From Spirochaetia bacterium (GTDB lineage Bacteria; Spirochaetota; Spirochaetia; CAKZLE01): DNA of 64,000 nt. The stretch is from positions 3,648,001 to 3,712,000 of the forward strand of contig OY782041.1 of assembly GCA_963677595.1 (NCBI GenBank), read 5' to 3'. The notes under the pieces were generated by a model that ran no database searches, was not told where the DNA came from, and saw only the letters and a list, made by a program, of their open reading frames with translations. How positions within the stretch are numbered: the stretch's first letter is position 1; each line of letters starts with the position of its first letter. Shown piece after piece: positions 1 to 64,000 of the stretch. Made by a program: the position numbers and the translations under genes.

Positions 1-429
1 GAAGCTGACACTGCCTGGATGCTCAGCCGGGATGATCTCATCCTCGGTGACGCATCGCTCGAGCTCCTTCAGGCCGGAATCAGCACCGACAGGAAGCGCT
101 CCCTTCCGTGAGATCTTCAGCCCGTTATACTGCTTGGGGTTGTGGCTCGCCGTGATCATCACGGAACCTGCGTAACCGAGGCTAGCCGTGGAGAAATAGA
201 CCATCGGGGTAGTGGAGAGCCCGATGGAGTGGACATCAGCCCCGGCATCGGTGATCCCCCGGCAGAGCTGGGAGAAGATCTCCTCTGAGCTCTCCCTGAC
301 ATCGCGTCCCACGAGGATCGTATCCGCTTCCAGCAGTCCCGGGAGGAAGAACCCTATCCGGTAGACATCTTCCCCGTTGAAATCACGGCCGTACACACCC
401 CTGATGTCATAAGCTTTGAAGGCCTTCAT
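1..429 (-). CDS. Phosphomannomutase/phosphoglucomutase (N-terminal part; runs off the window edge)
   Basis: Manual translation from ATG at 429: MKAFKAYDIRGVYG...VGRDVR...STTPMVYF...MITASHNPKQYNGLK. TASHNP is the phosphoserine motif of alpha-D-phosphohexomutases. The ATG overlaps the stop of 426..887. Confidence 0.93.
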   Translation of the reverse strand, partial: MKAFKAYDIRGVYGRDFNGEDVYRIGFFLPGLLEADTILVGRDVRESSEEIFSQLCRGITDAGADVHSIGLSTTPMVYFSTASLGYAGSVMITASHNPKQYNGLKISRKGALPVGADSGLKELERCVTEDEIIPAEHPGSVSF

Positions 430-887
430 GAATCTTTACTCTCTTTGATGAATGCCATGAACTCCTTGTCCTCGAGCAGCTCGATATACCAGTTGGGCTG
501 TTCGGAGAAGGAGAGCTCGATCAGGGACTGGGAGAAGAGCTTCTCGATCCCCGAGATCGGCGGTATATTGCTGCCGTCAGCCTTGCCGTCCATGACGCGG
601 CGGGCATAGGAAGCCCGGATCTTCTTGACTTCCTGTATGTCATCGAGCAGGCGGTAGGTCTTGAACTTCTCGTACTTCTTCTTGCTCCGGGAGAGGAAGT
701 CCATCAGTCCCGGCTGCTTCTCGAAGTCCTCGAAGATCAGTTTTCCGTTCACGACGTAGAGGAGTCCCCCGACATTCAGGACCGTCCCGTCGCTGAACCC
801 TACCATCCGGCAGTAGGTCTTGTATACGATCGGGCCACCGTTCTCCTGTTCCATCTTCTTAAGCAGATCTTCTGTTTCCTGATCCAT
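426..887 (-). CDS. Hypothetical protein
   Basis: 153-aa ORF with an AGGAG RBS and normal codon usage; ATGA coupling to the PMM gene; no recognised motif. Confidence 0.8.
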   Translation of the reverse strand: MDQETEDLLKKMEQENGGPIVYKTYCRMVGFSDGTVLNVGGLLYVVNGKLIFEDFEKQPGLMDFLSRSKKKYEKFKTYRLLDDIQEVKKIRASYARRVMDGKADGSNIPPISGIEKLFSQSLIELSFSEQPNWYIELLEDKEFMAFIKESKDS

Positions 888-950
888 ATAAAAGCTCCTT
901 TTCTATTCACACATAATCATATATACTTCATCCCAAAAAGGCAAACAGAT

Positions 951-2000
951 ATGAACTATGAACTGAAAGAGTTTAGGAAAATCATAAAATTCACCTACCA
1001 GCAGGTACGTAAGGAACTGCAGGATACCGGTACTGAGTGCATGCGGATCTATGACAGCAACATCCCAGCGTATCCGGTATCTGTGGAGCTGTATGGGGCC
1101 TATGCGAAAGTGCTCGACCTCTCAGACGGCACGCTTGATGAGCAGTCCGTCATCGATGCCGTCAGCAGCATGGCCTACGTGAAGCGGGACCAGGTGATCT
1201 ACCAGTACAGGAAGGCCCGGGAAGGGATAGAACAGCATTCAGTGATGAAGGAGTCCGGGGGAGTCGCCCCGTTCTTCGTCACCGAATCAGGCCTCTCCTT
1301 CAAGGTCGACCTCGAGACCCGGATCGATACCGGGCTCTTCCTCGACCACATGCCCACGAGGATGATGGTCAGGGAGTATGCAGCCGGCTGCCGGGTACTC
1401 AACCTCTTCTGCTATACTGGTTCCTTCTCGGTCTATGCGGCAGCAGGCGGGGCGAAGTTCGTCGAGTCGGTGGACCTCTCCAACACCTACCTTGGCATTG
1501 CCGAGGAGAACCTTGCCGAGAACGGGTTCTCAGGCGGGCTCTATCCCTGCACCCGGAGTGACGTGAAGACCTACCTGAAGGAACGGCCTGCCACGGCTGA
1601 GAAGTTCGATATCATCGTGCTTGACCCGCCCTCGTTCTCGAACAGCCACAACATGGACGGCACCCTCGATATCCAGCGTGACTACCCCGAGTATATCAGG
1701 CTGTGCATGAAGCACCTATCCAGGGAGGGGATCCTCATCTTCTCCACGAACCTGGCGACCTTCCACTTCGACCCGGGCCGGCTTCCCGGCTGCACCTGTG
1801 AGAACATCACGAAGCACACCATCCCCCCCGGTTTCTCCCAGAAGAGAAAACCCCATCTGTGCTGGGTCATCCGTCATGGGAAGGAAACAGCCAGGAGAGG
1901 ACATTCCCGGAAGCAAACGCGTGCACCTGGTCATCAGGGACGAGGGAGTTCTCGAAGAGGGCGTAGTAGTGGGAGTAGGAATCGACCTTCGAGAGGTTGA
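951..2000 (+). CDS. Class I SAM-dependent rRNA methyltransferase, RlmK/RlmI-like
   Basis: DTGLFLDH, VLNLFCYTGSFSVYAAAGGA, VDLS and DIIVLDPPSF motifs. Confidence 0.88.
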   Translation: MNYELKEFRKIIKFTYQQVRKELQDTGTECMRIYDSNIPAYPVSVELYGAYAKVLDLSDGTLDEQSVIDAVSSMAYVKRDQVIYQYRKAREGIEQHSVMKESGGVAPFFVTESGLSFKVDLETRIDTGLFLDHMPTRMMVREYAAGCRVLNLFCYTGSFSVYAAAGGAKFVESVDLSNTYLGIAEENLAENGFSGGLYPCTRSDVKTYLKERPATAEKFDIIVLDPPSFSNSHNMDGTLDIQRDYPEYIRLCMKHLSREGILIFSTNLATFHFDPGRLPGCTCENITKHTIPPGFSQKRKPHLCWVIRHGKETARRGHSRKQTRAPGHQGRGSSRRGRSSGSRNRPSRG

Positions 2001-3138
2001 CGAAGTAGTCGGAGCCGAACATGCTGCGAGAGAGGATACGTTCCTGTTCATCATGTGAGTAGAACTTCAACGACTCGATGAGATGGCGGTAGAAGCCTTC
2101 GCTTGCCCCGCTGAAGGAGAAATCCGCATAGACCTGGTCATAGTCCTGCATGAGCTGCAGGATATCGGTGAACCAGGTGTCCGTGATCGAGGAGTTGATC
2201 CTCAGGGAGGCTGAGGTCCTGTTCCTGAGACTTGCGCTCGGGCGGTACTGCCAGCCGTAGTGTGCGAAGTCGATGGCAAGGTCCGGGTAGTGCTTCAGCA
2301 CCTTCTCCCACCGCTTAGGTGAGGAGTAGTCCCAGGCAGTCTTCACCCCGATACTCCTGAAGCCCTGGTCATCACAGTGGGTGGTGACCGGGATCCCCCG
2401 TGAAACACAGTGATCATAGATGAATTCCGCCTTCTCGAGCTCCTCAGGCTCATCCTCGGGCCATGGGTCGAAATCGAGGGGAGGGTAGAACTTGACCCCG
2501 TGGCAGAACTGTGTCTCCCGCCTCCCTTCGGCATCGATGAGATAGGTGCCGAGGAGATGCTCGATGAAGTCAAGATCATGTGCGCGCGGGTTGATCCCAA
2601 GAAAGGGGAAGATGCGGAAGATGCCGGTCGGGGAGTGCTTCTGGTACAGATGTATACCCCTGCGGGTATCCTCAATATACCGGATCAGCTTCTCCTCGGG
2701 ATACTCATAGGTGTAGACGCCCTGTATGCGCTGTTCGGGATGCGAGAAGTCCATGATCATGGGGCAAAGCCCGATGTTCCGGTACTGCCGGTCCCTGAAT
2801 GTGAACAGCCCGTCTGAGATGAAGGGAGGGTGTTCTGCTGCCTGTTTCCCGGAGAAGCGGCTTGCCTTCTTCGGGCTGAAGGGTGTGGAGAGGTCCTCCT
2901 CCATGAGCCCGAAGATATCGCCGATGCTGCGGTCCATGAGGGACAGGATCATCTGCAGCCTGGAGAGCAGGCTGTTGGCATTGGAGGCAGAGGCGATATA
3001 GGTGGGGGAGAACATCCCGCTCACGGCCTCGTCGGTGAAATTGCTCTCTATCTCGTGGATGAAGGCCACGTAGTTGGGATGCCCGATAGACATCGCGTGC
3101 ATATGGGAGTCAAAGAAAATAGATTCTATCTCTGCCAT
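1867..3138 (-). CDS. Amidohydrolase family protein (metal-dependent hydrolase)
   Basis: DSHMH near the N-terminus, GVKFYPPL, PVTTHC, DFAHYG, YADFS and MFGSDY motifs. Confidence 0.85.
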   Translation of the reverse strand: MAEIESIFFDSHMHAMSIGHPNYVAFIHEIESNFTDEAVSGMFSPTYIASASNANSLLSRLQMILSLMDRSIGDIFGLMEEDLSTPFSPKKASRFSGKQAAEHPPFISDGLFTFRDRQYRNIGLCPMIMDFSHPEQRIQGVYTYEYPEEKLIRYIEDTRRGIHLYQKHSPTGIFRIFPFLGINPRAHDLDFIEHLLGTYLIDAEGRRETQFCHGVKFYPPLDFDPWPEDEPEELEKAEFIYDHCVSRGIPVTTHCDDQGFRSIGVKTAWDYSSPKRWEKVLKHYPDLAIDFAHYGWQYRPSASLRNRTSASLRINSSITDTWFTDILQLMQDYDQVYADFSFSGASEGFYRHLIESLKFYSHDEQERILSRSMFGSDYFVNLSKVDSYSHYYALFENSLVPDDQVHAFASGNVLSWLFPSHDG

Positions 3139-3161
3139 ATGGGCATCCCGTCCAGTGGTGC

Positions 3162-4862
3162 TCAGCTGATGCCGAGCTTCTTCTTCATCTTCGCCCAGGA
3201 GTCCCGCAGGGGGATCGTCCGGTTGAACACCAGGTTCCCGGAGGCCGAATCCTTCTCGTCAAGGCAGAAGTAGCCGGTCCTCATGAACTGCAGGTAGGAA
3301 TCGCCTGAAGTCTCCGCCAGTGAGGGTTCGAACTTGCAGCCGTCGATGACTTCGATCGAATCAGGGTTGAGGTCATCGAGGAAGCTGCCGGTCTTCTCTC
3401 CCGGGAACTCGGCGGTGAAGAGCTTGTCATAGAGCCGTACGGTGCCGTCCACGGCATGGGCGGCACTGACCCAGTGACTCGTTCCTCTCACCTTGCGTCC
3501 GTCCTCGGTCCAGCCTCCCCGTGAGTCGGGGTCGTAGGTACACTGCAGTTCCGTGATGTTCCCCTCAGGGTCCTTGATCACATCGGTGCAGGTGATGTAG
3601 TAGGCATGCTTGAGCCGGATCTCCCCGCCGGGGGAGAGCCGGAAGTACTTCTTCGGCGGGTTTTCCATGAAGTCCTCACGCTCGATGTAGATCTCCCGTG
3701 AGAAGGGGATCTTCCGTGTCCCCGCACTCTCGTCCTCCGGGTTGTTCTCGGCATCGAAGTACTCGACCTCACCTTCAGGGTAGTTGGTGATCACGACCTT
3801 CAGGGGATCGATCACGGCCATGACGCGCTGTGCCCGCATGTTCAGATCCTCCCTGAGACAGTGGTCGAGCAGGGCGTAGTCGACGACGCTGTTGGTCTTC
3901 GAGACCCCGATGGTCTTGGCGAAGAGGCGGAGCGACTCTGGAGAGAATCCCCTCCTGCGCAGCCCTGAGATCGTGGGCATCCGTGGGTCGTCCCAGCCTG
4001 AGACATAGCCTTCTTTCACCAGCTGCAGCAGGTACCGCTTGCTCATGACCGTGTAGGTCAGGTTGAGCCGTGCGAACTCGTACTGGTGGGGGACGGTCTT
4101 GATGCCGGAGTGTTCAACAGCCCAGTCATAGAGGGGGCGGTGATCCTCGAACTCGAGGGTGCAGATCGAGTGGGTGATCTCCTCGAAGGCGTCAGAGAGC
4201 GGGTGGGTGAAGTCGTACATCGGGTAGATGCTCCAGCTGTCACCCGTCCGGTGGTGTTCGGTCTTAAGGATCCGGTATAAGGCCGGGTCCCGCATGTTCA
4301 GGTTCGGCGAGGCCATGTCGATCTTCGCGCGAAGTACCAGGGAACCCTCCTCGTGGAGGCCTTTCCCCATCTCCTCGAAGAGGCGGAGGTTCTCCTCGAC
4401 GGGACGGTCCCGCCAGGGGCTGTTCTTCCCGGGTTCTTTCAGGGTGCCTCGGTAGGTCCGTACCTCCTCGGCAGAGAGTTCATCCACATAGGCCTTGCCG
4501 TCCCTGATGAGCATGACGGCGATCTCATGGAGCCGGTCGAAGTAGTCGGAGGCGTAATACTCATGCTCGCCCCAGTCGAAGCCGAGCCACTTGATGTCCC
4601 GCTTGATGGACTCGATGTACTCGATCTCCTCCTTCTCGGGGTTCGTATCGTCGAAGCGGAGGTGACAGCGTCCTTGGTATTGGTCAGCAAGCCCGAAGTT
4701 CAGGCAGATCGATTTCGCGTGCCCGATATGAAGATAGCCGTTCGGCTCAGGCGGAAACCTGGTGACGACCCCGGAATGCTTCCCGGAGGCCAGGTCCTGG
4801 TCGATGATCCTTTCGATGAAGTTACGGGAGGTAACCTCTGACGGTGCTGACTCAGTATTCAT
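3162..4862 (-). CDS. glnS: Glutamine--tRNA ligase
   Basis: [37 protein letters not shown] and [12 protein letters not shown]. Start placed at the ATG at 4862 after a GAGGAG RBS. Confidence 0.97.
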
Positions 4863-4978
4863 AACTAAATACCACTCCTCAAACAAGAAATTTGTACCAA
4901 TAGTAGCATAGTGAGCCTGTTTATGCTATATATGTGACAGATTAACTACGACAGATTGTGACATGAGAAGGATGGACT

Positions 4979-6322
4979 ATGGATCGCAAGCTTTACTCAC
5001 GCCTTATTCGACTCGCCCTACCCATCATGGGCATGCACCTGCTGCAGACCCTCTACAACCTCGCTGACAACTATTTCCTCGGGAAGCTGGGGAAGGAGGC
5101 TGTCTCCGCACCGTCAATATCGTTCAACATCACGTTCTTCCTCATCCTCTTCGGCAGCGGTTTCTCGACCGCGGGATCGACGCTCATCGCCCAGGCGAAG
5201 GGCAGGGGTGACTCCAACCGGGTCGAGTTCTATGCAGGCCAGACGCTGGGGATGCTCCTCGTTGTCTCCTTCCTCCTCATGGGCATCGGCCTGCTCCTGA
5301 TCGACCCGCTTCTGCAGCTCCTGCACGTTCCTGAAGGCCTGACCTATGAGGCTACCGGGACCTATATGCGGATCATCTTCTACGGGATGCCCTTCATGTT
5401 CACCGTCTTCGCCTGTACCGGTATCCTGCAGGGGGCCGGGAACAGCGTGACACCCTTGAAGATCCAGCTCGTGACGATCGGCCTGAACATCCTGCTCGAC
5501 TACCTCATGATCTTCGGGGTCGGGCCCTTCCCCGCGATGGGGGTCGCAGGTGCGGCCTGGGCTACGGTCATCTCCCGGGCCGTGTCGTCGCTGATCAACC
5601 TCCTGCTGCTCTCCTCGGGGACTCTCTCCCTGAAGCTGAGATGGCGGAACATCATACCTGACCGCCATGCCTGGAGGATGATCATCTCGATCGGCCTGCC
5701 GGCATCGATCGGGCAGGGTATATCGGCGCTGGGGTTCACCACCCTGCAGGGTATCGTGAACACCTTCGGCCCGGCAGTGATCGCCGCGTTCGGGGTCGGG
5801 GGGAGGATCATCGCCCTGTTCAACATGCCGGGCCAGGGGATCAGCCAGGCAACGGCCGTCATGGTCGGGCAGAGCCTCGGCGCGAAGGACCCGGACCGTG
5901 CGGTGCGTGCGGTACGGTACGGGATCGGCACCATAGCCGTCTTCATCGTCACCGGGATGAGCCTGACCTTCTTCTTCGGCAACCAGTTCGTCAGGTTCTT
6001 CGTGGACGACCCCGAGGTCATCGCCTACGGGGCGACCCTCTTCAGGATCGTCTCGATATCGGTCGTCTTCTTCGCCCTCTACACCGTGCTCGTCGGGGCA
6101 TTCCAGGGCGGCGGCGATACAAAACCCATCATGGTCATCCAGATCGTAAGGCTCTGGGGTGTCAGGGTCCCTGTCGCCTGGCTGCTGAGTATCGTGCTCG
6201 GCCTGGGGCCTGACGGTATCTGGTGGGGGATGTTCCTCTCTAATTCGCTCGTATTCCTCCTTCTGCTGCTGCTCTACCGTACCGGGCGCTGGAAACATCG
6301 GCTGAATCCTGATACTATTTGA
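4979..6322 (+). CDS. MATE family efflux transporter
   Basis: About 12 TM segments; LQTLYNLADNYFLGKLG, MGVAGAAWATVISR, MVGQSLGA and LGPDGIWWG. Confidence 0.93.
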   Translation: MDRKLYSRLIRLALPIMGMHLLQTLYNLADNYFLGKLGKEAVSAPSISFNITFFLILFGSGFSTAGSTLIAQAKGRGDSNRVEFYAGQTLGMLLVVSFLLMGIGLLLIDPLLQLLHVPEGLTYEATGTYMRIIFYGMPFMFTVFACTGILQGAGNSVTPLKIQLVTIGLNILLDYLMIFGVGPFPAMGVAGAAWATVISRAVSSLINLLLLSSGTLSLKLRWRNIIPDRHAWRMIISIGLPASIGQGISALGFTTLQGIVNTFGPAVIAAFGVGGRIIALFNMPGQGISQATAVMVGQSLGAKDPDRAVRAVRYGIGTIAVFIVTGMSLTFFFGNQFVRFFVDDPEVIAYGATLFRIVSISVVFFALYTVLVGAFQGGGDTKPIMVIQIVRLWGVRVPVAWLLSIVLGLGPDGIWWGMFLSNSLVFLLLLLLYRTGRWKHRLNPDTI

Positions 6323-6375
6323 GGAACTGTACTTTTATGATATAGTAGGATGACGGAGGATAAGCTAAAAGGCTC

Positions 6376-7662
6376 ATGAGCAGTTCATCGAAAGATACCA
6401 TACGGATCATCGGGATCGTATTACTCATCATCATCGCCTCACTGATCGGCTACGGTATCTATACGTGGACAGACTACCTCGACATGCGAGCCCAGGAGAA
6501 GGTCCTGCGGGATGCGGCACAGACCGTCCTCCGGGAGAAGGGGGAGACGGGACTGCTCGAACTTGCGGGTATCGCCGAAGACGAGGAAGCAGGTCCCCTG
6601 AAGATCATCGCCGATGCCCTCTCCGTATTCTCCAGCGAGGGCTATACCGATTTCTCTGCCGAGGAGCAGGAGAACATCGACATCTACGAACAGTACAACC
6701 GTGCGGTCGTCCATATCACCACGGAGAAATACAGCTACAACACCATCCTCGAGGCGGTGCCTGAGTCCGGTACCGGGTCAGGCTGCATCATCGACCAGGA
6801 GGGCCATATCGTCACGAACTTCCACCTGGTAGATGGCGTCGAGGAGGTCTATGTCAACCTCTACGATGGTACGAGCTATGACGGTGAGATCATCGGTGTC
6901 GACAAGGAGAACGACCTTGCCATCATCAAGATCGAGCCGAAGGGACAGAAGCTCACGACCATCGAGTTCGGTTCCTCGAAGAACCTCAAGATCGGGCAGA
7001 AGGTGCTGGCGATCGGGAACCCCTTCGGCTATGACCGGACCCTCACTGAGGGGGTCGTCTCAGGGCTCAATCGGCCGATCAAGACTGACGCGAACCTGAT
7101 CATGCTCAACATGATCCAGACAGACGCATCGATCAACCCCGGTAACTCCGGCGGGCCCATGCTCGACTCTCACGGCAGGATGATCGGGCTGAACACCACG
7201 ATCTACACGACTACCGGCTCCTCTATGGGGATCGGGTTCGCCGTCCCGGTCGACACGGCCATCAGGGTCATCCCTGAGCTGATCGAGTACGGCAAGGTGG
7301 TCAGGGGCTGGATCGATGTGAGCCCGGTCCAACTGGACAGCAGGATCGCCTCCTACGGGGACCTCCCCGTCGACGCAGGGATCCTCGTCTCCAAGGTCGA
7401 GGAGGGCGGCAAGGCTGAGGCTGCAGGTATCAGGGGCGGAGCCGAACGGGTCAAGTATGGGGACCTCATCTTCTTTCTCGATGGGGACATCATCGTCGAG
7501 ATCGGCGGTATCGAGATCACCGATTTCGCCGACTATTTCAGCGCGTTGGAATCTACCAAGCCCGGAGACACCATCGATATCGTGGTCATGCGCGGCGACA
7601 AGAGGATAACCCTCGATGTCGAACTCGTGGACCGGCCGCAGCAGTATGAGTGGAACGGGTAG
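6376..7662 (+). CDS. HtrA/DegP-type trypsin-like serine protease with PDZ domain
   Basis: N-terminal TM, TNFHLV, DLAIIK, IQTDASINPGNSGGP and a C-terminal PDZ domain. Confidence 0.93.
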   Translation: MSSSSKDTIRIIGIVLLIIIASLIGYGIYTWTDYLDMRAQEKVLRDAAQTVLREKGETGLLELAGIAEDEEAGPLKIIADALSVFSSEGYTDFSAEEQENIDIYEQYNRAVVHITTEKYSYNTILEAVPESGTGSGCIIDQEGHIVTNFHLVDGVEEVYVNLYDGTSYDGEIIGVDKENDLAIIKIEPKGQKLTTIEFGSSKNLKIGQKVLAIGNPFGYDRTLTEGVVSGLNRPIKTDANLIMLNMIQTDASINPGNSGGPMLDSHGRMIGLNTTIYTTTGSSMGIGFAVPVDTAIRVIPELIEYGKVVRGWIDVSPVQLDSRIASYGDLPVDAGILVSKVEEGGKAEAAGIRGGAERVKYGDLIFFLDGDIIVEIGGIEITDFADYFSALESTKPGDTIDIVVMRGDKRITLDVELVDRPQQYEWNG

Positions 7663-7664
7663 GC

Positions 7665-9653
7665 ATGCCGAAGTTCAGGGTCGCAGCAGAATATGAGCCG
7701 GCAGGGGACCAGCAGCAGGCGATCGACAGACTCTCTGAAGGGATCCTCGGTGATGATGAGATCATGACTCTCAAGGGGGTCACCGGATCCGGCAAGACCT
7801 TCACCATGGCAAAGATCATCGAGCAGGTACAGATGCCGACCCTCATACTCTCGCATAACAAGACCCTCGCAGCCCAGCTCTACCGGGAGTTCAAGTCCTT
7901 CTTCCCAGATAATGCCGTTGAGTATTTCGTCTCCTATTATGACTACTACCAGCCGGAGGCCTACGTCCCGGCAAAGGACCTCTACATCGAGAAGGACTCC
8001 TCGATCAACGAGGAGATCGACCGGATGCGGCTTGCCGCCACCTCCTCGCTCATGGAGCGCAGCGACGTGATCATCGTCGCGACGGTCTCCTGTATCTACG
8101 GGCTCGGCAATCCCGTCTCCTTCAAGGATATGAGACTCTCTTTCAGGAGGGGGGATCACTTCAACCACAGCGATGTCTTCGCCAAACTGGTCAGGATGCA
8201 GTACGAGCGCAATGATGCCATCCTCAAGCGTGGAGGGTTCCGCGTCCGGGGCGATGTCATCGAGATTCAGCCTGCCTACATGAAGGAGGCCTTCAGGATC
8301 CAGCTCGACTGGGATGAGATCGCCCTGATCACCCTCTTCAACCCGGTCTCGGGGGAGAACTATGATGACCCGGAATCAGTCATGCTCTATCCTGCAAAGC
8401 ACTTCGTCATACCCGAGGAGCAGGTGAGGATGGCTGTGGGTAAGATCAAGGATGAGGTCGAGCGGCAGTATGAGCAGTTCACCGCCGAGGGAAAGGTCAT
8501 GGAGGCCGAGCGGATCAAGACCCGCACGGAGTATGACCTCGAGATGCTCATGGAGATGGGCTACTGCTCAGGCATCGAGAACTACTCGCGGCACTTGAGC
8601 GGGAGGGAAGAGGGTGAGCGCCCCGCTGTATTGCTCGACTACTTCCCGGACCAGTTCCTCACCTTCATCGATGAGGCCCATGTGACCGTCCCGCAGATCG
8701 GGGGGATGTATGAGGGGGATCGCTCAAGAAAGCGGAACCTCGTCGACTTCGGCTTCAGGCTCCCCTCAGCCCTCGATAACCGGCCGCTCTTCTACCAGGA
8801 GTTCGATGACATGCTCTATAAGCGTATCTTCGTGACTGCTACCCCGAGAAAGGACGAGCTTGCGATATCGACGAAGGTCGTGGAGCAGATCATACGGCCT
8901 ACCGGCCTGCTCGACCCCGAGATAGACGTCAGGCCGACGCGGGGCCAGATCGAGGACCTCTACGGGGAGATCCGCAAGCGTACAGCCCTCAAGGAGCGAG
9001 TCTTGGTGACCACCCTCACCAAGAAGATGTCCGAGGACCTGACCGAATACCTCGCAGGTATCGGCGTGAAGGTACGCTACCTCCATTCCGAGATAGAGAC
9101 CATCGAACGGGTCGAACTGCTGCGGGACTTGCGGCTAGGTGAGTTCGATGTGCTCATTGGCATCAACCTCCTCCGCGAGGGGCTCGACCTGCCGGAGGTA
9201 TCGCTCGTCGCCATCCTTGATGCCGACAAGATCGGGTTCCTCCGGTCTGCGACCTCGCTGATCCAGACCATAGGCCGAGCGGCACGGAATGACCACGGAC
9301 AGGTCATCATGTATGCCGACAAGGTCTCGATCGCCATGAAGGAGGCCATCGCGGAGACTACCGAGCGCCGGAAGAAGCAAATGGCTTACAACGAGGAACA
9401 CGGTATCACCCCGATGAGCGTCCATAAAGCCATCCAGGACATCCTGCAGCGCAAGAAGCAGGATGACAAGGCCGACGTCCAGACAGACCTCGAAGTGCTG
9501 AAGCAGGGAGTGAACATCATCGTGCCTGCAGAGCGCAAGAAGCTCATCCGTGCCCTGGAGAAGCAGATGCTCGAACATGCTAAACAGCTCGAGTTCGAGA
9601 AGGCAGCTCTCCTGCGGGACGAGATCGAGGAGCTGAAGAAGCTCGGTAACTAA
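7665..9653 (+). CDS. uvrB: Excinuclease ABC subunit B
   Basis: GVTGSGKT, YYDYYQPEAY, GINLLREGLDLPEV, QTIGRAARN and a C-terminal UVR domain. Confidence 0.98.
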   Translation: MPKFRVAAEYEPAGDQQQAIDRLSEGILGDDEIMTLKGVTGSGKTFTMAKIIEQVQMPTLILSHNKTLAAQLYREFKSFFPDNAVEYFVSYYDYYQPEAYVPAKDLYIEKDSSINEEIDRMRLAATSSLMERSDVIIVATVSCIYGLGNPVSFKDMRLSFRRGDHFNHSDVFAKLVRMQYERNDAILKRGGFRVRGDVIEIQPAYMKEAFRIQLDWDEIALITLFNPVSGENYDDPESVMLYPAKHFVIPEEQVRMAVGKIKDEVERQYEQFTAEGKVMEAERIKTRTEYDLEMLMEMGYCSGIENYSRHLSGREEGERPAVLLDYFPDQFLTFIDEAHVTVPQIGGMYEGDRSRKRNLVDFGFRLPSALDNRPLFYQEFDDMLYKRIFVTATPRKDELAISTKVVEQIIRPTGLLDPEIDVRPTRGQIEDLYGEIRKRTALKERVLVTTLTKKMSEDLTEYLAGIGVKVRYLHSEIETIERVELLRDLRLGEFDVLIGINLLREGLDLPEVSLVAILDADKIGFLRSATSLIQTIGRAARNDHGQVIMYADKVSIAMKEAIAETTERRKKQMAYNEEHGITPMSVHKAIQDILQRKKQDDKADVQTDLEVLKQGVNIIVPAERKKLIRALEKQMLEHAKQLEFEKAALLRDEIEELKKLGN

Positions 9654-10534
9654 TCGGGGAAATAATCGATGAGGACCGGGTCATACGGTCCCCCGGAGAT
9701 GTGGGAATAGTAGTTCATATCCCCGGAAGCCCTGAACAACTCAAAGGTCTTTCCGTACAGCTCAGATAACGTCACATACCCATCCCCATTCCCGTCTGCG
9801 GCAACAGCATCCTCGTCTACCGTGTTGGTGCCGTGGATATAACCGAGTGCCTTCAGCAGGTAGTAGGTATAATACCCGTTCCTGATACTGTATGACTCAT
9901 ACGAGAGCTCATCCATCCCTGCAGCCGAGATCACGTGGATCGAGGGATACGGACTGGCTATGTCCGCCTGTGAGAAGAACCGGTCCCAGCTCTGGAAGAA
10001 GGCGGCAGGGAAGACTACCCCGGTATATGACTCGGGTAGCCCGTCAACATCGTAGCCGCCATCGGGCACGAAGCCCCCGGAGTTGCAGATATCGAGGATG
10101 ATGACCTTCTGCCCCGGGATCGCAGCCATTGCCTCCATGAGCTCCGTGCTGCTGATCGCACCGGGGGTGCCGCCGCTCAGGTAGGGGTAGAGGTAGGAGA
10201 GTTCCCCGTCAGTGGATCCGTGACCGGAGAAGTAGAAGAGGGTGACGTCATCCGCAGTTGAGACATCAGCCTGGGCGTCTATATCAGCGAGGATCTCAGC
10301 CTTGGTGGAGTTCTGCGTATGGGAACCGGTGAAACCCAGGGCCTGGAAGGCTGTCTCCATGTCGATACCGTCGTAGACAGTGTTCTCCAGATTTTTCAGA
10401 CCGTCTGCACCGCTGTAGTTGACCGAGTAGATCATGGCATACCGGTTCACGATTACATCTTCCTTGTTGAGGAAGCAGGATGTGAGCATGATGCCGAGGA
10501 GCAGGAACATCAGGAATCGTGCCGTACGTCTCAT
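9650..10534 (-). CDS. Caspase-family (peptidase C14) lipoprotein
   Basis: Lipobox LTSC; FYFSGHG (His) and ILDICNSGG (Cys) catalytic dyad; DGNGDGYVTLSEL EF-hand-like motif. Confidence 0.85.
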   Translation of the reverse strand: MRRTARFLMFLLLGIMLTSCFLNKEDVIVNRYAMIYSVNYSGADGLKNLENTVYDGIDMETAFQALGFTGSHTQNSTKAEILADIDAQADVSTADDVTLFYFSGHGSTDGELSYLYPYLSGGTPGAISSTELMEAMAAIPGQKVIILDICNSGGFVPDGGYDVDGLPESYTGVVFPAAFFQSWDRFFSQADIASPYPSIHVISAAGMDELSYESYSIRNGYYTYYLLKALGYIHGTNTVDEDAVAADGNGDGYVTLSELYGKTFELFRASGDMNYYSHISGGPYDPVLIDYFPD

Positions 10535-11082
10535 GGCCGTATACCCCCTGATGGGAAGGCTACCCTGATGCCGACCCCCGCGGAGACCGTGTGGTCGAGG
10601 TCCCTCCTGTAGTCATAGGATACCGGTATATCGAGGAAGATATCGAAGAGGGAATCACTGATGAGCCGGTAATAGGGTGTAAAGGAGGTCTCGAGATGGG
10701 CGAAGCGGACTGACGTGCCGGTGTAGGTGGAGTAGTGGGCATACAGCATGGTGTAGAAGCCGAATCGGTCACTGAAGAGCATGCCGGTTCCGAGGCCGAG
10801 GGAAATGGAGTTAAAGCCGCGCAGCTGGGTCGATGCGAAGAGAACCGTTGGGTCGGTCTTCCCGATGAGCAGCTCTGCCCTGAGGGCAAGGTCATCTATG
10901 AGGTAGACGGAGAGCCCCGCAGCTGCCTGCAGGCTCAGCTGATTGTCGAACTGGTAGCTGCCGAAGGTGTCGTCATAGCTCACGTAGCCCCTCGGCCTGA
11001 AGGAGAGATCATAGGAGACAGCACCCGAGGCCAGGGTCGAGACGGCAAGGAATATAAGCGACACAGCAACGATCCTTCTCAT
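10531..11082 (-). CDS. Secreted protein, probable small outer-membrane beta-barrel
   Basis: Signal peptide, alternating aromatic/polar beta strands, C-terminal SAGVGIRVAF; coupled to the caspase gene. Confidence 0.6.
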   Translation of the reverse strand: MRRIVAVSLIFLAVSTLASGAVSYDLSFRPRGYVSYDDTFGSYQFDNQLSLQAAAGLSVYLIDDLALRAELLIGKTDPTVLFASTQLRGFNSISLGLGTGMLFSDRFGFYTMLYAHYSTYTGTSVRFAHLETSFTPYYRLISDSLFDIFLDIPVSYDYRRDLDHTVSAGVGIRVAFPSGGIRP

Positions 11083-11299
11083 GACTTAAATATACGATGA
11101 AACGGGATGAAGAGAAAGCATCATCGACAAATAAATCTTTCCGTGTACCCCTCTTGCGGGGGGGGAGGTATTGTTGGTTGACAAAACATGGTATAGGGTA
11201 AGTATTTACATAGCATACGTGAGTATCATTCCAGCTTTTGCGATCTTCCTATATCCTCTAGACTAGTATACAAACAATCTAAGAGAGGAGATGTAATCT

Positions 11300-11533
11300 A
11301 TGAAGAAATCACATGTGACTATTGTCCTGATCCTTATGCTGGCCCTGATCCTCCTGGGCTCCTGTGCGACTGCGACGAACGTCCCGTACAACGCAACGCA
11401 GCAGCAGCTCGATGAGGTCATGGCACGGAACCTTGCAGCGACCGCGACGAATACCGCGACCCTGGCAGGCGTCCAGATCGCATCGATCATCATCGGGTTC
11501 TTCTCAGGGTTCCTCGCGACTGCGGCGCTCTGA
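11300..11533 (+). CDS. Small lipoprotein with C-terminal hydrophobic helix
   Basis: AGGAG RBS, MKK plus hydrophobic stretch plus LLGSC lipobox. Confidence 0.75.
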   Translation: MKKSHVTIVLILMLALILLGSCATATNVPYNATQQQLDEVMARNLAATATNTATLAGVQIASIIIGFFSGFLATAAL

Positions 11534-11535
11534 TC

Positions 11536-12495
11536 TCAAAGGTACTTCAGGGATGATCGAGCGACACTGAGGGTACAGCTCTGTCCATGCAGGAGTGATC
11601 GTGAACAGTAGGCGGTAATCGACTGCTCCCTGCAGCTGAAGGTGCAGGTATAATACTGGCCTGAGAACTCCTGGTAGGTGAGGACCGCCTCCGCGAAGTG
11701 AAGGTGGTCCTCACCGGCTGGTATCACGTCAATCTGGACGGATTCCGGCCGGAAGAAACAGATTTTCCCCTCATGTCGTATGATGTTCGATGCCCCGATG
11801 AACTCGGCTACGAACCGTGTCGCCGGCTGGTGGTAGATCTCCTCCGGGGTGCCGATCTGCTCGATACGACCGCCGTTCATGACGACGATCCGGTCGCTGA
11901 TGGCCAGGGCTTCCTCCTGGTCATGCGTCACATAGAGGGTGGTGAGCTCAAGTTCCCGGTGGATACGCTGGATCTCCTTGCGCAGGGAGATGCGCAGTTT
12001 CGCATCAAGTGCCGAGAGCGGTTCATCGAGCAGCAGGAGGTGCGGCTTCGGGGCGACGGCCCGAGCTAGGGCGATCCGCTGCTGTTCACCTCCTGAGAGG
12101 TTGGTGACATCCCGGCTGCCGTAGCCGTCGAGCTGGACGGTACCGAGGAGGGATTCCACCTCCCTGCGCATGAAGGAAGCTGATTTCCCGGCCAGCTTCA
12201 GGCCGTAGGCAATATTCTTCTGCACATCCATGTGGGGGAAGAGGGCATAGTTCTGGAAGACGAAGCCGATGTTCCGCTCCCAGACCGGCAGCGGGGAAAT
12301 ATCCTCCCCGTCGATCACGATCGTCCCGGAATCGGGTTCGATCAGCCCGGTGATCAGCGAGAGCGTGGTGCTCTTGCCGCAGCCGGAGGGGCCCACGATC
12401 GAGACAAGTTCCCCTGCATTGATCGTGAGGTCGATGGACAGCCCGAACTCAGGGTAGCTCTTCTTCAGGTTCTGTATGGAAATATACTCGTTCAT
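11536..12495 (-). CDS. ABC transporter ATP-binding protein (thiamine uptake, ThiQ-like)
   Basis: [17 protein letters not shown] and LLLDEPLS; last gene of the TPP-riboswitch operon. Confidence 0.9.
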   Translation of the reverse strand: MNEYISIQNLKKSYPEFGLSIDLTINAGELVSIVGPSGCGKSTTLSLITGLIEPDSGTIVIDGEDISPLPVWERNIGFVFQNYALFPHMDVQKNIAYGLKLAGKSASFMRREVESLLGTVQLDGYGSRDVTNLSGGEQQRIALARAVAPKPHLLLLDEPLSALDAKLRISLRKEIQRIHRELELTTLYVTHDQEEALAISDRIVVMNGGRIEQIGTPEEIYHQPATRFVAEFIGASNIIRHEGKICFFRPESVQIDVIPAGEDHLHFAEAVLTYQEFSGQYYTCTFSCREQSITAYCSRSLLHGQSCTLSVARSSLKYL

Positions 12496-14180
12496 AATCG
12501 TCTCTCCCCGATGCTGTTGGTCGCCGTGAATAACAGGAGGCAGATGAGCATCAGCAGGGTACCCAGTGCACAGGCCCCGTAGAAGTTATAGGAACCGATC
12601 AGCCGGTAGAGGAGGATCGGGATGGTCGTCACCTGTGAATCAGAGAGCATGAGGGCTGCGTTCATCTCACCGATGGAGATGGCGAAGACGAAGATCGCCC
12701 CTGAGGTGATGGAGAGCTTGAGCAGCGGCAGCTGTATATGGAGGAACGACTTCAGCGGAGTCGCACCGAGTACCAGGGCCGCCGGGGTATAGACCGAGTC
12801 GATCTTCCGGTAGGCCGGCAGGACCGATCGTATCATATAGGGGGTGCCGATCACGAGGTGCGCCCCGATGATCATCGGGAAGGCAATGGTATCGACGGTG
12901 AATCTCGTCGCGATGATCACGTAGCCGAGACCGATGATGACCGAGGAGACTGCCATGGGAAGCATGAAGAAGGTCTCTGCCGCGATGCTCAGGCGCCTGC
13001 GGAGCCTGAGCAGCAGGGTGGAGAGGCTCAACGAAAGCGGGACAGCCAGGACCGCGACGATTGCTGCGATCGAGATGCTGGTGAGCACAGCATCCCCGGC
13101 ACCGGTGAAGAACCTGCTCGTGGACCTGATCCCGAGGATCTCGAGGTACCAGCGGAAGGTGAAGTCCGTCTCTCCCGTCCTGCGCAGCGGTTCCTGGAAG
13201 GAGCGGAAGATGATGGAGAGCAGCGGGGCGATCACGAGGATGAGAAGGACGATGATGTAGAGCGTCATGAACACCTTCGTAGTCCTGCCTGCCCTGCGCT
13301 GCGGCAGGCCGCGGGAGACTACCCCCATGCCTCGCTGCATCCAGTGCTGAGACATGATGTAGATGACGAGCACCCCCGCAGAGATGGCGAGCGAGAAGAG
13401 CGCGAAGGCTGCAGCCTGGGGAATGTCGAACTGCATCCTGGCAAGCTGGTAGGTCTGCACCTCGAGGGTCGTGAACTTCGGTCCCCCGCCAAGCACGAGG
13501 ATGATCGAGAAGCTGGTGAAGCAGAAGAGGAAGATCATGGAGGCAGCTGCCGTTACTGCGGGGATGAGCCTCGGGAGCGTGATCGTCCTGAAGACCGTCC
13601 TCGGCGGTGCGCCGAGCGTCAGGGCGGCTGATTCTTCCCGGTTGTCGAGTTGCTGCCAGTAGGCGGAGATCATGCTCAGGGAGATCGGGAAGTTATAGAA
13701 GGTATGTGCCCCGATGATGGCCTTGAACGAGTAGAGCAGCTTCAGGGGCGGTTCTTCGAGGTCGAAGAGGGCCTGCAGCATCCTGTTGAGCACGCCGCTG
13801 TGCCCGAAGAAGATGACGAAACCCAGCACGACCAGGATAGAGGGCAGGACATAGGGAATGAGAGCCAGAGACCGGATGAGGTTCCTGCCCCTGAACTCGT
13901 AATGGGAGAGCAGGTATGCCCCGGGCAGGCCGAGCAGGAGGGCGCCGATGGTGCTTACCAGGGCCTGTAAGAAGGTGAAGCCTGCTATCCTCCAGCTATA
14001 AGAGTCCTGGAGGACAGCAGTGATACTATGGAGTGTGAGACCCCCGTCGGCAGACCTGAAGGCCTCGATGAGGATCGTGGCGACAGGCAGGATGAACAGC
14101 CCGATCATAAGCACGAGCCCGGGCAGGGCGGCTGCAGTAGTGCCTGCCCTGAAGTATGACCTCCTGTCCATCCGTCCCAT
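12492..14180 (-). CDS. thiP: Thiamine ABC transporter permease (duplicated ThiP/FbpB-type)
   Basis: Two EAA-like loops (EESAALTLGA, AALVLGA), AHTFYNFP and ILVLGGGPKFTTLEV. Confidence 0.88.
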   Translation of the reverse strand: MGRMDRRSYFRAGTTAAALPGLVLMIGLFILPVATILIEAFRSADGGLTLHSITAVLQDSYSWRIAGFTFLQALVSTIGALLLGLPGAYLLSHYEFRGRNLIRSLALIPYVLPSILVVLGFVIFFGHSGVLNRMLQALFDLEEPPLKLLYSFKAIIGAHTFYNFPISLSMISAYWQQLDNREESAALTLGAPPRTVFRTITLPRLIPAVTAAASMIFLFCFTSFSIILVLGGGPKFTTLEVQTYQLARMQFDIPQAAAFALFSLAISAGVLVIYIMSQHWMQRGMGVVSRGLPQRRAGRTTKVFMTLYIIVLLILVIAPLLSIIFRSFQEPLRRTGETDFTFRWYLEILGIRSTSRFFTGAGDAVLTSISIAAIVAVLAVPLSLSLSTLLLRLRRRLSIAAETFFMLPMAVSSVIIGLGYVIIATRFTVDTIAFPMIIGAHLVIGTPYMIRSVLPAYRKIDSVYTPAALVLGATPLKSFLHIQLPLLKLSITSGAIFVFAISIGEMNAALMLSDSQVTTIPILLYRLIGSYNFYGACALGTLLMLICLLLFTATNSIGERRL

Positions 14181-15212
14181 CTACCTGCTCATCAGCTTCG
14201 TCCAGTCCTCGAGCCAGGAATCGAGCTCAGCAGTGATCTGCCCTGATTCCAGCGTCAGCATGGACGGCGGCATGGGTGCGAAGTCATAGGATGCCGGCAG
14301 GGTGATGCCGGAGTGGGTAGGGTACATCCAGTTGGTGAGCGGGATCATATCCTGAGCCTCGGCTGAGAGCATATAATCGATGAACTGTTTCGCACCATCT
14401 TCATTCGGTGCGCCGTTCACGAGCGATACGCCCTCGATCTGCAGGTAGTGGCCTGCAGGGAAGATCGCTGCCTGGTAGCGTTCGGTCTCCTCGTACTCGA
14501 CATGGTAGGCTGGGCTGGTGGTGTAGCTTAAGACCATGGGAGCCTCACCGCTGGTGAAGAGCCCGTAGCCGGTATCCCAGCCGTCAGTGACGGTAAGGAG
14601 TGACGGCTTGAGCCGTTCCCAGTACGCGGCAGTATCGTCACCATATTCGGCGATCGTCCAGAGGAGGAAGCCGAGACCGGGGGACGAGGTCCTCGGGTCC
14701 ATGATGATCAGCTTATCCTCGTACTTCGGGTCCGTGAGGTCCTCGAGCGAGGTTGGCGGATCGGAGATGACCTCGGTATTGTATATGATGGAGAAGAATC
14801 CGTAATCGAAGGGCAGCACATGGTTCGTCCCATCGAAGAGGAGCTCCCCGTCGATGTTCCCAAGTTCAGGGGACCCATAGGCAGAGAAGACGTTCTCGCT
14901 CAGTGCCTTGTAGAGCAGGTTATTGTCCACCCCGACGAGGACATCGGCCTTCGGTGCGGCTTTCTCGAGGATCGCCCGCTGCAGGACCTGCCCGCTGTCG
15001 CCGGCAGCGACAAGGTTGACCTCGATCCCGGTAGCCTTGGTGAACCCCTCGGCGATCACCGGTCCGGGCCCCCATTCGGATACGAACGAGTCGTACGCAT
15101 AGACAGTGACGACTTCCGGTTCTTGTGAGACAGGCTTCTCCTGCACTCCTCCCGCATAGAGGGAAGAAGAGGCAATAAGCACCGTCAACAGCATGAAAAG
15201 CATTCGTTTCAT
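14181..15212 (-). CDS. thiB: Thiamine ABC transporter substrate-binding protein
   Basis: VYAYDSFVSEWGPGP, DPRTSSPGLGFL and VLSYTTSPAYH. Start moved to MKRMLF at 15212 after an AGGAG RBS. Confidence 0.92.
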   Translation of the reverse strand: MKRMLFMLLTVLIASSSLYAGGVQEKPVSQEPEVVTVYAYDSFVSEWGPGPVIAEGFTKATGIEVNLVAAGDSGQVLQRAILEKAAPKADVLVGVDNNLLYKALSENVFSAYGSPELGNIDGELLFDGTNHVLPFDYGFFSIIYNTEVISDPPTSLEDLTDPKYEDKLIIMDPRTSSPGLGFLLWTIAEYGDDTAAYWERLKPSLLTVTDGWDTGYGLFTSGEAPMVLSYTTSPAYHVEYEETERYQAAIFPAGHYLQIEGVSLVNGAPNEDGAKQFIDYMLSAEAQDMIPLTNWMYPTHSGITLPASYDFAPMPPSMLTLESGQITAELDSWLEDWTKLMSR

Positions 15213-15267
15213 AGAAACTCCTAACGTGTGTATTTGCCTGTGGGGATAGTATGTGAGAATTGTAACA

Positions 15268-15352
15268 GAGTCGTTTCCCTTCGCTGGAATTACCCAGATC
15301 AGGTTCAACGGGTGTAATCTCAGGTCCTTCACAGAGGACCACCCCAAGACAT
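15268..15352 (-). ncRNA. TPP riboswitch
   Basis: Minus strand GGGGTG-GTCCTCTGTGAAGGAC-CTGAGATTACACCCGTTGAACCTGATCTGGGTAATTCCAGCGAAGGGAA matches the THI-box core (CTGAGA, ACCTGATC, AGCGAAGGG), upstream of thiB. Ends approximate. Confidence 0.95.
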
Positions 15353-15393
15353 GACTACTCTACGGATTTACTGAGAAGATGTCAAGAGACCGT

Positions 15394-17181
15394 CTAGCCC
15401 TGTCTCTTCGGGAACGTGAGAGTGAAGGTAGTCCCTTCTCCCTCAGCACTCTCGACGCTGACCGTGCCGTTATGCTGCATGACGATGTGCTTGACGATGG
15501 AGAGCCCGAGTCCGGTGCCGCCCTTGTCCCGGCTTCGTCCTTTGTCGACCCGGTAGAACCGCTCGAAGATGCGGTCGATGGCCGCCTGGGGGATGCCGTA
15601 GCCGCGGTCGATGACATCGATGCGGACATCGGCGTCGCTCTCGCTGCAGCGTATGGTCACGGGTTTATCCTCGTCGCTGTATTTGAGGGCATTGTCGATG
15701 AGGTTGATCACCGTTTGCTCAATCAGCAGGGAATTCCCCATGATGGAGAGCCCCTCTGCACATTCGATCTTCACCGTCCGCTGCTCATTGCCCGGTTTCT
15801 CCCGGCAGATCTGGACCGATTCGCTGATGATGCGGTGCATCTCGATCGGCAGGAAGTCGTGGGTACGGTCATGGGACTGCTCGAGACGCGAGAGGGTGAG
15901 CAGGTCCTCGATGATCGCCTGCAGCCGCTCGGTCTGGCTCTGGATGATCTTGATGAACCGGCGGTTCTTCTCCTCATCGACGGAGAGGTCGCTGTAGAGC
16001 AGGGTCTCCGCGAACCCCTTGATCGAGGTCACCGGGGTCTTGAGCTCATGGGAGACGTTGGCCACGAAGTCACGCCTGACCTTCTCGAGGTGCATGAGCG
16101 TGGTGATGTCATTGAGTACGAGCAGGATGTTCTGCTGCTCGAGATCTACCCCGATCCTTGAGAGGTGGACCTGGTAGTAATGGTCGAACATCTGGACCTT
16201 GATCTCATTCGGTTCTATCGGTTCATCCTGTGAATCGAGTGCATCCTCGACGATCTCGTTGAGTTCGCTGTTACGCAGGACCTGGAGGTAGAACTTCCCG
16301 TGGAGGGAATCCTTCACCCCGCTGCCGAAGGCTTCCTCGGAGGCCGGGTTGCTGTCTATGATCTCCCCGTGGTGGTTGAGGACAATGACCGCCTCACGCA
16401 TGCCGTCGAGAATGACCTGCAGCTCCTCGCGCTGCCGCTCGATATCGTCGATCTGCTCGTTGATCTTCTTCGCCATATGCCGCATAGCCGTGAAGACCTC
16501 CTGGATCTCAGCGGCACGAGAGACCACGAAGGTCTCAGTGGAGAAGTCGAGCGAGCTGTAGAGCTTGGCCGTCTCGGCAAGCTGGTCAAGCGGCTGCTCG
16601 AGCTTGCTGCGAAGGAAGAAGAAGAGGAGTGCCGACAGGACGATGAAGATGACCGCCCAGATCGTGATGTAGATGTAGATGGAGCGGTAGGCTGCCCTGA
16701 GCTCGGTGTAGGGCAGGGCTACCCTCAGGACATGCTGGACGCCGTTGATCTTCCGGTTCATCAGCTTCGCGTAATAGAGCAGGTCCACGTTCAGGGTGGT
16801 GCTGTGCCGTATGATCGAGTTGTTCACCAGGTTGAACGCCTTGTATATCTCCGGCCTGGTGCTGTGGTTGTTCATGAGTGAGGGGTCCTGCTCGGTGTCG
16901 AGCACAACGACCCCGTCAGGACGGATGATCGTGATACGGGTACTGGAGGAGGCTGTCACAGCATTGAGGTCGGCCTGGAGCGTCTTGAAGTCAACATTCT
17001 CAAGCTGGTAGATGTGGTTCTCCACCAGGGTGAGGACCTCTTTCAGGTTATTCTCACTCTGGCGGTAGATGTACTGCCGTGATACGAAGGTGGCGAAGAA
17101 GGTGAAGACCGCCAATATAAGGAACATGATGATGGCTATGCGCGGGTAGATGATCTTTCTCAGCGGTTTTGAGTCCCTCAT
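15394..17181 (-). CDS. phoR: Phosphate regulon sensor histidine kinase
   Basis: Two TM segments, HAMP, PAS, DFVANVSHELKTP, NLIDNALKY and FYRVDKGRSRDKGGTGLGL; located in the pst cluster. Confidence 0.92.
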   Translation of the reverse strand: MRDSKPLRKIIYPRIAIIMFLILAVFTFFATFVSRQYIYRQSENNLKEVLTLVENHIYQLENVDFKTLQADLNAVTASSSTRITIIRPDGVVVLDTEQDPSLMNNHSTRPEIYKAFNLVNNSIIRHSTTLNVDLLYYAKLMNRKINGVQHVLRVALPYTELRAAYRSIYIYITIWAVIFIVLSALLFFFLRSKLEQPLDQLAETAKLYSSLDFSTETFVVSRAAEIQEVFTAMRHMAKKINEQIDDIERQREELQVILDGMREAVIVLNHHGEIIDSNPASEEAFGSGVKDSLHGKFYLQVLRNSELNEIVEDALDSQDEPIEPNEIKVQMFDHYYQVHLSRIGVDLEQQNILLVLNDITTLMHLEKVRRDFVANVSHELKTPVTSIKGFAETLLYSDLSVDEEKNRRFIKIIQSQTERLQAIIEDLLTLSRLEQSHDRTHDFLPIEMHRIISESVQICREKPGNEQRTVKIECAEGLSIMGNSLLIEQTVINLIDNALKYSDEDKPVTIRCSESDADVRIDVIDRGYGIPQAAIDRIFERFYRVDKGRSRDKGGTGLGLSIVKHIVMQHNGTVSVESAEGEGTTFTLTFPKRQG

Positions 17182-17184
17182 TCG

Positions 17185-17871
17185 CTATGCCTCCTCGACC
17201 AGCCGGTAGCCGATGCCGCGGACCGTCTCGATGACTGATCCCTTTTCACCGAGTTTCTTTCGCAGGGCCAGGATCTGGACATCGACCGACCGCTCGGTCA
17301 CCGGGTAGTCATTGCCCTTGACCGACTCGATGATCTGTCCTCGAGAGAAGACCCAGCCGGGGTTGCGCATGAGGAACTCGAGGATCCCGAACTCCGTGAC
17401 GCTCAGGTCTAGGGGTTCCCCGTCCATGGTCACATGGTGCCGTGCCGGGTCGAGGGAGATCCCGTGGATCGAGACCCGCTTCAGGACGGTGTTCAGAATA
17501 GAGGACTTCTTGTTGCGCCGCAGGACCGCACGGATACGGGCTATGAGCACACGCGGGCTGAACGGCTTCGTGATGTAGTCATCTGCTCCCATCTCGAGCC
17601 CCAGGATGATGTCGGAGTCCTCGCTCTTCGCGGTGACCATCAGGATGGGGATCTCGTAGGAGGAGAGGGCTTTGCAGACCTCGATACCGTCAATGCCGGG
17701 AAGCATGAGGTCCAGGATGATCAGCTCGGGCTTGTGGTGCTGGGTCATGGAGAGCGCCTCTTCCCCGGTAGCCGCCGACATCACGGTATAGCCCTCACGT
17801 TCCAGGTTGAATTGTATCAGTTCTCGAATATCTGCCTCGTCATCTACGACGAGGATCATCTCTTTAGCCAT
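17185..17871 (-). CDS. phoB: OmpR/PhoB-family response regulator
   Basis: Receiver domain (ILVVDDE, ILDLMLP, ITKPFS) plus winged helix (ERSVDVQI, IETVRGIGY). Confidence 0.92.
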   Translation of the reverse strand: MAKEMILVVDDEADIRELIQFNLEREGYTVMSAATGEEALSMTQHHKPELIILDLMLPGIDGIEVCKALSSYEIPILMVTAKSEDSDIILGLEMGADDYITKPFSPRVLIARIRAVLRRNKKSSILNTVLKRVSIHGISLDPARHHVTMDGEPLDLSVTEFGILEFLMRNPGWVFSRGQIIESVKGNDYPVTERSVDVQILALRKKLGEKGSVIETVRGIGYRLVEEA

Positions 17872-17890
17872 GATATACCTCGTTGGAATA

Positions 17891-18550
17891 TTATAAGTTT
17901 AACTCGACATGCTCGCCTTTGCAATCATACACGATCCACTCGCAGATGTTGGTCACATGGTCGGCGAACCGCTCGAGCCATCGGGTGATGAACATGAGGA
18001 TGCTGATCTGCGGGAGGTTCTTCGCATCATCAAGCATGTAGGTGATGAGCTCCCGGTTGATCTGGTTGCGCAGGTTGTCTACCTTGTCATCCTCTGCCGC
18101 GATCTTCCGAGCCGCCTTGTCGTCAGATTCTGAGAAGGCAGAGAGCGCGTTATGGAGCATCTCCACCCCGATGACCGCCATCTGGGGCAGGTCGATGAGT
18201 GGTTTGACATACTGCTGGTCGGCGATCTCGAGGGTGCTCTTCGCGATGTGCACCGCGTGGTCACCCATCCGCTCGAGCTGGGTCACGATCTTCAGCGAGG
18301 TGATCGCGTGGCGCAGGTCGCCTGCCACCGGCTGCTCGGTCGCGATCAGCAGGGTGATGTCATCCTGGATGGTGAGTTCGAGCTTGTTGATGACCTCATC
18401 CTCGCTGATGATCATCTGTGCGAGGGTCTTGTCCTTCTCGACGAGTGCCTTGATGCACTTCTGTACTGCCTCTTCGACATAGGTCCCCATCATGAGGATC
18501 TTTCGGTCGATATCTGAAATCTTGTCACTGTAATGGTGTCTCTGTACCAT
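17891..18550 (-). CDS. phoU: Phosphate signalling protein PhoU
   Basis: QPVAGDLR, LERMGDHA and LERFADHVTNICEW. Start chosen at the ATG at 18550 after AGGAG; the track start is 18589. Confidence 0.95.
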   Translation of the reverse strand: MVQRHHYSDKISDIDRKILMMGTYVEEAVQKCIKALVEKDKTLAQMIISEDEVINKLELTIQDDITLLIATEQPVAGDLRHAITSLKIVTQLERMGDHAVHIAKSTLEIADQQYVKPLIDLPQMAVIGVEMLHNALSAFSESDDKAARKIAAEDDKVDNLRNQINRELITYMLDDAKNLPQISILMFITRWLERFADHVTNICEWIVYDCKGEHVELNL

Positions 18551-18585
18551 GGTATGTTCTCCTTGTCCTCTTCGCTGTCTCTCGA

Positions 18586-19350
<765 letters not shown>

Positions 19351-19353
19351 TGA

Positions 19354-20976
19354 TTAACTCCTTTGCTGTTTGCTGATCCTGCCGATCATAGTATTGGTAC
19401 CGTAGTTGACTAAGAGGATCATGAAGATCAACACTGTCGCGGTCGCGAACGATCTCTCGAAGGAGATGGCTTCCGCGAACAGGTTGTAGATATGAAGCGA
19501 CAATACACGTGCCGATGATTTCGGCCCTGATACCAGCTCGTAGTTCGAACCCAGGGTATAGATGAGGACTGCCGTCTCCCCGATGACCCTTCCCATGGCG
19601 AGGATGATCCCGCTCAGGATACCGGGAGAGGCTGCGGGGAGGACGACCTTGTAGATCGTCTTCAGCTTGGTTGCCCCCAAAGCCAGAGAACCCTCCCGGT
19701 AGGTGTTGGGAACCGACTTGAGCGCCTCCTCCGAGGTCCTGATGATCGTCGGGAGGATCATCAGCGTCACGGTGAGGGTGGCGGAGATGAACCCGATCCC
19801 GAGGTTCAGTACCCCGACGAAGAAGATGTAGCCGAACAGCCCGAAGACGATGGAGGGGATGCCTGCCAGGGTCTCGGTCCCGAGGCGGAGAAGCTTGATG
19901 AACCTGTTCTGTGCGGAGTACTCAACCAGGTAGACGGCAGCCATGACCCCGATCGGCGTGGAGAAGAGCAGGGTCGCCAGGATCAGGACGAAGGTGTTGA
20001 TGATGATGGTAGAGATACCGCCCCAGGCCCCGGAGCGTGCCGGTTCCTCGATGAGGTAGTGGATCGTCAGGTTGGCCTTCACCTCATGGGTCTTGATCTC
20101 GAGGAAGTTTAAGTCCTGTTCGACCATGTCGATATGGGTGACCCTCGCGATGGCCCCCGGGGTCGTCTCCAGGGCTGTGAGGAAGGCTTCCTTGTCGGTG
20201 TACACCTGTGCGGTGCTGCCTTCCTGGGCGGTGAGTCCCTCGTAGACGCTCCCGTCAGCATACATGAGCGGGACGACCGGCAGGTCGTAGCCGCCGACCT
20301 CTGACCAGTTGGTGTAGGTCCCATCGAAGAGGCTGTCGATCTCATCGGAAGCGATCTCACGCAGCTGCTGGTTGTCGACGATGTTCATGACCGAGCTGTT
20401 GACCGCAAGGCTGACCCTCCGGACGCCCACGACCCGGACAGCCTTCAGCTGCTCCTCGGTGAACATCCCGGCCGGCACCAGCCCGACGGCACCTTCCACA
20501 TTGGCGATGTAATCGAGGGCTTCCTGCGGGGTCTTCACGTAGGAGACATAGTCACCGAGCTCATCGTCATCTGCAGTCGTCACCAGAGCCGATGCTGAGT
20601 CAAAGTACCCGGTCCCCTCTGCGTACATGAAGGGCCAGATCTTCAGGTTCTGCGTCGTGATATCGCCCCAGTTGTGCTGTCGTCGCTTGGTGAACATCTC
20701 GACGATGTCAGTCTCGAGTATCTCCTTGACCCGCACCTTGTCGTGTGTGATCAGGAGGTAGGGGGTATCAGGGTACTCCTCTGAGATCAGGGTCTCCACC
20801 GTATGGGGCGTGACATCGTAGTTGTTGTCCCCGATGGTCACGAAGCCCTTGAAGAGGACGTATCCCACGATCCATACAAGCACCAGGAGGGTGAAGGCGA
20901 CGAAGACGTAGACGACACCCTTGGCTATCTTCTCATTCCGTTTCGAACGGATGGTCGATGGTTGTAGCTGCATCAT
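19354..20976 (-). CDS. pstA: Phosphate ABC transporter permease PstA with large periplasmic insertion
   Basis: LAGIPSIVFGLFG, EGSLALGAT and GETAVL; about 270 extra aa after the first TM segment. Confidence 0.92.
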   Translation of the reverse strand: MMQLQPSTIRSKRNEKIAKGVVYVFVAFTLLVLVWIVGYVLFKGFVTIGDNNYDVTPHTVETLISEEYPDTPYLLITHDKVRVKEILETDIVEMFTKRRQHNWGDITTQNLKIWPFMYAEGTGYFDSASALVTTADDDELGDYVSYVKTPQEALDYIANVEGAVGLVPAGMFTEEQLKAVRVVGVRRVSLAVNSSVMNIVDNQQLREIASDEIDSLFDGTYTNWSEVGGYDLPVVPLMYADGSVYEGLTAQEGSTAQVYTDKEAFLTALETTPGAIARVTHIDMVEQDLNFLEIKTHEVKANLTIHYLIEEPARSGAWGGISTIIINTFVLILATLLFSTPIGVMAAVYLVEYSAQNRFIKLLRLGTETLAGIPSIVFGLFGYIFFVGVLNLGIGFISATLTVTLMILPTIIRTSEEALKSVPNTYREGSLALGATKLKTIYKVVLPAASPGILSGIILAMGRVIGETAVLIYTLGSNYELVSGPKSSARVLSLHIYNLFAEAISFERSFATATVLIFMILLVNYGTNTMIGRISKQQRS

Positions 20977-21863
20977 TTCCCCTGGCTCCTCTCGATGGAT
21001 TTCTTCATGAAGTACTGCACGAGCAGGTTGATGATCAGGATGAAGATGAAGAGGATGATCCCTGTCGTGAAGAGGCTGGTCTCATGGAGAGAGCCGACCT
21101 CTGCGTACTTCAGGTCCGTCACGATGTTCATCGTGAGTGTTCTCGTGTTCGAAATCAGGCTCGTCGGCATGATCGGCGAGTTCCCTGCCACCATAAGCAC
21201 GGCCATCGTCTCGCCGATGGAGCGCCCGATCCCAAGCACGACCCCGGCGATGATACCCGACCGTGCGGCAGGGATGAGGGTCCTGATGATCGTCTGCCAG
21301 TGGGTTGCCCCGAGAGCGAGGGATCCTTCCTTCAAGTCTCTCGTCACGGCCCGCAGCGAGACCTCCGTGGTATTGATGATCGTGGGCAGTACCATGATCC
21401 CGAGTATGATCCCTGCGGTGAGCACCCCGAGACCGGTGGTGCTCGGGGTCAGGGTCCTGATGATCGGCGCGATGAAGAAGAAGCCGAACAGACCATAGAT
21501 GACCGACGGGATGCCGGCAAGTAGTTCGATTCCCTTCCGTACGATGCCCGCCCACCGGGGACTGGCATACTCGGCCATGAACACCCCGGTAGAGATCCCG
21601 ATGGGAATGGCTATGACCAGGGAGATGAAGGTGACATAGATCGACCCGATGATGAATGCAAAGATGCCGAAGGTCGGGTTGTCGGCCGTCGGGTTCCAAT
21701 CAGCGCTGAAGAGGAATCTGAAGAAGTTCACATGCCCGAAGAGGGGAGCCCCCTCGGCGAAGATGAAGAACGTGATCCCGACGACACTGATGATGGAAAC
21801 ACAGGCGAACAGCAGCAGCAGCCGCTCTATGAACCGTTCATGTATTGGTGTTTCGCTTTTCAC
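20973..21863 (-). CDS. pstC: Phosphate ABC transporter permease PstC
   Basis: ELLAGIPSVIYG and GRSIGETMAVLMVAGN. GTG start at 21863 after AGGAG. Confidence 0.95.
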   Translation of the reverse strand: MKSETPIHERFIERLLLLFACVSIISVVGITFFIFAEGAPLFGHVNFFRFLFSADWNPTADNPTFGIFAFIIGSIYVTFISLVIAIPIGISTGVFMAEYASPRWAGIVRKGIELLAGIPSVIYGLFGFFFIAPIIRTLTPSTTGLGVLTAGIILGIMVLPTIINTTEVSLRAVTRDLKEGSLALGATHWQTIIRTLIPAARSGIIAGVVLGIGRSIGETMAVLMVAGNSPIMPTSLISNTRTLTMNIVTDLKYAEVGSLHETSLFTTGIILFIFILIINLLVQYFMKKSIERSQGK

Positions 21864-21916
21864 TCGTTTTCTCCTGTTTTGGATGCCTATAGATAACAGA
21901 GTCAATATGTTATGAG

Positions 21917-21944
21917 TGTTAGACAATTGTTAGAAAACCGTTAA
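21917..21944 (-). promoter_or_regulatory. Pho-box-like direct repeats upstream of pstC
   Basis: Minus strand TTAACG-N5-CTAACA-N5-CTAACA with 11-bp period; a near-identical 16-mer recurs upstream of pstS. Confidence 0.7.
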
Positions 21945-21963
21945 ATGGATGAATGAACAATAA

Positions 21964-21993
21964 AACCGGCAATCGACGCATCGACTGCCGGTT
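21964..21993 (-). terminator. Hairpin after pstS (terminator or mRNA stabiliser)
   Basis: AACCGGCA(A)TCGA-CGCA-TCGA(C)TGCCGGTT inverted repeat followed by a T-rich run on the minus strand. Confidence 0.7.
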
Positions 21994-22021
21994 CAAACGT
22001 ATTTCCCGTAAGATTCGGTGC

Positions 22022-23641
22022 TTATGGGAGCGGGATGAAGTCGAGGTCTGCTACGATGTCCTGTCCGTCGTCAGAGAGTATGTAGTTGACGAACGCCCGC
22101 TCAAGGCCGGCGATCGAACCAGCGTAGACTACGTTCAGGTTACGCTGTACCGCATAGGTCCCGTTGTAGACATTGTCGACTGTCGCAGCGATACCGTTAA
22201 GGGTGAGGGCTTTGAGGCCCTTCTCGCCGACGAAACCGAGTCCGACGTACCCGATGGAGTTGGGTGTCGCACCGACCTTTGCGGCCATGTCCCCGTTACC
22301 GGTGGTGACGCTTGCTGACTTCATGAATTCCTTATCACCCATGACCTTCACTTCGAAGGTCTCGTAGGTACCGGAAGCCTCGTCACGGTTGAAGACCACG
22401 ATCGGTGCATCTGCGCCGCCGATCTGGCTCCAGTTGGTGATCTCGCCGGCATAGATCTTTGCAGCGTTCTCTACCGTGATGTTCGAGAGTGATACCGATG
22501 AGCTGTTGACCACGATCGCGATCGCGTCGAGTGCGACAGCCTCAGCGACGACACCCTGTGCCTTCTCTGAATCCTTGGGCTCACGTGAAGCGGCTCCGAG
22601 TGAGTAGGTCCCTGCGATGACACCCTTGATACCGGTTGAAGAACCGACACCCTCGTAAGAGATGTGTACGTTGGGGTTAAGTTCCTTCCAGTCCTCGATG
22701 GTAGCGGTGATGATCGGGTCGACCGTGGTGGATCCGCCGAATGCATAGTTACCTGAGTAGGAAGAGATCGATGGGAGCGGGATGAAGTCGAGGTCAGCGA
22801 CGATGTCCTGTCCGTCGGCAGAGAGGATGTAGTTGACGAATGCGTCTTCCACTTCACCGAGTTCGGTATAGACTACGTTAAGGAATCGCTGAACCGCATA
22901 GGTCCCATTGTAGACATTGTCGACTGTGGCATCGACACCGTCGAGTGAGAGTGCCTTGAGGCCCTTCTCGCCGACGAAGCCGAGTCCGACATAGCCGATA
23001 GAGTTGGGTGTCGCACCGACTTTTGCGGCCATGTCCCCGTTACCGGTGGTGACGCTCGCTGATTTCATGAATTCCATATCGCCCATGACCTTCACTTCGA
23101 AGGTCTCATAGGTGCCGGAAGCCTCGTCACGGTTGAAGACCACGATGGGTGCGTTTGCCCCGCCGACCTGGCTCCAGTTGGTGATCTCACCAGCGTAGAT
23201 CTTTGCAGCATCCTCTACGGTGATGTTCGACACGTTGACAGAAGCGCTGTTAACGACGATCGCGATCGCGTCGAGAGCGACCGGAGTGGTCTTTGCGCCA
23301 GATTCGGCTTCACTGCTCTTGAGCTCACGTGAAGCAGCCCCGAGTGAGTAGGTACCTGCGAGGACACCCTTGATACCAGTCGAGGAACCAACACCCTCAT
23401 AACTGATGTGTACGCTCGGGTAGAGTTCTTTCCACTCCTCGATTGCAGCGGTGATGATCGGGTCGACCGTGGTTGAACCGCCGAATGCGAAATCTCCGCT
23501 GTATGTGCTCTCGACCGTCGGTGCCTGAGCTGCGGGTGCTGTAGTCTGTGCTGCAGGGGCCTGTGTCTCCTGCTTACCGCCTGCGAATGCAGCAACAGCT
23601 ACCATCAGCAGGACCATCAGAACTGATAATCGTTTCTTCAT
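22022..23641 (-). CDS. pstS: Phosphate-binding protein PstS with two tandem binding domains
   Basis: Signal peptide, AP/TQ linker, and two copies of GGSTTV...GVGSSTG...ASRE...RDEASGT. Start MKKRLS at 23641. Confidence 0.95.
   Translation of the reverse strand: MKKRLSVLMVLLMVAVAAFAGGKQETQAPAAQTTAPAAQAPTVESTYSGDFAFGGSTTVDPIITAAIEEWKELYPSVHISYEGVGSSTGIKGVLAGTYSLGAASRELKSSEAESGAKTTPVALDAIAIVVNSASVNVSNITVEDAAKIYAGEITNWSQVGGANAPIVVFNRDEASGTYETFEVKVMGDMEFMKSASVTTGNGDMAAKVGATPNSIGYVGLGFVGEKGLKALSLDGVDATVDNVYNGTYAVQRFLNVVYTELGEVEDAFVNYILSADGQDIVADLDFIPLPSISSYSGNYAFGGSTTVDPIITATIEDWKELNPNVHISYEGVGSSTGIKGVIAGTYSLGAASREPKDSEKAQGVVAEAVALDAIAIVVNSSSVSLSNITVENAAKIYAGEITNWSQIGGADAPIVVFNRDEASGTYETFEVKVMGDKEFMKSASVTTGNGDMAAKVGATPNSIGYVGLGFVGEKGLKALTLNGIAATVDNVYNGTYAVQRNLNVVYAGSIAGLERAFVNYILSDDGQDIVADLDFIPLP
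22024..23500. repeat. Intragenic tandem duplication of about 745 bp in pstS
   Basis: Long near-identical DNA stretches offset by 744-747 bp, e.g. ATGGGAGCGGGATGAAGTCGAGGTC at 22024 and 22771. Confidence 0.9.
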
Positions 23642-23718
23642 GTATAATTCCTCCAAATAGAATTCATAGGGTACGCCTCTATAGATACCTTCGGTTTATG
23701 AGGCGGTGATAAGCAACA

Positions 23719-23735
23719 TGTTAGAAAACGGTTAA
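23719..23735 (-). promoter_or_regulatory. Pho-box-like direct repeat upstream of pstS
   Basis: Minus strand TTAACC-N5-CTAACA. Plus strand GTTAGAAAACGGTTAA versus GTTAGAAAACCGTTAA upstream of pstC. Confidence 0.7.
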
Positions 23736-23820
23736 TATGATGAGAGGATGTAATCGTCTGAAACGTACTGGAAACTCTGACTGTTCTTATATAGGATAGC
23801 AGGGAAGGAAGGAGGTCCTT

Positions 23821-24897
23821 ATGAGAATCGCAGTGACCGGCGGCGGGACCGGCGGGCATGTCTTTCCTGCACTGCAGGTCCTTCAGGAGCTGGGAACAGC
23901 AGCTGAAGAAGAAGTCGAGATCCTCTGGCTGGGAAGCACGACCGGTCCGGAATACCGGATCGTCACGGAGGCCGGGATCCCCTTCGCCCACATCGCGAGC
24001 GGGAAGCTGCGCAGGTACTTCTCCTGGCAGAACGTCGCTGATGCATTCCGTATCCTCATCGGGTTCTTCCAGTCGCTCAACGTACTGCGCAGGTTCTCCC
24101 CCGATATCCTCTTCTCCAAGGGAGGCTTCGTCAGTGTCCCTCCCGTCATAGCGGCTCGGCTGCTGCATATACCATCTGTAACCCATGAGTCGGACCTCGA
24201 CCCGGGGCTCGCAAACAGGATCAACGCAACGTTCGTCGAGGCCTGCTGCATCCCCTATGAGGCATCGAAGAGGTATTATCCTGCAGCACTTGAGACCGTC
24301 GTGACCGGGAACCCGGTACGCAGGGAACTCATCGCAGGCGACGGGAAGCTGGCGAGAAAGCGGTTCGGAATCCCTGAAGACCAGTATTTCGTCCTCGTCC
24401 TCGGCGGCTCTCAGGGAGCCCTCGAGATCAACAACGTCATCTGGGAGTGGGCGGAAGAGGGGATAGAGGGGCTCTTCATCCTTCACCAGGCAGGCCATCT
24501 CACCTATAAGGAGCTGGCGGCTGAGAACTACCTCACCGTACCGCTGATCACCGAGGGGCTCGGTGACCTGCTTGCCGCGGCAGACCTTGTGATCTCACGT
24601 GCCGGGGCCGGCGCGATCGCGGAGTTCGCCCTGAACCGGCTGCCGATGATCCTCATCCCGAAGGGTCTTGACAGTTCCCGGGGCGACCAGATTCGGAATG
24701 CCCGGCTCCTTTCCGACGGCGGGGCCGCAATCATGATAAAAGATGCAGAAGTTACTTTAGCGAATCTGAAAAATACGGTATTATTACTACAGGAAGATGA
24801 AGAGAGGGCTGGGGAGATGGGAAAAGCGGCCTATGCGTTTGCCGAACCCGATGCAGCAGCACGTATTGCGGCTGTCATCCTGCAGCATAAAAAGTAA
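23821..24897 (+). CDS. murG: Undecaprenyl-PP-MurNAc-pentapeptide GlcNAc transferase
   Basis: TGGGTGGHVFP, SKGGFVSVP, TGNPVR, LGGSQGA and ISRAGA. Confidence 0.96.
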   Translation: MRIAVTGGGTGGHVFPALQVLQELGTAAEEEVEILWLGSTTGPEYRIVTEAGIPFAHIASGKLRRYFSWQNVADAFRILIGFFQSLNVLRRFSPDILFSKGGFVSVPPVIAARLLHIPSVTHESDLDPGLANRINATFVEACCIPYEASKRYYPAALETVVTGNPVRRELIAGDGKLARKRFGIPEDQYFVLVLGGSQGALEINNVIWEWAEEGIEGLFILHQAGHLTYKELAAENYLTVPLITEGLGDLLAAADLVISRAGAGAIAEFALNRLPMILIPKGLDSSRGDQIRNARLLSDGGAAIMIKDAEVTLANLKNTVLLLQEDEERAGEMGKAAYAFAEPDAAARIAAVILQHKK

Positions 24898-24910
24898 GGG
24901 GGGAGAGAAT

Positions 24911-25405
24911 ATGACGATTGGGAACATCACACTCACCATTGTGGACATCATTTCGATAGCTATCATCGTGATCATGGCATTACGGGTCACCTTCAAGGGG
25001 TTCGTCGCGGAATTCATGTCGAAGGCAGGGATCCTCGTGGGGCTCATCGCGGCACTCATGTTCACCAACGTGGTATCGCCGCTCATCGATGAACAGCTCG
25101 GTCTCGGGACCTGGAGCAACCTCGTCGCCTTCATCGCGCTCTTCATCGCCGGCTTCGTCGTCATGAAGCTCCTGTCGATGGCCCTGACCGGCATCATGGA
25201 GTCCTTGCACCTGACCTTCATCGACAACATCCTCGGGTTCGCCTTCGGGGCCGTCGAGGGGGCCATCATCGTATCCTTCCTCGTGTTCGCCCTGAACCTC
25301 CAGACCTTCATAGACGTAGCTCCCTATTTCACCGACAGCTGGGTCGTGGAGATCCTCGAGCCGATCGCACCCCTGAGTATCAACTTCGTGCAGGAGAACC
25401 TGTAA
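24911..25405 (+). CDS. cvpA: CvpA family membrane protein
   Basis: Four TM segments, KGFVAE and DNILGFAFGAVEG. Start at 24911 after a GGGGGAG RBS. Confidence 0.85.
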   Translation: MTIGNITLTIVDIISIAIIVIMALRVTFKGFVAEFMSKAGILVGLIAALMFTNVVSPLIDEQLGLGTWSNLVAFIALFIAGFVVMKLLSMALTGIMESLHLTFIDNILGFAFGAVEGAIIVSFLVFALNLQTFIDVAPYFTDSWVVEILEPIAPLSINFVQENL

Positions 25406-25408
25406 CAG

Positions 25409-26584
25409 GTGTTCGAACAGATCTACGGCCATGGCGGCGTGATGCTGCAGCTCCAGAAGGATATCGAGCGGGAGCAGCTTCCCTCTGCCCTGCTGATCTA
25501 CGGGGATCGGTATTCCGGGAGGATGACGACCGCCTTGGAGATCGCGAGGGTCCTCTCCTGTGCCCGTGTCGGGCTCGGGACCTGCGACTGCCCCACCTGC
25601 ATGGAGTACCGGGCTCTCTACCATCCCTACCTCATGGTCCTTGCCAAACGGGACCACCTGCCGGAGATCGAGGCGGCCGGTGCTGCCCTGCGGTACGCGA
25701 GGAACCATGCGGCGAAACTGCTCTTCATCAGGACGGTGAGGATCATGCTCGGGGTGTATCGCCCCGTCTTCATCGATGCGGCGCCGCAGGCGAAGAAAGC
25801 GCTCTTCGAGCAGGCCTCCGAGATCGACGAACTGCTGCATGACCTCCTTGATGCCGACCTGGCTGCTGACACCTCAGCAGGGAACCGCATGATCGACTCG
25901 ATCCTGAAGAAGGTACGCAAGGTGGCCTCCGGGACGACGCAGACGGTCCCCGTGGGCTATATCAGGAATATATCGGTGTGGCTCCATGCCACGAGCGAGA
26001 ACTACCGGAGGGTGGTCATCATCGAGGGGATCGACGAGTTCAACGACTCTGCCGTGAACAGCATGCTCAAGATCCTCGAGGAACCGCCGGCGAACGTGAG
26101 TTTCATCCTCATCGCACGGAAGCGCAACACGATCATACCGACCATCCTCTCGAGGGTGAGGACCTATTACCTCGGGGAACGACCCGAGGCCGAGGCAGAT
26201 GTGATCAGCAGGGTCTACCATGACTCCCCGGATGAGTATGACTCCCTGCAGACCTTCTTCACCGTCAAGCTGGGGATAGACTGCAGGAAGCTCAGGGAGT
26301 CCGCGGAGAGTTACCTCTTCACTGCCCTGGATCGGCGCATCACGCCGAGGAGCGAGATCGAGCAGATCATCACCGAGGTGGCAGCGAAGAAGCAGTTCTC
26401 CCTCTTCCTCACCGAGATCACCTCGATACTCGAGGAGGAGGTCGCTGACGGGCTCGTCACCGATGAGCTTGCCTACCAGATCCTCGACATGATCTCAGAT
26501 CTCAACAGGCGGTCAGTAGTCTTCCACCAGGGGGATGCCCTGCTTGCCGAGAGCCTCTATTACAGGATAGCCGCAGCCGTATGA
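25409..26584 (+). CDS. holB: DNA polymerase III delta-prime-like clamp loader subunit
   Basis: LPSALLIYG, degenerate Walker A, zinc-binding Cys cluster, NSMLKILEEPP and PTILSR. Confidence 0.75.
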   Translation: MFEQIYGHGGVMLQLQKDIEREQLPSALLIYGDRYSGRMTTALEIARVLSCARVGLGTCDCPTCMEYRALYHPYLMVLAKRDHLPEIEAAGAALRYARNHAAKLLFIRTVRIMLGVYRPVFIDAAPQAKKALFEQASEIDELLHDLLDADLAADTSAGNRMIDSILKKVRKVASGTTQTVPVGYIRNISVWLHATSENYRRVVIIEGIDEFNDSAVNSMLKILEEPPANVSFILIARKRNTIIPTILSRVRTYYLGERPEAEADVISRVYHDSPDEYDSLQTFFTVKLGIDCRKLRESAESYLFTALDRRITPRSEIEQIITEVAAKKQFSLFLTEITSILEEEVADGLVTDELAYQILDMISDLNRRSVVFHQGDALLAESLYYRIAAAV

Positions 26585-27738
26585 AGAAGTTCGTCAACAA
26601 AGCCCTGCAGAAGCTCCCCAAACTCGCACCTGAGCAGATCACCAGCCTGGTAGACATGCTCATCGATGAGAATGAACTCCTGTCGATCGTCATCGACTCG
26701 ATGGAGGACGGGATCATCGTCACCGATACCGAATACCGGATCCAGCTGATCAGCAAGACGACCCGCCGACTCCTGCCCATGCAGTCAGAGGTCGAGGAAC
26801 GTGTCCTCTGGGCAGTGATCAATGACCATGATATAGCGGACTACCTTGAGCTCCATGTGAAGAACGGTGACCGCATCGTCGATGAGGAGTTCTACATCCA
26901 GCTCGGCAAGGGACTCTCGGTCCTCTCGGTCTCGGTCTTCCCCCTCGTCGGGGACCGGAAGATCAAGGGGAACGTCATCATCCTACGCGACATCACCGAG
27001 AAGAAGAAGAACGAGGCGAAATACCGGAGGGCTGAGAACCTCGCGTCCCTTACCACCCTTGCCGCCAGCGTCGCCCATGAGATCAAGAATCCGCTTGCCT
27101 CGATGGGGATCCACCTGCAGCTGATGCAGAAGGAGCTGCTTCGGGAGAACTGCCTCGGGAAGGAGAGTGCGGCAGAGTACCTCGATATCCTCTCGGAGGA
27201 GATCGAGCGGCTCAACGGGATCGTCGTCGATTTCCTCTTCGCCGTGCGGCCGATGGACACGAGGATGCGTCCCGAGAGTCTTAACGAGCTGGTAAGTGAG
27301 CTGCTGGAATTCACTAAGTACGAGCTGGAGCAGAACGGCATCACCTTCGAGCTCGAGCTCGATGAGCGGCTGCCGAAGCTGCAGATGGACAAGAAGTACC
27401 TGAAGCAGGCATTGCTGAACATCGTGAAGAACGCGATCGCGGCAATGGCCGGCGGGGGGACGCTGAAGGTCTCCACCTATATACAGGGGGAGCAGGCCTG
27501 CGTCGATATAGCCGATAACGGCACCGGGATCAGCGAGGAGAACATGTCAAAGATCTTCGAGCCCTATTTCACCACCCGTGACTTCGGTTCCGGCCTCGGG
27601 CTGACCGTGGTCTACAAGGTCGTGCGGGAGCATGGGGGAGAGGTCTCGCTCGACTCGAAGGAGGGTGTGGGCACGACCTTCACCATATCGCTGCCGATGC
27701 CGCAGAAAGAACGTGCCATGCTGGACTGGGAGGGCTAA
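26581..27738 (+). CDS. Cytoplasmic PAS histidine kinase (NtrB/Hk2-like)
   Basis: No TM segment; PAS domain, VAHEIKNPL, NIVKNAI, DNGTGI and FEPYFTT...GSGLGL. Confidence 0.92.
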   Translation: MKKFVNKALQKLPKLAPEQITSLVDMLIDENELLSIVIDSMEDGIIVTDTEYRIQLISKTTRRLLPMQSEVEERVLWAVINDHDIADYLELHVKNGDRIVDEEFYIQLGKGLSVLSVSVFPLVGDRKIKGNVIILRDITEKKKNEAKYRRAENLASLTTLAASVAHEIKNPLASMGIHLQLMQKELLRENCLGKESAAEYLDILSEEIERLNGIVVDFLFAVRPMDTRMRPESLNELVSELLEFTKYELEQNGITFELELDERLPKLQMDKKYLKQALLNIVKNAIAAMAGGGTLKVSTYIQGEQACVDIADNGTGISEENMSKIFEPYFTTRDFGSGLGLTVVYKVVREHGGEVSLDSKEGVGTTFTISLPMPQKERAMLDWEG

Positions 27739-27741
27739 GAG

Positions 27742-29097
27742 ATGCAGATACTCATCGTAGACGACGAGAAGAACATACGGTCGGGCTTAAGCAAGGCGCT
27801 CTCACTCGAGGGGTATGACACCCTCACGGCCGAGGACGGCCAGGAGGGGTGGGATCTCGTCAACTCCTCCGATGTAGACCTGATCATCAGCGACCTGAGG
27901 ATGCCGAGGCTCTCTGGTGAGGAACTGCTCAAGCGCGTGAGCTCTGCCTACCCGACGCTGCCCGTCATCATACTGACCGGCCACGGTACGGTGGAGTCTG
28001 CCGTCCAGGCGATGCAGAACGGTGCCTTCGACTTCGTCACCAAGCCGATCAACCTCGACCGCCTCGTCCTGCTGGTGAAACGAGCGCTCGCGAACCGGGA
28101 GCTGCACCAGCAGCATGAGGCGCTCAAGCGGGAGGTGGACCAGCTCAAACTCCAGTACGGCTACGGGGCGATCATCGGGAAGAGTGCGAAGATGCGGAAG
28201 ATGATGGAGGCGATCAGGCAGGTTGCCGACACCAAGGCATCAGTCCTCATCACCGGCGAGAGCGGGACCGGCAAGGAGCTGGTGGCAGATGCGGTCCATG
28301 AGTTCTCATCACGTTCCAACGGTCCCTATGTGAAGGTCCATTGTGCGGCCTTGAGCGAGTCCCTGCTCGAGAGCGAGCTCTTCGGTCATGAGAAGGGGGC
28401 CTTCACCGGAGCCCTGTCCAGGAAGAAGGGGCGCTTCGAGCTCTCTGACAAGGGGACGATCTTCCTCGATGAGATCGGGGAGATCAATGCCCAGGTGCAG
28501 ATCAAGATCCTGCGGGTGCTGCAGGAGAAGACCTTCGAACGGGTCGGCGGCGAGGAGACGATCCAGGTCGATACGAGGATCATCTCCGCGACGAACAAGG
28601 ACCTGAAAGAGGAGATAGAGAAGGGGAGTTTCCGTGAGGACCTCTTCTACCGGCTCAACGTGGTCAACATCGAGGTGCCTCCCCTGCGTGAACGCAAGGA
28701 GGACATCCCGCTGCTCATGACCTCCTTCCTCCATGAGTTCAACGAGGAGAACGGCAGGGAGATCCAGGGGTTTAGCCAGAAGGCCCAGTCGATCCTCTAC
28801 AGCTACTCCTGGCCTGGGAACATACGGGAGCTGCGGAACTGCATCGAGAGTGCCCTCGTCATGTGCCGGGGGGACCAGATCGACCTGGAGGACCTTCCCC
28901 TCCATGTGCGCAGCGGGGTGACCGATGACCAGATCTCGATCCAGCTCGGGCTGTCGCTCAGTGAGGCGGAGAAGGAGATCATCAGGGCGACCCTTGCCTT
29001 CTGTAACGGGAACAAGTCCAAGACGGCAGAGGTACTCGGGATCGGGCGGAAGACGCTCCACAGGAAGATACAGGAATACCAGATAGATGAAGCATGA
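27742..29097 (+). CDS. Sigma54-dependent response regulator (NtrC/Rrp2-like)
   Basis: Receiver domain, GESGTGKE, intact GAFTGA, WPGNIREL and a Fis-type HTH (NKSKTAEVLGIGRKTL). Confidence 0.95.
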   Translation: MQILIVDDEKNIRSGLSKALSLEGYDTLTAEDGQEGWDLVNSSDVDLIISDLRMPRLSGEELLKRVSSAYPTLPVIILTGHGTVESAVQAMQNGAFDFVTKPINLDRLVLLVKRALANRELHQQHEALKREVDQLKLQYGYGAIIGKSAKMRKMMEAIRQVADTKASVLITGESGTGKELVADAVHEFSSRSNGPYVKVHCAALSESLLESELFGHEKGAFTGALSRKKGRFELSDKGTIFLDEIGEINAQVQIKILRVLQEKTFERVGGEETIQVDTRIISATNKDLKEEIEKGSFREDLFYRLNVVNIEVPPLRERKEDIPLLMTSFLHEFNEENGREIQGFSQKAQSILYSYSWPGNIRELRNCIESALVMCRGDQIDLEDLPLHVRSGVTDDQISIQLGLSLSEAEKEIIRATLAFCNGNKSKTAEVLGIGRKTLHRKIQEYQIDEA

Positions 29098-31186
29098 GGA
29101 AACCGCAGCCCTCCTGGGGCCTGAAGGGCCGATCGCTCTCGGCAACCCAGCCTATGAATACCGTGAGGGCCAGGTCGAGATGGCACGGATGGTGGCTAAA
29201 GCCTTCACCGATGACCAGGTCTGCGTCATAGAGGCCGGGACCGGGATCGGGAAATCCTATGCCTACCTCGTCCCTGCGGTCATGTGGTGTGCTGAGATGC
29301 CTGACGAGCGGCTCGTGATCGCGACCTCGACGATACACCTCCAGCACCAGCTGCTCGAGAAAGATATACCGTACTTGAGGAAACGGCTCGATGTGCCGAT
29401 CACGGCAGCCATCCTCAAGGGGCGGAACAACTACCTCTGCAAGCGGAGGATGATGCAGCAGATCACCCAGCGGGACCTCACCGATGAGCAGGATGCCCTC
29501 ATGCTCCGGCAGATCCTCGCCTGGTCGACCCAGACGAAGGTCGGGGACCGAGCTGAGATCTCCTTCAGGTATACCCAGGGGGTCTGGAACCGTGTCTGCT
29601 CCGATGCAGACAGCTGCCTTGGCTTCCGGTGCCCGACGAAGGATACCTGCTTCGTGAACAAGGCACGCAAGGAGGCAGCGGCTTCCCAGGTCATCATCAT
29701 CAACCACCACCTGCTCTTCGCTGACATGATGCTCAAGCAGGAGGAGGAACATGCCGAGAGTTCGGTGGTCCTGCCTGCCTTCAGCCGCCTGGTCATCGAC
29801 GAAGCACATAACATCGAGAAGAACGCGACGAGCTACTTCACTGCAGCCTATGACGCACGCGGGCTGCTCAACCTCATGCACCTGCTCTCCCATACGAAAG
29901 GCGGACGGGTAGGCGGGCTCCTCGAGGACTTGCGGCCTTTCAGCGATGACCCGGTCTCGTTCAACGCGATCTACACGGTACTCAGCGAGCTCCGGCTCTC
30001 GATCGACCAGTCCGAGAACCTGCTCGAGGCCTTCATCGGGAATGAGAGCAACTCCTTCTTCGTCCAGAAGGGGAGATTCCTCGCGGCACGGGAGCTCGGT
30101 GAGTCTCTCGGGGTGCTGATGGAGAGGATGCATGTCACCCTCCGTCTGCTCAAGGAGTGCATCGAATCCTGCCGGGAGGAGCCTGAGGCAGTCTCTCCGG
30201 TGTTCGAGGCCCATTCTGTTCGGCGGAGGCTCGAGGGGATGCTCTCCCTGCTCGACCACTACCGTACCTTCGACCTCGAGGATACTCATGTCTACTGGAT
30301 GGAACGGTGGGTATCCCGTTCGGGCATCGCCCATAATACTCTCAAGACCACGCCGGTATCATTCTTCGACCTGCTGCAGGAGGGGCTCTTCACGCAGCAT
30401 GAGACCATCGTCTGCACCTCTGCGACATTGACGGTGAGGGAGAGCTTCACCTTCTTCGAGGAACGGGTAGGACTTGGGGACTCGCTCGAGCGGAACTATG
30501 TCCGCAAGTCGATCCCGTCCCCGTTCGACTACCGGAATCGGGTCCTGCTCTGCCTGCCGCAGGACGCCCCGGAGCCTTCGCAGTACCGGGAGTACCTCGC
30601 CTACAGCTGTGAGGCGATCAGGGAGCTTATCGGGATCTCCGAGGGCGGCGCACTCATCCTCTTCACCTCCTACGCGATGTTGGGTGATGTGCATGAGCGG
30701 ATCGCGGCCGACCTGGAAGCACAGGGACTGACCGTGCTCCGCCAGGGTGAGGAGAACCGGTACCAGCTCATGAAGCAGTTCGTCAGTGACGAGAAGAGCG
30801 TGCTCTTCGCGACGCAGTCCTTCTGGGAAGGGGTGGATGCCCCCGGGGACACCCTGCGCCTGCTGATCGTCTGCAAGTTGCCCTTCAGTGTCCCGACCGA
30901 ACCGATCTTCTATGCCAAGAAGCTCCTGGTGGAGTCGAACGGCGGGAACTCCTTCTTCGAGCTCTCCCTGCCCGAGGCCATCATCAAGCTCAAGCAGGGG
31001 TTCGGCCGGCTCATGCGAACGAGCTCGGACCGGGGAGTGGTCTGTATCCTTGACTCCAGGCTGACCACGAAGCGGTATGGACCCCAGGTGATCGCCTCCC
31101 TCCCGAAGACGAGGATCTGCCATGGTACGAAAGGCCGCATCATCGAGCAGGTGGAGGATTTCCTCTATGCGCACGAAAGCGGTTGA
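29087..31186 (+). CDS. DinG/YoaA family ATP-dependent DNA helicase
   Basis: EAGTGIGKS, KGRNNYLC, Fe-S cysteines, IDEAH, TSATL, FWEGVD and KQGFGRLMR. Confidence 0.93.
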   Translation: MKHEETAALLGPEGPIALGNPAYEYREGQVEMARMVAKAFTDDQVCVIEAGTGIGKSYAYLVPAVMWCAEMPDERLVIATSTIHLQHQLLEKDIPYLRKRLDVPITAAILKGRNNYLCKRRMMQQITQRDLTDEQDALMLRQILAWSTQTKVGDRAEISFRYTQGVWNRVCSDADSCLGFRCPTKDTCFVNKARKEAAASQVIIINHHLLFADMMLKQEEEHAESSVVLPAFSRLVIDEAHNIEKNATSYFTAAYDARGLLNLMHLLSHTKGGRVGGLLEDLRPFSDDPVSFNAIYTVLSELRLSIDQSENLLEAFIGNESNSFFVQKGRFLAARELGESLGVLMERMHVTLRLLKECIESCREEPEAVSPVFEAHSVRRRLEGMLSLLDHYRTFDLEDTHVYWMERWVSRSGIAHNTLKTTPVSFFDLLQEGLFTQHETIVCTSATLTVRESFTFFEERVGLGDSLERNYVRKSIPSPFDYRNRVLLCLPQDAPEPSQYREYLAYSCEAIRELIGISEGGALILFTSYAMLGDVHERIAADLEAQGLTVLRQGEENRYQLMKQFVSDEKSVLFATQSFWEGVDAPGDTLRLLIVCKLPFSVPTEPIFYAKKLLVESNGGNSFFELSLPEAIIKLKQGFGRLMRTSSDRGVVCILDSRLTTKRYGPQVIASLPKTRICHGTKGRIIEQVEDFLYAHESG

Positions 31187-31198
31187 CAGGAGGGCCCC

Positions 31199-32197
31199 AT
31201 GAGGGCTGTGGTACGAACGGCCTATGGGCCGCCGGAGGTGCTCGAGCTTGCAGAACTCGCTGACCCTGTCCCCTCGGACGGTGAGGTGCTCATCCGTATA
31301 CATGCCGCCTCGGTGACCGCGGGTGACTGTGAGATGAGACGGCTGAAGCTGCCTCTGGGCCTCTCGTTCCCCATGCGTCTCTATTCCGGCTGGAGGAAGC
31401 CGGTACGGCTTCGTATCCCGGGACAGGAACTGTCCGGGACGGTCATCGCGACCGGGAAGGATGTGAAGGCCTTCCAGGAAGGAGACCAGGTATTCGGGAC
31501 CACGGGGTTCACCTTCGGTGCCTGCAGCGAGTTCATCTGCCTGCCTGCACACCCAGGGGATGCCCAGGGCGTCCTGACGACCAAACCGGAGAACCTTACC
31601 TTCGAGGAGGCCGCCGTCCTCCCGACTGCCGGGATGGAGGTCCTCCACTATTTCCGGGAGGCTGGGACCCAGGCAGGGGACAAAGTGCTCATCATAGGGG
31701 CTGGGGGCAGCATCGGGACGCTGGCCGTCCAGTATGCGGTCCATCTCGGTGCTGACGTGACTGCGGTGGATCGTGCCGTGAAGCGGGATTTCCTGCTCGA
31801 CCTTGGCGCTGAACGGTTCATCGACCATACCGCAGCTGACCTTACCAACAAAAACGGACCCTATGATCTGGTCATCGACCTCGTCGGGCAGGGGTCGGTA
31901 CGCAGGAGGCTGGGGCTGCTCAAGTGGGAGAGGGGGATGTACTTCCTCGCCTTCGCCCATGTACGCCATATACTGCTGGGGCTGGCAGTGAGGCTCCTGT
32001 TTGGGAAGAGGCTGAGACTCGATTCCTCAAAACAGCGAAACGAAGAGCTTGAGGAGCTGCGACGATTTGCCCAACAGGGGATCCTGAAGCCCGTGGTGGA
32101 TCGCAGCTTCCCGCTCGAGGAGATCGTTGAGGCCAATCGGTACTGCGAGAGCGGGGCCAAGCGGGGGAGTGTCGCGATTACTGTTATCAAAGAATAG
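31199..32197 (+). CDS. NAD(P)-dependent medium-chain dehydrogenase/quinone oxidoreductase
   Basis: YGPPEVL, VLIIGAGGSIG and LKPVVDRSFPLEEI. Confidence 0.88.
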   Translation: MRAVVRTAYGPPEVLELAELADPVPSDGEVLIRIHAASVTAGDCEMRRLKLPLGLSFPMRLYSGWRKPVRLRIPGQELSGTVIATGKDVKAFQEGDQVFGTTGFTFGACSEFICLPAHPGDAQGVLTTKPENLTFEEAAVLPTAGMEVLHYFREAGTQAGDKVLIIGAGGSIGTLAVQYAVHLGADVTAVDRAVKRDFLLDLGAERFIDHTAADLTNKNGPYDLVIDLVGQGSVRRRLGLLKWERGMYFLAFAHVRHILLGLAVRLLFGKRLRLDSSKQRNEELEELRRFAQQGILKPVVDRSFPLEEIVEANRYCESGAKRGSVAITVIKE

Positions 32198-33203
32198 TAA
32201 GATCAGCAGCAACGTCTTCCTGAAATGATGAGCTGAAGGCTTTATCATAGACTTCATCAAGACTCTTAAGCGCCTCTGGACTCCAGTTCGCACCCCTCTC
32301 GATCTCATACAGATAGTTGTTTCTTGACCTGACCCTGTATCTGGGTATCAGGATGACTTTTTCAATTGAAGGAGCATAATTAAGATGGTAGAGGCACATT
32401 CTGAGATGGACTATGTATGCCCTCAGGATTATCGTCTCATCATCAGACTGAAAGAACGTCTCATAAGGTCTGTGCATGCGTTTTGCAGCCATGATGTCCC
32501 TGTCGAGGTAGATTCCATTCTTATTCGCATAGCTGTATAAGACCTTTAACGTTTTCAGATACTGCGGTGAGACATTCCTCTCTTTATGGTAGTCAAGGTG
32601 AGTCAAGAATTCATCGTATTCATTCACGACTACTTCACAAATCTCATTTCCTGAGGAATCAAAACCCCAGTATTCGATATCTTCCCAGGGGCCATGATCA
32701 TTATAGAATCCTTCAGCAGGTAGTTCCTTGACCCTGATGATGTCTCTTTTCACAGCAGCCTGAAATTTCCTTTTCATGGGATAGTCGGCATCGAACAATT
32801 TGTATTGGAATACCTTATCCTGTTGATAATCGGTATCGACTGGACATAAGCTTTCCAGCACCTCCTTCCAATCAGGATTGGTATGGGGCCACAAGAGAAT
32901 CAGATCAGCTTTAAAGAATGTGTATCCCTCAAACTTTTCAAACTCATGCTCATTGCAGACCAGCAGATCTATATCCTGCAGCCCCCCGAGGAAGCTTCGC
33001 TTTATGGTAGCCCCATATTTTGTGCGTCGAATTTCTTTATCTGTTGCAAGGACGAGCAGCAGATCAATATCATTGGGTTGTGGACTACCCTTGGAAAATG
33101 ATCCGAAAATGTACAGGGACTTTACCAGTGGTTGAAAACTGCATTGCATGAATCTCTTCAAGAATTTCCCATATAATTGGATTGCTTCATCTCGCTGCAT
33201 CAT
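32187..33203 (-). CDS. Pol-beta/MNT-type nucleotidyltransferase-domain protein with unknown C-terminal region
   Basis: LYIFGSFSKG-x4-NDIDLL plus a third Asp (DIDLLV); visibly AT-rich DNA; GAGGTG RBS. Confidence 0.75.
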   Translation of the reverse strand: MMQRDEAIQLYGKFLKRFMQCSFQPLVKSLYIFGSFSKGSPQPNDIDLLLVLATDKEIRRTKYGATIKRSFLGGLQDIDLLVCNEHEFEKFEGYTFFKADLILLWPHTNPDWKEVLESLCPVDTDYQQDKVFQYKLFDADYPMKRKFQAAVKRDIIRVKELPAEGFYNDHGPWEDIEYWGFDSSGNEICEVVVNEYDEFLTHLDYHKERNVSPQYLKTLKVLYSYANKNGIYLDRDIMAAKRMHRPYETFFQSDDETIILRAYIVHLRMCLYHLNYAPSIEKVILIPRYRVRSRNNYLYEIERGANWSPEALKSLDEVYDKAFSSSFQEDVAADLTIL

Positions 33204-33420
33204 ACACCTCAAAACTAAAAACAAAGAATAACACCTGCGTGCTATATGTAATATAAAACTATGGTATCACAGAGAGGGAGGTAAAAAAAGTTGCTAATAC
33301 GAGGTATGTCAAGCTAAAGAGTTCAGCTATGTGCCCTGTTGGATCGGGATGTACGTGTGTACTCAGGTGGGCAGTTGAATACCCGGAAACGTGGCTTATG
33401 GTGTGAACTAAACAGGCCAA

Positions 33421-33452
33421 ATAAAAAAGGAGCAGACCTGAAGTCCGCTCCC
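33421..33452 (-). terminator. Rho-independent terminator of groES
   Basis: GGAGCAGAC/GTCCGCTCC stem with a poly-T tail on the minus strand. Confidence 0.7.
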
Positions 33453-33475
33453 GTTCACTGAAAGACTGATGCGTG

Positions 33476-33742
33476 CTAGTCGATTACAGCGAGGATATCA
33501 GCCATGTTGACGAGCAGGTGATCGACACCGTCTACCTTGATGGCAGTCCCGGCATACTTGTCGTACATGATCTTGTCGCCGACCTTGACGGTGATGGCGT
33601 CATCATCGGTGCCGACAGCGACGACGACAGCTGTCTGAGTCTTCTCCTGAGCTGTCTGCGGGATGAAAATCCCTGATGCTGTCTTCTCTTCTACCTGTTC
33701 AGTCTTTACCAGAACTCTGTCCCCAATCGGTTTGATTGTCAT
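33476..33742 (-). CDS. groES: Co-chaperonin GroES
   Basis: IKPIGDRVLVK, EKTASGIFIP, KVGDKIMYDKYAGT and DILAVID; TTGACC-N17-TATATT promoter upstream. Confidence 0.97.
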   Translation of the reverse strand: MTIKPIGDRVLVKTEQVEEKTASGIFIPQTAQEKTQTAVVVAVGTDDDAITVKVGDKIMYDKYAGTAIKVDGVDHLLVNMADILAVID

Positions 33743-33937
33743 TATCATCGACCTCCATATTCTTATGTTATTGATTGTACGGATTATTCCTAGAAAATAT
33801 AGGCATGTTGGCCCGCAAGGTCAAGTATTTTCGATGAAAAGCGGTTGAAATCGGTCATGAACAGCCGATATACACCAGATAACAGATTGTTATACTTTTC
33901 TCTTGTCTTTGTCGGGACACCTTCGTATATTAAGCCC

Positions 33938-34465
33938 ATGAGAGAGGTTAGGGAACTGATAGAACAGGGAAAGCATGAACTCTTCGAGAACAGGTCGGAT
34001 GTGAGCGTACATACCTTCAAGGAAGCGCTCTGCTCCTGTGGAGACGATGATCCCATGTGCATGGGGGAGATCTTCTTCTTCCTCGGACTGGCCTACCGGA
34101 ACCTCGGGCATACGCAGTATGCCCTGCGCTGCTGGGAGAACGCGTCCTTCATCAGGGACAAGCAGGATGAGATCAATGACAAGGACTGGAGGGTGTTCCA
34201 CACGATCCAGACGAGTCGCTACCTCATCGGCAAGGGGACGGGCAAGTTCGACACCATCGCCGAGAGCGACATGATCCATGACCTCATCAGGATGACCTGG
34301 TATGAGATCTGCGATCTCGAGGGCTTGAGGAAGATGTCCTATTATGAACGGTGCGGCTATTACCGCTCCATCAGGATCTCCTTTCCAGAGATCACCTTGA
34401 GGAATATGGTCGAGAATACTCCCGATTCGGGTCAAATTGTCCCATTTATGAAGCCCAAACATTGA
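33938..34465 (+). CDS. Hypothetical TPR-like protein
   Basis: FFLGLAYRNLG...ALRCW TPR-like helix pair; ATG 6 nt after a TATATT -10 box. Confidence 0.7.
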   Translation: MREVRELIEQGKHELFENRSDVSVHTFKEALCSCGDDDPMCMGEIFFFLGLAYRNLGHTQYALRCWENASFIRDKQDEINDKDWRVFHTIQTSRYLIGKGTGKFDTIAESDMIHDLIRMTWYEICDLEGLRKMSYYERCGYYRSIRISFPEITLRNMVENTPDSGQIVPFMKPKH

Positions 34466-34524
34466 ACTGGGTAGATTTGACACAGTTTTCCTCAGATCTT
34501 GGCCTGCTGTGTCGTTTTGATACG
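34428..34524. promoter_or_regulatory. Three palindromic putative enhancer (UAS) sites for a sigma54 activator
   Basis: CGGGTC-N5-GTCCCA (34428), TGGGTA-N5-GACACA (34468) and TGTGTC-N5-GATACG (34508), exactly 40 bp apart. Confidence 0.55.
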
Positions 34525-34634
34525 GTTCTTCCTGCGATGTCCTGATTGGAGTCTCAAGGGAGAACTGCGGTAATTACCTTGTATATCTATACCTTGTAAA
34601 AAATAACCTAATTTTACATCTAACTCTTCGTGTT

Positions 34635-34651
34635 TTGGCATGGTTGTTGCT
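34635..34651 (+). promoter_or_regulatory. Sigma54 (-24/-12) promoter of the RpoS-like sigma factor
   Basis: TTGGCATGGTTGTTGCT, i.e. GG-N10-GC, ending about 28 nt before the ATG with an AGGAGG RBS in between. Confidence 0.85.
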
Positions 34652-34678
34652 TTGTTATACACATCAAGGAGGCAACCT

Positions 34679-35548
34679 ATGAAAAAGAGTGCTAACTACA
34701 TCGAGAATTCATACCAGGAAGATGAGAACATCCTCTCGATCTACCTGAAAGAGATAAACAGGATCCCGCTGCTCACACGTGAGGAGGAGGTCGATCTTGC
34801 AACCCGTGCTGCCGCAGGCGAGGAGTTCGCTGCCAAGAAGCTGATCGAGTCCAACCTGAGGTTCGTCGTCAATGTTGCCAAGAAATACCAGAACCAGGGA
34901 CTCCCGCTGATCGACCTGATCAACGAGGGGAACATCGGGCTCATGAACGCCATCGAGCGCTACGATGTGGAGAAGGGCTACCACTTCATATCATATGCCG
35001 TATGGTGGATCCGACAGGCGATCCTGAAGGCTGTGTATGAGAAGTCCCGGACCATCAGGCTGCCGCTGAACAGGTCGAACGAGCTGCTCCAGATCCAGAA
35101 GGCCCAGAAGGAGCTGACCGGGCTCAAGGGCGAGGAGCCAGAGCTGCACGAGATAGCCCGCATGACCCAGCTCGATGAACAGCATATAGCTGACCTCCTG
35201 AACATCTCTAGGGACATGGTCTCACTCGAGACCCCGATCTTCGCCGACAAGAACAATTCCGAGCTTGGCGACTTCATCGAGGATGAGGACTACAAGAACC
35301 CTGAGCAGGAGGCTATCGAGAGCTCACTGCGGAACGAGATCAACAAGGTCCTCGATACCCTCTCCGACAAGGAGTCTGAGATCATCCAGTACCGGTACGG
35401 TCTCAACGGGAAGAACCCCCTCTCCCTCAAGGAGATCGGGGACATCTTCAACCTTACCAAGGAGCGGATCAGGCAGATCGAGAAGAAGGCGCTCGAGAGA
35501 CTGAGACATCCTTCCCGGAGTAAATACCTTGAGGCGTATACCGCCTAG
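34679..35548 (+). CDS. Sigma70-family group-2 sigma factor (RpoS-like; lacks region 1.1)
   Basis: YLKEINRIPLL, SNLRFVVNVAKKY, DLINEGNIGL, FISYAVWWIRQ and LTKERIRQIE; only 289 aa. Confidence 0.92.
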   Translation: MKKSANYIENSYQEDENILSIYLKEINRIPLLTREEEVDLATRAAAGEEFAAKKLIESNLRFVVNVAKKYQNQGLPLIDLINEGNIGLMNAIERYDVEKGYHFISYAVWWIRQAILKAVYEKSRTIRLPLNRSNELLQIQKAQKELTGLKGEEPELHEIARMTQLDEQHIADLLNISRDMVSLETPIFADKNNSELGDFIEDEDYKNPEQEAIESSLRNEINKVLDTLSDKESEIIQYRYGLNGKNPLSLKEIGDIFNLTKERIRQIEKKALERLRHPSRSKYLEAYTA

Positions 35549-35689
35549 GAACAATAGAAACCCTGTAGTTGTGTGTTAAAGCTGCAATAGAGTCCGTGTT
35601 CTGTTTCTTGACAGACCGGACTCTTTTAACATACATTTGAACGTAGCAATGTGGTTAAAATATTCAATGAAATTGGAGGTTGTGATTTC

Positions 35690-38383
<2,694 letters not shown>

Positions 38384-38410
38384 TAGACCTGACACCATGT
38401 ATTGTTAATC

Positions 38411-38442
38411 TGCAGGGACTGGAAGTGATTCCAGTCCCTGCT
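38411..38442 (+). terminator. Terminator after ppdK
   Basis: GCAGGGACTGGAA-GTGA-TTCCAGTCCCTGC perfect hairpin. Confidence 0.85.
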
Positions 38443-38505
38443 TAGTATCTCCTACCTTCAGGCTCCAGGGCTATACTTACCATCACATACACAAAGGAAA
38501 CAGCT

Positions 38506-38724
38506 ATGTAAGGTACATACCGACCGCTCCTGACTGCCGTATCCATGTCGCCCTTCATGAGCATCACGATATCGATCGTATTCATCCTCATCATAACTGG
38601 CTATGATGACGGCTTCTTCGGGAGGCTCCTCTTCTCGATCGGCGTCAGTTTCTTCATTGCCCTGCCGACCTCACTGGTATTCGGACCGATATCTGAGAAG
38701 ATCGTTTCCAGGCTGGTCACATAG
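38506..38724 (+). pseudogene. DUF2798-like small membrane protein with a nonsense codon at position 2 (or a 59-aa form starting at 38545)
   Basis: AAAGGA RBS, ATG-TAA, then an open frame ...MSITISIVFILIITGYDDGFFGRLLFSIGVSFFIALPTSLVFGPISEKIVSRLVT*. Confidence 0.55.
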
Positions 38725-38857
38725 GGACAAACTGGACCCGTTACATTCCCGTAAAACTTTTGGATCTGTTTCTCATTTTACCCTTTCCATTTTAGAAGAA
38801 TTCCCATATAGTATGCAAAAACTTGTATAAATATACATAAAATATGAGGGGAGTGAG

Positions 38858-39874
38858 ATGAGAAGAATCGTGATCCTGGGAATCAATCTCGTACTGATGC
38901 TGGCTGTATCATCAGTCGTATTTGCCGGGGGGCAGACGGAAACTGCTGTGAATGACAAGCCCGTGACCTTGAAGCTGGCTGTGGAAAGTGCTGTGGGGAC
39001 ACCTGGTGACCTTTCGGCGAATGATTTCAAGCGTATCGTGGAAGAGAAGTCTAACGGGATGATCAAGATCGAGTACTATCCTGCGGGACAGCTGGGTACG
39101 GGTGATGACCTGACAGAAGCCATGCAGACCGGTACGGTCGATATGAGCTGGAGGGTGCTGGACTGGTACTCCAAGTTCGAGAACGGCTGGAACATCCTGC
39201 TGCTCGGGTTCACCTTCGTCAACCAGGAACACCTCGAAACGTTCCTTGCCAGTGACAAGCATGCCGAGTTCAAGGATGAGCTCATACAGAAAGCCGGGAT
39301 CAGGATCATTTCTGACAATGGCATCGGATCTCCAAGGGTCTTGATCTCAAAGACACCGGTGACCTCCCCTGAGGACATGAAGGGCATGAATATGCGGGTC
39401 CCCGGGATCGCCATGTACCAGAAGACCTGGAGCGCAGTCGGCGTCAACATCGTCTCCGTCCCCTGGGGAGAGGCCTACATGGCCTTGAAGCAGGGAGTTG
39501 CTGATGCCCTCGAGTCACCGCTCGGGTCGATCTACGGCATGAAGTTCTTTGAGGCTGCGAAGAACATCACCCTCACCAACCACCTCTTCAGCCCCTATGT
39601 CATGGCACTGAACGAGAACTCCTTCCAGAGACTCTCTCCTGAACTGCAGCAGATCCTCATCGATTCAGCTCAGGAAGCCGGGGAACTCTTCGTCAGCTAT
39701 GACCAGGAGTCTGTCAACAGCAGGAAGCAGGAGATGATCGACAGCGGTGTCCAGTTCATCGAGGAGTTCGACATCAATGCCTTCCAGGCCAAGGTCTCCT
39801 CAAGTGCTGCAAGCTTGGAGCAGGACGGCATGTGGCCAGAAGGCCTGTATGATTATATCCAGGGCCTGAAGTAG
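38858..39874 (+). CDS. dctP: TRAP transporter substrate-binding protein
   Basis: Signal peptide, YPAGQLG, DMKGMNMRVP and WGEAYMALKQGVADALE. Confidence 0.92.
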   Translation: MRRIVILGINLVLMLAVSSVVFAGGQTETAVNDKPVTLKLAVESAVGTPGDLSANDFKRIVEEKSNGMIKIEYYPAGQLGTGDDLTEAMQTGTVDMSWRVLDWYSKFENGWNILLLGFTFVNQEHLETFLASDKHAEFKDELIQKAGIRIISDNGIGSPRVLISKTPVTSPEDMKGMNMRVPGIAMYQKTWSAVGVNIVSVPWGEAYMALKQGVADALESPLGSIYGMKFFEAAKNITLTNHLFSPYVMALNENSFQRLSPELQQILIDSAQEAGELFVSYDQESVNSRKQEMIDSGVQFIEEFDINAFQAKVSSSAASLEQDGMWPEGLYDYIQGLK

Positions 39875-39941
39875 GGAAGGGTCTGCGGCAGCGTCGATAC
39901 TACGGCTGCCGCAGCCATTTGAAAAGTTACTGGGAGGCAAG

Positions 39942-40433
39942 GTGAAAGATATCTATCAGAGTGCGCATACGATCATCACACGGCTGTTCATGGCTGTGGT
40001 ATACATAGCCTGTATCGTGATCCCGTTATCGCTGTTCGTCCAGGTAATCTTCAGGTACTTCCTGAACAACCCGCTCCAGGGTATCGAGGAACTGGCAACC
40101 TTCTGCTTCAAGTGCCTTGTTATCTTCGGCAGTGCCGTCCTCTTCAGGGAGAAGAAGCACATCATCGTGGATGTGTTCTTCCAGAAATTCGATGCACGGG
40201 GACAGCGAGTCCTGACGTTCGGGAACAACCTTATCATGGCCGCCGTCATCGTGATCCTGATCTACAGCAGCATCAAGGCTGTGCCGATCCAGAAGTTCTA
40301 TGCTTCTGTGGCTCTGGGCATCCCGAGATCTCTCTATACCATCCTGTTCATCATCAGCCTCTCCTACATGTTCATCTGTACCGTTGAGACGATGGTCCAG
40401 GTTGTCAGAATGGGTAGAGCCCATGAAGCATGA
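39942..40433 (+). CDS. dctQ: TRAP transporter small permease
   Basis: QVIFRY, EELA and HIIVD; four TM segments. Confidence 0.88.
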   Translation: MKDIYQSAHTIITRLFMAVVYIACIVIPLSLFVQVIFRYFLNNPLQGIEELATFCFKCLVIFGSAVLFREKKHIIVDVFFQKFDARGQRVLTFGNNLIMAAVIVILIYSSIKAVPIQKFYASVALGIPRSLYTILFIISLSYMFICTVETMVQVVRMGRAHEA

Positions 40434-41706
40434 GCTCGCTCCCGCCGATATCATCGTGGTCGGCGGGGGAATGGCCGGAGTCATCTCCGCCCTTGCGGCA
40501 GCAGACCAGGGTTCCCGGGTAGCCATAATAGAACGTGGGAGCTGTCTCGGAGGGACCTTTACCGCAAGTCTTCTCGGTGAGATGAATGCCGTGTATCATA
40601 AGGGGCGGTGTGTCGTCCCTGATACCGGCAGGAAGATCGTCGAGGAGCTGATCTCCCGGGGAGCAGGAGAAGTGCATCCTGCCCTCCCTATGACCTCTAA
40701 CCCAAGAATCAAGGTCGACCGGCTCGCCTATGACAGTGAAGTACTGAAGCTCATCCTTGATGAGGCCGTCCAAGAGTCAGGGATCCGGGTATATTTCCAG
40801 ACAGAGGCGGTCAAGGTCGAGCATATCGGTCAGCAGCAGCTGGCTATACGTCTGTCCAACGGGTATGAACAAAGGACTATAACCGGTACCATCCTGATCG
40901 ATGCGACCGGCAATGCGGAATGTTTCCGGCTGCTCGGGGGCAGAACGGTAAAGAACCCGAAGGAACGATGCCAGCCTGTGACACTCATGTTCCGCCTCGG
41001 GCATGTCGATATAGAAGAATTCCGGAAGATCTCCCCGGAGGAGATCCAGCATCTGATGCTCGAAGGTTTTGGGGCAGGGGTGCTGCCTGCACGTATCCTC
41101 TCCCTGACTGCGATCCCCGGGACCGACGAAGTGGCTGTCAACGCGACGAGGAGTATCCATGTTGATCACGAATCTGCTGAGGATGTCTCTGCTGCACTGA
41201 TGGAGACACGACAACAGGTACGGGTGATATCCTCGTACCTGAAGGAGCATGCCCGGGGATTCAGGGATTCGTTTCTGTCCTCGATAGGCTCCCAACTCGG
41301 GATCCGTGACAGGAGAAGGATCGAAGGTGTCTGTGAACTCACGGGGAAGGACCTCCTCAGCGGGAGGAGGAGTGAAGATGCAGTCGCTCTTGGGACCTAC
41401 CCGGTCGATATCCACAACAGCGAGACCCATTCGGTCGACTTTCACGAGATACCGGGGGACGGCAGGTACTATATCCCATACGGATGCATGGTCTCCGAGG
41501 AGTTCGACAACGTCATCGCTTCGGGGAAATGCATCTCCGCCGATGACACTGCCTATGGGGCAGTACGGGTCATGGGACCGCTGATGAATATCGCTGAGGT
41601 CGCCGGAACTGCAGCGAGCCTTGCCGCACGTCGCAGAATCAGCCTGAAGCAGGTCGATGTGCCTGAGCTTCAGGCAATCCTGCGGAGCAGGGGTATGGAG
41701 GTATGA
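40423..41706 (+). CDS. FAD-dependent oxidoreductase
   Basis: DIIVVGGGMAG, IDATGNA, GIRDRRRI, YYIPYGCM and GKCISAD...RVM. Confidence 0.88.
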   Translation: MKHELAPADIIVVGGGMAGVISALAAADQGSRVAIIERGSCLGGTFTASLLGEMNAVYHKGRCVVPDTGRKIVEELISRGAGEVHPALPMTSNPRIKVDRLAYDSEVLKLILDEAVQESGIRVYFQTEAVKVEHIGQQQLAIRLSNGYEQRTITGTILIDATGNAECFRLLGGRTVKNPKERCQPVTLMFRLGHVDIEEFRKISPEEIQHLMLEGFGAGVLPARILSLTAIPGTDEVAVNATRSIHVDHESAEDVSAALMETRQQVRVISSYLKEHARGFRDSFLSSIGSQLGIRDRRRIEGVCELTGKDLLSGRRSEDAVALGTYPVDIHNSETHSVDFHEIPGDGRYYIPYGCMVSEEFDNVIASGKCISADDTAYGAVRVMGPLMNIAEVAGTAASLAARRRISLKQVDVPELQAILRSRGMEV

Positions 41707-41740
41707 CAATGAGAGAGAACAACCGCAAGGAGTACTACCG

Positions 41741-43021
41741 ATGGAACTGATGATCATGCTGGTGGCATTTATCATATTTCTCTTGATGGGGGTGCCCGTC
41801 GCCATGACGATGCTCGGCTCGTCCCTCGTCTATATCTTCCTCAATCCCACGATTAACCTCGCGAATGTCACGACCCTGATCCTCAAGGGCGTGAGTGGGT
41901 ATTCCCTGCTGGCGTTGCCGTTATATATCATGGCAGGGGAGATCATGAACTCAGCAGGGATCACCCGACGGCTGTTCAACCTGCCGCTGAGCATCATCGG
42001 ACATATAAAGGGCGGTCTCGCGGTCGTGAACATCCTCGCAAGCATGCTGTTCGCCGGCATGTCGGGTGCGGCGATAGCCGATACGGCAGGGCTTGGGAAG
42101 ATAGAGCTCCAGGCAATGGAGGAAGAGGGGTATGATCGGGGATTCAGCGCGGCTATCACCGCAGCTTCTTCCACGGTTGGCCCCATCATCCCCCCGAGCA
42201 CGACCCTGATCGTGTATGCCGTCGTGGCGGAGGTCTCTGTGGCACGGCTGTTCATCGGGGGATTCCTCCCCGGCATGATCCTGGGGCTTATGATGATCCT
42301 CTACGTCCTCTTCATCGCTTCTCGTCAGTATGACTTCCCCACCCGGGCTAGACAGGACAGGAGTGAGAAGGCCCGGGCGATCAAGGAAGCCTTCTTCCCA
42401 TTGCTGACCCCCCTGATCATCATCCTGGGGATCGTCTCGGGCATCACCACTGCCACTGAGGCAGGGGCAGTCGCAGTCATCTATACCCTTGGCTTAAGCT
42501 ATTACTACAACAGGTTCTCGCTCAAGGATTTCCTCGACATCCTGAAGCGGTCCTCCTATACGACGATCAAGATCTGCTTCATCGTGATCGCCTCCGGGCT
42601 TTTCGGCTGGGTGATCACGATCGCGCAGATACCCGCGATTCTCTCTGATTTCCTGCTCACGGTCGGCATCAGCAAGTGGCTGCTGCTGATCATCATCAAT
42701 GCATGCCTGCTGCTGCTCGGCTGCTTCCTGAGCATCACCTCGTCTATCCTGATCGCCACACCGACCCTCGTCGCCCTGGCAGCCATCTATAACATCGACC
42801 TGATCCATCTGGGGATCATCATGACCCTGAACCTGACTATTGGCCTGCTCACGCCGCCTGTAGGGTGGAACCTCTATATCGTGAGTGAGCTTGCAGGTAT
42901 TTCCTTTGACAGGATGGTAAAGAGTGTGCTCCCTCTGTTGATCCCGTTATTCATAGCCTTGCTCGTCATGACCTATGTACCGGGTACGGTACTCTGGCTG
43001 CCGAACCTGCTGCTGAAGTAG
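41741..43021 (+). CDS. dctM: TRAP transporter large permease
   Basis: FAGMSGAAIAD, GPIIPPS, TATEAG and IGLLTPPVG. Confidence 0.93.
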   Translation: MELMIMLVAFIIFLLMGVPVAMTMLGSSLVYIFLNPTINLANVTTLILKGVSGYSLLALPLYIMAGEIMNSAGITRRLFNLPLSIIGHIKGGLAVVNILASMLFAGMSGAAIADTAGLGKIELQAMEEEGYDRGFSAAITAASSTVGPIIPPSTTLIVYAVVAEVSVARLFIGGFLPGMILGLMMILYVLFIASRQYDFPTRARQDRSEKARAIKEAFFPLLTPLIIILGIVSGITTATEAGAVAVIYTLGLSYYYNRFSLKDFLDILKRSSYTTIKICFIVIASGLFGWVITIAQIPAILSDFLLTVGISKWLLLIIINACLLLLGCFLSITSSILIATPTLVALAAIYNIDLIHLGIIMTLNLTIGLLTPPVGWNLYIVSELAGISFDRMVKSVLPLLIPLFIALLVMTYVPGTVLWLPNLLLK

Positions 43022-43029
43022 GAAGCTCG

Positions 43030-43722
43030 TCAATCAGAGATCTCAAGGCTGAGGTTGAGAGATGACTGCTGGGTAAGCTCCTTGAGGAGGACATTCCAGA
43101 GGACCACCAGGCCGGTGATCTCAAGGGTCTCCTCGAAGGTGGTGACCAGGCCGTAGAGAAGATTCGCTTCCCCCCTCGAGGAGGCGATCATTCCCCCGAC
43201 CAGCTCGATTCCGAGCGCCCCGCCGACATAGAGGACACCTGCAGCGAAGAGGCCGAGTTTCAGCTCCCTGGAGAGTGAGAGGTAGAATCGGAGGAGGTAG
43301 AGGGCCAAGAGCAGGAGGAGCGGGATGAAGACGACCACCCAGGAGAAATGGAAGGCCCCTGTAAAACCGAGAGCCCGCAAGGGATCGATCAGCAGTTCAT
43401 GGAGGCTGCTCAACTCATCGAGTGAGAAGAAGGTGAATATACCCGCTAGGACCTTGAACTTCCTACTTGTCTTCGGGTCCTTTGAACTCCGTACACGACC
43501 ATTAAGATAGAAGAGGAAGGCCCCGCCTGCCAGCAGGAGGGAGGAGAAGATAGTCGGTATGTTCGACTCCTTATCGAGGTTGAACTCGGGGACCAGCCCA
43601 TAGATGAACCCATGGTCGAACACGAATGTCGAGATATTGGCACCGATGCTCAGCACGACGAGTATGATCTCGATGAGTACCAGGCTGTGTATGATCCGCT
43701 TCCTGCTGTAGTACCAGTGCAT
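43030..43722 (-). CDS. Hypothetical multi-pass membrane protein
   Basis: FNLDKESNIPT, SLDELSSLHE and EETLE conserved-looking motifs; about 6 TM segments; GGAGG RBS. Confidence 0.75.
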   Translation of the reverse strand: MHWYYSRKRIIHSLVLIEIILVVLSIGANISTFVFDHGFIYGLVPEFNLDKESNIPTIFSSLLLAGGAFLFYLNGRVRSSKDPKTSRKFKVLAGIFTFFSLDELSSLHELLIDPLRALGFTGAFHFSWVVVFIPLLLLLALYLLRFYLSLSRELKLGLFAAGVLYVGGALGIELVGGMIASSRGEANLLYGLVTTFEETLEITGLVVLWNVLLKELTQQSSLNLSLEISD

Positions 43723-43856
43723 ATAACCCTCCAAATTGTTCCTGTACTGACGTAAGACAGTATACACTGCCGACAGTATTTTTCAATGTCCTTTTAGGCC
43801 AGGACTGTATGATCATCACCCTTGAAACATCCATGATCCGATGCTACTATATATGT

Positions 43857-44138
43857 ATGAGAAAAACAGTTACGTTAGATCCAGTAGTTGAGGGACTCGT
43901 TCGCGCGGCAATGCAGGAATCCAGGAAAAGTTTCAAGGAACTGGTCAATACCGCATTGCTCCATGAGTTGGCAGGATACCAGAAGAACGAAAAGCCTTTT
44001 GTGATCACAGAGACTCAAGCCATGGGTGTAAGACCTGGTATCGATGAGACTGACTTCAACAACGTTGCTGATGAGCTGGAACTTGGTTCCTTCCTTGAAG
44101 TTGCTGGGAAACTGCGAGAGGGTTGCTCAAGATCATGA
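43857..44138 (+). CDS. VapB/CopG-like ribbon-helix-helix antitoxin (orphan)
   Basis: MRKTVTLD...SFKELVNTAL and a C-terminal MGVRPGID...NNVADELE typical of VapB antitoxins. Confidence 0.7.
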   Translation: MRKTVTLDPVVEGLVRAAMQESRKSFKELVNTALLHELAGYQKNEKPFVITETQAMGVRPGIDETDFNNVADELELGSFLEVAGKLREGCSRS

Positions 44139-44198
44139 TTTCCCGGCAATAAGTGTTTCTCAAGACTGCGGAAACAGGTTGTCTTCCCCTATAAAAGA

Positions 44199-44228
44199 CA
44201 GAAGACCAGGTTTGCACCTGGTCTTCTG
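44199..44228 (-). terminator. Terminator downstream of tRNA-Arg
   Basis: CAGAAGACCAGG-N6-CCTGGTCTTCTG perfect stem followed by TCTTTT on the minus strand. Confidence 0.8.
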
Positions 44229-44232
44229 CAGT

Positions 44233-44306
44233 TGAGCGAGGCGGGATTCGAACCCACGACTTCTACCTCCGGAGGGTAGCGCTCTATCCAACTGAGCTAC
44301 CCACCC
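44233..44306 (-). tRNA. tRNA-Arg(CCG)
   Basis: GGGTGGGTAGCTCAGTTGGATAGAGCG-CTACC-CTCCGGA-GGTAG...GTTCGAATCC; CCA not encoded. Confidence 0.93.
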
Positions 44307-44454
44307 AACGAAACCTAAGCTGAATCATAACCGATTTCTGATTCCCCGGTCAAGAGAATTGACGAATTCAGTCGATAAGTGCTGAGAATTTATGCGGTGA
44401 GAAGGAACTGTATGGTGAATGCATGGTTGGGAGTGGGTTAGGAAGAATGGAGAT

Positions 44455-44526
44455 AGCCAAAGGTGGGATTCGGACCCACGGCCTACGCTTTACGAGAGCG
44501 TTGCTCTACCCCTGAGCTACTTTGGC
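44455..44526 (-). tRNA. tRNA-Thr(CGT)
   Basis: GCCAAAG/CTTTGGC acceptor stem, ACGCT-CTCGTAA-AGCGT anticodon arm; T-loop reads TCCGAAT. Confidence 0.9.
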
Positions 44527-44648
44527 TTGACTGTCCATTAAATTAGTAAAAATCATAATAAATTGCAACCCCCTTCAGGCTTGACCAAACAGCAATAAAT
44601 AACTAGGTTTTAAGGAGAATAGCGCATCTGAGTTTTTAGGAGAGAGTT

Positions 44649-44861
44649 CTGGAAGATAAGACAAAGAAAGAGCTGCTGGCTGCATTGGAATCTATGGATC
44701 CGGCCAGTCTTCAGCCCAATCAGCGTCGCCCTGTACGGGGCGGTATCATATGGTCGGAGAACGTCGCGAAGTTCATCCTTGATATCTACCCCGATATCTT
44801 GGAGAGCGATATGGATATGTTCGACCTGGTCAGGATCATAAACGGGAAATACGAACTATGA
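44649..44861 (+). CDS. Small hypothetical protein (70 aa, CTG start) coupled to tsaD
   Basis: AGGAG RBS 6 nt before a CTG; open frame LEDKTKKELLAALESMDP...IINGKYEL*; its TGA overlaps the tsaD ATG. Confidence 0.6.
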   Translation: MEDKTKKELLAALESMDPASLQPNQRRPVRGGIIWSENVAKFILDIYPDILESDMDMFDLVRIINGKYEL

Positions 44862-45871
44862 TCGTACTCGGCATCGAGTCCTCCTGCGACGAGTGTTCCG
44901 TCGCGCTCGTGGAGGACGGTAAACGTATCCTGAGCAATGTGGTAGCGACCCAGATCGACCTCCACCGACCCTATAACGGGGTCGTTCCCGAGATCGCCTC
45001 ACGGCTCCATACCGAATGGATCGTCTCGGTCTATAAGGAAGCCATAGAGAAAGCAGGGATAGCCCCCACTGAGATCGACGGCATCGCCGTCACCAACAGA
45101 CCCGGCCTCGTGGGTTCGCTCCTGGTGGGCTTGAGCTTCGCCAAGGGGCTGTCAGTGAGCCTCGGCATCCCGTTCATCGGGATAGACCATATCAGGGCGC
45201 ATCTCTACGCACCCCACATCGAGCATGACATACCGTACCCATACCTCGGGGTCCTCCTCTCAGGGGGGCATACCGTCATCGCCAGGGTGAACGGCTTCGA
45301 TGATATCGACGTCATGGGCACCACCATCGATGATGCGATAGGCGAAGCCTTCGACAAGGTAGCGAAGCATTACGGCTTCGGCTATCCCGGCGGCGTCATC
45401 ATCGACAGGATGGCAGCCGATGGGGATGACCATGCTTTCGACTTCCCCGATGCCTCGCTCCATAAGGGGGACCATCGCTATGATGTCTCCTATTCAGGGC
45501 TCAAGACGGCGGTGATCAACCAGCTCGACAAGTTCTGGGACGGGAAGTCGGAGAAGAGCCCGGAGAATATCGCGGCGTCGTTCCAGCGGGCCGCAGTCGA
45601 GATCCTGATGCGAAGGATCAGGAAGGCTGTCGGCGATACCGGCCTGAAGCGTATCGTCGCCGGGGGCGGGGTCGCCGCGAACTCCCTGGTGCGTTCACGG
45701 CTCGCGTCGATGAGGGGGATGGATGTCTACTACCCGTCATTGGGGCTCTGCACCGATAACGGTGCCATGATAGCCGCGATAGGATACCGATACCTGAAAG
45801 AGGGGATCACCTCCCCGATAGCAGAGAATGCCTCGCCGCGGGTGACGGCTTTCAAGAGAACATACCCCTAG
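44858..45871 (+). CDS. tsaD: tRNA threonylcarbamoyltransferase TsaD
   Basis: LGIESSCDE, GVVPEIASRLH, HIRAH, SGGHT, DDAIGEAFDK and TDNGAMIA. Confidence 0.97.
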   Translation: MIVLGIESSCDECSVALVEDGKRILSNVVATQIDLHRPYNGVVPEIASRLHTEWIVSVYKEAIEKAGIAPTEIDGIAVTNRPGLVGSLLVGLSFAKGLSVSLGIPFIGIDHIRAHLYAPHIEHDIPYPYLGVLLSGGHTVIARVNGFDDIDVMGTTIDDAIGEAFDKVAKHYGFGYPGGVIIDRMAADGDDHAFDFPDASLHKGDHRYDVSYSGLKTAVINQLDKFWDGKSEKSPENIAASFQRAAVEILMRRIRKAVGDTGLKRIVAGGGVAANSLVRSRLASMRGMDVYYPSLGLCTDNGAMIAAIGYRYLKEGITSPIAENASPRVTAFKRTYP

Positions 45872-45887
45872 GGGCAGGAGAGATAAG

Positions 45888-46424
45888 ATGAGTGCAGAAC
45901 AGTTCAACCTTGATGATGCGATACGGAAAGTGAAGGATTTCCCCAAACCAGGGATCCTCTTCTATGATATCACGAGTATCCTCGCGAACCCGACGGCGTT
46001 CTCCTGGTGCCTAGATCGGATGGTCGAGATCTATAGGGAACGCAAGATAGATGCTGTCGCCGGTATCGAGGCAAGGGGATTCCTCTTCGCAGCCCCCCTG
46101 GCTGAACGGCTGCAGATCCCGCTGATCCTGGTCAGGAAGAAGGGGAAACTGCCCGGTGAGACCTACGAGAAACGCTTCCAGCTGGAGTATGGTGAGGATG
46201 TGATACAGATTCACAAGGCCGACATCAAGGAGGGTGAGAACATCCTCATCATCGATGACCTGATCGCTACTGGCGGGACGGTGAAGGCTGCAGCGGAACT
46301 CTTCACCGAGGCAGGGGCCCAGGTGCATGAGGTCTTCTGCGTGATCGGGCTGCCGTTCCTCCCCTATAAAGAGGTCCTGTCTGACTATACCGTGACGACA
46401 TTGATCGAGTACGACAGCGAATAA
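45888..46424 (+). CDS. apt: Adenine phosphoribosyltransferase
   Basis: DFPKPGILFYDI, EARGF, RKKGKLP, LEYG and IIDDLIATGGT. Confidence 0.97.
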   Translation: MSAEQFNLDDAIRKVKDFPKPGILFYDITSILANPTAFSWCLDRMVEIYRERKIDAVAGIEARGFLFAAPLAERLQIPLILVRKKGKLPGETYEKRFQLEYGEDVIQIHKADIKEGENILIIDDLIATGGTVKAAAELFTEAGAQVHEVFCVIGLPFLPYKEVLSDYTVTTLIEYDSE

Positions 46425-46466
46425 CGGTTTTTTTCCCGGGGTACCGAATAATCTTCTCCAAGGTTA

Positions 46467-46495
46467 TTGACAAAAACTGAGGCTTTTAGTACATT
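46467..46495 (+). promoter_or_regulatory. Sigma70 promoter for the tRNA-Gln/tRNA-Glu pair
   Basis: TTGACA-N17-TACATT about 20 nt upstream of tRNA-Gln. Confidence 0.75.
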
Positions 46496-46514
46496 AGCGC
46501 AGTATTAAGAACTT

Positions 46515-46585
46515 TGGCCGATAGTGTAATGGTAGCACCGCAGATTCTGGTTCTGCTTGTGAGGGTTCAAATCCTTCTCGGCCAG
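46515..46585 (+). tRNA. tRNA-Gln(CTG)
   Basis: TGGCCGA/TCGGCCA acceptor stem, GCAGA-TTCTGGT-TCTGC anticodon arm, GGTTCAAATCC. Confidence 0.95.
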
Positions 46586-46599
46586 CTTTTTACAGATAT

Positions 46600-46671
46600 G
46601 GTCCCTTCGTCTATCGGCTAGGATGGAAGATTCTCAGTCTTCAGAGAGGGGTTCGATTCCCCTAGGGACTA
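46600..46671 (+). tRNA. tRNA-Glu(CTC)
   Basis: GGTCCCT/AGGGACT acceptor stem, GAAGA-TTCTCAG-TCTTC anticodon arm, GGTTCGATTCC. Confidence 0.95.
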
Positions 46672-46679
46672 TACAAGCT

Positions 46680-46707
46680 GCCAGCCTTTACGGGCTGGCT
46701 TTTTTTT
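46680..46707 (+). terminator. Terminator after the tRNA pair
   Basis: GCCAGCCT-TTAC-GGGCTGGC stem followed by T8. Confidence 0.85.
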
Positions 46708-46733
46708 CGAAGACGAACGTCGAGGTACCAGTC

Positions 46734-48368
46734 ATGATCACAGTCACAGAATTAGCGTTGTCATTCGGGAACAGGGCACTGTTCAAGAATGTGAATATCA
46801 AGTTCACCCCGGGAAACTGCTACGGGGTCATCGGGGCGAACGGCTCCGGTAAGTCCACCTTCCTCAAGATCCTCTCAGGGGACCTGGAACAGGATACGGG
46901 AACGATCAACATCACTCCCGGTGAGCGTATGGCAGTCCTGCAGCAGGACCACTATGCGTTCAATGAGTATACCGTCATGCAGACGGTCATCATGGGCTTC
47001 AAGAAGCTCTATGACATCATGATCGAACGCGACGCGATCTACCTGAAGGAGGACTTCACCGAAGAGGACGGCATCAGGGCCGCGGAGCTCGAGACCGACT
47101 TCGCTGAACTCGGCGGCTGGGAGGCTGAAGCCGAAGCGGGCGCCATGCTCGCAGGCCTCGGTATCAGCGTCGATGTGCACGAGAAGCTCATGTCCGATGT
47201 GGAAGATAACGTGAAGGTCCGTGTCCTGCTTGCCCAGGCACTCTTCGGCAACCCCGATATCCTCCTGCTCGATGAGCCTACCAACCACCTTGACCTGGAA
47301 TCGATCAACTGGCTGGAGGACTTCCTGCTCAACTTCAACAATACCGTCATCGTCGTGTCCCACGACCGACACTTCCTTAACAAGGTGACCACCCACATCG
47401 TCGATATCGACTTCGGGAAGATCCAGCTCTATGTCGGTAACTACGACTTCTGGTATATGGCCTCACAATTGGCTAACAGGCAGCGTCGCGATGAGAAGAA
47501 GAAGCGTGAGGACAAGATCGCGGAACTCAAGGAGTTCATCCAGCGGTTCAGTTCCAACGCCTCCAAGGCGCGGCAGGCCACGAGCCGGAAGAAGCTCATC
47601 GACAAACTCACCATAGATGATATTAAGCCCTCATCGCGAAGGTTCCCCTATGTGGCGTTCAAGCCTGACAGGGAGTGCGGCAACATCATCCTCGAGATCA
47701 AGAACATAACGAAGACCATCGATGGGGAGAAGGTGCTCGATAACTTCTCCATGACTGTCCAGCGGGATGAGAAGATAGCCTTCGTCGGGACGAACCACCT
47801 CGCGAAGAGTACGCTCTTCGAGATCATCACCGGCAACATGGAGCCTGACGAGGGGAGTTATGACTGGGGTGTGACGATCACGCCCGAATATTACCCCAAG
47901 GATAATTCCTCCTACTTCGACAAGGACTACAGCATCACCGACTGGCTGCGGCAGTTCTCCGTGGAGAAGGATGATACTTATATCAGGAGCTTCCTCGGCA
48001 GGATGCTCTTCTCCGGCGACGAGGCCCTGAAGAGCTGTACGGTCCTCTCAGGGGGCGAGAAGGTGCGCTGCATGCTCTCGAAGCTGATGCTCTCCGGGGC
48101 GAACGCCCTGGTATTCGATGAGCCGACGAACCACCTCGACCTCGAGTCGATCACGGCCTTGAACAACGGCCTCATCGACTTCACCGGCGTCATCCTCTTC
48201 GCCAGCCACGACCACCAGTTCGTGGATACGGTAGCGAACAGGATCATCGAGTTCACCCCTGGCGGGATCATCGACAGGCTCATGAAGTTCGATGAGTACC
48301 TCGTCGATGAGGATGTGAACGCACTTCGTGACAGCCTCTACCACGGCCACTCAAGCGTAGCCATCTGA
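46734..48368 (+). CDS. ABC-F family ATPase (YbiT/YkpA-like)
   Basis: Two ABC domains (GANGSGKST, LLLDEPTNHLD; LSGGEK, DEPTNHLD), no TM segment, linker ASKARQATSR. Confidence 0.93.
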   Translation: MITVTELALSFGNRALFKNVNIKFTPGNCYGVIGANGSGKSTFLKILSGDLEQDTGTINITPGERMAVLQQDHYAFNEYTVMQTVIMGFKKLYDIMIERDAIYLKEDFTEEDGIRAAELETDFAELGGWEAEAEAGAMLAGLGISVDVHEKLMSDVEDNVKVRVLLAQALFGNPDILLLDEPTNHLDLESINWLEDFLLNFNNTVIVVSHDRHFLNKVTTHIVDIDFGKIQLYVGNYDFWYMASQLANRQRRDEKKKREDKIAELKEFIQRFSSNASKARQATSRKKLIDKLTIDDIKPSSRRFPYVAFKPDRECGNIILEIKNITKTIDGEKVLDNFSMTVQRDEKIAFVGTNHLAKSTLFEIITGNMEPDEGSYDWGVTITPEYYPKDNSSYFDKDYSITDWLRQFSVEKDDTYIRSFLGRMLFSGDEALKSCTVLSGGEKVRCMLSKLMLSGANALVFDEPTNHLDLESITALNNGLIDFTGVILFASHDHQFVDTVANRIIEFTPGGIIDRLMKFDEYLVDEDVNALRDSLYHGHSSVAI

Positions 48369-48466
48369 CAGCGGAGGCGATAGACGGAAGAAGCGGGGTC
48401 CTGTACGAGACAGTTCCCCGCCTTTCGGCCTGGGTCAGTCGATGTGTTGCAGGGCCTTTTCGGACC

Positions 48467-49012
48467 TCACAATGAACGGATGATCATGTCCTCCTTCTTT
48501 GCTGACATGTAGACGTCTTTGAACGATCTTCTTATATTGGAGCCGAACGAAATATCACGATTCCCCATGATTCCATTGGGGATGATCACGTCCCTGAAGG
48601 GCATGAAGGTGGTCGTTACCAGGATAGGAAGCGCTTGGTATGGGTATAACTCCTCCCAGCTGGACATGATGCCATGCACCTGGTAGACCTGATTATCCTT
48701 GAGGGAAATGAAGATGGACCCCTTCTTGAGATGTCGTTCAAGCAGGAAATCACCGCGGATCAATCGTTTCCAGCTCCTGATGATCTCCCTGTGTTCCTCG
48801 CTGAAGTCTTGTCCTTTCCTCGTAAGAAAGTCATCGATGACCGATACATCATCAGCCATCCTGCCGGCGATATCGTGTAATTCCTGCATGCCCAGCCTGT
48901 TTGCAGTCTGTGTATGCAGATCATATTTCTTGTTCACATAATTCAGCAGGGGCATGAACAGCCTGTAAAACAGTTTCCCATCTTCTTCTGAAAGCGTCAT
49001 CTCTTCCTCCAT
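48467..49012 (-). CDS. Hypothetical protein
   Basis: 181-aa ORF with somewhat lower GC; LERHLKKGSIFI and TTFMPFRDVII look conserved; no function recognised. Confidence 0.7.
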   Translation of the reverse strand: MEEEMTLSEEDGKLFYRLFMPLLNYVNKKYDLHTQTANRLGMQELHDIAGRMADDVSVIDDFLTRKGQDFSEEHREIIRSWKRLIRGDFLLERHLKKGSIFISLKDNQVYQVHGIMSSWEELYPYQALPILVTTTFMPFRDVIIPNGIMGNRDISFGSNIRRSFKDVYMSAKKEDMIIRSL

Positions 49013-49114
49013 TTCTGTGTGGTTAGTATTCCTTCATGTTGCGAGGTGTTCACCTCTTTCTTCTCACGATTACATGTCCATCAGTCCAGCAGTCAATCGG
49101 CTGCAGAAAGAGGA

Positions 49115-50359
49115 TCAGCTGTTGAGCACCAGTATCCCATCCTTCATGATCTCTACCGCTTCCCCGTCGTAGGTCACAGCGGTGATCTGCATGGTAGGGG
49201 AGCCGATCATGAAGTCGGTATGGAGCATGGAGGTGTTGCAGCCTTCGGCACGGAGTTCCTCGTCAGTGGTGAGGCTCTTGCCGTTCGAGAGGCAGTCAGG
49301 GTACCCGGCCCCAAGGGCGAAATGGCTGGCAGCATTCTCATCGAAGAGGATCGAGTGGAATACCTGCTCACTCTTCGCGATGGGGGTTTCCCCATCCACG
49401 AGGGCGATCTCCCCGAGGTAGGAGGCCCCGTCATCAGTCTCGATGAACTTCTTCAGGATTTCCCCGCCGACTTCTGCGGAATAGTCGATGACTTTCCCAT
49501 CCTTGAAGGTGAAGCGGCACCCGTCGACCTGGGATCCGAAGATGGTAACGGGCTTTGTCGTGACCAGGACTCCTTCGGCAGTCATCCTGTCCGGGACCGT
49601 GAAGACCTCCTCGGTGGGCATGTTGGGGAAGAAGAGCCGCCCGCTCGGCAGGGGCTTCGGTCCACCCTCCCATAGGGCTTTTTGCGAGAACCCGACGGTG
49701 AAGTCGGTACCGGTCCGGGAGTCGGTATAATGGAATGACTTGATCTTTCTGCCGTTGAGCTCTTCACAAAGAGACCCGAGTCGTGCAGCGTGTGTATCCC
49801 AGGCTGCGACCGGGTCATCTGCATCAAGCCTGAGGATCGGTGAGAGCACCTCACAGAGGTCTTCCGTGGTCGCTGTATCCCCGAGGATCTGCTTTGCCCA
49901 GGCCGGGCCGGGGGCGCAGACGACACACCAGGCATGCTCATGGCGCATGAATGCGGTACGGAGGATGGTTGAATCCTTCCGCACCTCGCCCTGGTAGGCT
50001 GAGAGCTTCTCGGTATCGACACCGGTGAGCTGGTCGCGGTCCTCGGTGTTGTCTATCCGAATATAGGCCCAGTCCTCCGAGAGTGCCTCAAACTGGATGG
50101 CACGGGAGAAGTGGGGGACGAACTTGAGCGCCTCGATGTCCTGCGAGTCGATCCTCTTGCGGGCGAGCTGGTAATCCTGGATATCGATATAGACATAGGC
50201 TGCCCCGCACTCGTATGCCCGGGAGGCGAGCTCCTGGGCGAACCCATAATTGAGAGGGCTCGACTTTATGAGGAGGGACTGGCCTTTTCGAAGGTTGATC
50301 CCCTTCCTGATCACCACATCGGCGAACTGTACGTTGAATTCCTTGACTGCATCTTTCAT
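49115..50359 (-). CDS. Aminopeptidase, M29 (AmpS/PepS) family
   Basis: PNMPTEEVFT, YLGEIALV, LFDENAASHFALG and HTDFMIG. Confidence 0.93.
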   Translation of the reverse strand: MKDAVKEFNVQFADVVIRKGINLRKGQSLLIKSSPLNYGFAQELASRAYECGAAYVYIDIQDYQLARKRIDSQDIEALKFVPHFSRAIQFEALSEDWAYIRIDNTEDRDQLTGVDTEKLSAYQGEVRKDSTILRTAFMRHEHAWCVVCAPGPAWAKQILGDTATTEDLCEVLSPILRLDADDPVAAWDTHAARLGSLCEELNGRKIKSFHYTDSRTGTDFTVGFSQKALWEGGPKPLPSGRLFFPNMPTEEVFTVPDRMTAEGVLVTTKPVTIFGSQVDGCRFTFKDGKVIDYSAEVGGEILKKFIETDDGASYLGEIALVDGETPIAKSEQVFHSILFDENAASHFALGAGYPDCLSNGKSLTTDEELRAEGCNTSMLHTDFMIGSPTMQITAVTYDGEAVEIMKDGILVLNS

Positions 50360-50368
50360 GGTTGACTC

Positions 50369-50758
50369 CTATTGTCGACGAAACAGGGTAGCGAACGCTG
50401 ACTTGATCCTGCGGATGATGCGCTGGATGAGGTTGGGGTTCCTCAGCCGGTCGATCCGGGCGAAACCGTCAGCCAGTTCAGAGGTTGACAATGCCCTTCG
50501 GTAGAGGTTCTCGTCGATCTCCATCTGGATCTTGGCTGCATCACTGTCCACATGCACGACATGTACCTCTACCGTGATCCAGCCGAGTCTCCGGACGGAT
50601 TCCAGCCGCCGTTCCCCGGCGATGAGCTCCTTCTTCTCGTTGACCACGATCGGGTTCATGAGGCCGTGTGTGTTGATGCTCTCCATCAGTTGAGTGAGAT
50701 CTCCAAGATCCTTCCGGATCCTGCGTTTTGCTTTAATTTCGTCGACTCGTAATTGCAT
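50369..50758 (-). CDS. Stand-alone ParB N-terminal domain protein
   Basis: LMESINTHGLMNPIVV, LIAGERRL and EIDENLYR. Confidence 0.88.
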   Translation of the reverse strand: MQLRVDEIKAKRRIRKDLGDLTQLMESINTHGLMNPIVVNEKKELIAGERRLESVRRLGWITVEVHVVHVDSDAAKIQMEIDENLYRRALSTSELADGFARIDRLRNPNLIQRIIRRIKSAFATLFRRQ

Positions 50759-50931
50759 CTTTCTTCAGTTAAATTTGTATTGATTCATTTGTCAAGTATC
50801 TATGAAAATAAAGCATCCTCCAGCCCTATAGTTACAACCGGGGTACAAAAGGTAGAGATACCTGTCCCCAATCCCGCTGATACATGGTATAGTGGTACGT
50901 TCTGTAGAATACCTGAGCAGGAGAAGCACCA

Positions 50932-52146
50932 GTGAGTACGACGTACCGGAAGAACATCATCGTGGAATACCTCTTTATCATAGCATGCAACCTCGACCTC
51001 ACACGAGGGCTGTGGATGATCTACCTCGCCCTGCGAGGATTCTCGCTCATCGAGCTCGGGATCTTCGAGAGTGCCTTCCATGTCACCTCCTTCCTCATGG
51101 AGGTCCCGACCGGTGCCGTAGCCGATATCTGGGGGAGGAAAGCCTCCCGCCTGTGGGGGAGGGTCTGCTTCCTTGGCAGCCTGGTCATCATGTTCACTGC
51201 CGGCAGCTTCTTCGTGCAGCTGGTCGGGTTCATGGTGTGTGCCGTCGGGTACAACCTCGAGTCCGGTGCGGGTGATGCGCTCGTCTATGATTCCCTCAAG
51301 CTCGATGGGGAGGCTTCCGGGTACAAGAAGGTCGCCGGCCGCAGGGAGTTCCTCTACCAGGCATCAGCGATTGTCGCCTATGTGGTCGGCGGCTACCTCG
51401 CAACACGGGATTATTCCTATATCTTCATCATCTCCATCGTGCTCGCCGTGGCTTCGATCCTGGTCGGGAGCCTCTTCAGTGAACCAGTGAGCAGGAAGAA
51501 GGAAGAGAGTCAAACCAAAGAAGAGCGGCCCTCGGTCAGGAAGCAGACGGCCCTGAGCATCAGGGTAGTCAGGGAACGGCCGAGGATCGCCTTCCTCATC
51601 CTCTTCTCTGAGATCATCTTCGCGGCTATCGTCACCGAGTACTTCTACCTGCAGAACTACTGGAAGGGAAACGGGTTCTCGGAGTTCCAGATCGGGGTCA
51701 TCTTCGCCGTGAGCGCCTTGACCTCAGGGGTCTTCGGGCTGTATACCAACCGGATCGAGAAGCGGTTAGGCGAGCACGGCGTGCTGTTGTCGATGCCGGT
51801 CCTGCTCATCATCTGCCTCTGGGGGATCGCCCTCACTCCCTACCACTACCTGTTCTATATCATGACGGGGGTCATACAGGGGATCCTCAGTGTCGCGATC
51901 AGTGACTATATCAACATGCTGATCCCAAGCGGGCAACGGGCTACCATCCTCTCCTTCCAGAGCATGGCTTTCAGCTTCATCATGATCATCCTCTTCCCGC
52001 TGACCGGGCTTCTAGGCGACCACATCTCGATACGGACTGCCTTCATCGTGATCGCCGCGATCATGACGGCAGGAGGGAGCGCCTATTTCATCTACTACAG
52101 CAGGAGGTTCTATGGAAACGTTCATAGAGAAGATCACCAGGACTGA
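50932..52146 (+). CDS. MFS transporter
   Basis: EVPTGAVADIWGRK, SGAGDALVYDSL and RATILS; about 12 TM segments. Confidence 0.9.
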   Translation: MSTTYRKNIIVEYLFIIACNLDLTRGLWMIYLALRGFSLIELGIFESAFHVTSFLMEVPTGAVADIWGRKASRLWGRVCFLGSLVIMFTAGSFFVQLVGFMVCAVGYNLESGAGDALVYDSLKLDGEASGYKKVAGRREFLYQASAIVAYVVGGYLATRDYSYIFIISIVLAVASILVGSLFSEPVSRKKEESQTKEERPSVRKQTALSIRVVRERPRIAFLILFSEIIFAAIVTEYFYLQNYWKGNGFSEFQIGVIFAVSALTSGVFGLYTNRIEKRLGEHGVLLSMPVLLIICLWGIALTPYHYLFYIMTGVIQGILSVAISDYINMLIPSGQRATILSFQSMAFSFIMIILFPLTGLLGDHISIRTAFIVIAAIMTAGGSAYFIYYSRRFYGNVHREDHQD

Positions 52147-52891
52147 GCATGCGTATACCTGCCTCTTCAGCAGTGTTGTCAGGACGGAATACGGGTACCG
52201 CTATACAGATATGCTCCTCCCCGACATGTACTGCCACAACAGCTTCAGGGTCTCTCCCGATGCCGGGTGCATTCCCCTCTCACTCTTTGCTGAGGAGGCT
52301 GCCTACCGTAAGGGAAACGGTCAGGATGTCGTTCAGATCGAGTACTTCGATGGAGGTGACGCTGCATTCCCCGAAGGTCTCGACTATGAGTCGGTCTCTC
52401 AGCAGCCTGTCTACTATGCAGCCCTCAATGAGTTCACTCCCAGTTCGAGTGCATCCTGCACCGTGAAGCCGGCCAGGGATGAACGCATGTTCACCGATGG
52501 CAGGAACATCGACATAGCCTCCTTCATCCCAGGGTTTGAGGAGTTCGCCGGGAGGCGGTATGACCGTAAGAAACCCGTGTACGCTGATCGGTCTGCTCCC
52601 TTCGAGAACCTGATCTGTTATGCAGGGGATACACCTGTCGGGAACTGCGACCTCTTCATCGACGGCGACACCGCTAAGATCGAGGACCTCGATGTCCTTG
52701 AACCCTACCAGCACCGGGGGTACGGTACGGCCATCCTGCAGGAGATCGGCGGTATCTGCAGGGATGCCGGCGTTCGCCATATCTACCTGCTCGTCGATGA
52801 TGACAATGAGGGGGCTATTCGGCTCTATACGGCAATCGGCATGCGGGAGGTCATGAACAACCACCTCTACCGCCGGGAATTTGATGCCTGA
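52112..52891 (+). CDS. GNAT family acetyltransferase
   Basis: VLEPYQHRGYGT motif A and AIRLYTAIG. Confidence 0.85.
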   Translation: METFIEKITRTEHAYTCLFSSVVRTEYGYRYTDMLLPDMYCHNSFRVSPDAGCIPLSLFAEEAAYRKGNGQDVVQIEYFDGGDAAFPEGLDYESVSQQPVYYAALNEFTPSSSASCTVKPARDERMFTDGRNIDIASFIPGFEEFAGRRYDRKKPVYADRSAPFENLICYAGDTPVGNCDLFIDGDTAKIEDLDVLEPYQHRGYGTAILQEIGGICRDAGVRHIYLLVDDDNEGAIRLYTAIGMREVMNNHLYRREFDA

Positions 52892-52941
52892 AGAGGGCTT
52901 GAGCGCAGGGAGAGGTGGGAGTACAATAGGGGTATGAGGAG

Positions 52942-53874
52942 ATGAGTATGGGTGTAGAGAGAAGGATACGCGAGGTCCTCTGGAGCAAGGGGACTGTTGA
53001 GGGTGCAGGGGTGAAGCTGAAGCGTGCGTTCGGCTTCCATGAGAAGCCGCAGTTCGACCCCTTCCTCCTGCTCGATGATTTCAGGTCTGATGATCCCTCC
53101 TCCTTCGAGAAGGGGTTCCCCTGGCACCCCCACCGGGGGATCGAGACGGTGACCTACCTGCTCACCGGTTCTGTCGAACATGGCGACAGCCTTGGGAACC
53201 GCGGAGTGATCAATGCCGGGGATGTCCAGTGGATGAGCGCGGGCAGCGGCATCATCCACCAGGAGATGCCGAAGGGAGACGGAACGGGGCTGCTCGAGGG
53301 GTTCCAGCTGTGGGTGAACCTGCCCGCATCGAAGAAGATGTCAGACCCCGCCTACCAGTCGATCACCAGGGATATGATCCCTGAACTCTCCTTCACCAAC
53401 GGGATGGAAGTACGCCTGGTCGCAGGGGACGTCTCCGGGATCAGGGGGCCGGTTCGGGATCCCTATACCGACCCTGAACTCCTCGATATAAGGATGCCGC
53501 CGCACACGACCTATACCCACCCGACAAAGAGGGGCCATACGGTGTTCACCTACGTCATAGGAGGAGAGGCCCTCTTCACGAAGGACCAGCATGAGTTCTC
53601 ATGTGACGAGGAGAGTGAGAACTTCACCAATGCATCCCGTCACAGGAACTACCATGATGGGGCGGTCCTCCTCTATACCGACGGGAGCCAGATCACCTTC
53701 ACGACCGGGGAATCCCCGGTGAGGTTCATCCTGGGGGCCGGGAAGCCGCATCATGAACCAGTGGCATGGTACGGGCCGATCGTCATGAACACCCGGAAGG
53801 AGCTCGATGAGGCCTTCCGTGAGTACCAGGAGGGGACCTTCATCAAGGTCGGTGCGGGAGATGTCCATGGCTGA
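52942..53874 (+). CDS. Pirin family protein
   Basis: DPFLLLD, HPHRGIETVTY, GSGIIHQE, FQLWVNLP and YGPIVMNT. Confidence 0.95.
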   Translation: MSMGVERRIREVLWSKGTVEGAGVKLKRAFGFHEKPQFDPFLLLDDFRSDDPSSFEKGFPWHPHRGIETVTYLLTGSVEHGDSLGNRGVINAGDVQWMSAGSGIIHQEMPKGDGTGLLEGFQLWVNLPASKKMSDPAYQSITRDMIPELSFTNGMEVRLVAGDVSGIRGPVRDPYTDPELLDIRMPPHTTYTHPTKRGHTVFTYVIGGEALFTKDQHEFSCDEESENFTNASRHRNYHDGAVLLYTDGSQITFTTGESPVRFILGAGKPHHEPVAWYGPIVMNTRKELDEAFREYQEGTFIKVGAGDVHG

Positions 53875-54322
53875 GATCCGCTACACCCATACCAACCTGG
53901 TCGCCGGTGACTGGAAGGCGCTCGCCGCCTTCTACATCGACGTATTCGGCTGCACCCCGGTACCGCCGGAACGGGACCTGGCCGGCAGCTGGATAGACCG
54001 GCTCACCGGGATCGATGGTGCCCGTATCACCGGGACACACCTGCTGCTGCCCGGTTTCGGCCCTGGTGGGCCGACCCTCGAGATCTTCCAGTATGAGCCG
54101 GACCATAAACCTGGTGACCCTGACCCGATCAACCGGCACGGGTTCGCCCATATAGCTTTCCACGTCGATGATGTGAGGCAGCTGGTGGACCGCATCATCG
54201 AGGGGGGAGGGTGCCTGCTTGGTGAGCTTGTGGACAGGCAATATGAGGACGGGAGGGTATTGACGGTCGCTTACTGCAGGGACCCGGAGGGGAACTGCCT
54301 GGAGATACAGAATTGGAGTTGA
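53867..54322 (+). CDS. VOC/glyoxalase family protein
   Basis: HTNL, FYIDVFG, LEIFQY, HIAFHVDD and RDPEGN. Confidence 0.9.
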   Translation: MAEIRYTHTNLVAGDWKALAAFYIDVFGCTPVPPERDLAGSWIDRLTGIDGARITGTHLLLPGFGPGGPTLEIFQYEPDHKPGDPDPINRHGFAHIAFHVDDVRQLVDRIIEGGGCLLGELVDRQYEDGRVLTVAYCRDPEGNCLEIQNWS

Positions 54323-54340
54323 TTACAAGGAGATACACCT

Positions 54341-55042
54341 ATGGGACGAGCCAAGACTTTTCTGGCCTACTACAACAAGATCGAGAAGACACTCGAATCA
54401 CTCTATACCGGTCCTGAAGAACATATGAGCTTCTATGAGCTCATCCAGACCTTGCGGCGGACCAATAGGCAGGTAGCCTATTTTGCCGATGAGCTGCACG
54501 AGTACCGCACCCTGCGGAACGCCATCGTGCATGATACCGTCGGTGACATGGTGATCGCGGAACCCTGTGAGACCGTCGTCGTGAGGATCAGGAAGATCCA
54601 TGAACTGCTGACGAAGCCGGCACTGGTCATGGACCTGTGCAAGGGCCAGGAGGTCGTGAGCCTCACGTTCACCGACAGCCTGCAGCAGGTCCTCTCCCTC
54701 ATCCGTGATACTGGGTATTCCCAGTTCCCGGTCATCGACTGCAAACGGGTCATCGGGATCCTCACCAGCCATACCGCTGCCTCATACCTGGCAGACAGGA
54801 TGCAGGGGAACGAGTTGATCATCGACAAAGCGACCGTCTCGGACCTCTTCAGGGTCAGCGATGACAAGGAGGACTTCATGGTCATCGCCAGGACCTCGAC
54901 CGTATATGATGTGAGTGTGCTGATCAGGAAACACCCGAAGGTCTCGATGTTCATCGTGACCGAGAGCGGTAAGCCGACACAGCACCTGCTCGGCGTGCTG
55001 ACAGCAGCTGACTTCCACCGGGTCTACGGGATGAGGAACTAA
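54341..55042 (+). CDS. HEPN-like domain fused to a CBS pair
   Basis: N-terminal helical domain with FLAYYNKIE and LRNAIVH (RxxxxH); C-terminal YSQFPV...GILT and LLGVLTAAD CBS motifs. Confidence 0.8.
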   Translation: MGRAKTFLAYYNKIEKTLESLYTGPEEHMSFYELIQTLRRTNRQVAYFADELHEYRTLRNAIVHDTVGDMVIAEPCETVVVRIRKIHELLTKPALVMDLCKGQEVVSLTFTDSLQQVLSLIRDTGYSQFPVIDCKRVIGILTSHTAASYLADRMQGNELIIDKATVSDLFRVSDDKEDFMVIARTSTVYDVSVLIRKHPKVSMFIVTESGKPTQHLLGVLTAADFHRVYGMRN

Positions 55043-55051
55043 CAGGCTCCC

Positions 55052-55753
55052 ATGACATTGAGAGAGCGCTATAGCCAGATATATATGCAAACCCTTGAGA
55101 CGATCGAACGGGATGGGTTCTCCTATGATACCACGATCATCGAACCATCTGATGATCGGTACGGTCTCACTCTCATCGGGAGGATGACCTCTGGAGGACT
55201 CCATTCGGAGGTGCAGGGACTGTACGGGGAGATCGGGAAGGCTGCCCCCGGCAGCTACCTCTATCCGGTAGCGGACCTCCACATCACGGTGCTGAGCCTC
55301 ATCGAGTGTGCGGCGGGCAGGACCTTCAGCCCCGATGAGCTTCAGGAGCATGCCGCCCTCCTTATGGAAGCTCTCCATGATGTCGGGCCGATCCGCGTCG
55401 ACGTCACCGGCCTGATCGCCTCTCCCACCTGCCTCATGCTCGCGGGCTACCCTGAACATGATCAGCTGAACCACCTGCGGGACCGGATCAGGTCAGGGTA
55501 TGGGAAGCATCCTTCGATCTCCCATACGATCGACTCACGGTATACCCAGGTGACAGCCCATGTCACGATCGCCCGCTTCACCCGGCCGGTGAACGACAGC
55601 AGGAGGGTATTGGACATCCTGGAACGGTACCGGAAGCACCCCTTCGGGAAGCAGGTTCTGAGGACTCTCGAACTCGTGACGAACGACTGGTGCCTCACGT
55701 CCGGGAGGACGAAGAAGATCGCTGTCTTCCCCCTGCGGGAGGATCATACGTGA
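55052..55753 (+). CDS. 2H phosphoesterase (2'-5' RNA ligase/cyclic phosphodiesterase-like)
   Basis: Two HxT motifs: DLHITVL and AHVTIARF. Confidence 0.82.
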   Translation: MTLRERYSQIYMQTLETIERDGFSYDTTIIEPSDDRYGLTLIGRMTSGGLHSEVQGLYGEIGKAAPGSYLYPVADLHITVLSLIECAAGRTFSPDELQEHAALLMEALHDVGPIRVDVTGLIASPTCLMLAGYPEHDQLNHLRDRIRSGYGKHPSISHTIDSRYTQVTAHVTIARFTRPVNDSRRVLDILERYRKHPFGKQVLRTLELVTNDWCLTSGRTKKIAVFPLREDHT

Positions 55754-56637
55754 GCCTGATAGACCTCCACATCCACAGCAGGGTGAGCCTAGACGGTGAG
55801 TTCTCCCCGGCTGAACTCGTCTCGAAGTGCGCTGCTGCAGGCCTTACGTACATCTCGGTGACTGACCACAACAGCTGCAGGGCGGTCGCCGAGGCAGTCT
55901 CACTCGCAGTCCAGGCGGGTATTACCTGCATCCCGGGGATTGAGATCGACTCGATCTTCGAGGGTAGGAACCTGCATCTGCTCGGGTACGGGGTAGATCC
56001 CGCCGCTGAGACCTTCGAGGCACTGCATGTTCGGGTGCTGGAACGGGAGCGGAGTGTCTCCTTCGAGCGCATCGAGCGGGTGAACCGCCTTGGGTTCGAC
56101 CTCTCCATCGAAGATTTCCCGCAGTTCGAATCGCGGGGGACCGTTGCCCCGGAAGATATTGCGGCAGTACTCCTCTTGGCAGAGGATGCCGACAGCATCG
56201 ACCTGCTAAAGCCCTACCTGCCCGGCGGCAGCCGGTCAGACAACCCCTATGCGAACTTCTACTGGGACTTCTTCGCTGACGGTAAGCCCTGCTGGTGCGA
56301 TATGGGGTGGATCACGCTGCAGGAGGCCGTGAAGCTGGTCATCGATGCAGGGGGAGTCCCCGTCCTGGCTCATCCCGGGGTCACCATCGGTCGCGATGAG
56401 GAGACAGCAGAAAAGGTCGTGGAATTGGGCGTGCAGGGGATCGAGTGCTTCTCTTCCTACCATGACTCGAAGATGAGTGAGTCCTGGTATGCGTTTGCGA
56501 AGCACCGCGGTCTGACGGTAACTGCCGGGAGTGATTACCACGGGTATTTCAAGCCTTCGGTGAAGCTCGGCGGCGACCATGCGACCATAGCTGATGAAGA
56601 ACTCTTAGACTGTATCGATAGACTCATCCGGAAGTGA
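55750..56637 (+). CDS. PHP-domain phosphoesterase (TrpH/YciV-like)
   Basis: DLHIHS..SLDG, VTDHN, GIEI, HLLGYG, VLAHPG and GSDYHG; GTG start overlaps the upstream stop. Confidence 0.9.
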   Translation: MSLIDLHIHSRVSLDGEFSPAELVSKCAAAGLTYISVTDHNSCRAVAEAVSLAVQAGITCIPGIEIDSIFEGRNLHLLGYGVDPAAETFEALHVRVLERERSVSFERIERVNRLGFDLSIEDFPQFESRGTVAPEDIAAVLLLAEDADSIDLLKPYLPGGSRSDNPYANFYWDFFADGKPCWCDMGWITLQEAVKLVIDAGGVPVLAHPGVTIGRDEETAEKVVELGVQGIECFSSYHDSKMSESWYAFAKHRGLTVTAGSDYHGYFKPSVKLGGDHATIADEELLDCIDRLIRK

Positions 56638-56647
56638 GGGGGAAACC

Positions 56648-56839
56648 ATGAAAAGACGACTGTTCCTACTGTTCTCAGGGATCGAATGCGCAACGCTCGC
56701 GGTCCTGATCTATCTTGCTCTTACTGCCCTGCAGGCAGCAGGGCTCGATGCACGCATCCTGCTGAGCATCATCTTCCCACTCTTCGTGTTCATCGTGCAG
56801 TACTTCATCTATGATGCTGCCTACACTATGGGGGAATAG
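56648..56839 (+). CDS. Small two-TM membrane protein
   Basis: GAGGGGG RBS and two hydrophobic helices. Confidence 0.65.
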   Translation: MKRRLFLLFSGIECATLAVLIYLALTALQAAGLDARILLSIIFPLFVFIVQYFIYDAAYTMGE

Positions 56840-56859
56840 CAGCCCGTCACCGCTTTGGA

Positions 56860-56906
56860 TTGACAAAACCGCATGCTCTGGTAAGATATGAGTTAACGAT
56901 AACGCA
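56860..56906 (+). promoter_or_regulatory. Promoter plus LacI-type operator upstream of the LacI-family gene
   Basis: TTGACA-N16-TAAGAT followed by the near-palindrome TGAGTTAACGATAACGCA with a central CG. Confidence 0.65.
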
Positions 56907-56923
56907 GGTGGTATACGGGGCAT

Positions 56924-57982
56924 ATGGCAACGATTAAGGATATTGCTACACAGGCTGGCGTCTCGATCGGCACAGTGGACCGGATCATACATAAACGGGG
57001 ACGGTACTCGTCCCGTACGGCTGACAGGGTCCTCCGGATCATGGAAGAGCTCGACTACCATCCCAACATACATGCACGGGGTCTCAAGAACTCCCGTCTT
57101 CACCGGTTCTGTGCCGTCATCCCAATGCGCGACCAGGATAACGGGTACTGGTCCCTGGTACGTGACGGTATCCTGAAGGGGATGGAAGAACTCGTCTCCT
57201 TCGGGGTCGCCGTCGAGATCGTGGAATATGACCGCTACAGCGGTGCAGCCCTGGCCGAAGCCCTGGAGCGTGCTGCAAGCCAGGAGCCGGAGGGCCTCCT
57301 CATAGCCCCGGCAGACCCCCAGGTCGTCGAGGAGTACCTGCAGGGATCACCGGTACCGGTGATCTGCATCGATTCCAGCGTGGACTCATCCCATATGCTC
57401 TCTTATATCGGGCAGGACTCCTACCAGAGCGGTGTCCTCTCGGCCAAGCTGATGAGCCTCCTGCTCCAGGGGAAGGAGTCGCCGCAGTTGCTCATCATCC
57501 ACCCTCCTGGGAACCACCGTCACCACCGGGAACGGGCACGGGGGTTCTCGGAGAGCCTGACTGCCAGGATCCCTGGGGCCCGGGTACACACCATCACCGA
57601 AGAGGAGGAGGGTGGCTCTTCACTGCAGGGGTTCCTCTCTGGTCTGGTCCCTGACCAGAAGCCGGATGGGATCTTCGTGTCGAACTCCCATGTCTATTAC
57701 GTGGCAGGCTGCTGCCGGGAGCTATCCTGGAAGACCGGACATATACCGCTGATCGGGTATGACTACATCCCGGAGGGAAAGGCCATGATAGAGGATGGGA
57801 CCATCGATTTCATCATCACCCAGGAGCCGCAGCTGCAGGGCAACCAGGGGATCCTGAACCTCTACCAGGCGGTGGTTCTCAACCGGGAACTCGAACGGGA
57901 GATCCATACCCCGCTCACGATCCTGACCTCGGAGAATCTCGAGGAATACCTCAAGAACGGCATAACAGGAGGTGCATCTTGA
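56924..57982 (+). CDS. LacI family transcriptional regulator
   Basis: TIKDIATQAGVSIGTVDRII...LDYHPNIHARGL plus a sugar-binding domain. Confidence 0.93.
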   Translation: MATIKDIATQAGVSIGTVDRIIHKRGRYSSRTADRVLRIMEELDYHPNIHARGLKNSRLHRFCAVIPMRDQDNGYWSLVRDGILKGMEELVSFGVAVEIVEYDRYSGAALAEALERAASQEPEGLLIAPADPQVVEEYLQGSPVPVICIDSSVDSSHMLSYIGQDSYQSGVLSAKLMSLLLQGKESPQLLIIHPPGNHRHHRERARGFSESLTARIPGARVHTITEEEEGGSSLQGFLSGLVPDQKPDGIFVSNSHVYYVAGCCRELSWKTGHIPLIGYDYIPEGKAMIEDGTIDFIITQEPQLQGNQGILNLYQAVVLNRELEREIHTPLTILTSENLEEYLKNGITGGAS

Positions 57983-58461
57983 TCAAGCGGTATCAAGCGG
58001 GACTGGAGGGGGAGATCTCACACTTCATCCGACGGGTCTTCGATCAGTTCATAGGCAGGGACTACTCAGAGGAGGGCAGGGAGACGTTCTACCGGTTCAC
58101 ATCCCCGGAATCGATCCGTTCGAACTTCCTTGGGCAGAATCTCCTGCTGTGCCACTACAGCGGCGATGTCCTTACCGGGGTGATAGCTCTCCGGGCCCCT
58201 GGGCATATCAGCCTGCTCTTCGTCGACCCCCAGTACCACCGGCAGGGCATAGCTTCCGGCCTCTTCAGGGAGCTGCTGCACATCCTGCCCGATGCGTCGG
58301 TCCACCTGAGCGTGAACTCCTCACCCTACGCGGTCGAAGCCTATGGGCATCTGGGGTTCGAGGTGAGTGACCTAGAGCAGCTCAAGGATGGGATCATCTA
58401 TATCCCCATGCGCACTACCCTGGATGCGGGACAGCTGCTATCCCGGATGACCCTAGCGTGA
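57979..58461 (+). CDS. GNAT family acetyltransferase
   Basis: HISLLFVDPQYHRQGIA and VNSSPYAVEAYGHLGF. Confidence 0.88.
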   Translation: MIKRYQAGLEGEISHFIRRVFDQFIGRDYSEEGRETFYRFTSPESIRSNFLGQNLLLCHYSGDVLTGVIALRAPGHISLLFVDPQYHRQGIASGLFRELLHILPDASVHLSVNSSPYAVEAYGHLGFEVSDLEQLKDGIIYIPMRTTLDAGQLLSRMTLA

Positions 58462-58496
58462 TTGACATCGGGTACGCAACACCCTATATTCATGGT

Positions 58497-59759
58497 ATGG
58501 ATCAAGAGTTCGAGTTCCGCCTGGACAATGCCGCAAAGATCTTCGCCGCTCAGCACTCAAAGCGCCGGACCACCATGTTCAGGCTGTCAGCGGACCTGTC
58601 TGAGCCAGTGAACCTCGATCGGCTCACGACTGCCTACGAGCACATGCTCATTCGGTGTCCTTATTACCGGGTGCAGTTGAGGAGGGGACTCTTCTGGTAC
58701 TATATCGAGCCGTGTGAGACGAAGGCCCATGTCGAGGCTGAGAGTCGATATCCCTGCATGTACATCCCATTCAAGCGACGCGGTATGCTCCCGTTCCGGG
58801 TGCTTGCCTATAAACAACGGATCATCTTCGAGGTCGCCCATCTCATTACCGACGGGACTGGTGCCCTCGAGTTCCTCAACGGCATCATCCTCGAGTACCT
58901 GCGCCTTGGCGGGCACGAGATACCATCCGAGCATATGGTCCTTGACTGCCGGGAGCCCCTGGACCCGGCGGAGTTCGAGGACAGTTTCCAGCAGCTCTAT
59001 GAGAAGGGGATCCCCGGCCCGGTCAAGACCGACCGTGCCTACCAGGTCAGGGGGAGGGCGCTTCGGGTACCGCGCTATGATATCATCGAGGGGATCATGG
59101 AGAGCGATGCCCTGAAGCTGGAGGCGAAGAAGTACGGTGCGACCATCGGCGAGTTCCTCACGGCCCTCCTGCTCGACACCCTGATGAACGATATGCTCGT
59201 CCATAGCCGCCGGAAGAAGCCGGTGAGGATAAGCATCCCGATAAACCTGCGGAAGATGTTCCCCTCGCAGACCATGCGGAACTTCGCCCTGACGATCGAA
59301 CCCGGCATCGACCCGAGGCTCGGTTCCTTCAGCTTCGAGGAGATCGTGGAAAAGGTGAGGCAGTTCATGAAGATGGAACTCGACCAGCGGTCCATCAAGC
59401 GACAGATCGCGAGGAATGTGGGGAGTGAGCGGAATCCCTTCGTGCGGATCATCCCACTCTCCCTCAAGGATCCCATCCTGAGGAAGTTCTATGAGCGCTT
59501 CGGCAGCATCACCTTCACGCTGAGTCTCTCCAACCTCGGGAGGGTAGAGCTGCCCGAGGGAATGAAAGAACATGTGAGGGCCTACCAGTTCATCCCGCCG
59601 CCCCACGGGAGGAAGCTCAGCGTCACCTCCATTGCCTACGGGGGGAAGACCAGCATCATCTTCGGGAGTACGATCACGAATACCGAGATCGAGCAAAGTT
59701 TCTTCTCAAAGTTGAGAAAGATGGGGATCCATGTCACAATAAAGACGAACAGGAGATGA
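58497..59759 (+). CDS. Alcohol acetyltransferase/condensation-domain-like acyltransferase
   Basis: RLDNAAKIF, RRGLFWYY, HLITDG (HxxxDG), PINLR and LSNLG. Confidence 0.8.
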   Translation: MDQEFEFRLDNAAKIFAAQHSKRRTTMFRLSADLSEPVNLDRLTTAYEHMLIRCPYYRVQLRRGLFWYYIEPCETKAHVEAESRYPCMYIPFKRRGMLPFRVLAYKQRIIFEVAHLITDGTGALEFLNGIILEYLRLGGHEIPSEHMVLDCREPLDPAEFEDSFQQLYEKGIPGPVKTDRAYQVRGRALRVPRYDIIEGIMESDALKLEAKKYGATIGEFLTALLLDTLMNDMLVHSRRKKPVRISIPINLRKMFPSQTMRNFALTIEPGIDPRLGSFSFEEIVEKVRQFMKMELDQRSIKRQIARNVGSERNPFVRIIPLSLKDPILRKFYERFGSITFTLSLSNLGRVELPEGMKEHVRAYQFIPPPHGRKLSVTSIAYGGKTSIIFGSTITNTEIEQSFFSKLRKMGIHVTIKTNRR

Positions 59760-60631
59760 TGAGTATGCCATATTGCCCGAGATGCGGAGTGGAGATCGAA
59801 GACCGGCTTGAACGATGTCCCCTCTGCGAGACCCCGATCCCCCATGCCGTCAGGGATGCTGAAAAAGCCCATGAACGCGATTTCCCCAAGGATGTGATTC
59901 GCCCGAAGCCGATGTACCGTGAGCTTTCTGATAAGGAGAAGCGGGTGCTCGTGACCGGGTTGATTGCCTTCGTTGGCCTCTTCCCCATCGCCATCACCAT
60001 GGGACTTGACCTGCTGCGTTCCGGCAGGGTCACCTGGTCTTACTATGTGCTCGTGCCGGTATTGGGTGCTGCACTCATCGCCTGGTTCTTCTACCGGTTC
60101 GGGAGGAGACCGCTGGTCTCGGTCACCACCTGTATGGTCATCCTCCTCCTGATCGAGATCCTCATCGAGATGAAGGTCTCCTCCGTGAGCAGGTTCCTCA
60201 TAGAGGACCTTCCATTCTTCGCCGCAGCCTTCCTCGCGATCGAACTGCTGCTCATCTTCATCGTGAAGGCACACCCGAACCCCGTGCAGCTGCTGGCCGT
60301 CATCTTCATCGACACGTCACTCCTGGTGATCGGGATAGACTGGATCATCTCCCAGTCGGTCTCCTGGTCAGGGATCGTGACTGTATGCCTGTTGTGGGTA
60401 TCGGTCTACCTGATCTATATCGACAGGACCAAGAGACGGGGCCTCAACATCATCGGGTTCCTCTTTCTCGATGTAGCCATGATGCTGCTCTCCCTTGAGC
60501 TGGCGATCAGCGGGAGGATGAACTGGTCGATCGTGACGACCATGATCTTCATACCGATCAGCATCCTCTTCTACATCCTCCACCTCACGCTGTTCAACGA
60601 CACGGACTGGAAGAAGGCCCTGCACCTGTAA
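59756..60631 (+). CDS. Zinc-ribbon membrane protein (DUF6320-like)
   Basis: YCPRCGVE...CPLC, multiple TM segments, C-terminal KKALHL; coupled to the acyltransferase. Confidence 0.75.
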   Translation: MMSMPYCPRCGVEIEDRLERCPLCETPIPHAVRDAEKAHERDFPKDVIRPKPMYRELSDKEKRVLVTGLIAFVGLFPIAITMGLDLLRSGRVTWSYYVLVPVLGAALIAWFFYRFGRRPLVSVTTCMVILLLIEILIEMKVSSVSRFLIEDLPFFAAAFLAIELLLIFIVKAHPNPVQLLAVIFIDTSLLVIGIDWIISQSVSWSGIVTVCLLWVSVYLIYIDRTKRRGLNIIGFLFLDVAMMLLSLELAISGRMNWSIVTTMIFIPISILFYILHLTLFNDTDWKKALHL

Positions 60632-60633
60632 AT

Positions 60634-60659
60634 GGTACAGGGGTAAGCTCCCCTGTACC
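60634..60659. terminator. Bidirectional hairpin between convergent genes
   Basis: GGTACAGGGG-TAAGCT-CCCCTGTACC. Confidence 0.7.
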
Positions 60660-60666
60660 CATTCGA

Positions 60667-61098
60667 CTACCTGCAAAACACCTGGATGGTGGCATCCTCG
60701 GAATCGACATCAACCTTCAGCTCCTCGAGGGCACTCATGAGCTCCTTGATGTTGTCAGGCTTGATGTTGCTCAGGTCGAAGGCGACCCCGTTCTCAGCCA
60801 TGGATGACTGTATCTTCTCCTGTGCCTCCTTCGGGATCAGCCCGGCGATGTTCAGCCCTGCCTTGAGCAGCGCGAAGGGAACCTTGACCGAGACCCGGTC
60901 CTGTGATTTCCCCTCCTTCGGCTCCACCTGGACGTAGAGGTACTTGTTGTCGAAGGCATCCCCGATCATACCGTTGACATCCAACGGCTGTGCCGGGACC
61001 CTGCTCGTCTCCACTGCGCTGAGCAGCTTCTCTGCCTCCTCAGCGGTGATCTTCCCTTCTGCGAGCATCTGCAGGATGCGTAATCTCTCTTCAGCCAT
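60667..61098 (-). CDS. SHOCT-like domain protein (YvlB/LiaX N-terminal-like)
   Basis: EERLRILQMLAEGKITAEEAEKLL and VSVKVPFAL. Confidence 0.8.
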   Translation of the reverse strand: MAEERLRILQMLAEGKITAEEAEKLLSAVETSRVPAQPLDVNGMIGDAFDNKYLYVQVEPKEGKSQDRVSVKVPFALLKAGLNIAGLIPKEAQEKIQSSMAENGVAFDLSNIKPDNIKELMSALEELKVDVDSEDATIQVFCR

Positions 61099-61118
61099 GA
61101 TAAATCTCCTATAAAACC

Positions 61119-61385
61119 TTACTTCACGAACAGTGATATATCTGAATCATTCGAATGAAACTCTACTTCGGTCCCCCTCATCGAGGAGAACAGCACCGGG
61201 AGATGGAGGAAGATGCGCACCGCACCCTCTGCAGACAGGGACCCCGACAGTCTGGTGAAGGGGTAGGCGATGATGCACAGCACATAGAACGGCAGCAGCA
61301 GGATGTATACCAGCAGCAGGGGCAGCAACAGCCGAAAGGAGTGGTTCTCATCCCGGATTCGTATCCACAGGATCATGGGCAGCAT
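61119..61385 (-). CDS. Small membrane protein of the DUF2089 operon
   Basis: Hydrophobic core LLLPLLLVYILLLP; coupled to the upstream gene. Confidence 0.7.
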   Translation of the reverse strand: MLPMILWIRIRDENHSFRLLLPLLLVYILLLPFYVLCIIAYPFTRLSGSLSAEGAVRIFLHLPVLFSSMRGTEVEFHSNDSDISLFVK

Positions 61386-61750
61386 CAGCTTATCTCCTTC
61401 AGTGCATCCTCTGCACTGATCTCACCCCGTTCGAGGCGGTCGAGGACCGTCGAGACCGACTCCTTGATGTCGACGGTGATCCCCACGATCTCGAGCTTGC
61501 CCGCTATGGCATTGAGCCGGTTCTTCACGGTCGGGTAGCTGATCCCGAAGATGGTTTCCATCTGCTTGATCGAACCATGCGTCTTGATGAAGGCAGCCAC
61601 GAAGAGCTGGTCGTCCATGCCAAGCTGTGCGAGCGGGGGTACGTCAAAGGTCCCCTCGATCTCGATATCCTCCTCCGGGATATAGACCTTCCTGATCTGG
61701 AACTTCCTGTCCCCTACGAGGGAACTCAACTTCTTCCAATCGTGTCTCAT
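61385..61750 (-). CDS. DUF2089 family HTH/SHOCT protein
   Basis: FIKTHGSIKQME...ISYPTVKNRL and LDRLERGEISAEDAL; GGAGG RBS. Confidence 0.85.
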   Translation of the reverse strand: MRHDWKKLSSLVGDRKFQIRKVYIPEEDIEIEGTFDVPPLAQLGMDDQLFVAAFIKTHGSIKQMETIFGISYPTVKNRLNAIAGKLEIVGITVDIKESVSTVLDRLERGEISAEDALKEIS

Positions 61751-62006
61751 CGCTTCCTCCGATACTTGAATGATACGGCTGTACTTGAAGAAAGTCAAGT
61801 ATAAACTTAAATAAATTAATTGTAGAATTAATAAAATTAATATTTACATTGGCATAGATGAAAATCATGTACTGAGGAAGACAGTAAAGCCTCCTCAGGA
61901 CGAAGGCGGCAATACCTGCTGCGGGAAGCCAGGGTTTCGATAGATTTTGAAAAATACCCATTCCTATGATAGGGTAGAGTATAACGAAAAGTCATAAGGA
62001 AAAAGT

Positions 62007-63530
62007 TTGATACGGCAGAGACTCATCCGGAACATCGTGGTCACCTTCCTCCTCCTCGTCTATGGGGCGATCGCCTTCATGGCAGAGAACCTCTTCATCA
62101 GGATGGAAGACCGCTACCTTGATGACTTCTCCTATGAGATCGATATCGACTACCATACGATCATCAACTCCTACCACCACGTTGCCGACATGGTATACGA
62201 TCTCTATATTACCGACCCGGAGACAGTAGCACTATTCAAGGCTGGTGTTGAGGCTGAAGAGCCGGCCGTACAGGATGCCTCCCGTACTCTGCTCTATGGG
62301 AAGCTGCTCCCCTTGTATGACTACCTGGTCCAGAACAATTTCCGTCAGCTCCATTTCCATGACCGGGACTCGAACAGTTTCCTGCGGTTCCACCGGCCCG
62401 ACACCTATGGGGATTCACTACTTGGGATCCGTGATACCGTCATGTATGTGAACAGTACCCATGAACCTGTCGCCTCCTTCGAGGAGGGACGCATCTATAA
62501 CGGGTATCGGTTCGTCTATCCCCTGGAATACGAAGATGAGCATGTCGGGAGCGTTGAGATCAGCATATCCATGCACTCGATCCTCGACGAGCTCGATTTA
62601 CAGGATGATACCTACCATGAGTTCATCATCAGGCGTGATGTGGTCGAGAGCAAGGTGTTCGATGATGAGCTCAGTAACTATACCGTTTGGTGCGTGAGTC
62701 CTGACTACTACACTGAGATCGCAGCACCCTGCGATCCGTCCGTATGGGACGGCCTCTCAGACCGGGACAGGTCGGAGATCCTAAAGAACCTGGACAGTCT
62801 CAAAGAAGGCGGCGAGGAGAACGCGATCTTCACATTTGCCCTCTCGGATCACTCGATCGTCTCGGCTCACAAGATCGTGAACATGGGCGGGGATGCTGTC
62901 GCGTTCGTCCTGAGCAGGAACGACCAAACCGGGCTCGATGATATCGTACGGCTGAAGATCATATACAGGATCATCTTCACCCTGATCCTGATCATGCTCA
63001 TCGTCTTCATCATCATCTCTGATAAGGTGGTGAACTGGCTCGATCACCTGCTGAAGACCGACCCATTGACGAAGACGACGAACAGGATCTGGTTGAACAG
63101 CAGGCTTGAGAAACTGCAAAGGGCATTTCTCAAGGACGGCACGGTCTACTCAGCCATCATAGTCGATATAGACCACTTCAAGCACGTCAATGATACCTAT
63201 GGCCATATGACCGGGGATACGATACTGACCGCCTTCGCCGCAGAATGCATGGATTTCATCGGGGACCGAGGCTCGGTATCCCGTTTCGGGGGTGAGGAGT
63301 TCGTGATACTGCTTCAGGAAACCGAAAAGGAAAAAGTTGTTCAGATAGCTGAAGGACTGCGCAGCAAGGTTGAACAGACGCTATTCGAGGGTGGTCACCG
63401 TATTACCTTCAGTGCCGGGGTCGCCTCGATCGAGGAGTCATCTGACACGGGAACGGACCTGCTCATCCTTGCAGACAGGCGGCTCTATACGGCTAAGGAC
63501 CTCGGCAGGAATCGAGTTTGTGCTGACTGA
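62007..63530 (+). CDS. Membrane diguanylate cyclase with Cache-like sensor domain
   Basis: Two TM segments flanking QLHFH...FLRFHRP..YGD; TDPLT, DIDHFKHVNDTYGH and RFGGEEF. Confidence 0.92.
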   Translation: MIRQRLIRNIVVTFLLLVYGAIAFMAENLFIRMEDRYLDDFSYEIDIDYHTIINSYHHVADMVYDLYITDPETVALFKAGVEAEEPAVQDASRTLLYGKLLPLYDYLVQNNFRQLHFHDRDSNSFLRFHRPDTYGDSLLGIRDTVMYVNSTHEPVASFEEGRIYNGYRFVYPLEYEDEHVGSVEISISMHSILDELDLQDDTYHEFIIRRDVVESKVFDDELSNYTVWCVSPDYYTEIAAPCDPSVWDGLSDRDRSEILKNLDSLKEGGEENAIFTFALSDHSIVSAHKIVNMGGDAVAFVLSRNDQTGLDDIVRLKIIYRIIFTLILIMLIVFIIISDKVVNWLDHLLKTDPLTKTTNRIWLNSRLEKLQRAFLKDGTVYSAIIVDIDHFKHVNDTYGHMTGDTILTAFAAECMDFIGDRGSVSRFGGEEFVILLQETEKEKVVQIAEGLRSKVEQTLFEGGHRITFSAGVASIEESSDTGTDLLILADRRLYTAKDLGRNRVCAD

Positions 63531-63548
63531 CAGCAGGAGGGGAAAGAA

Positions 63549-64000
63549 ATGTACCACATACAGGATCTGAGGACCGTCTCGCTAAGGAACCTGCATGAGA
63601 CGTTCCTGGAGGCATTCTCTGACTACCAGGTGCCGATCGACCTGTCGGCGAGGAGGCTGCAGCACATGCTCACCCGGAGGGGGTACATCGCGGGAGCATC
63701 ACTCGGTGCCTTCGATGGTGAAGCCCTGGTAGGCTTCCTCCTTCATGGGGTAAGGGACTGGAGGGGGCTGGCTACCGCCTATGATACCGGGACCGGAGTG
63801 GTCCCTGCACACCGGAAGAAGGGTGTCACCACCGAATTGCTCTCGAAAGCAGGAACCCTGCTTCAGGATCTCCATATACAGCAGTGGCTCCTTGAGGTCA
63901 TCCAGGAGAACCGTAAGGCCATGCGCCTGTATGAGCGGGAAGGATTCACGGTAATCAGGGAGTTCGACTGCTTCATCTCCTCAGGTGCCGAGCTGCCCGG
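63549..64000 (+). CDS. GNAT family acetyltransferase (partial; runs off the window edge)
   Basis: Manual translation MYHIQ...EAFSDYQVP...AYDTGTGVVPAHRKKG...LLEVIQEN..AMRLYEREGF. Confidence 0.85.
   Translation, partial: MYHIQDLRTVSLRNLHETFLEAFSDYQVPIDLSARRLQHMLTRRGYIAGASLGAFDGEALVGFLLHGVRDWRGLATAYDTGTGVVPAHRKKGVTTELLSKAGTLLQDLHIQQWLLEVIQENRKAMRLYEREGFTVIREFDCFISSGAELP

Follow-up and report, generated by a model that had tools for sequence, protein, structure and literature searches.

What is the function of a HEPN-like domain fused to a CBS pair in a spirochaete chromosome, and do the 2H and PHP phosphoesterase genes behind it belong to the same function? The initial annotation saw in these three genes a nucleotide-gated RNase encoded together with the enzymes that process its product ends or destroy its activator. 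According to our analysis, the HEPN-CBS protein may well be a stand-alone nucleotide-gated RNase whose 2H and PHP neighbours are incidental, a reading to which we assign a probability of about 0.5. The window, by which we mean the whole analysed stretch of 64,000 nucleotides, contains the locus as a co-oriented run that is followed by a LacI gene:

52899..52927, plus strand: sigma-70-like promoter match ahead of pirin, a weak one
52942..53874, plus strand: pirin gene, first of a likely transcription unit (Pfam; order common to two other genomes of the genus, G001 and G002)
53867..54322, plus strand: VOC/glyoxalase-family gene directly 5' of the HEPN-CBS gene (Pfam; order common to the same two genomes)
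54341..55042, plus strand: gene of the HEPN-CBS fusion, 233 aa, on which the finding centres (reading frame, Pfam, model, alignment)
55052..55753, plus strand: 2H phosphoesterase gene, 233 aa, a local neighbour (HxT motifs, PF13563)
55750..56637, plus strand: YciV/TrpH-type PHP phosphoesterase gene, 295 aa, a genus-local neighbour (alignment to 2yb1)
56648..56839, plus strand: 63-aa hydrophobic ORF at the end of the co-oriented run (homologue in G002)

All three genes were confirmed, intact and at the places first proposed for them, including the 233-aa product with its LRNAIVH stretch and CBS pair. The spacing was also borne out: the 2H gene, with its two HxT motifs, starts at the ATG at 55052, 9 nt past the HEPN-CBS stop, and its TGA overlaps the GTG at 55750 with which the PHP gene begins (GTGA), a GGGAGG site lying 5' of this GTG. 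A longer PHP start at 55690, taken from the ORF lister, was rejected in favour of 55750 on account of this ribosome-binding site and of homologues that align from residue 4. The caveat entered at the outset, that the trio sits within a longer run of co-oriented genes, holds as well. The promoter match comes from a scan that was not above chance (4 sites seen vs 3.1 expected). The GC3 of the HEPN-CBS, 2H and PHP genes (0.74-0.79) resembles that of nearby housekeeping genes (0.72-0.81), and there is therefore no sign of recent insertion.

Some other parts of the window may be recorded here. Its sole low-GC stretch (32001-34000, 0.45) lies around a lone groES, which is flanked by two ORFs without a Pfam match (32187-33224 and 33845-34465). 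At 58458-60631 a 433-aa ORF without a Pfam match, which we take to resemble alcohol acetyltransferases, is followed by a zinc-ribbon/DUF6320 membrane protein, and on the minus strand at 60667-61798 a small membrane ORF separates a SHOCT-like from a DUF2089 gene.

The answer depends in the first place on the two halves of the fusion protein, whose features are as follows:

54341..54616, plus strand: minimal HEPN domain, residues 1-92, with helices at 3-21, 31-39, 43-64 and 77-91 (model, fold matches, HEPN Pfams)
54515..54532, plus strand: R59-N-A-I-V-H64, putative RNase motif with which the long helix closes (alignment of 151 sequences)
54617..55039, plus strand: CBS pair (Bateman module), residues 93-233 (Pfam, Foldseek, VIA)
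54992..55012, plus strand: G218-V-L-T221-A-A-D224, sole intact ribose-phosphate motif of the pair, in repeat 2

A profile search returned 897 representatives (50% clusters) of the HEPN-CBS family at E<=1e-30, and the best of them were aligned with the query and P0005, which gave 151 sequences with a median identity of 28%. Throughout this alignment R59 and H64 are invariant (151/151 each) and N60 is kept in 150/151, and the motif is thus no chance occurrence. The RNxxxH motif, contained in LRNAIVH at residues 58-64, closes helix 43-64 in the alignment-based model of the whole protein (pLDDT 90.5), where four helices (3-91) precede the CBS pair. The isolated domain (residues 1-94, modelled from the single sequence, pLDDT 63) was compared by VIA with 48,161 chains, and the top four, 1wwp, 5yep (SO_3166), 1jog and 7ae2, are all HEPN, with modest scores (Z 8.6-8.1, rmsd 2.7-2.9, 90-94 residues aligned). 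AbiA, an AMPylated HEPN toxin, 2hsb, MtlR, YutE and Csm6 come next among the first 14. VIA itself warns that a common arrangement of helical bundles can give a Z of this size, and Foldseek with the isolated model found nothing at E<=0.001; the HEPN assignment thus rests on the VIA ranking together with the sequence. When the whole protein was used, CBS matches filled the fold lists, and a PDB sequence search returned CBS parts only. HEPN Pfams were weakly matched by family members at E<=0.05 (RiboL-PSP-HEPN in 28/141, HepT-like in 24/141), the window protein itself having a faint HepT-like match at 31-65 (E 0.042).

In the accessible text of PMC3710099 the HEPN signature is described as an Rx4-6H that ends helix 3 and whose R is followed by a polar residue, together with an acidic position in helix 2. 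E15 in the first helix of the HEPN-CBS protein, a position acidic in 128/151 relatives, fits the upstream acidic residue; its basic partner in Ex3[KR] is kept in 92/151, and the window protein has E at that last position. The canonical helix 1 appears to be absent from the modelled window protein, because its matches start at residue 24-44 of the top solved HEPN chains. When the window protein is compared with those of G001 and G002, conservation is higher in the HEPN domain (71-72%) than in the CBS pair (57-58%). One may suppose that such a domain is no RNase but an RNA- or protein-binding or dimerisation part of a CBS regulator, or else a small-nucleotide nuclease, and the seemingly missing helix 1, the modest fold scores, the absence of an antitoxin gene and the existence of a CBS-only relative would agree with this. 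We regard it as improbable: the exposed R, N and H are practically invariant over 151 sequences at ~28% identity, and conservation of this kind is tied to catalysis in the part of PMC3710099 available to us.

For the second half of the protein, Pfam recognises CBS in two stretches (E 4.5e-12), and the fold of the pair matches AcuB (Foldseek E 4e-8), 2rc3 (VIA Z 14.2) and other adenylate-binding pairs. The ribose-phosphate motif of CBS domains, given as G-h-h-S/T-x-x-D/N in the accessible text of PMC11172384, is intact in repeat 2 of 131/151 relatives and in repeat 1 of 2/151. Being intact almost solely in repeat 2, it suggests at the sequence level one predicted nucleotide site per chain, and the expected canonical motif of the pair is thereby found. 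Family members that bear a name are recorded as CBS protein or as hypothetical, much as had been foreseen for automatic annotation; under the label of a CBS domain protein, the family is hidden in at least hundreds of lineages, in which a core enterococcal gene is included.

The two downstream enzymes keep the catalytic residues of their families. The 2H protein carries HIT (77-79) and HVT (170-172) and matches PF13563 at E 8.5e-7, above the cut-off of that family. It has the two HxT motifs and PF13563 in common with LigT-like 2H enzymes, and differs from them as a longer (~230 aa) uncharacterised subgroup without a solved relative by sequence; no relatives of it were found in viral contigs. 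The PHP protein (Pfam E 5.6e-12) has its closest known counterparts in the YciV/TrpH family (Cv1693, 2yb1; RNase AM/Rnm, 7ug9): it matches Cv1693 at E 1e-24, and all nine metal-ligand positions align with 2yb1 (H7, H9, D15, H40, E65, H76, H208, D262, H264). It falls under every NCBIfam equivalog cut-off (133/400, 101/500, 94/375).

The initial annotation joined the three genes in a module, where 2H would open the cyclic-phosphate ends left by the RNase or destroy its activator, and PHP would remove the remaining phosphate. The tight spacing, the compatible chemistry, the catalytic residues kept by both enzymes, the 2H gene being the sole PF13563 match in the window's genome, and the same trio in G001 (pirin-VOC-HEPN/CBS-2H-PHP-LacI) all speak for it. 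The related genomes tell a different story. In G002 (86% complete) the run lies on one contig without 2H, and PHP follows ~90 nt past an HEPN-CBS gene whose product is still 91% identical to that of G001; as these two genomes are each other's closest relatives among the three, a loss of 2H in G002 is the simplest account. PHP adjoins HEPN-CBS in all three genomes of the genus (window, G001, G002), a point that counts against our preferred reading. In two further members of the family (G003 and G005; 93% and 96% complete) HEPN-CBS is present among unrelated genes, and a genome-wide search of both found neither PF13563 nor, at 1e-10, anything matching the window's PHP. Among the four related carriers, 2H is thus beside HEPN-CBS in one and PHP in two.

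More distant loci were scanned by tblastn, 80 from genomes and 80 from metagenomes (the latter kept of 557); the effective sample is below 160, because at least 1.8 kb of downstream sequence is available in 74 genome and 50 metagenome loci only and many loci are kin. 2H was found in 0/160 of them and PHP in 1/160, at a distance of 3.3 kb (L199). A 2H motif scan of 4,237 ORFs around the loci gave no further 2H: of four motif matches, two lacked any Pfam assignment, one fell in an HEPN-CBS protein, and the fourth was the 2H gene of G001 already known. Three partial PHP matches (L089, L094, L102) were dropped, the loci having come from generic CBS matches and not from HEPN-CBS. Seen from the other side, an orthologue of the 2H gene occurs in 6/150 related genomes besides G001, and in none of the six was HEPN-CBS seen; there the gene adjoins HAD hydrolases, methyltransferases and transporters. 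It is also the fastest to diverge, with 40% identity to G001 vs 49-67% for the neighbouring genes, and on the contig of a close strain it is 89% identical to the window gene vs 99% for HEPN-CBS. The recurring partnership on which the module was to stand is, across lineages, largely absent; as a conserved unit the module is largely refuted, and we hold it to be very unlikely. The trio is an operon arrangement at the genus level, with 2H and PHP likely incidental neighbours; a functional link restricted to this genus may still exist.

The HEPN-CBS gene itself is present in 4/5 other genomes of the window's family, its neighbours differing between the two genera, and the family's copies form one clade with FastTree support of 0.999 (72 of 169 sequences entered the tree after near-duplicate removal). 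Among five shared genes compared between G001 and G002 its product is the most conserved (91% vs 68-79%). A sample of 300 genomes of the phylum gave no full-length HEPN-CBS besides the window's own, and one CBS-only match. Two unusual relatives were also noted: at L123:4523-5026 (G088) an ORF within a cysK-iscS-iscU-Rrf2 run matches the CBS half and has no HEPN, and at L008:3010-4878 a 622-aa ORF spans the HEPN-CBS match and ends in a DNA alkylation repair domain (PF08713), a possible fusion.

Three stable housekeeping settings of the gene emerge among 84 clustered loci; the genome loci (80 kept of 86) had been found with the pattern [QRT]LRNAIVHD and are biased to enterococci. In the first setting the order is CBS-lspA-rluD-pyrR, with pyrR downstream in 48/84; in the second ileS is nearby (14 loci); the third is murJ-CBS-murB (7 loci). 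A piece of the E. faecalis chromosome has the order fhs-CBS-lspA-rluD-pyrR, which agrees in order and gene lengths with EF1725-EF1721 as given in the accessible text of PMC7701990, and EF1724 is thereby a member of the family. The same text reports EF1724 as conserved in 100% of 24 Enterococcus species, which makes HEPN-CBS, on that source, a core chromosomal gene in Enterococcus. Its Tn-seq class there is "Important", yet the gene-centric p is 0.54 and the gene overlaps the critical lspA; going by those published data, the fitness call is weak and may involve a polar effect on lspA. On mobile DNA the gene is rare (3/50,697 phage records, 5/72,556 plasmids and one IMG/VR locus), and the one phage record inspected is a piece of host chromosome. 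In OR846607.1 (L122:5001-5705), filed as an Enterococcus phage, we observed the host run ebsA, fhs, CBS (= EF1724), lspA, rluD and pyrR.

Defence systems are the other surrounding in which relatives appear. From 81 loci in metagenomes and viral records, 16 were hand-picked by Pfam hints or by absent annotation; PADLOC, run on the neighbouring genes in these, gave six specific matches, three generic helicase/WYL ones, one partial Tmn and six without any. In L127 (6001-6717) the HEPN-CBS gene belongs to a PDC-M54/type I restriction-like operon, where it overlaps the HsdS stop and precedes HsdR; in L184 (6001-6717) it stands between a DUF1156 methylase/PLD-helicase pair and Zorya type I (ZorA, an OmpA-domain gene, ZorC, ZorD). 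Other copies are near HsdR (L156, L176), PDC-M45B and TmtA (L140), PDC-S14 (L160), BrxL/PDC-S11 (L070), a IIG enzyme and a TIR protein (L118) and SIR2-HerA (L119), and two of the three plasmid loci inspected lie by defence genes. The plasmid copy beside SIR2-HerA (L119:5953-6519) is annotated as a 94-aa CDS beyond which the match runs further, and it is possibly broken. The copies in defence islands are scattered over the family tree.

That some relatives lie in defence islands favours a defence role, and we count it against our preferred reading. The window protein could be a single-gene anti-phage effector, in which an adenine nucleotide altered by the phage activates the RNase and the infection is aborted. 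A precedent is DS-11 (E. coli WP_000257686.1; NCBIfam NF053863; DefensePredictor), according to the accessible text of PMC13092281 a validated anti-phage CBS-then-HEPN protein, whose defence needs both CBS Y157 and HEPN residues and for which gating by an adenine derivative was proposed. DS-11 is built from the same two parts, and the patchy occurrence of HEPN-CBS in the phylum would also suit such a role. Yet the window copy is not surrounded by defence genes, PADLOC at 1e-10 giving no match on the 10 genes flanking the trio and at most a weak one on the trio itself; the gene is vertically retained in the family with high conservation and is core in Enterococcus on the published account, and the six clear defence contexts come from hand-picked loci. 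Membership in DS-11 was rejected, the protein scoring 27.4 bits vs the cut-off of 260, with the CBS part alone matching and the domain order reversed, and the NF053863 cut-off was exceeded in 0/5 family genomes. We find a defence role for the window copy rather unlikely.

We return to the stand-alone, nucleotide-gated RNase. What is said of its dimer and ligand, and of its target and the direction of its control, is drawn by analogy from HEPN and CBS proteins already known. Two HEPN-CBS chains would pair. On binding of an adenosine ligand, which may be AMP/ADP versus ATP, or Ap4A, at the sole intact CBS site, their R59/H64 motifs would meet in a single active site, which would work without metal and cut RNA to leave 2',3'-cyclic phosphate ends. 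The ligand may either hold off or switch on this solitary dimeric RNase, the CBS pair standing in for an antitoxin, which would fit HEPN-CBS being a solitary gene. During energy or redox stress the protein may, in the window lineage, trim RNA or translation; such a role is likely because of the chromosomal inheritance of the gene behind pirin and glyoxalase genes. Through an RNase switched directly by the AMP/ATP balance or by Ap4A, bacteria would couple RNA turnover to their energy state in a simple way. We may even suggest, quite tentatively, that the ~235-aa family is a housekeeping RNase which reads the adenylate state via one CBS site, cuts RNA on energy failure, is core to all enterococci (EF1724) and was taken up more than once by defence islands, inside type I restriction operons and beside Zorya; if true, this would link metabolic RNA control with nucleotide-triggered immunity.

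How does the protein compare with known systems? No study of the HEPN-first family or of an HEPN-CBS/2H/PHP module was found in the literature searched, which lies mostly outside subscription journals; the supplement of PMC3710099 may list the family. With the HepT toxins (SO_3166, 5yep; 7ae2) the window protein has the HEPN fold and Rx4H in common; unlike HepT, its gene has no adjoining MNT antitoxin gene, the neighbours being VOC and 2H, and no nucleotidyltransferase was found among the scanned neighbours of its relatives. Csm6 (CARF-HEPN) follows the same logic of sensor plus HEPN, whereas the window protein has no CARF and no cas gene was found among the flanking genes scanned. EF1724 belongs to the same family, with 234 aa, LRNAIVH and 32% identity over the full length; it differs in its neighbours and is annotated just as "CBS domain-containing protein" (PMC7701990, accessible text). 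As far as the available text of PMC3710099 goes, Anantharaman et al. 2013 predicted HEPN-CBS(-HD) fusions as ligand-controlled RNA regulators; they resemble the window protein in coupling nucleotide sensing to RNA stability, the examples cited include HD-fused forms, and all are predictions only. In the literature searched, no characterisation of such an adenylate-switched HEPN-CBS RNase was found. DS-11 shares the design, a CBS pair and an HEPN domain in one protein, in a different layout: by the published description CBS (Y157) precedes HEPN (mutant R330A) in its ~365 aa, and the window protein has 233 aa with HEPN first (R59). The HEPN-CBS protein of the window is thus likely a variant of an already predicted design, which has been shown in one anti-phage protein, DS-11.
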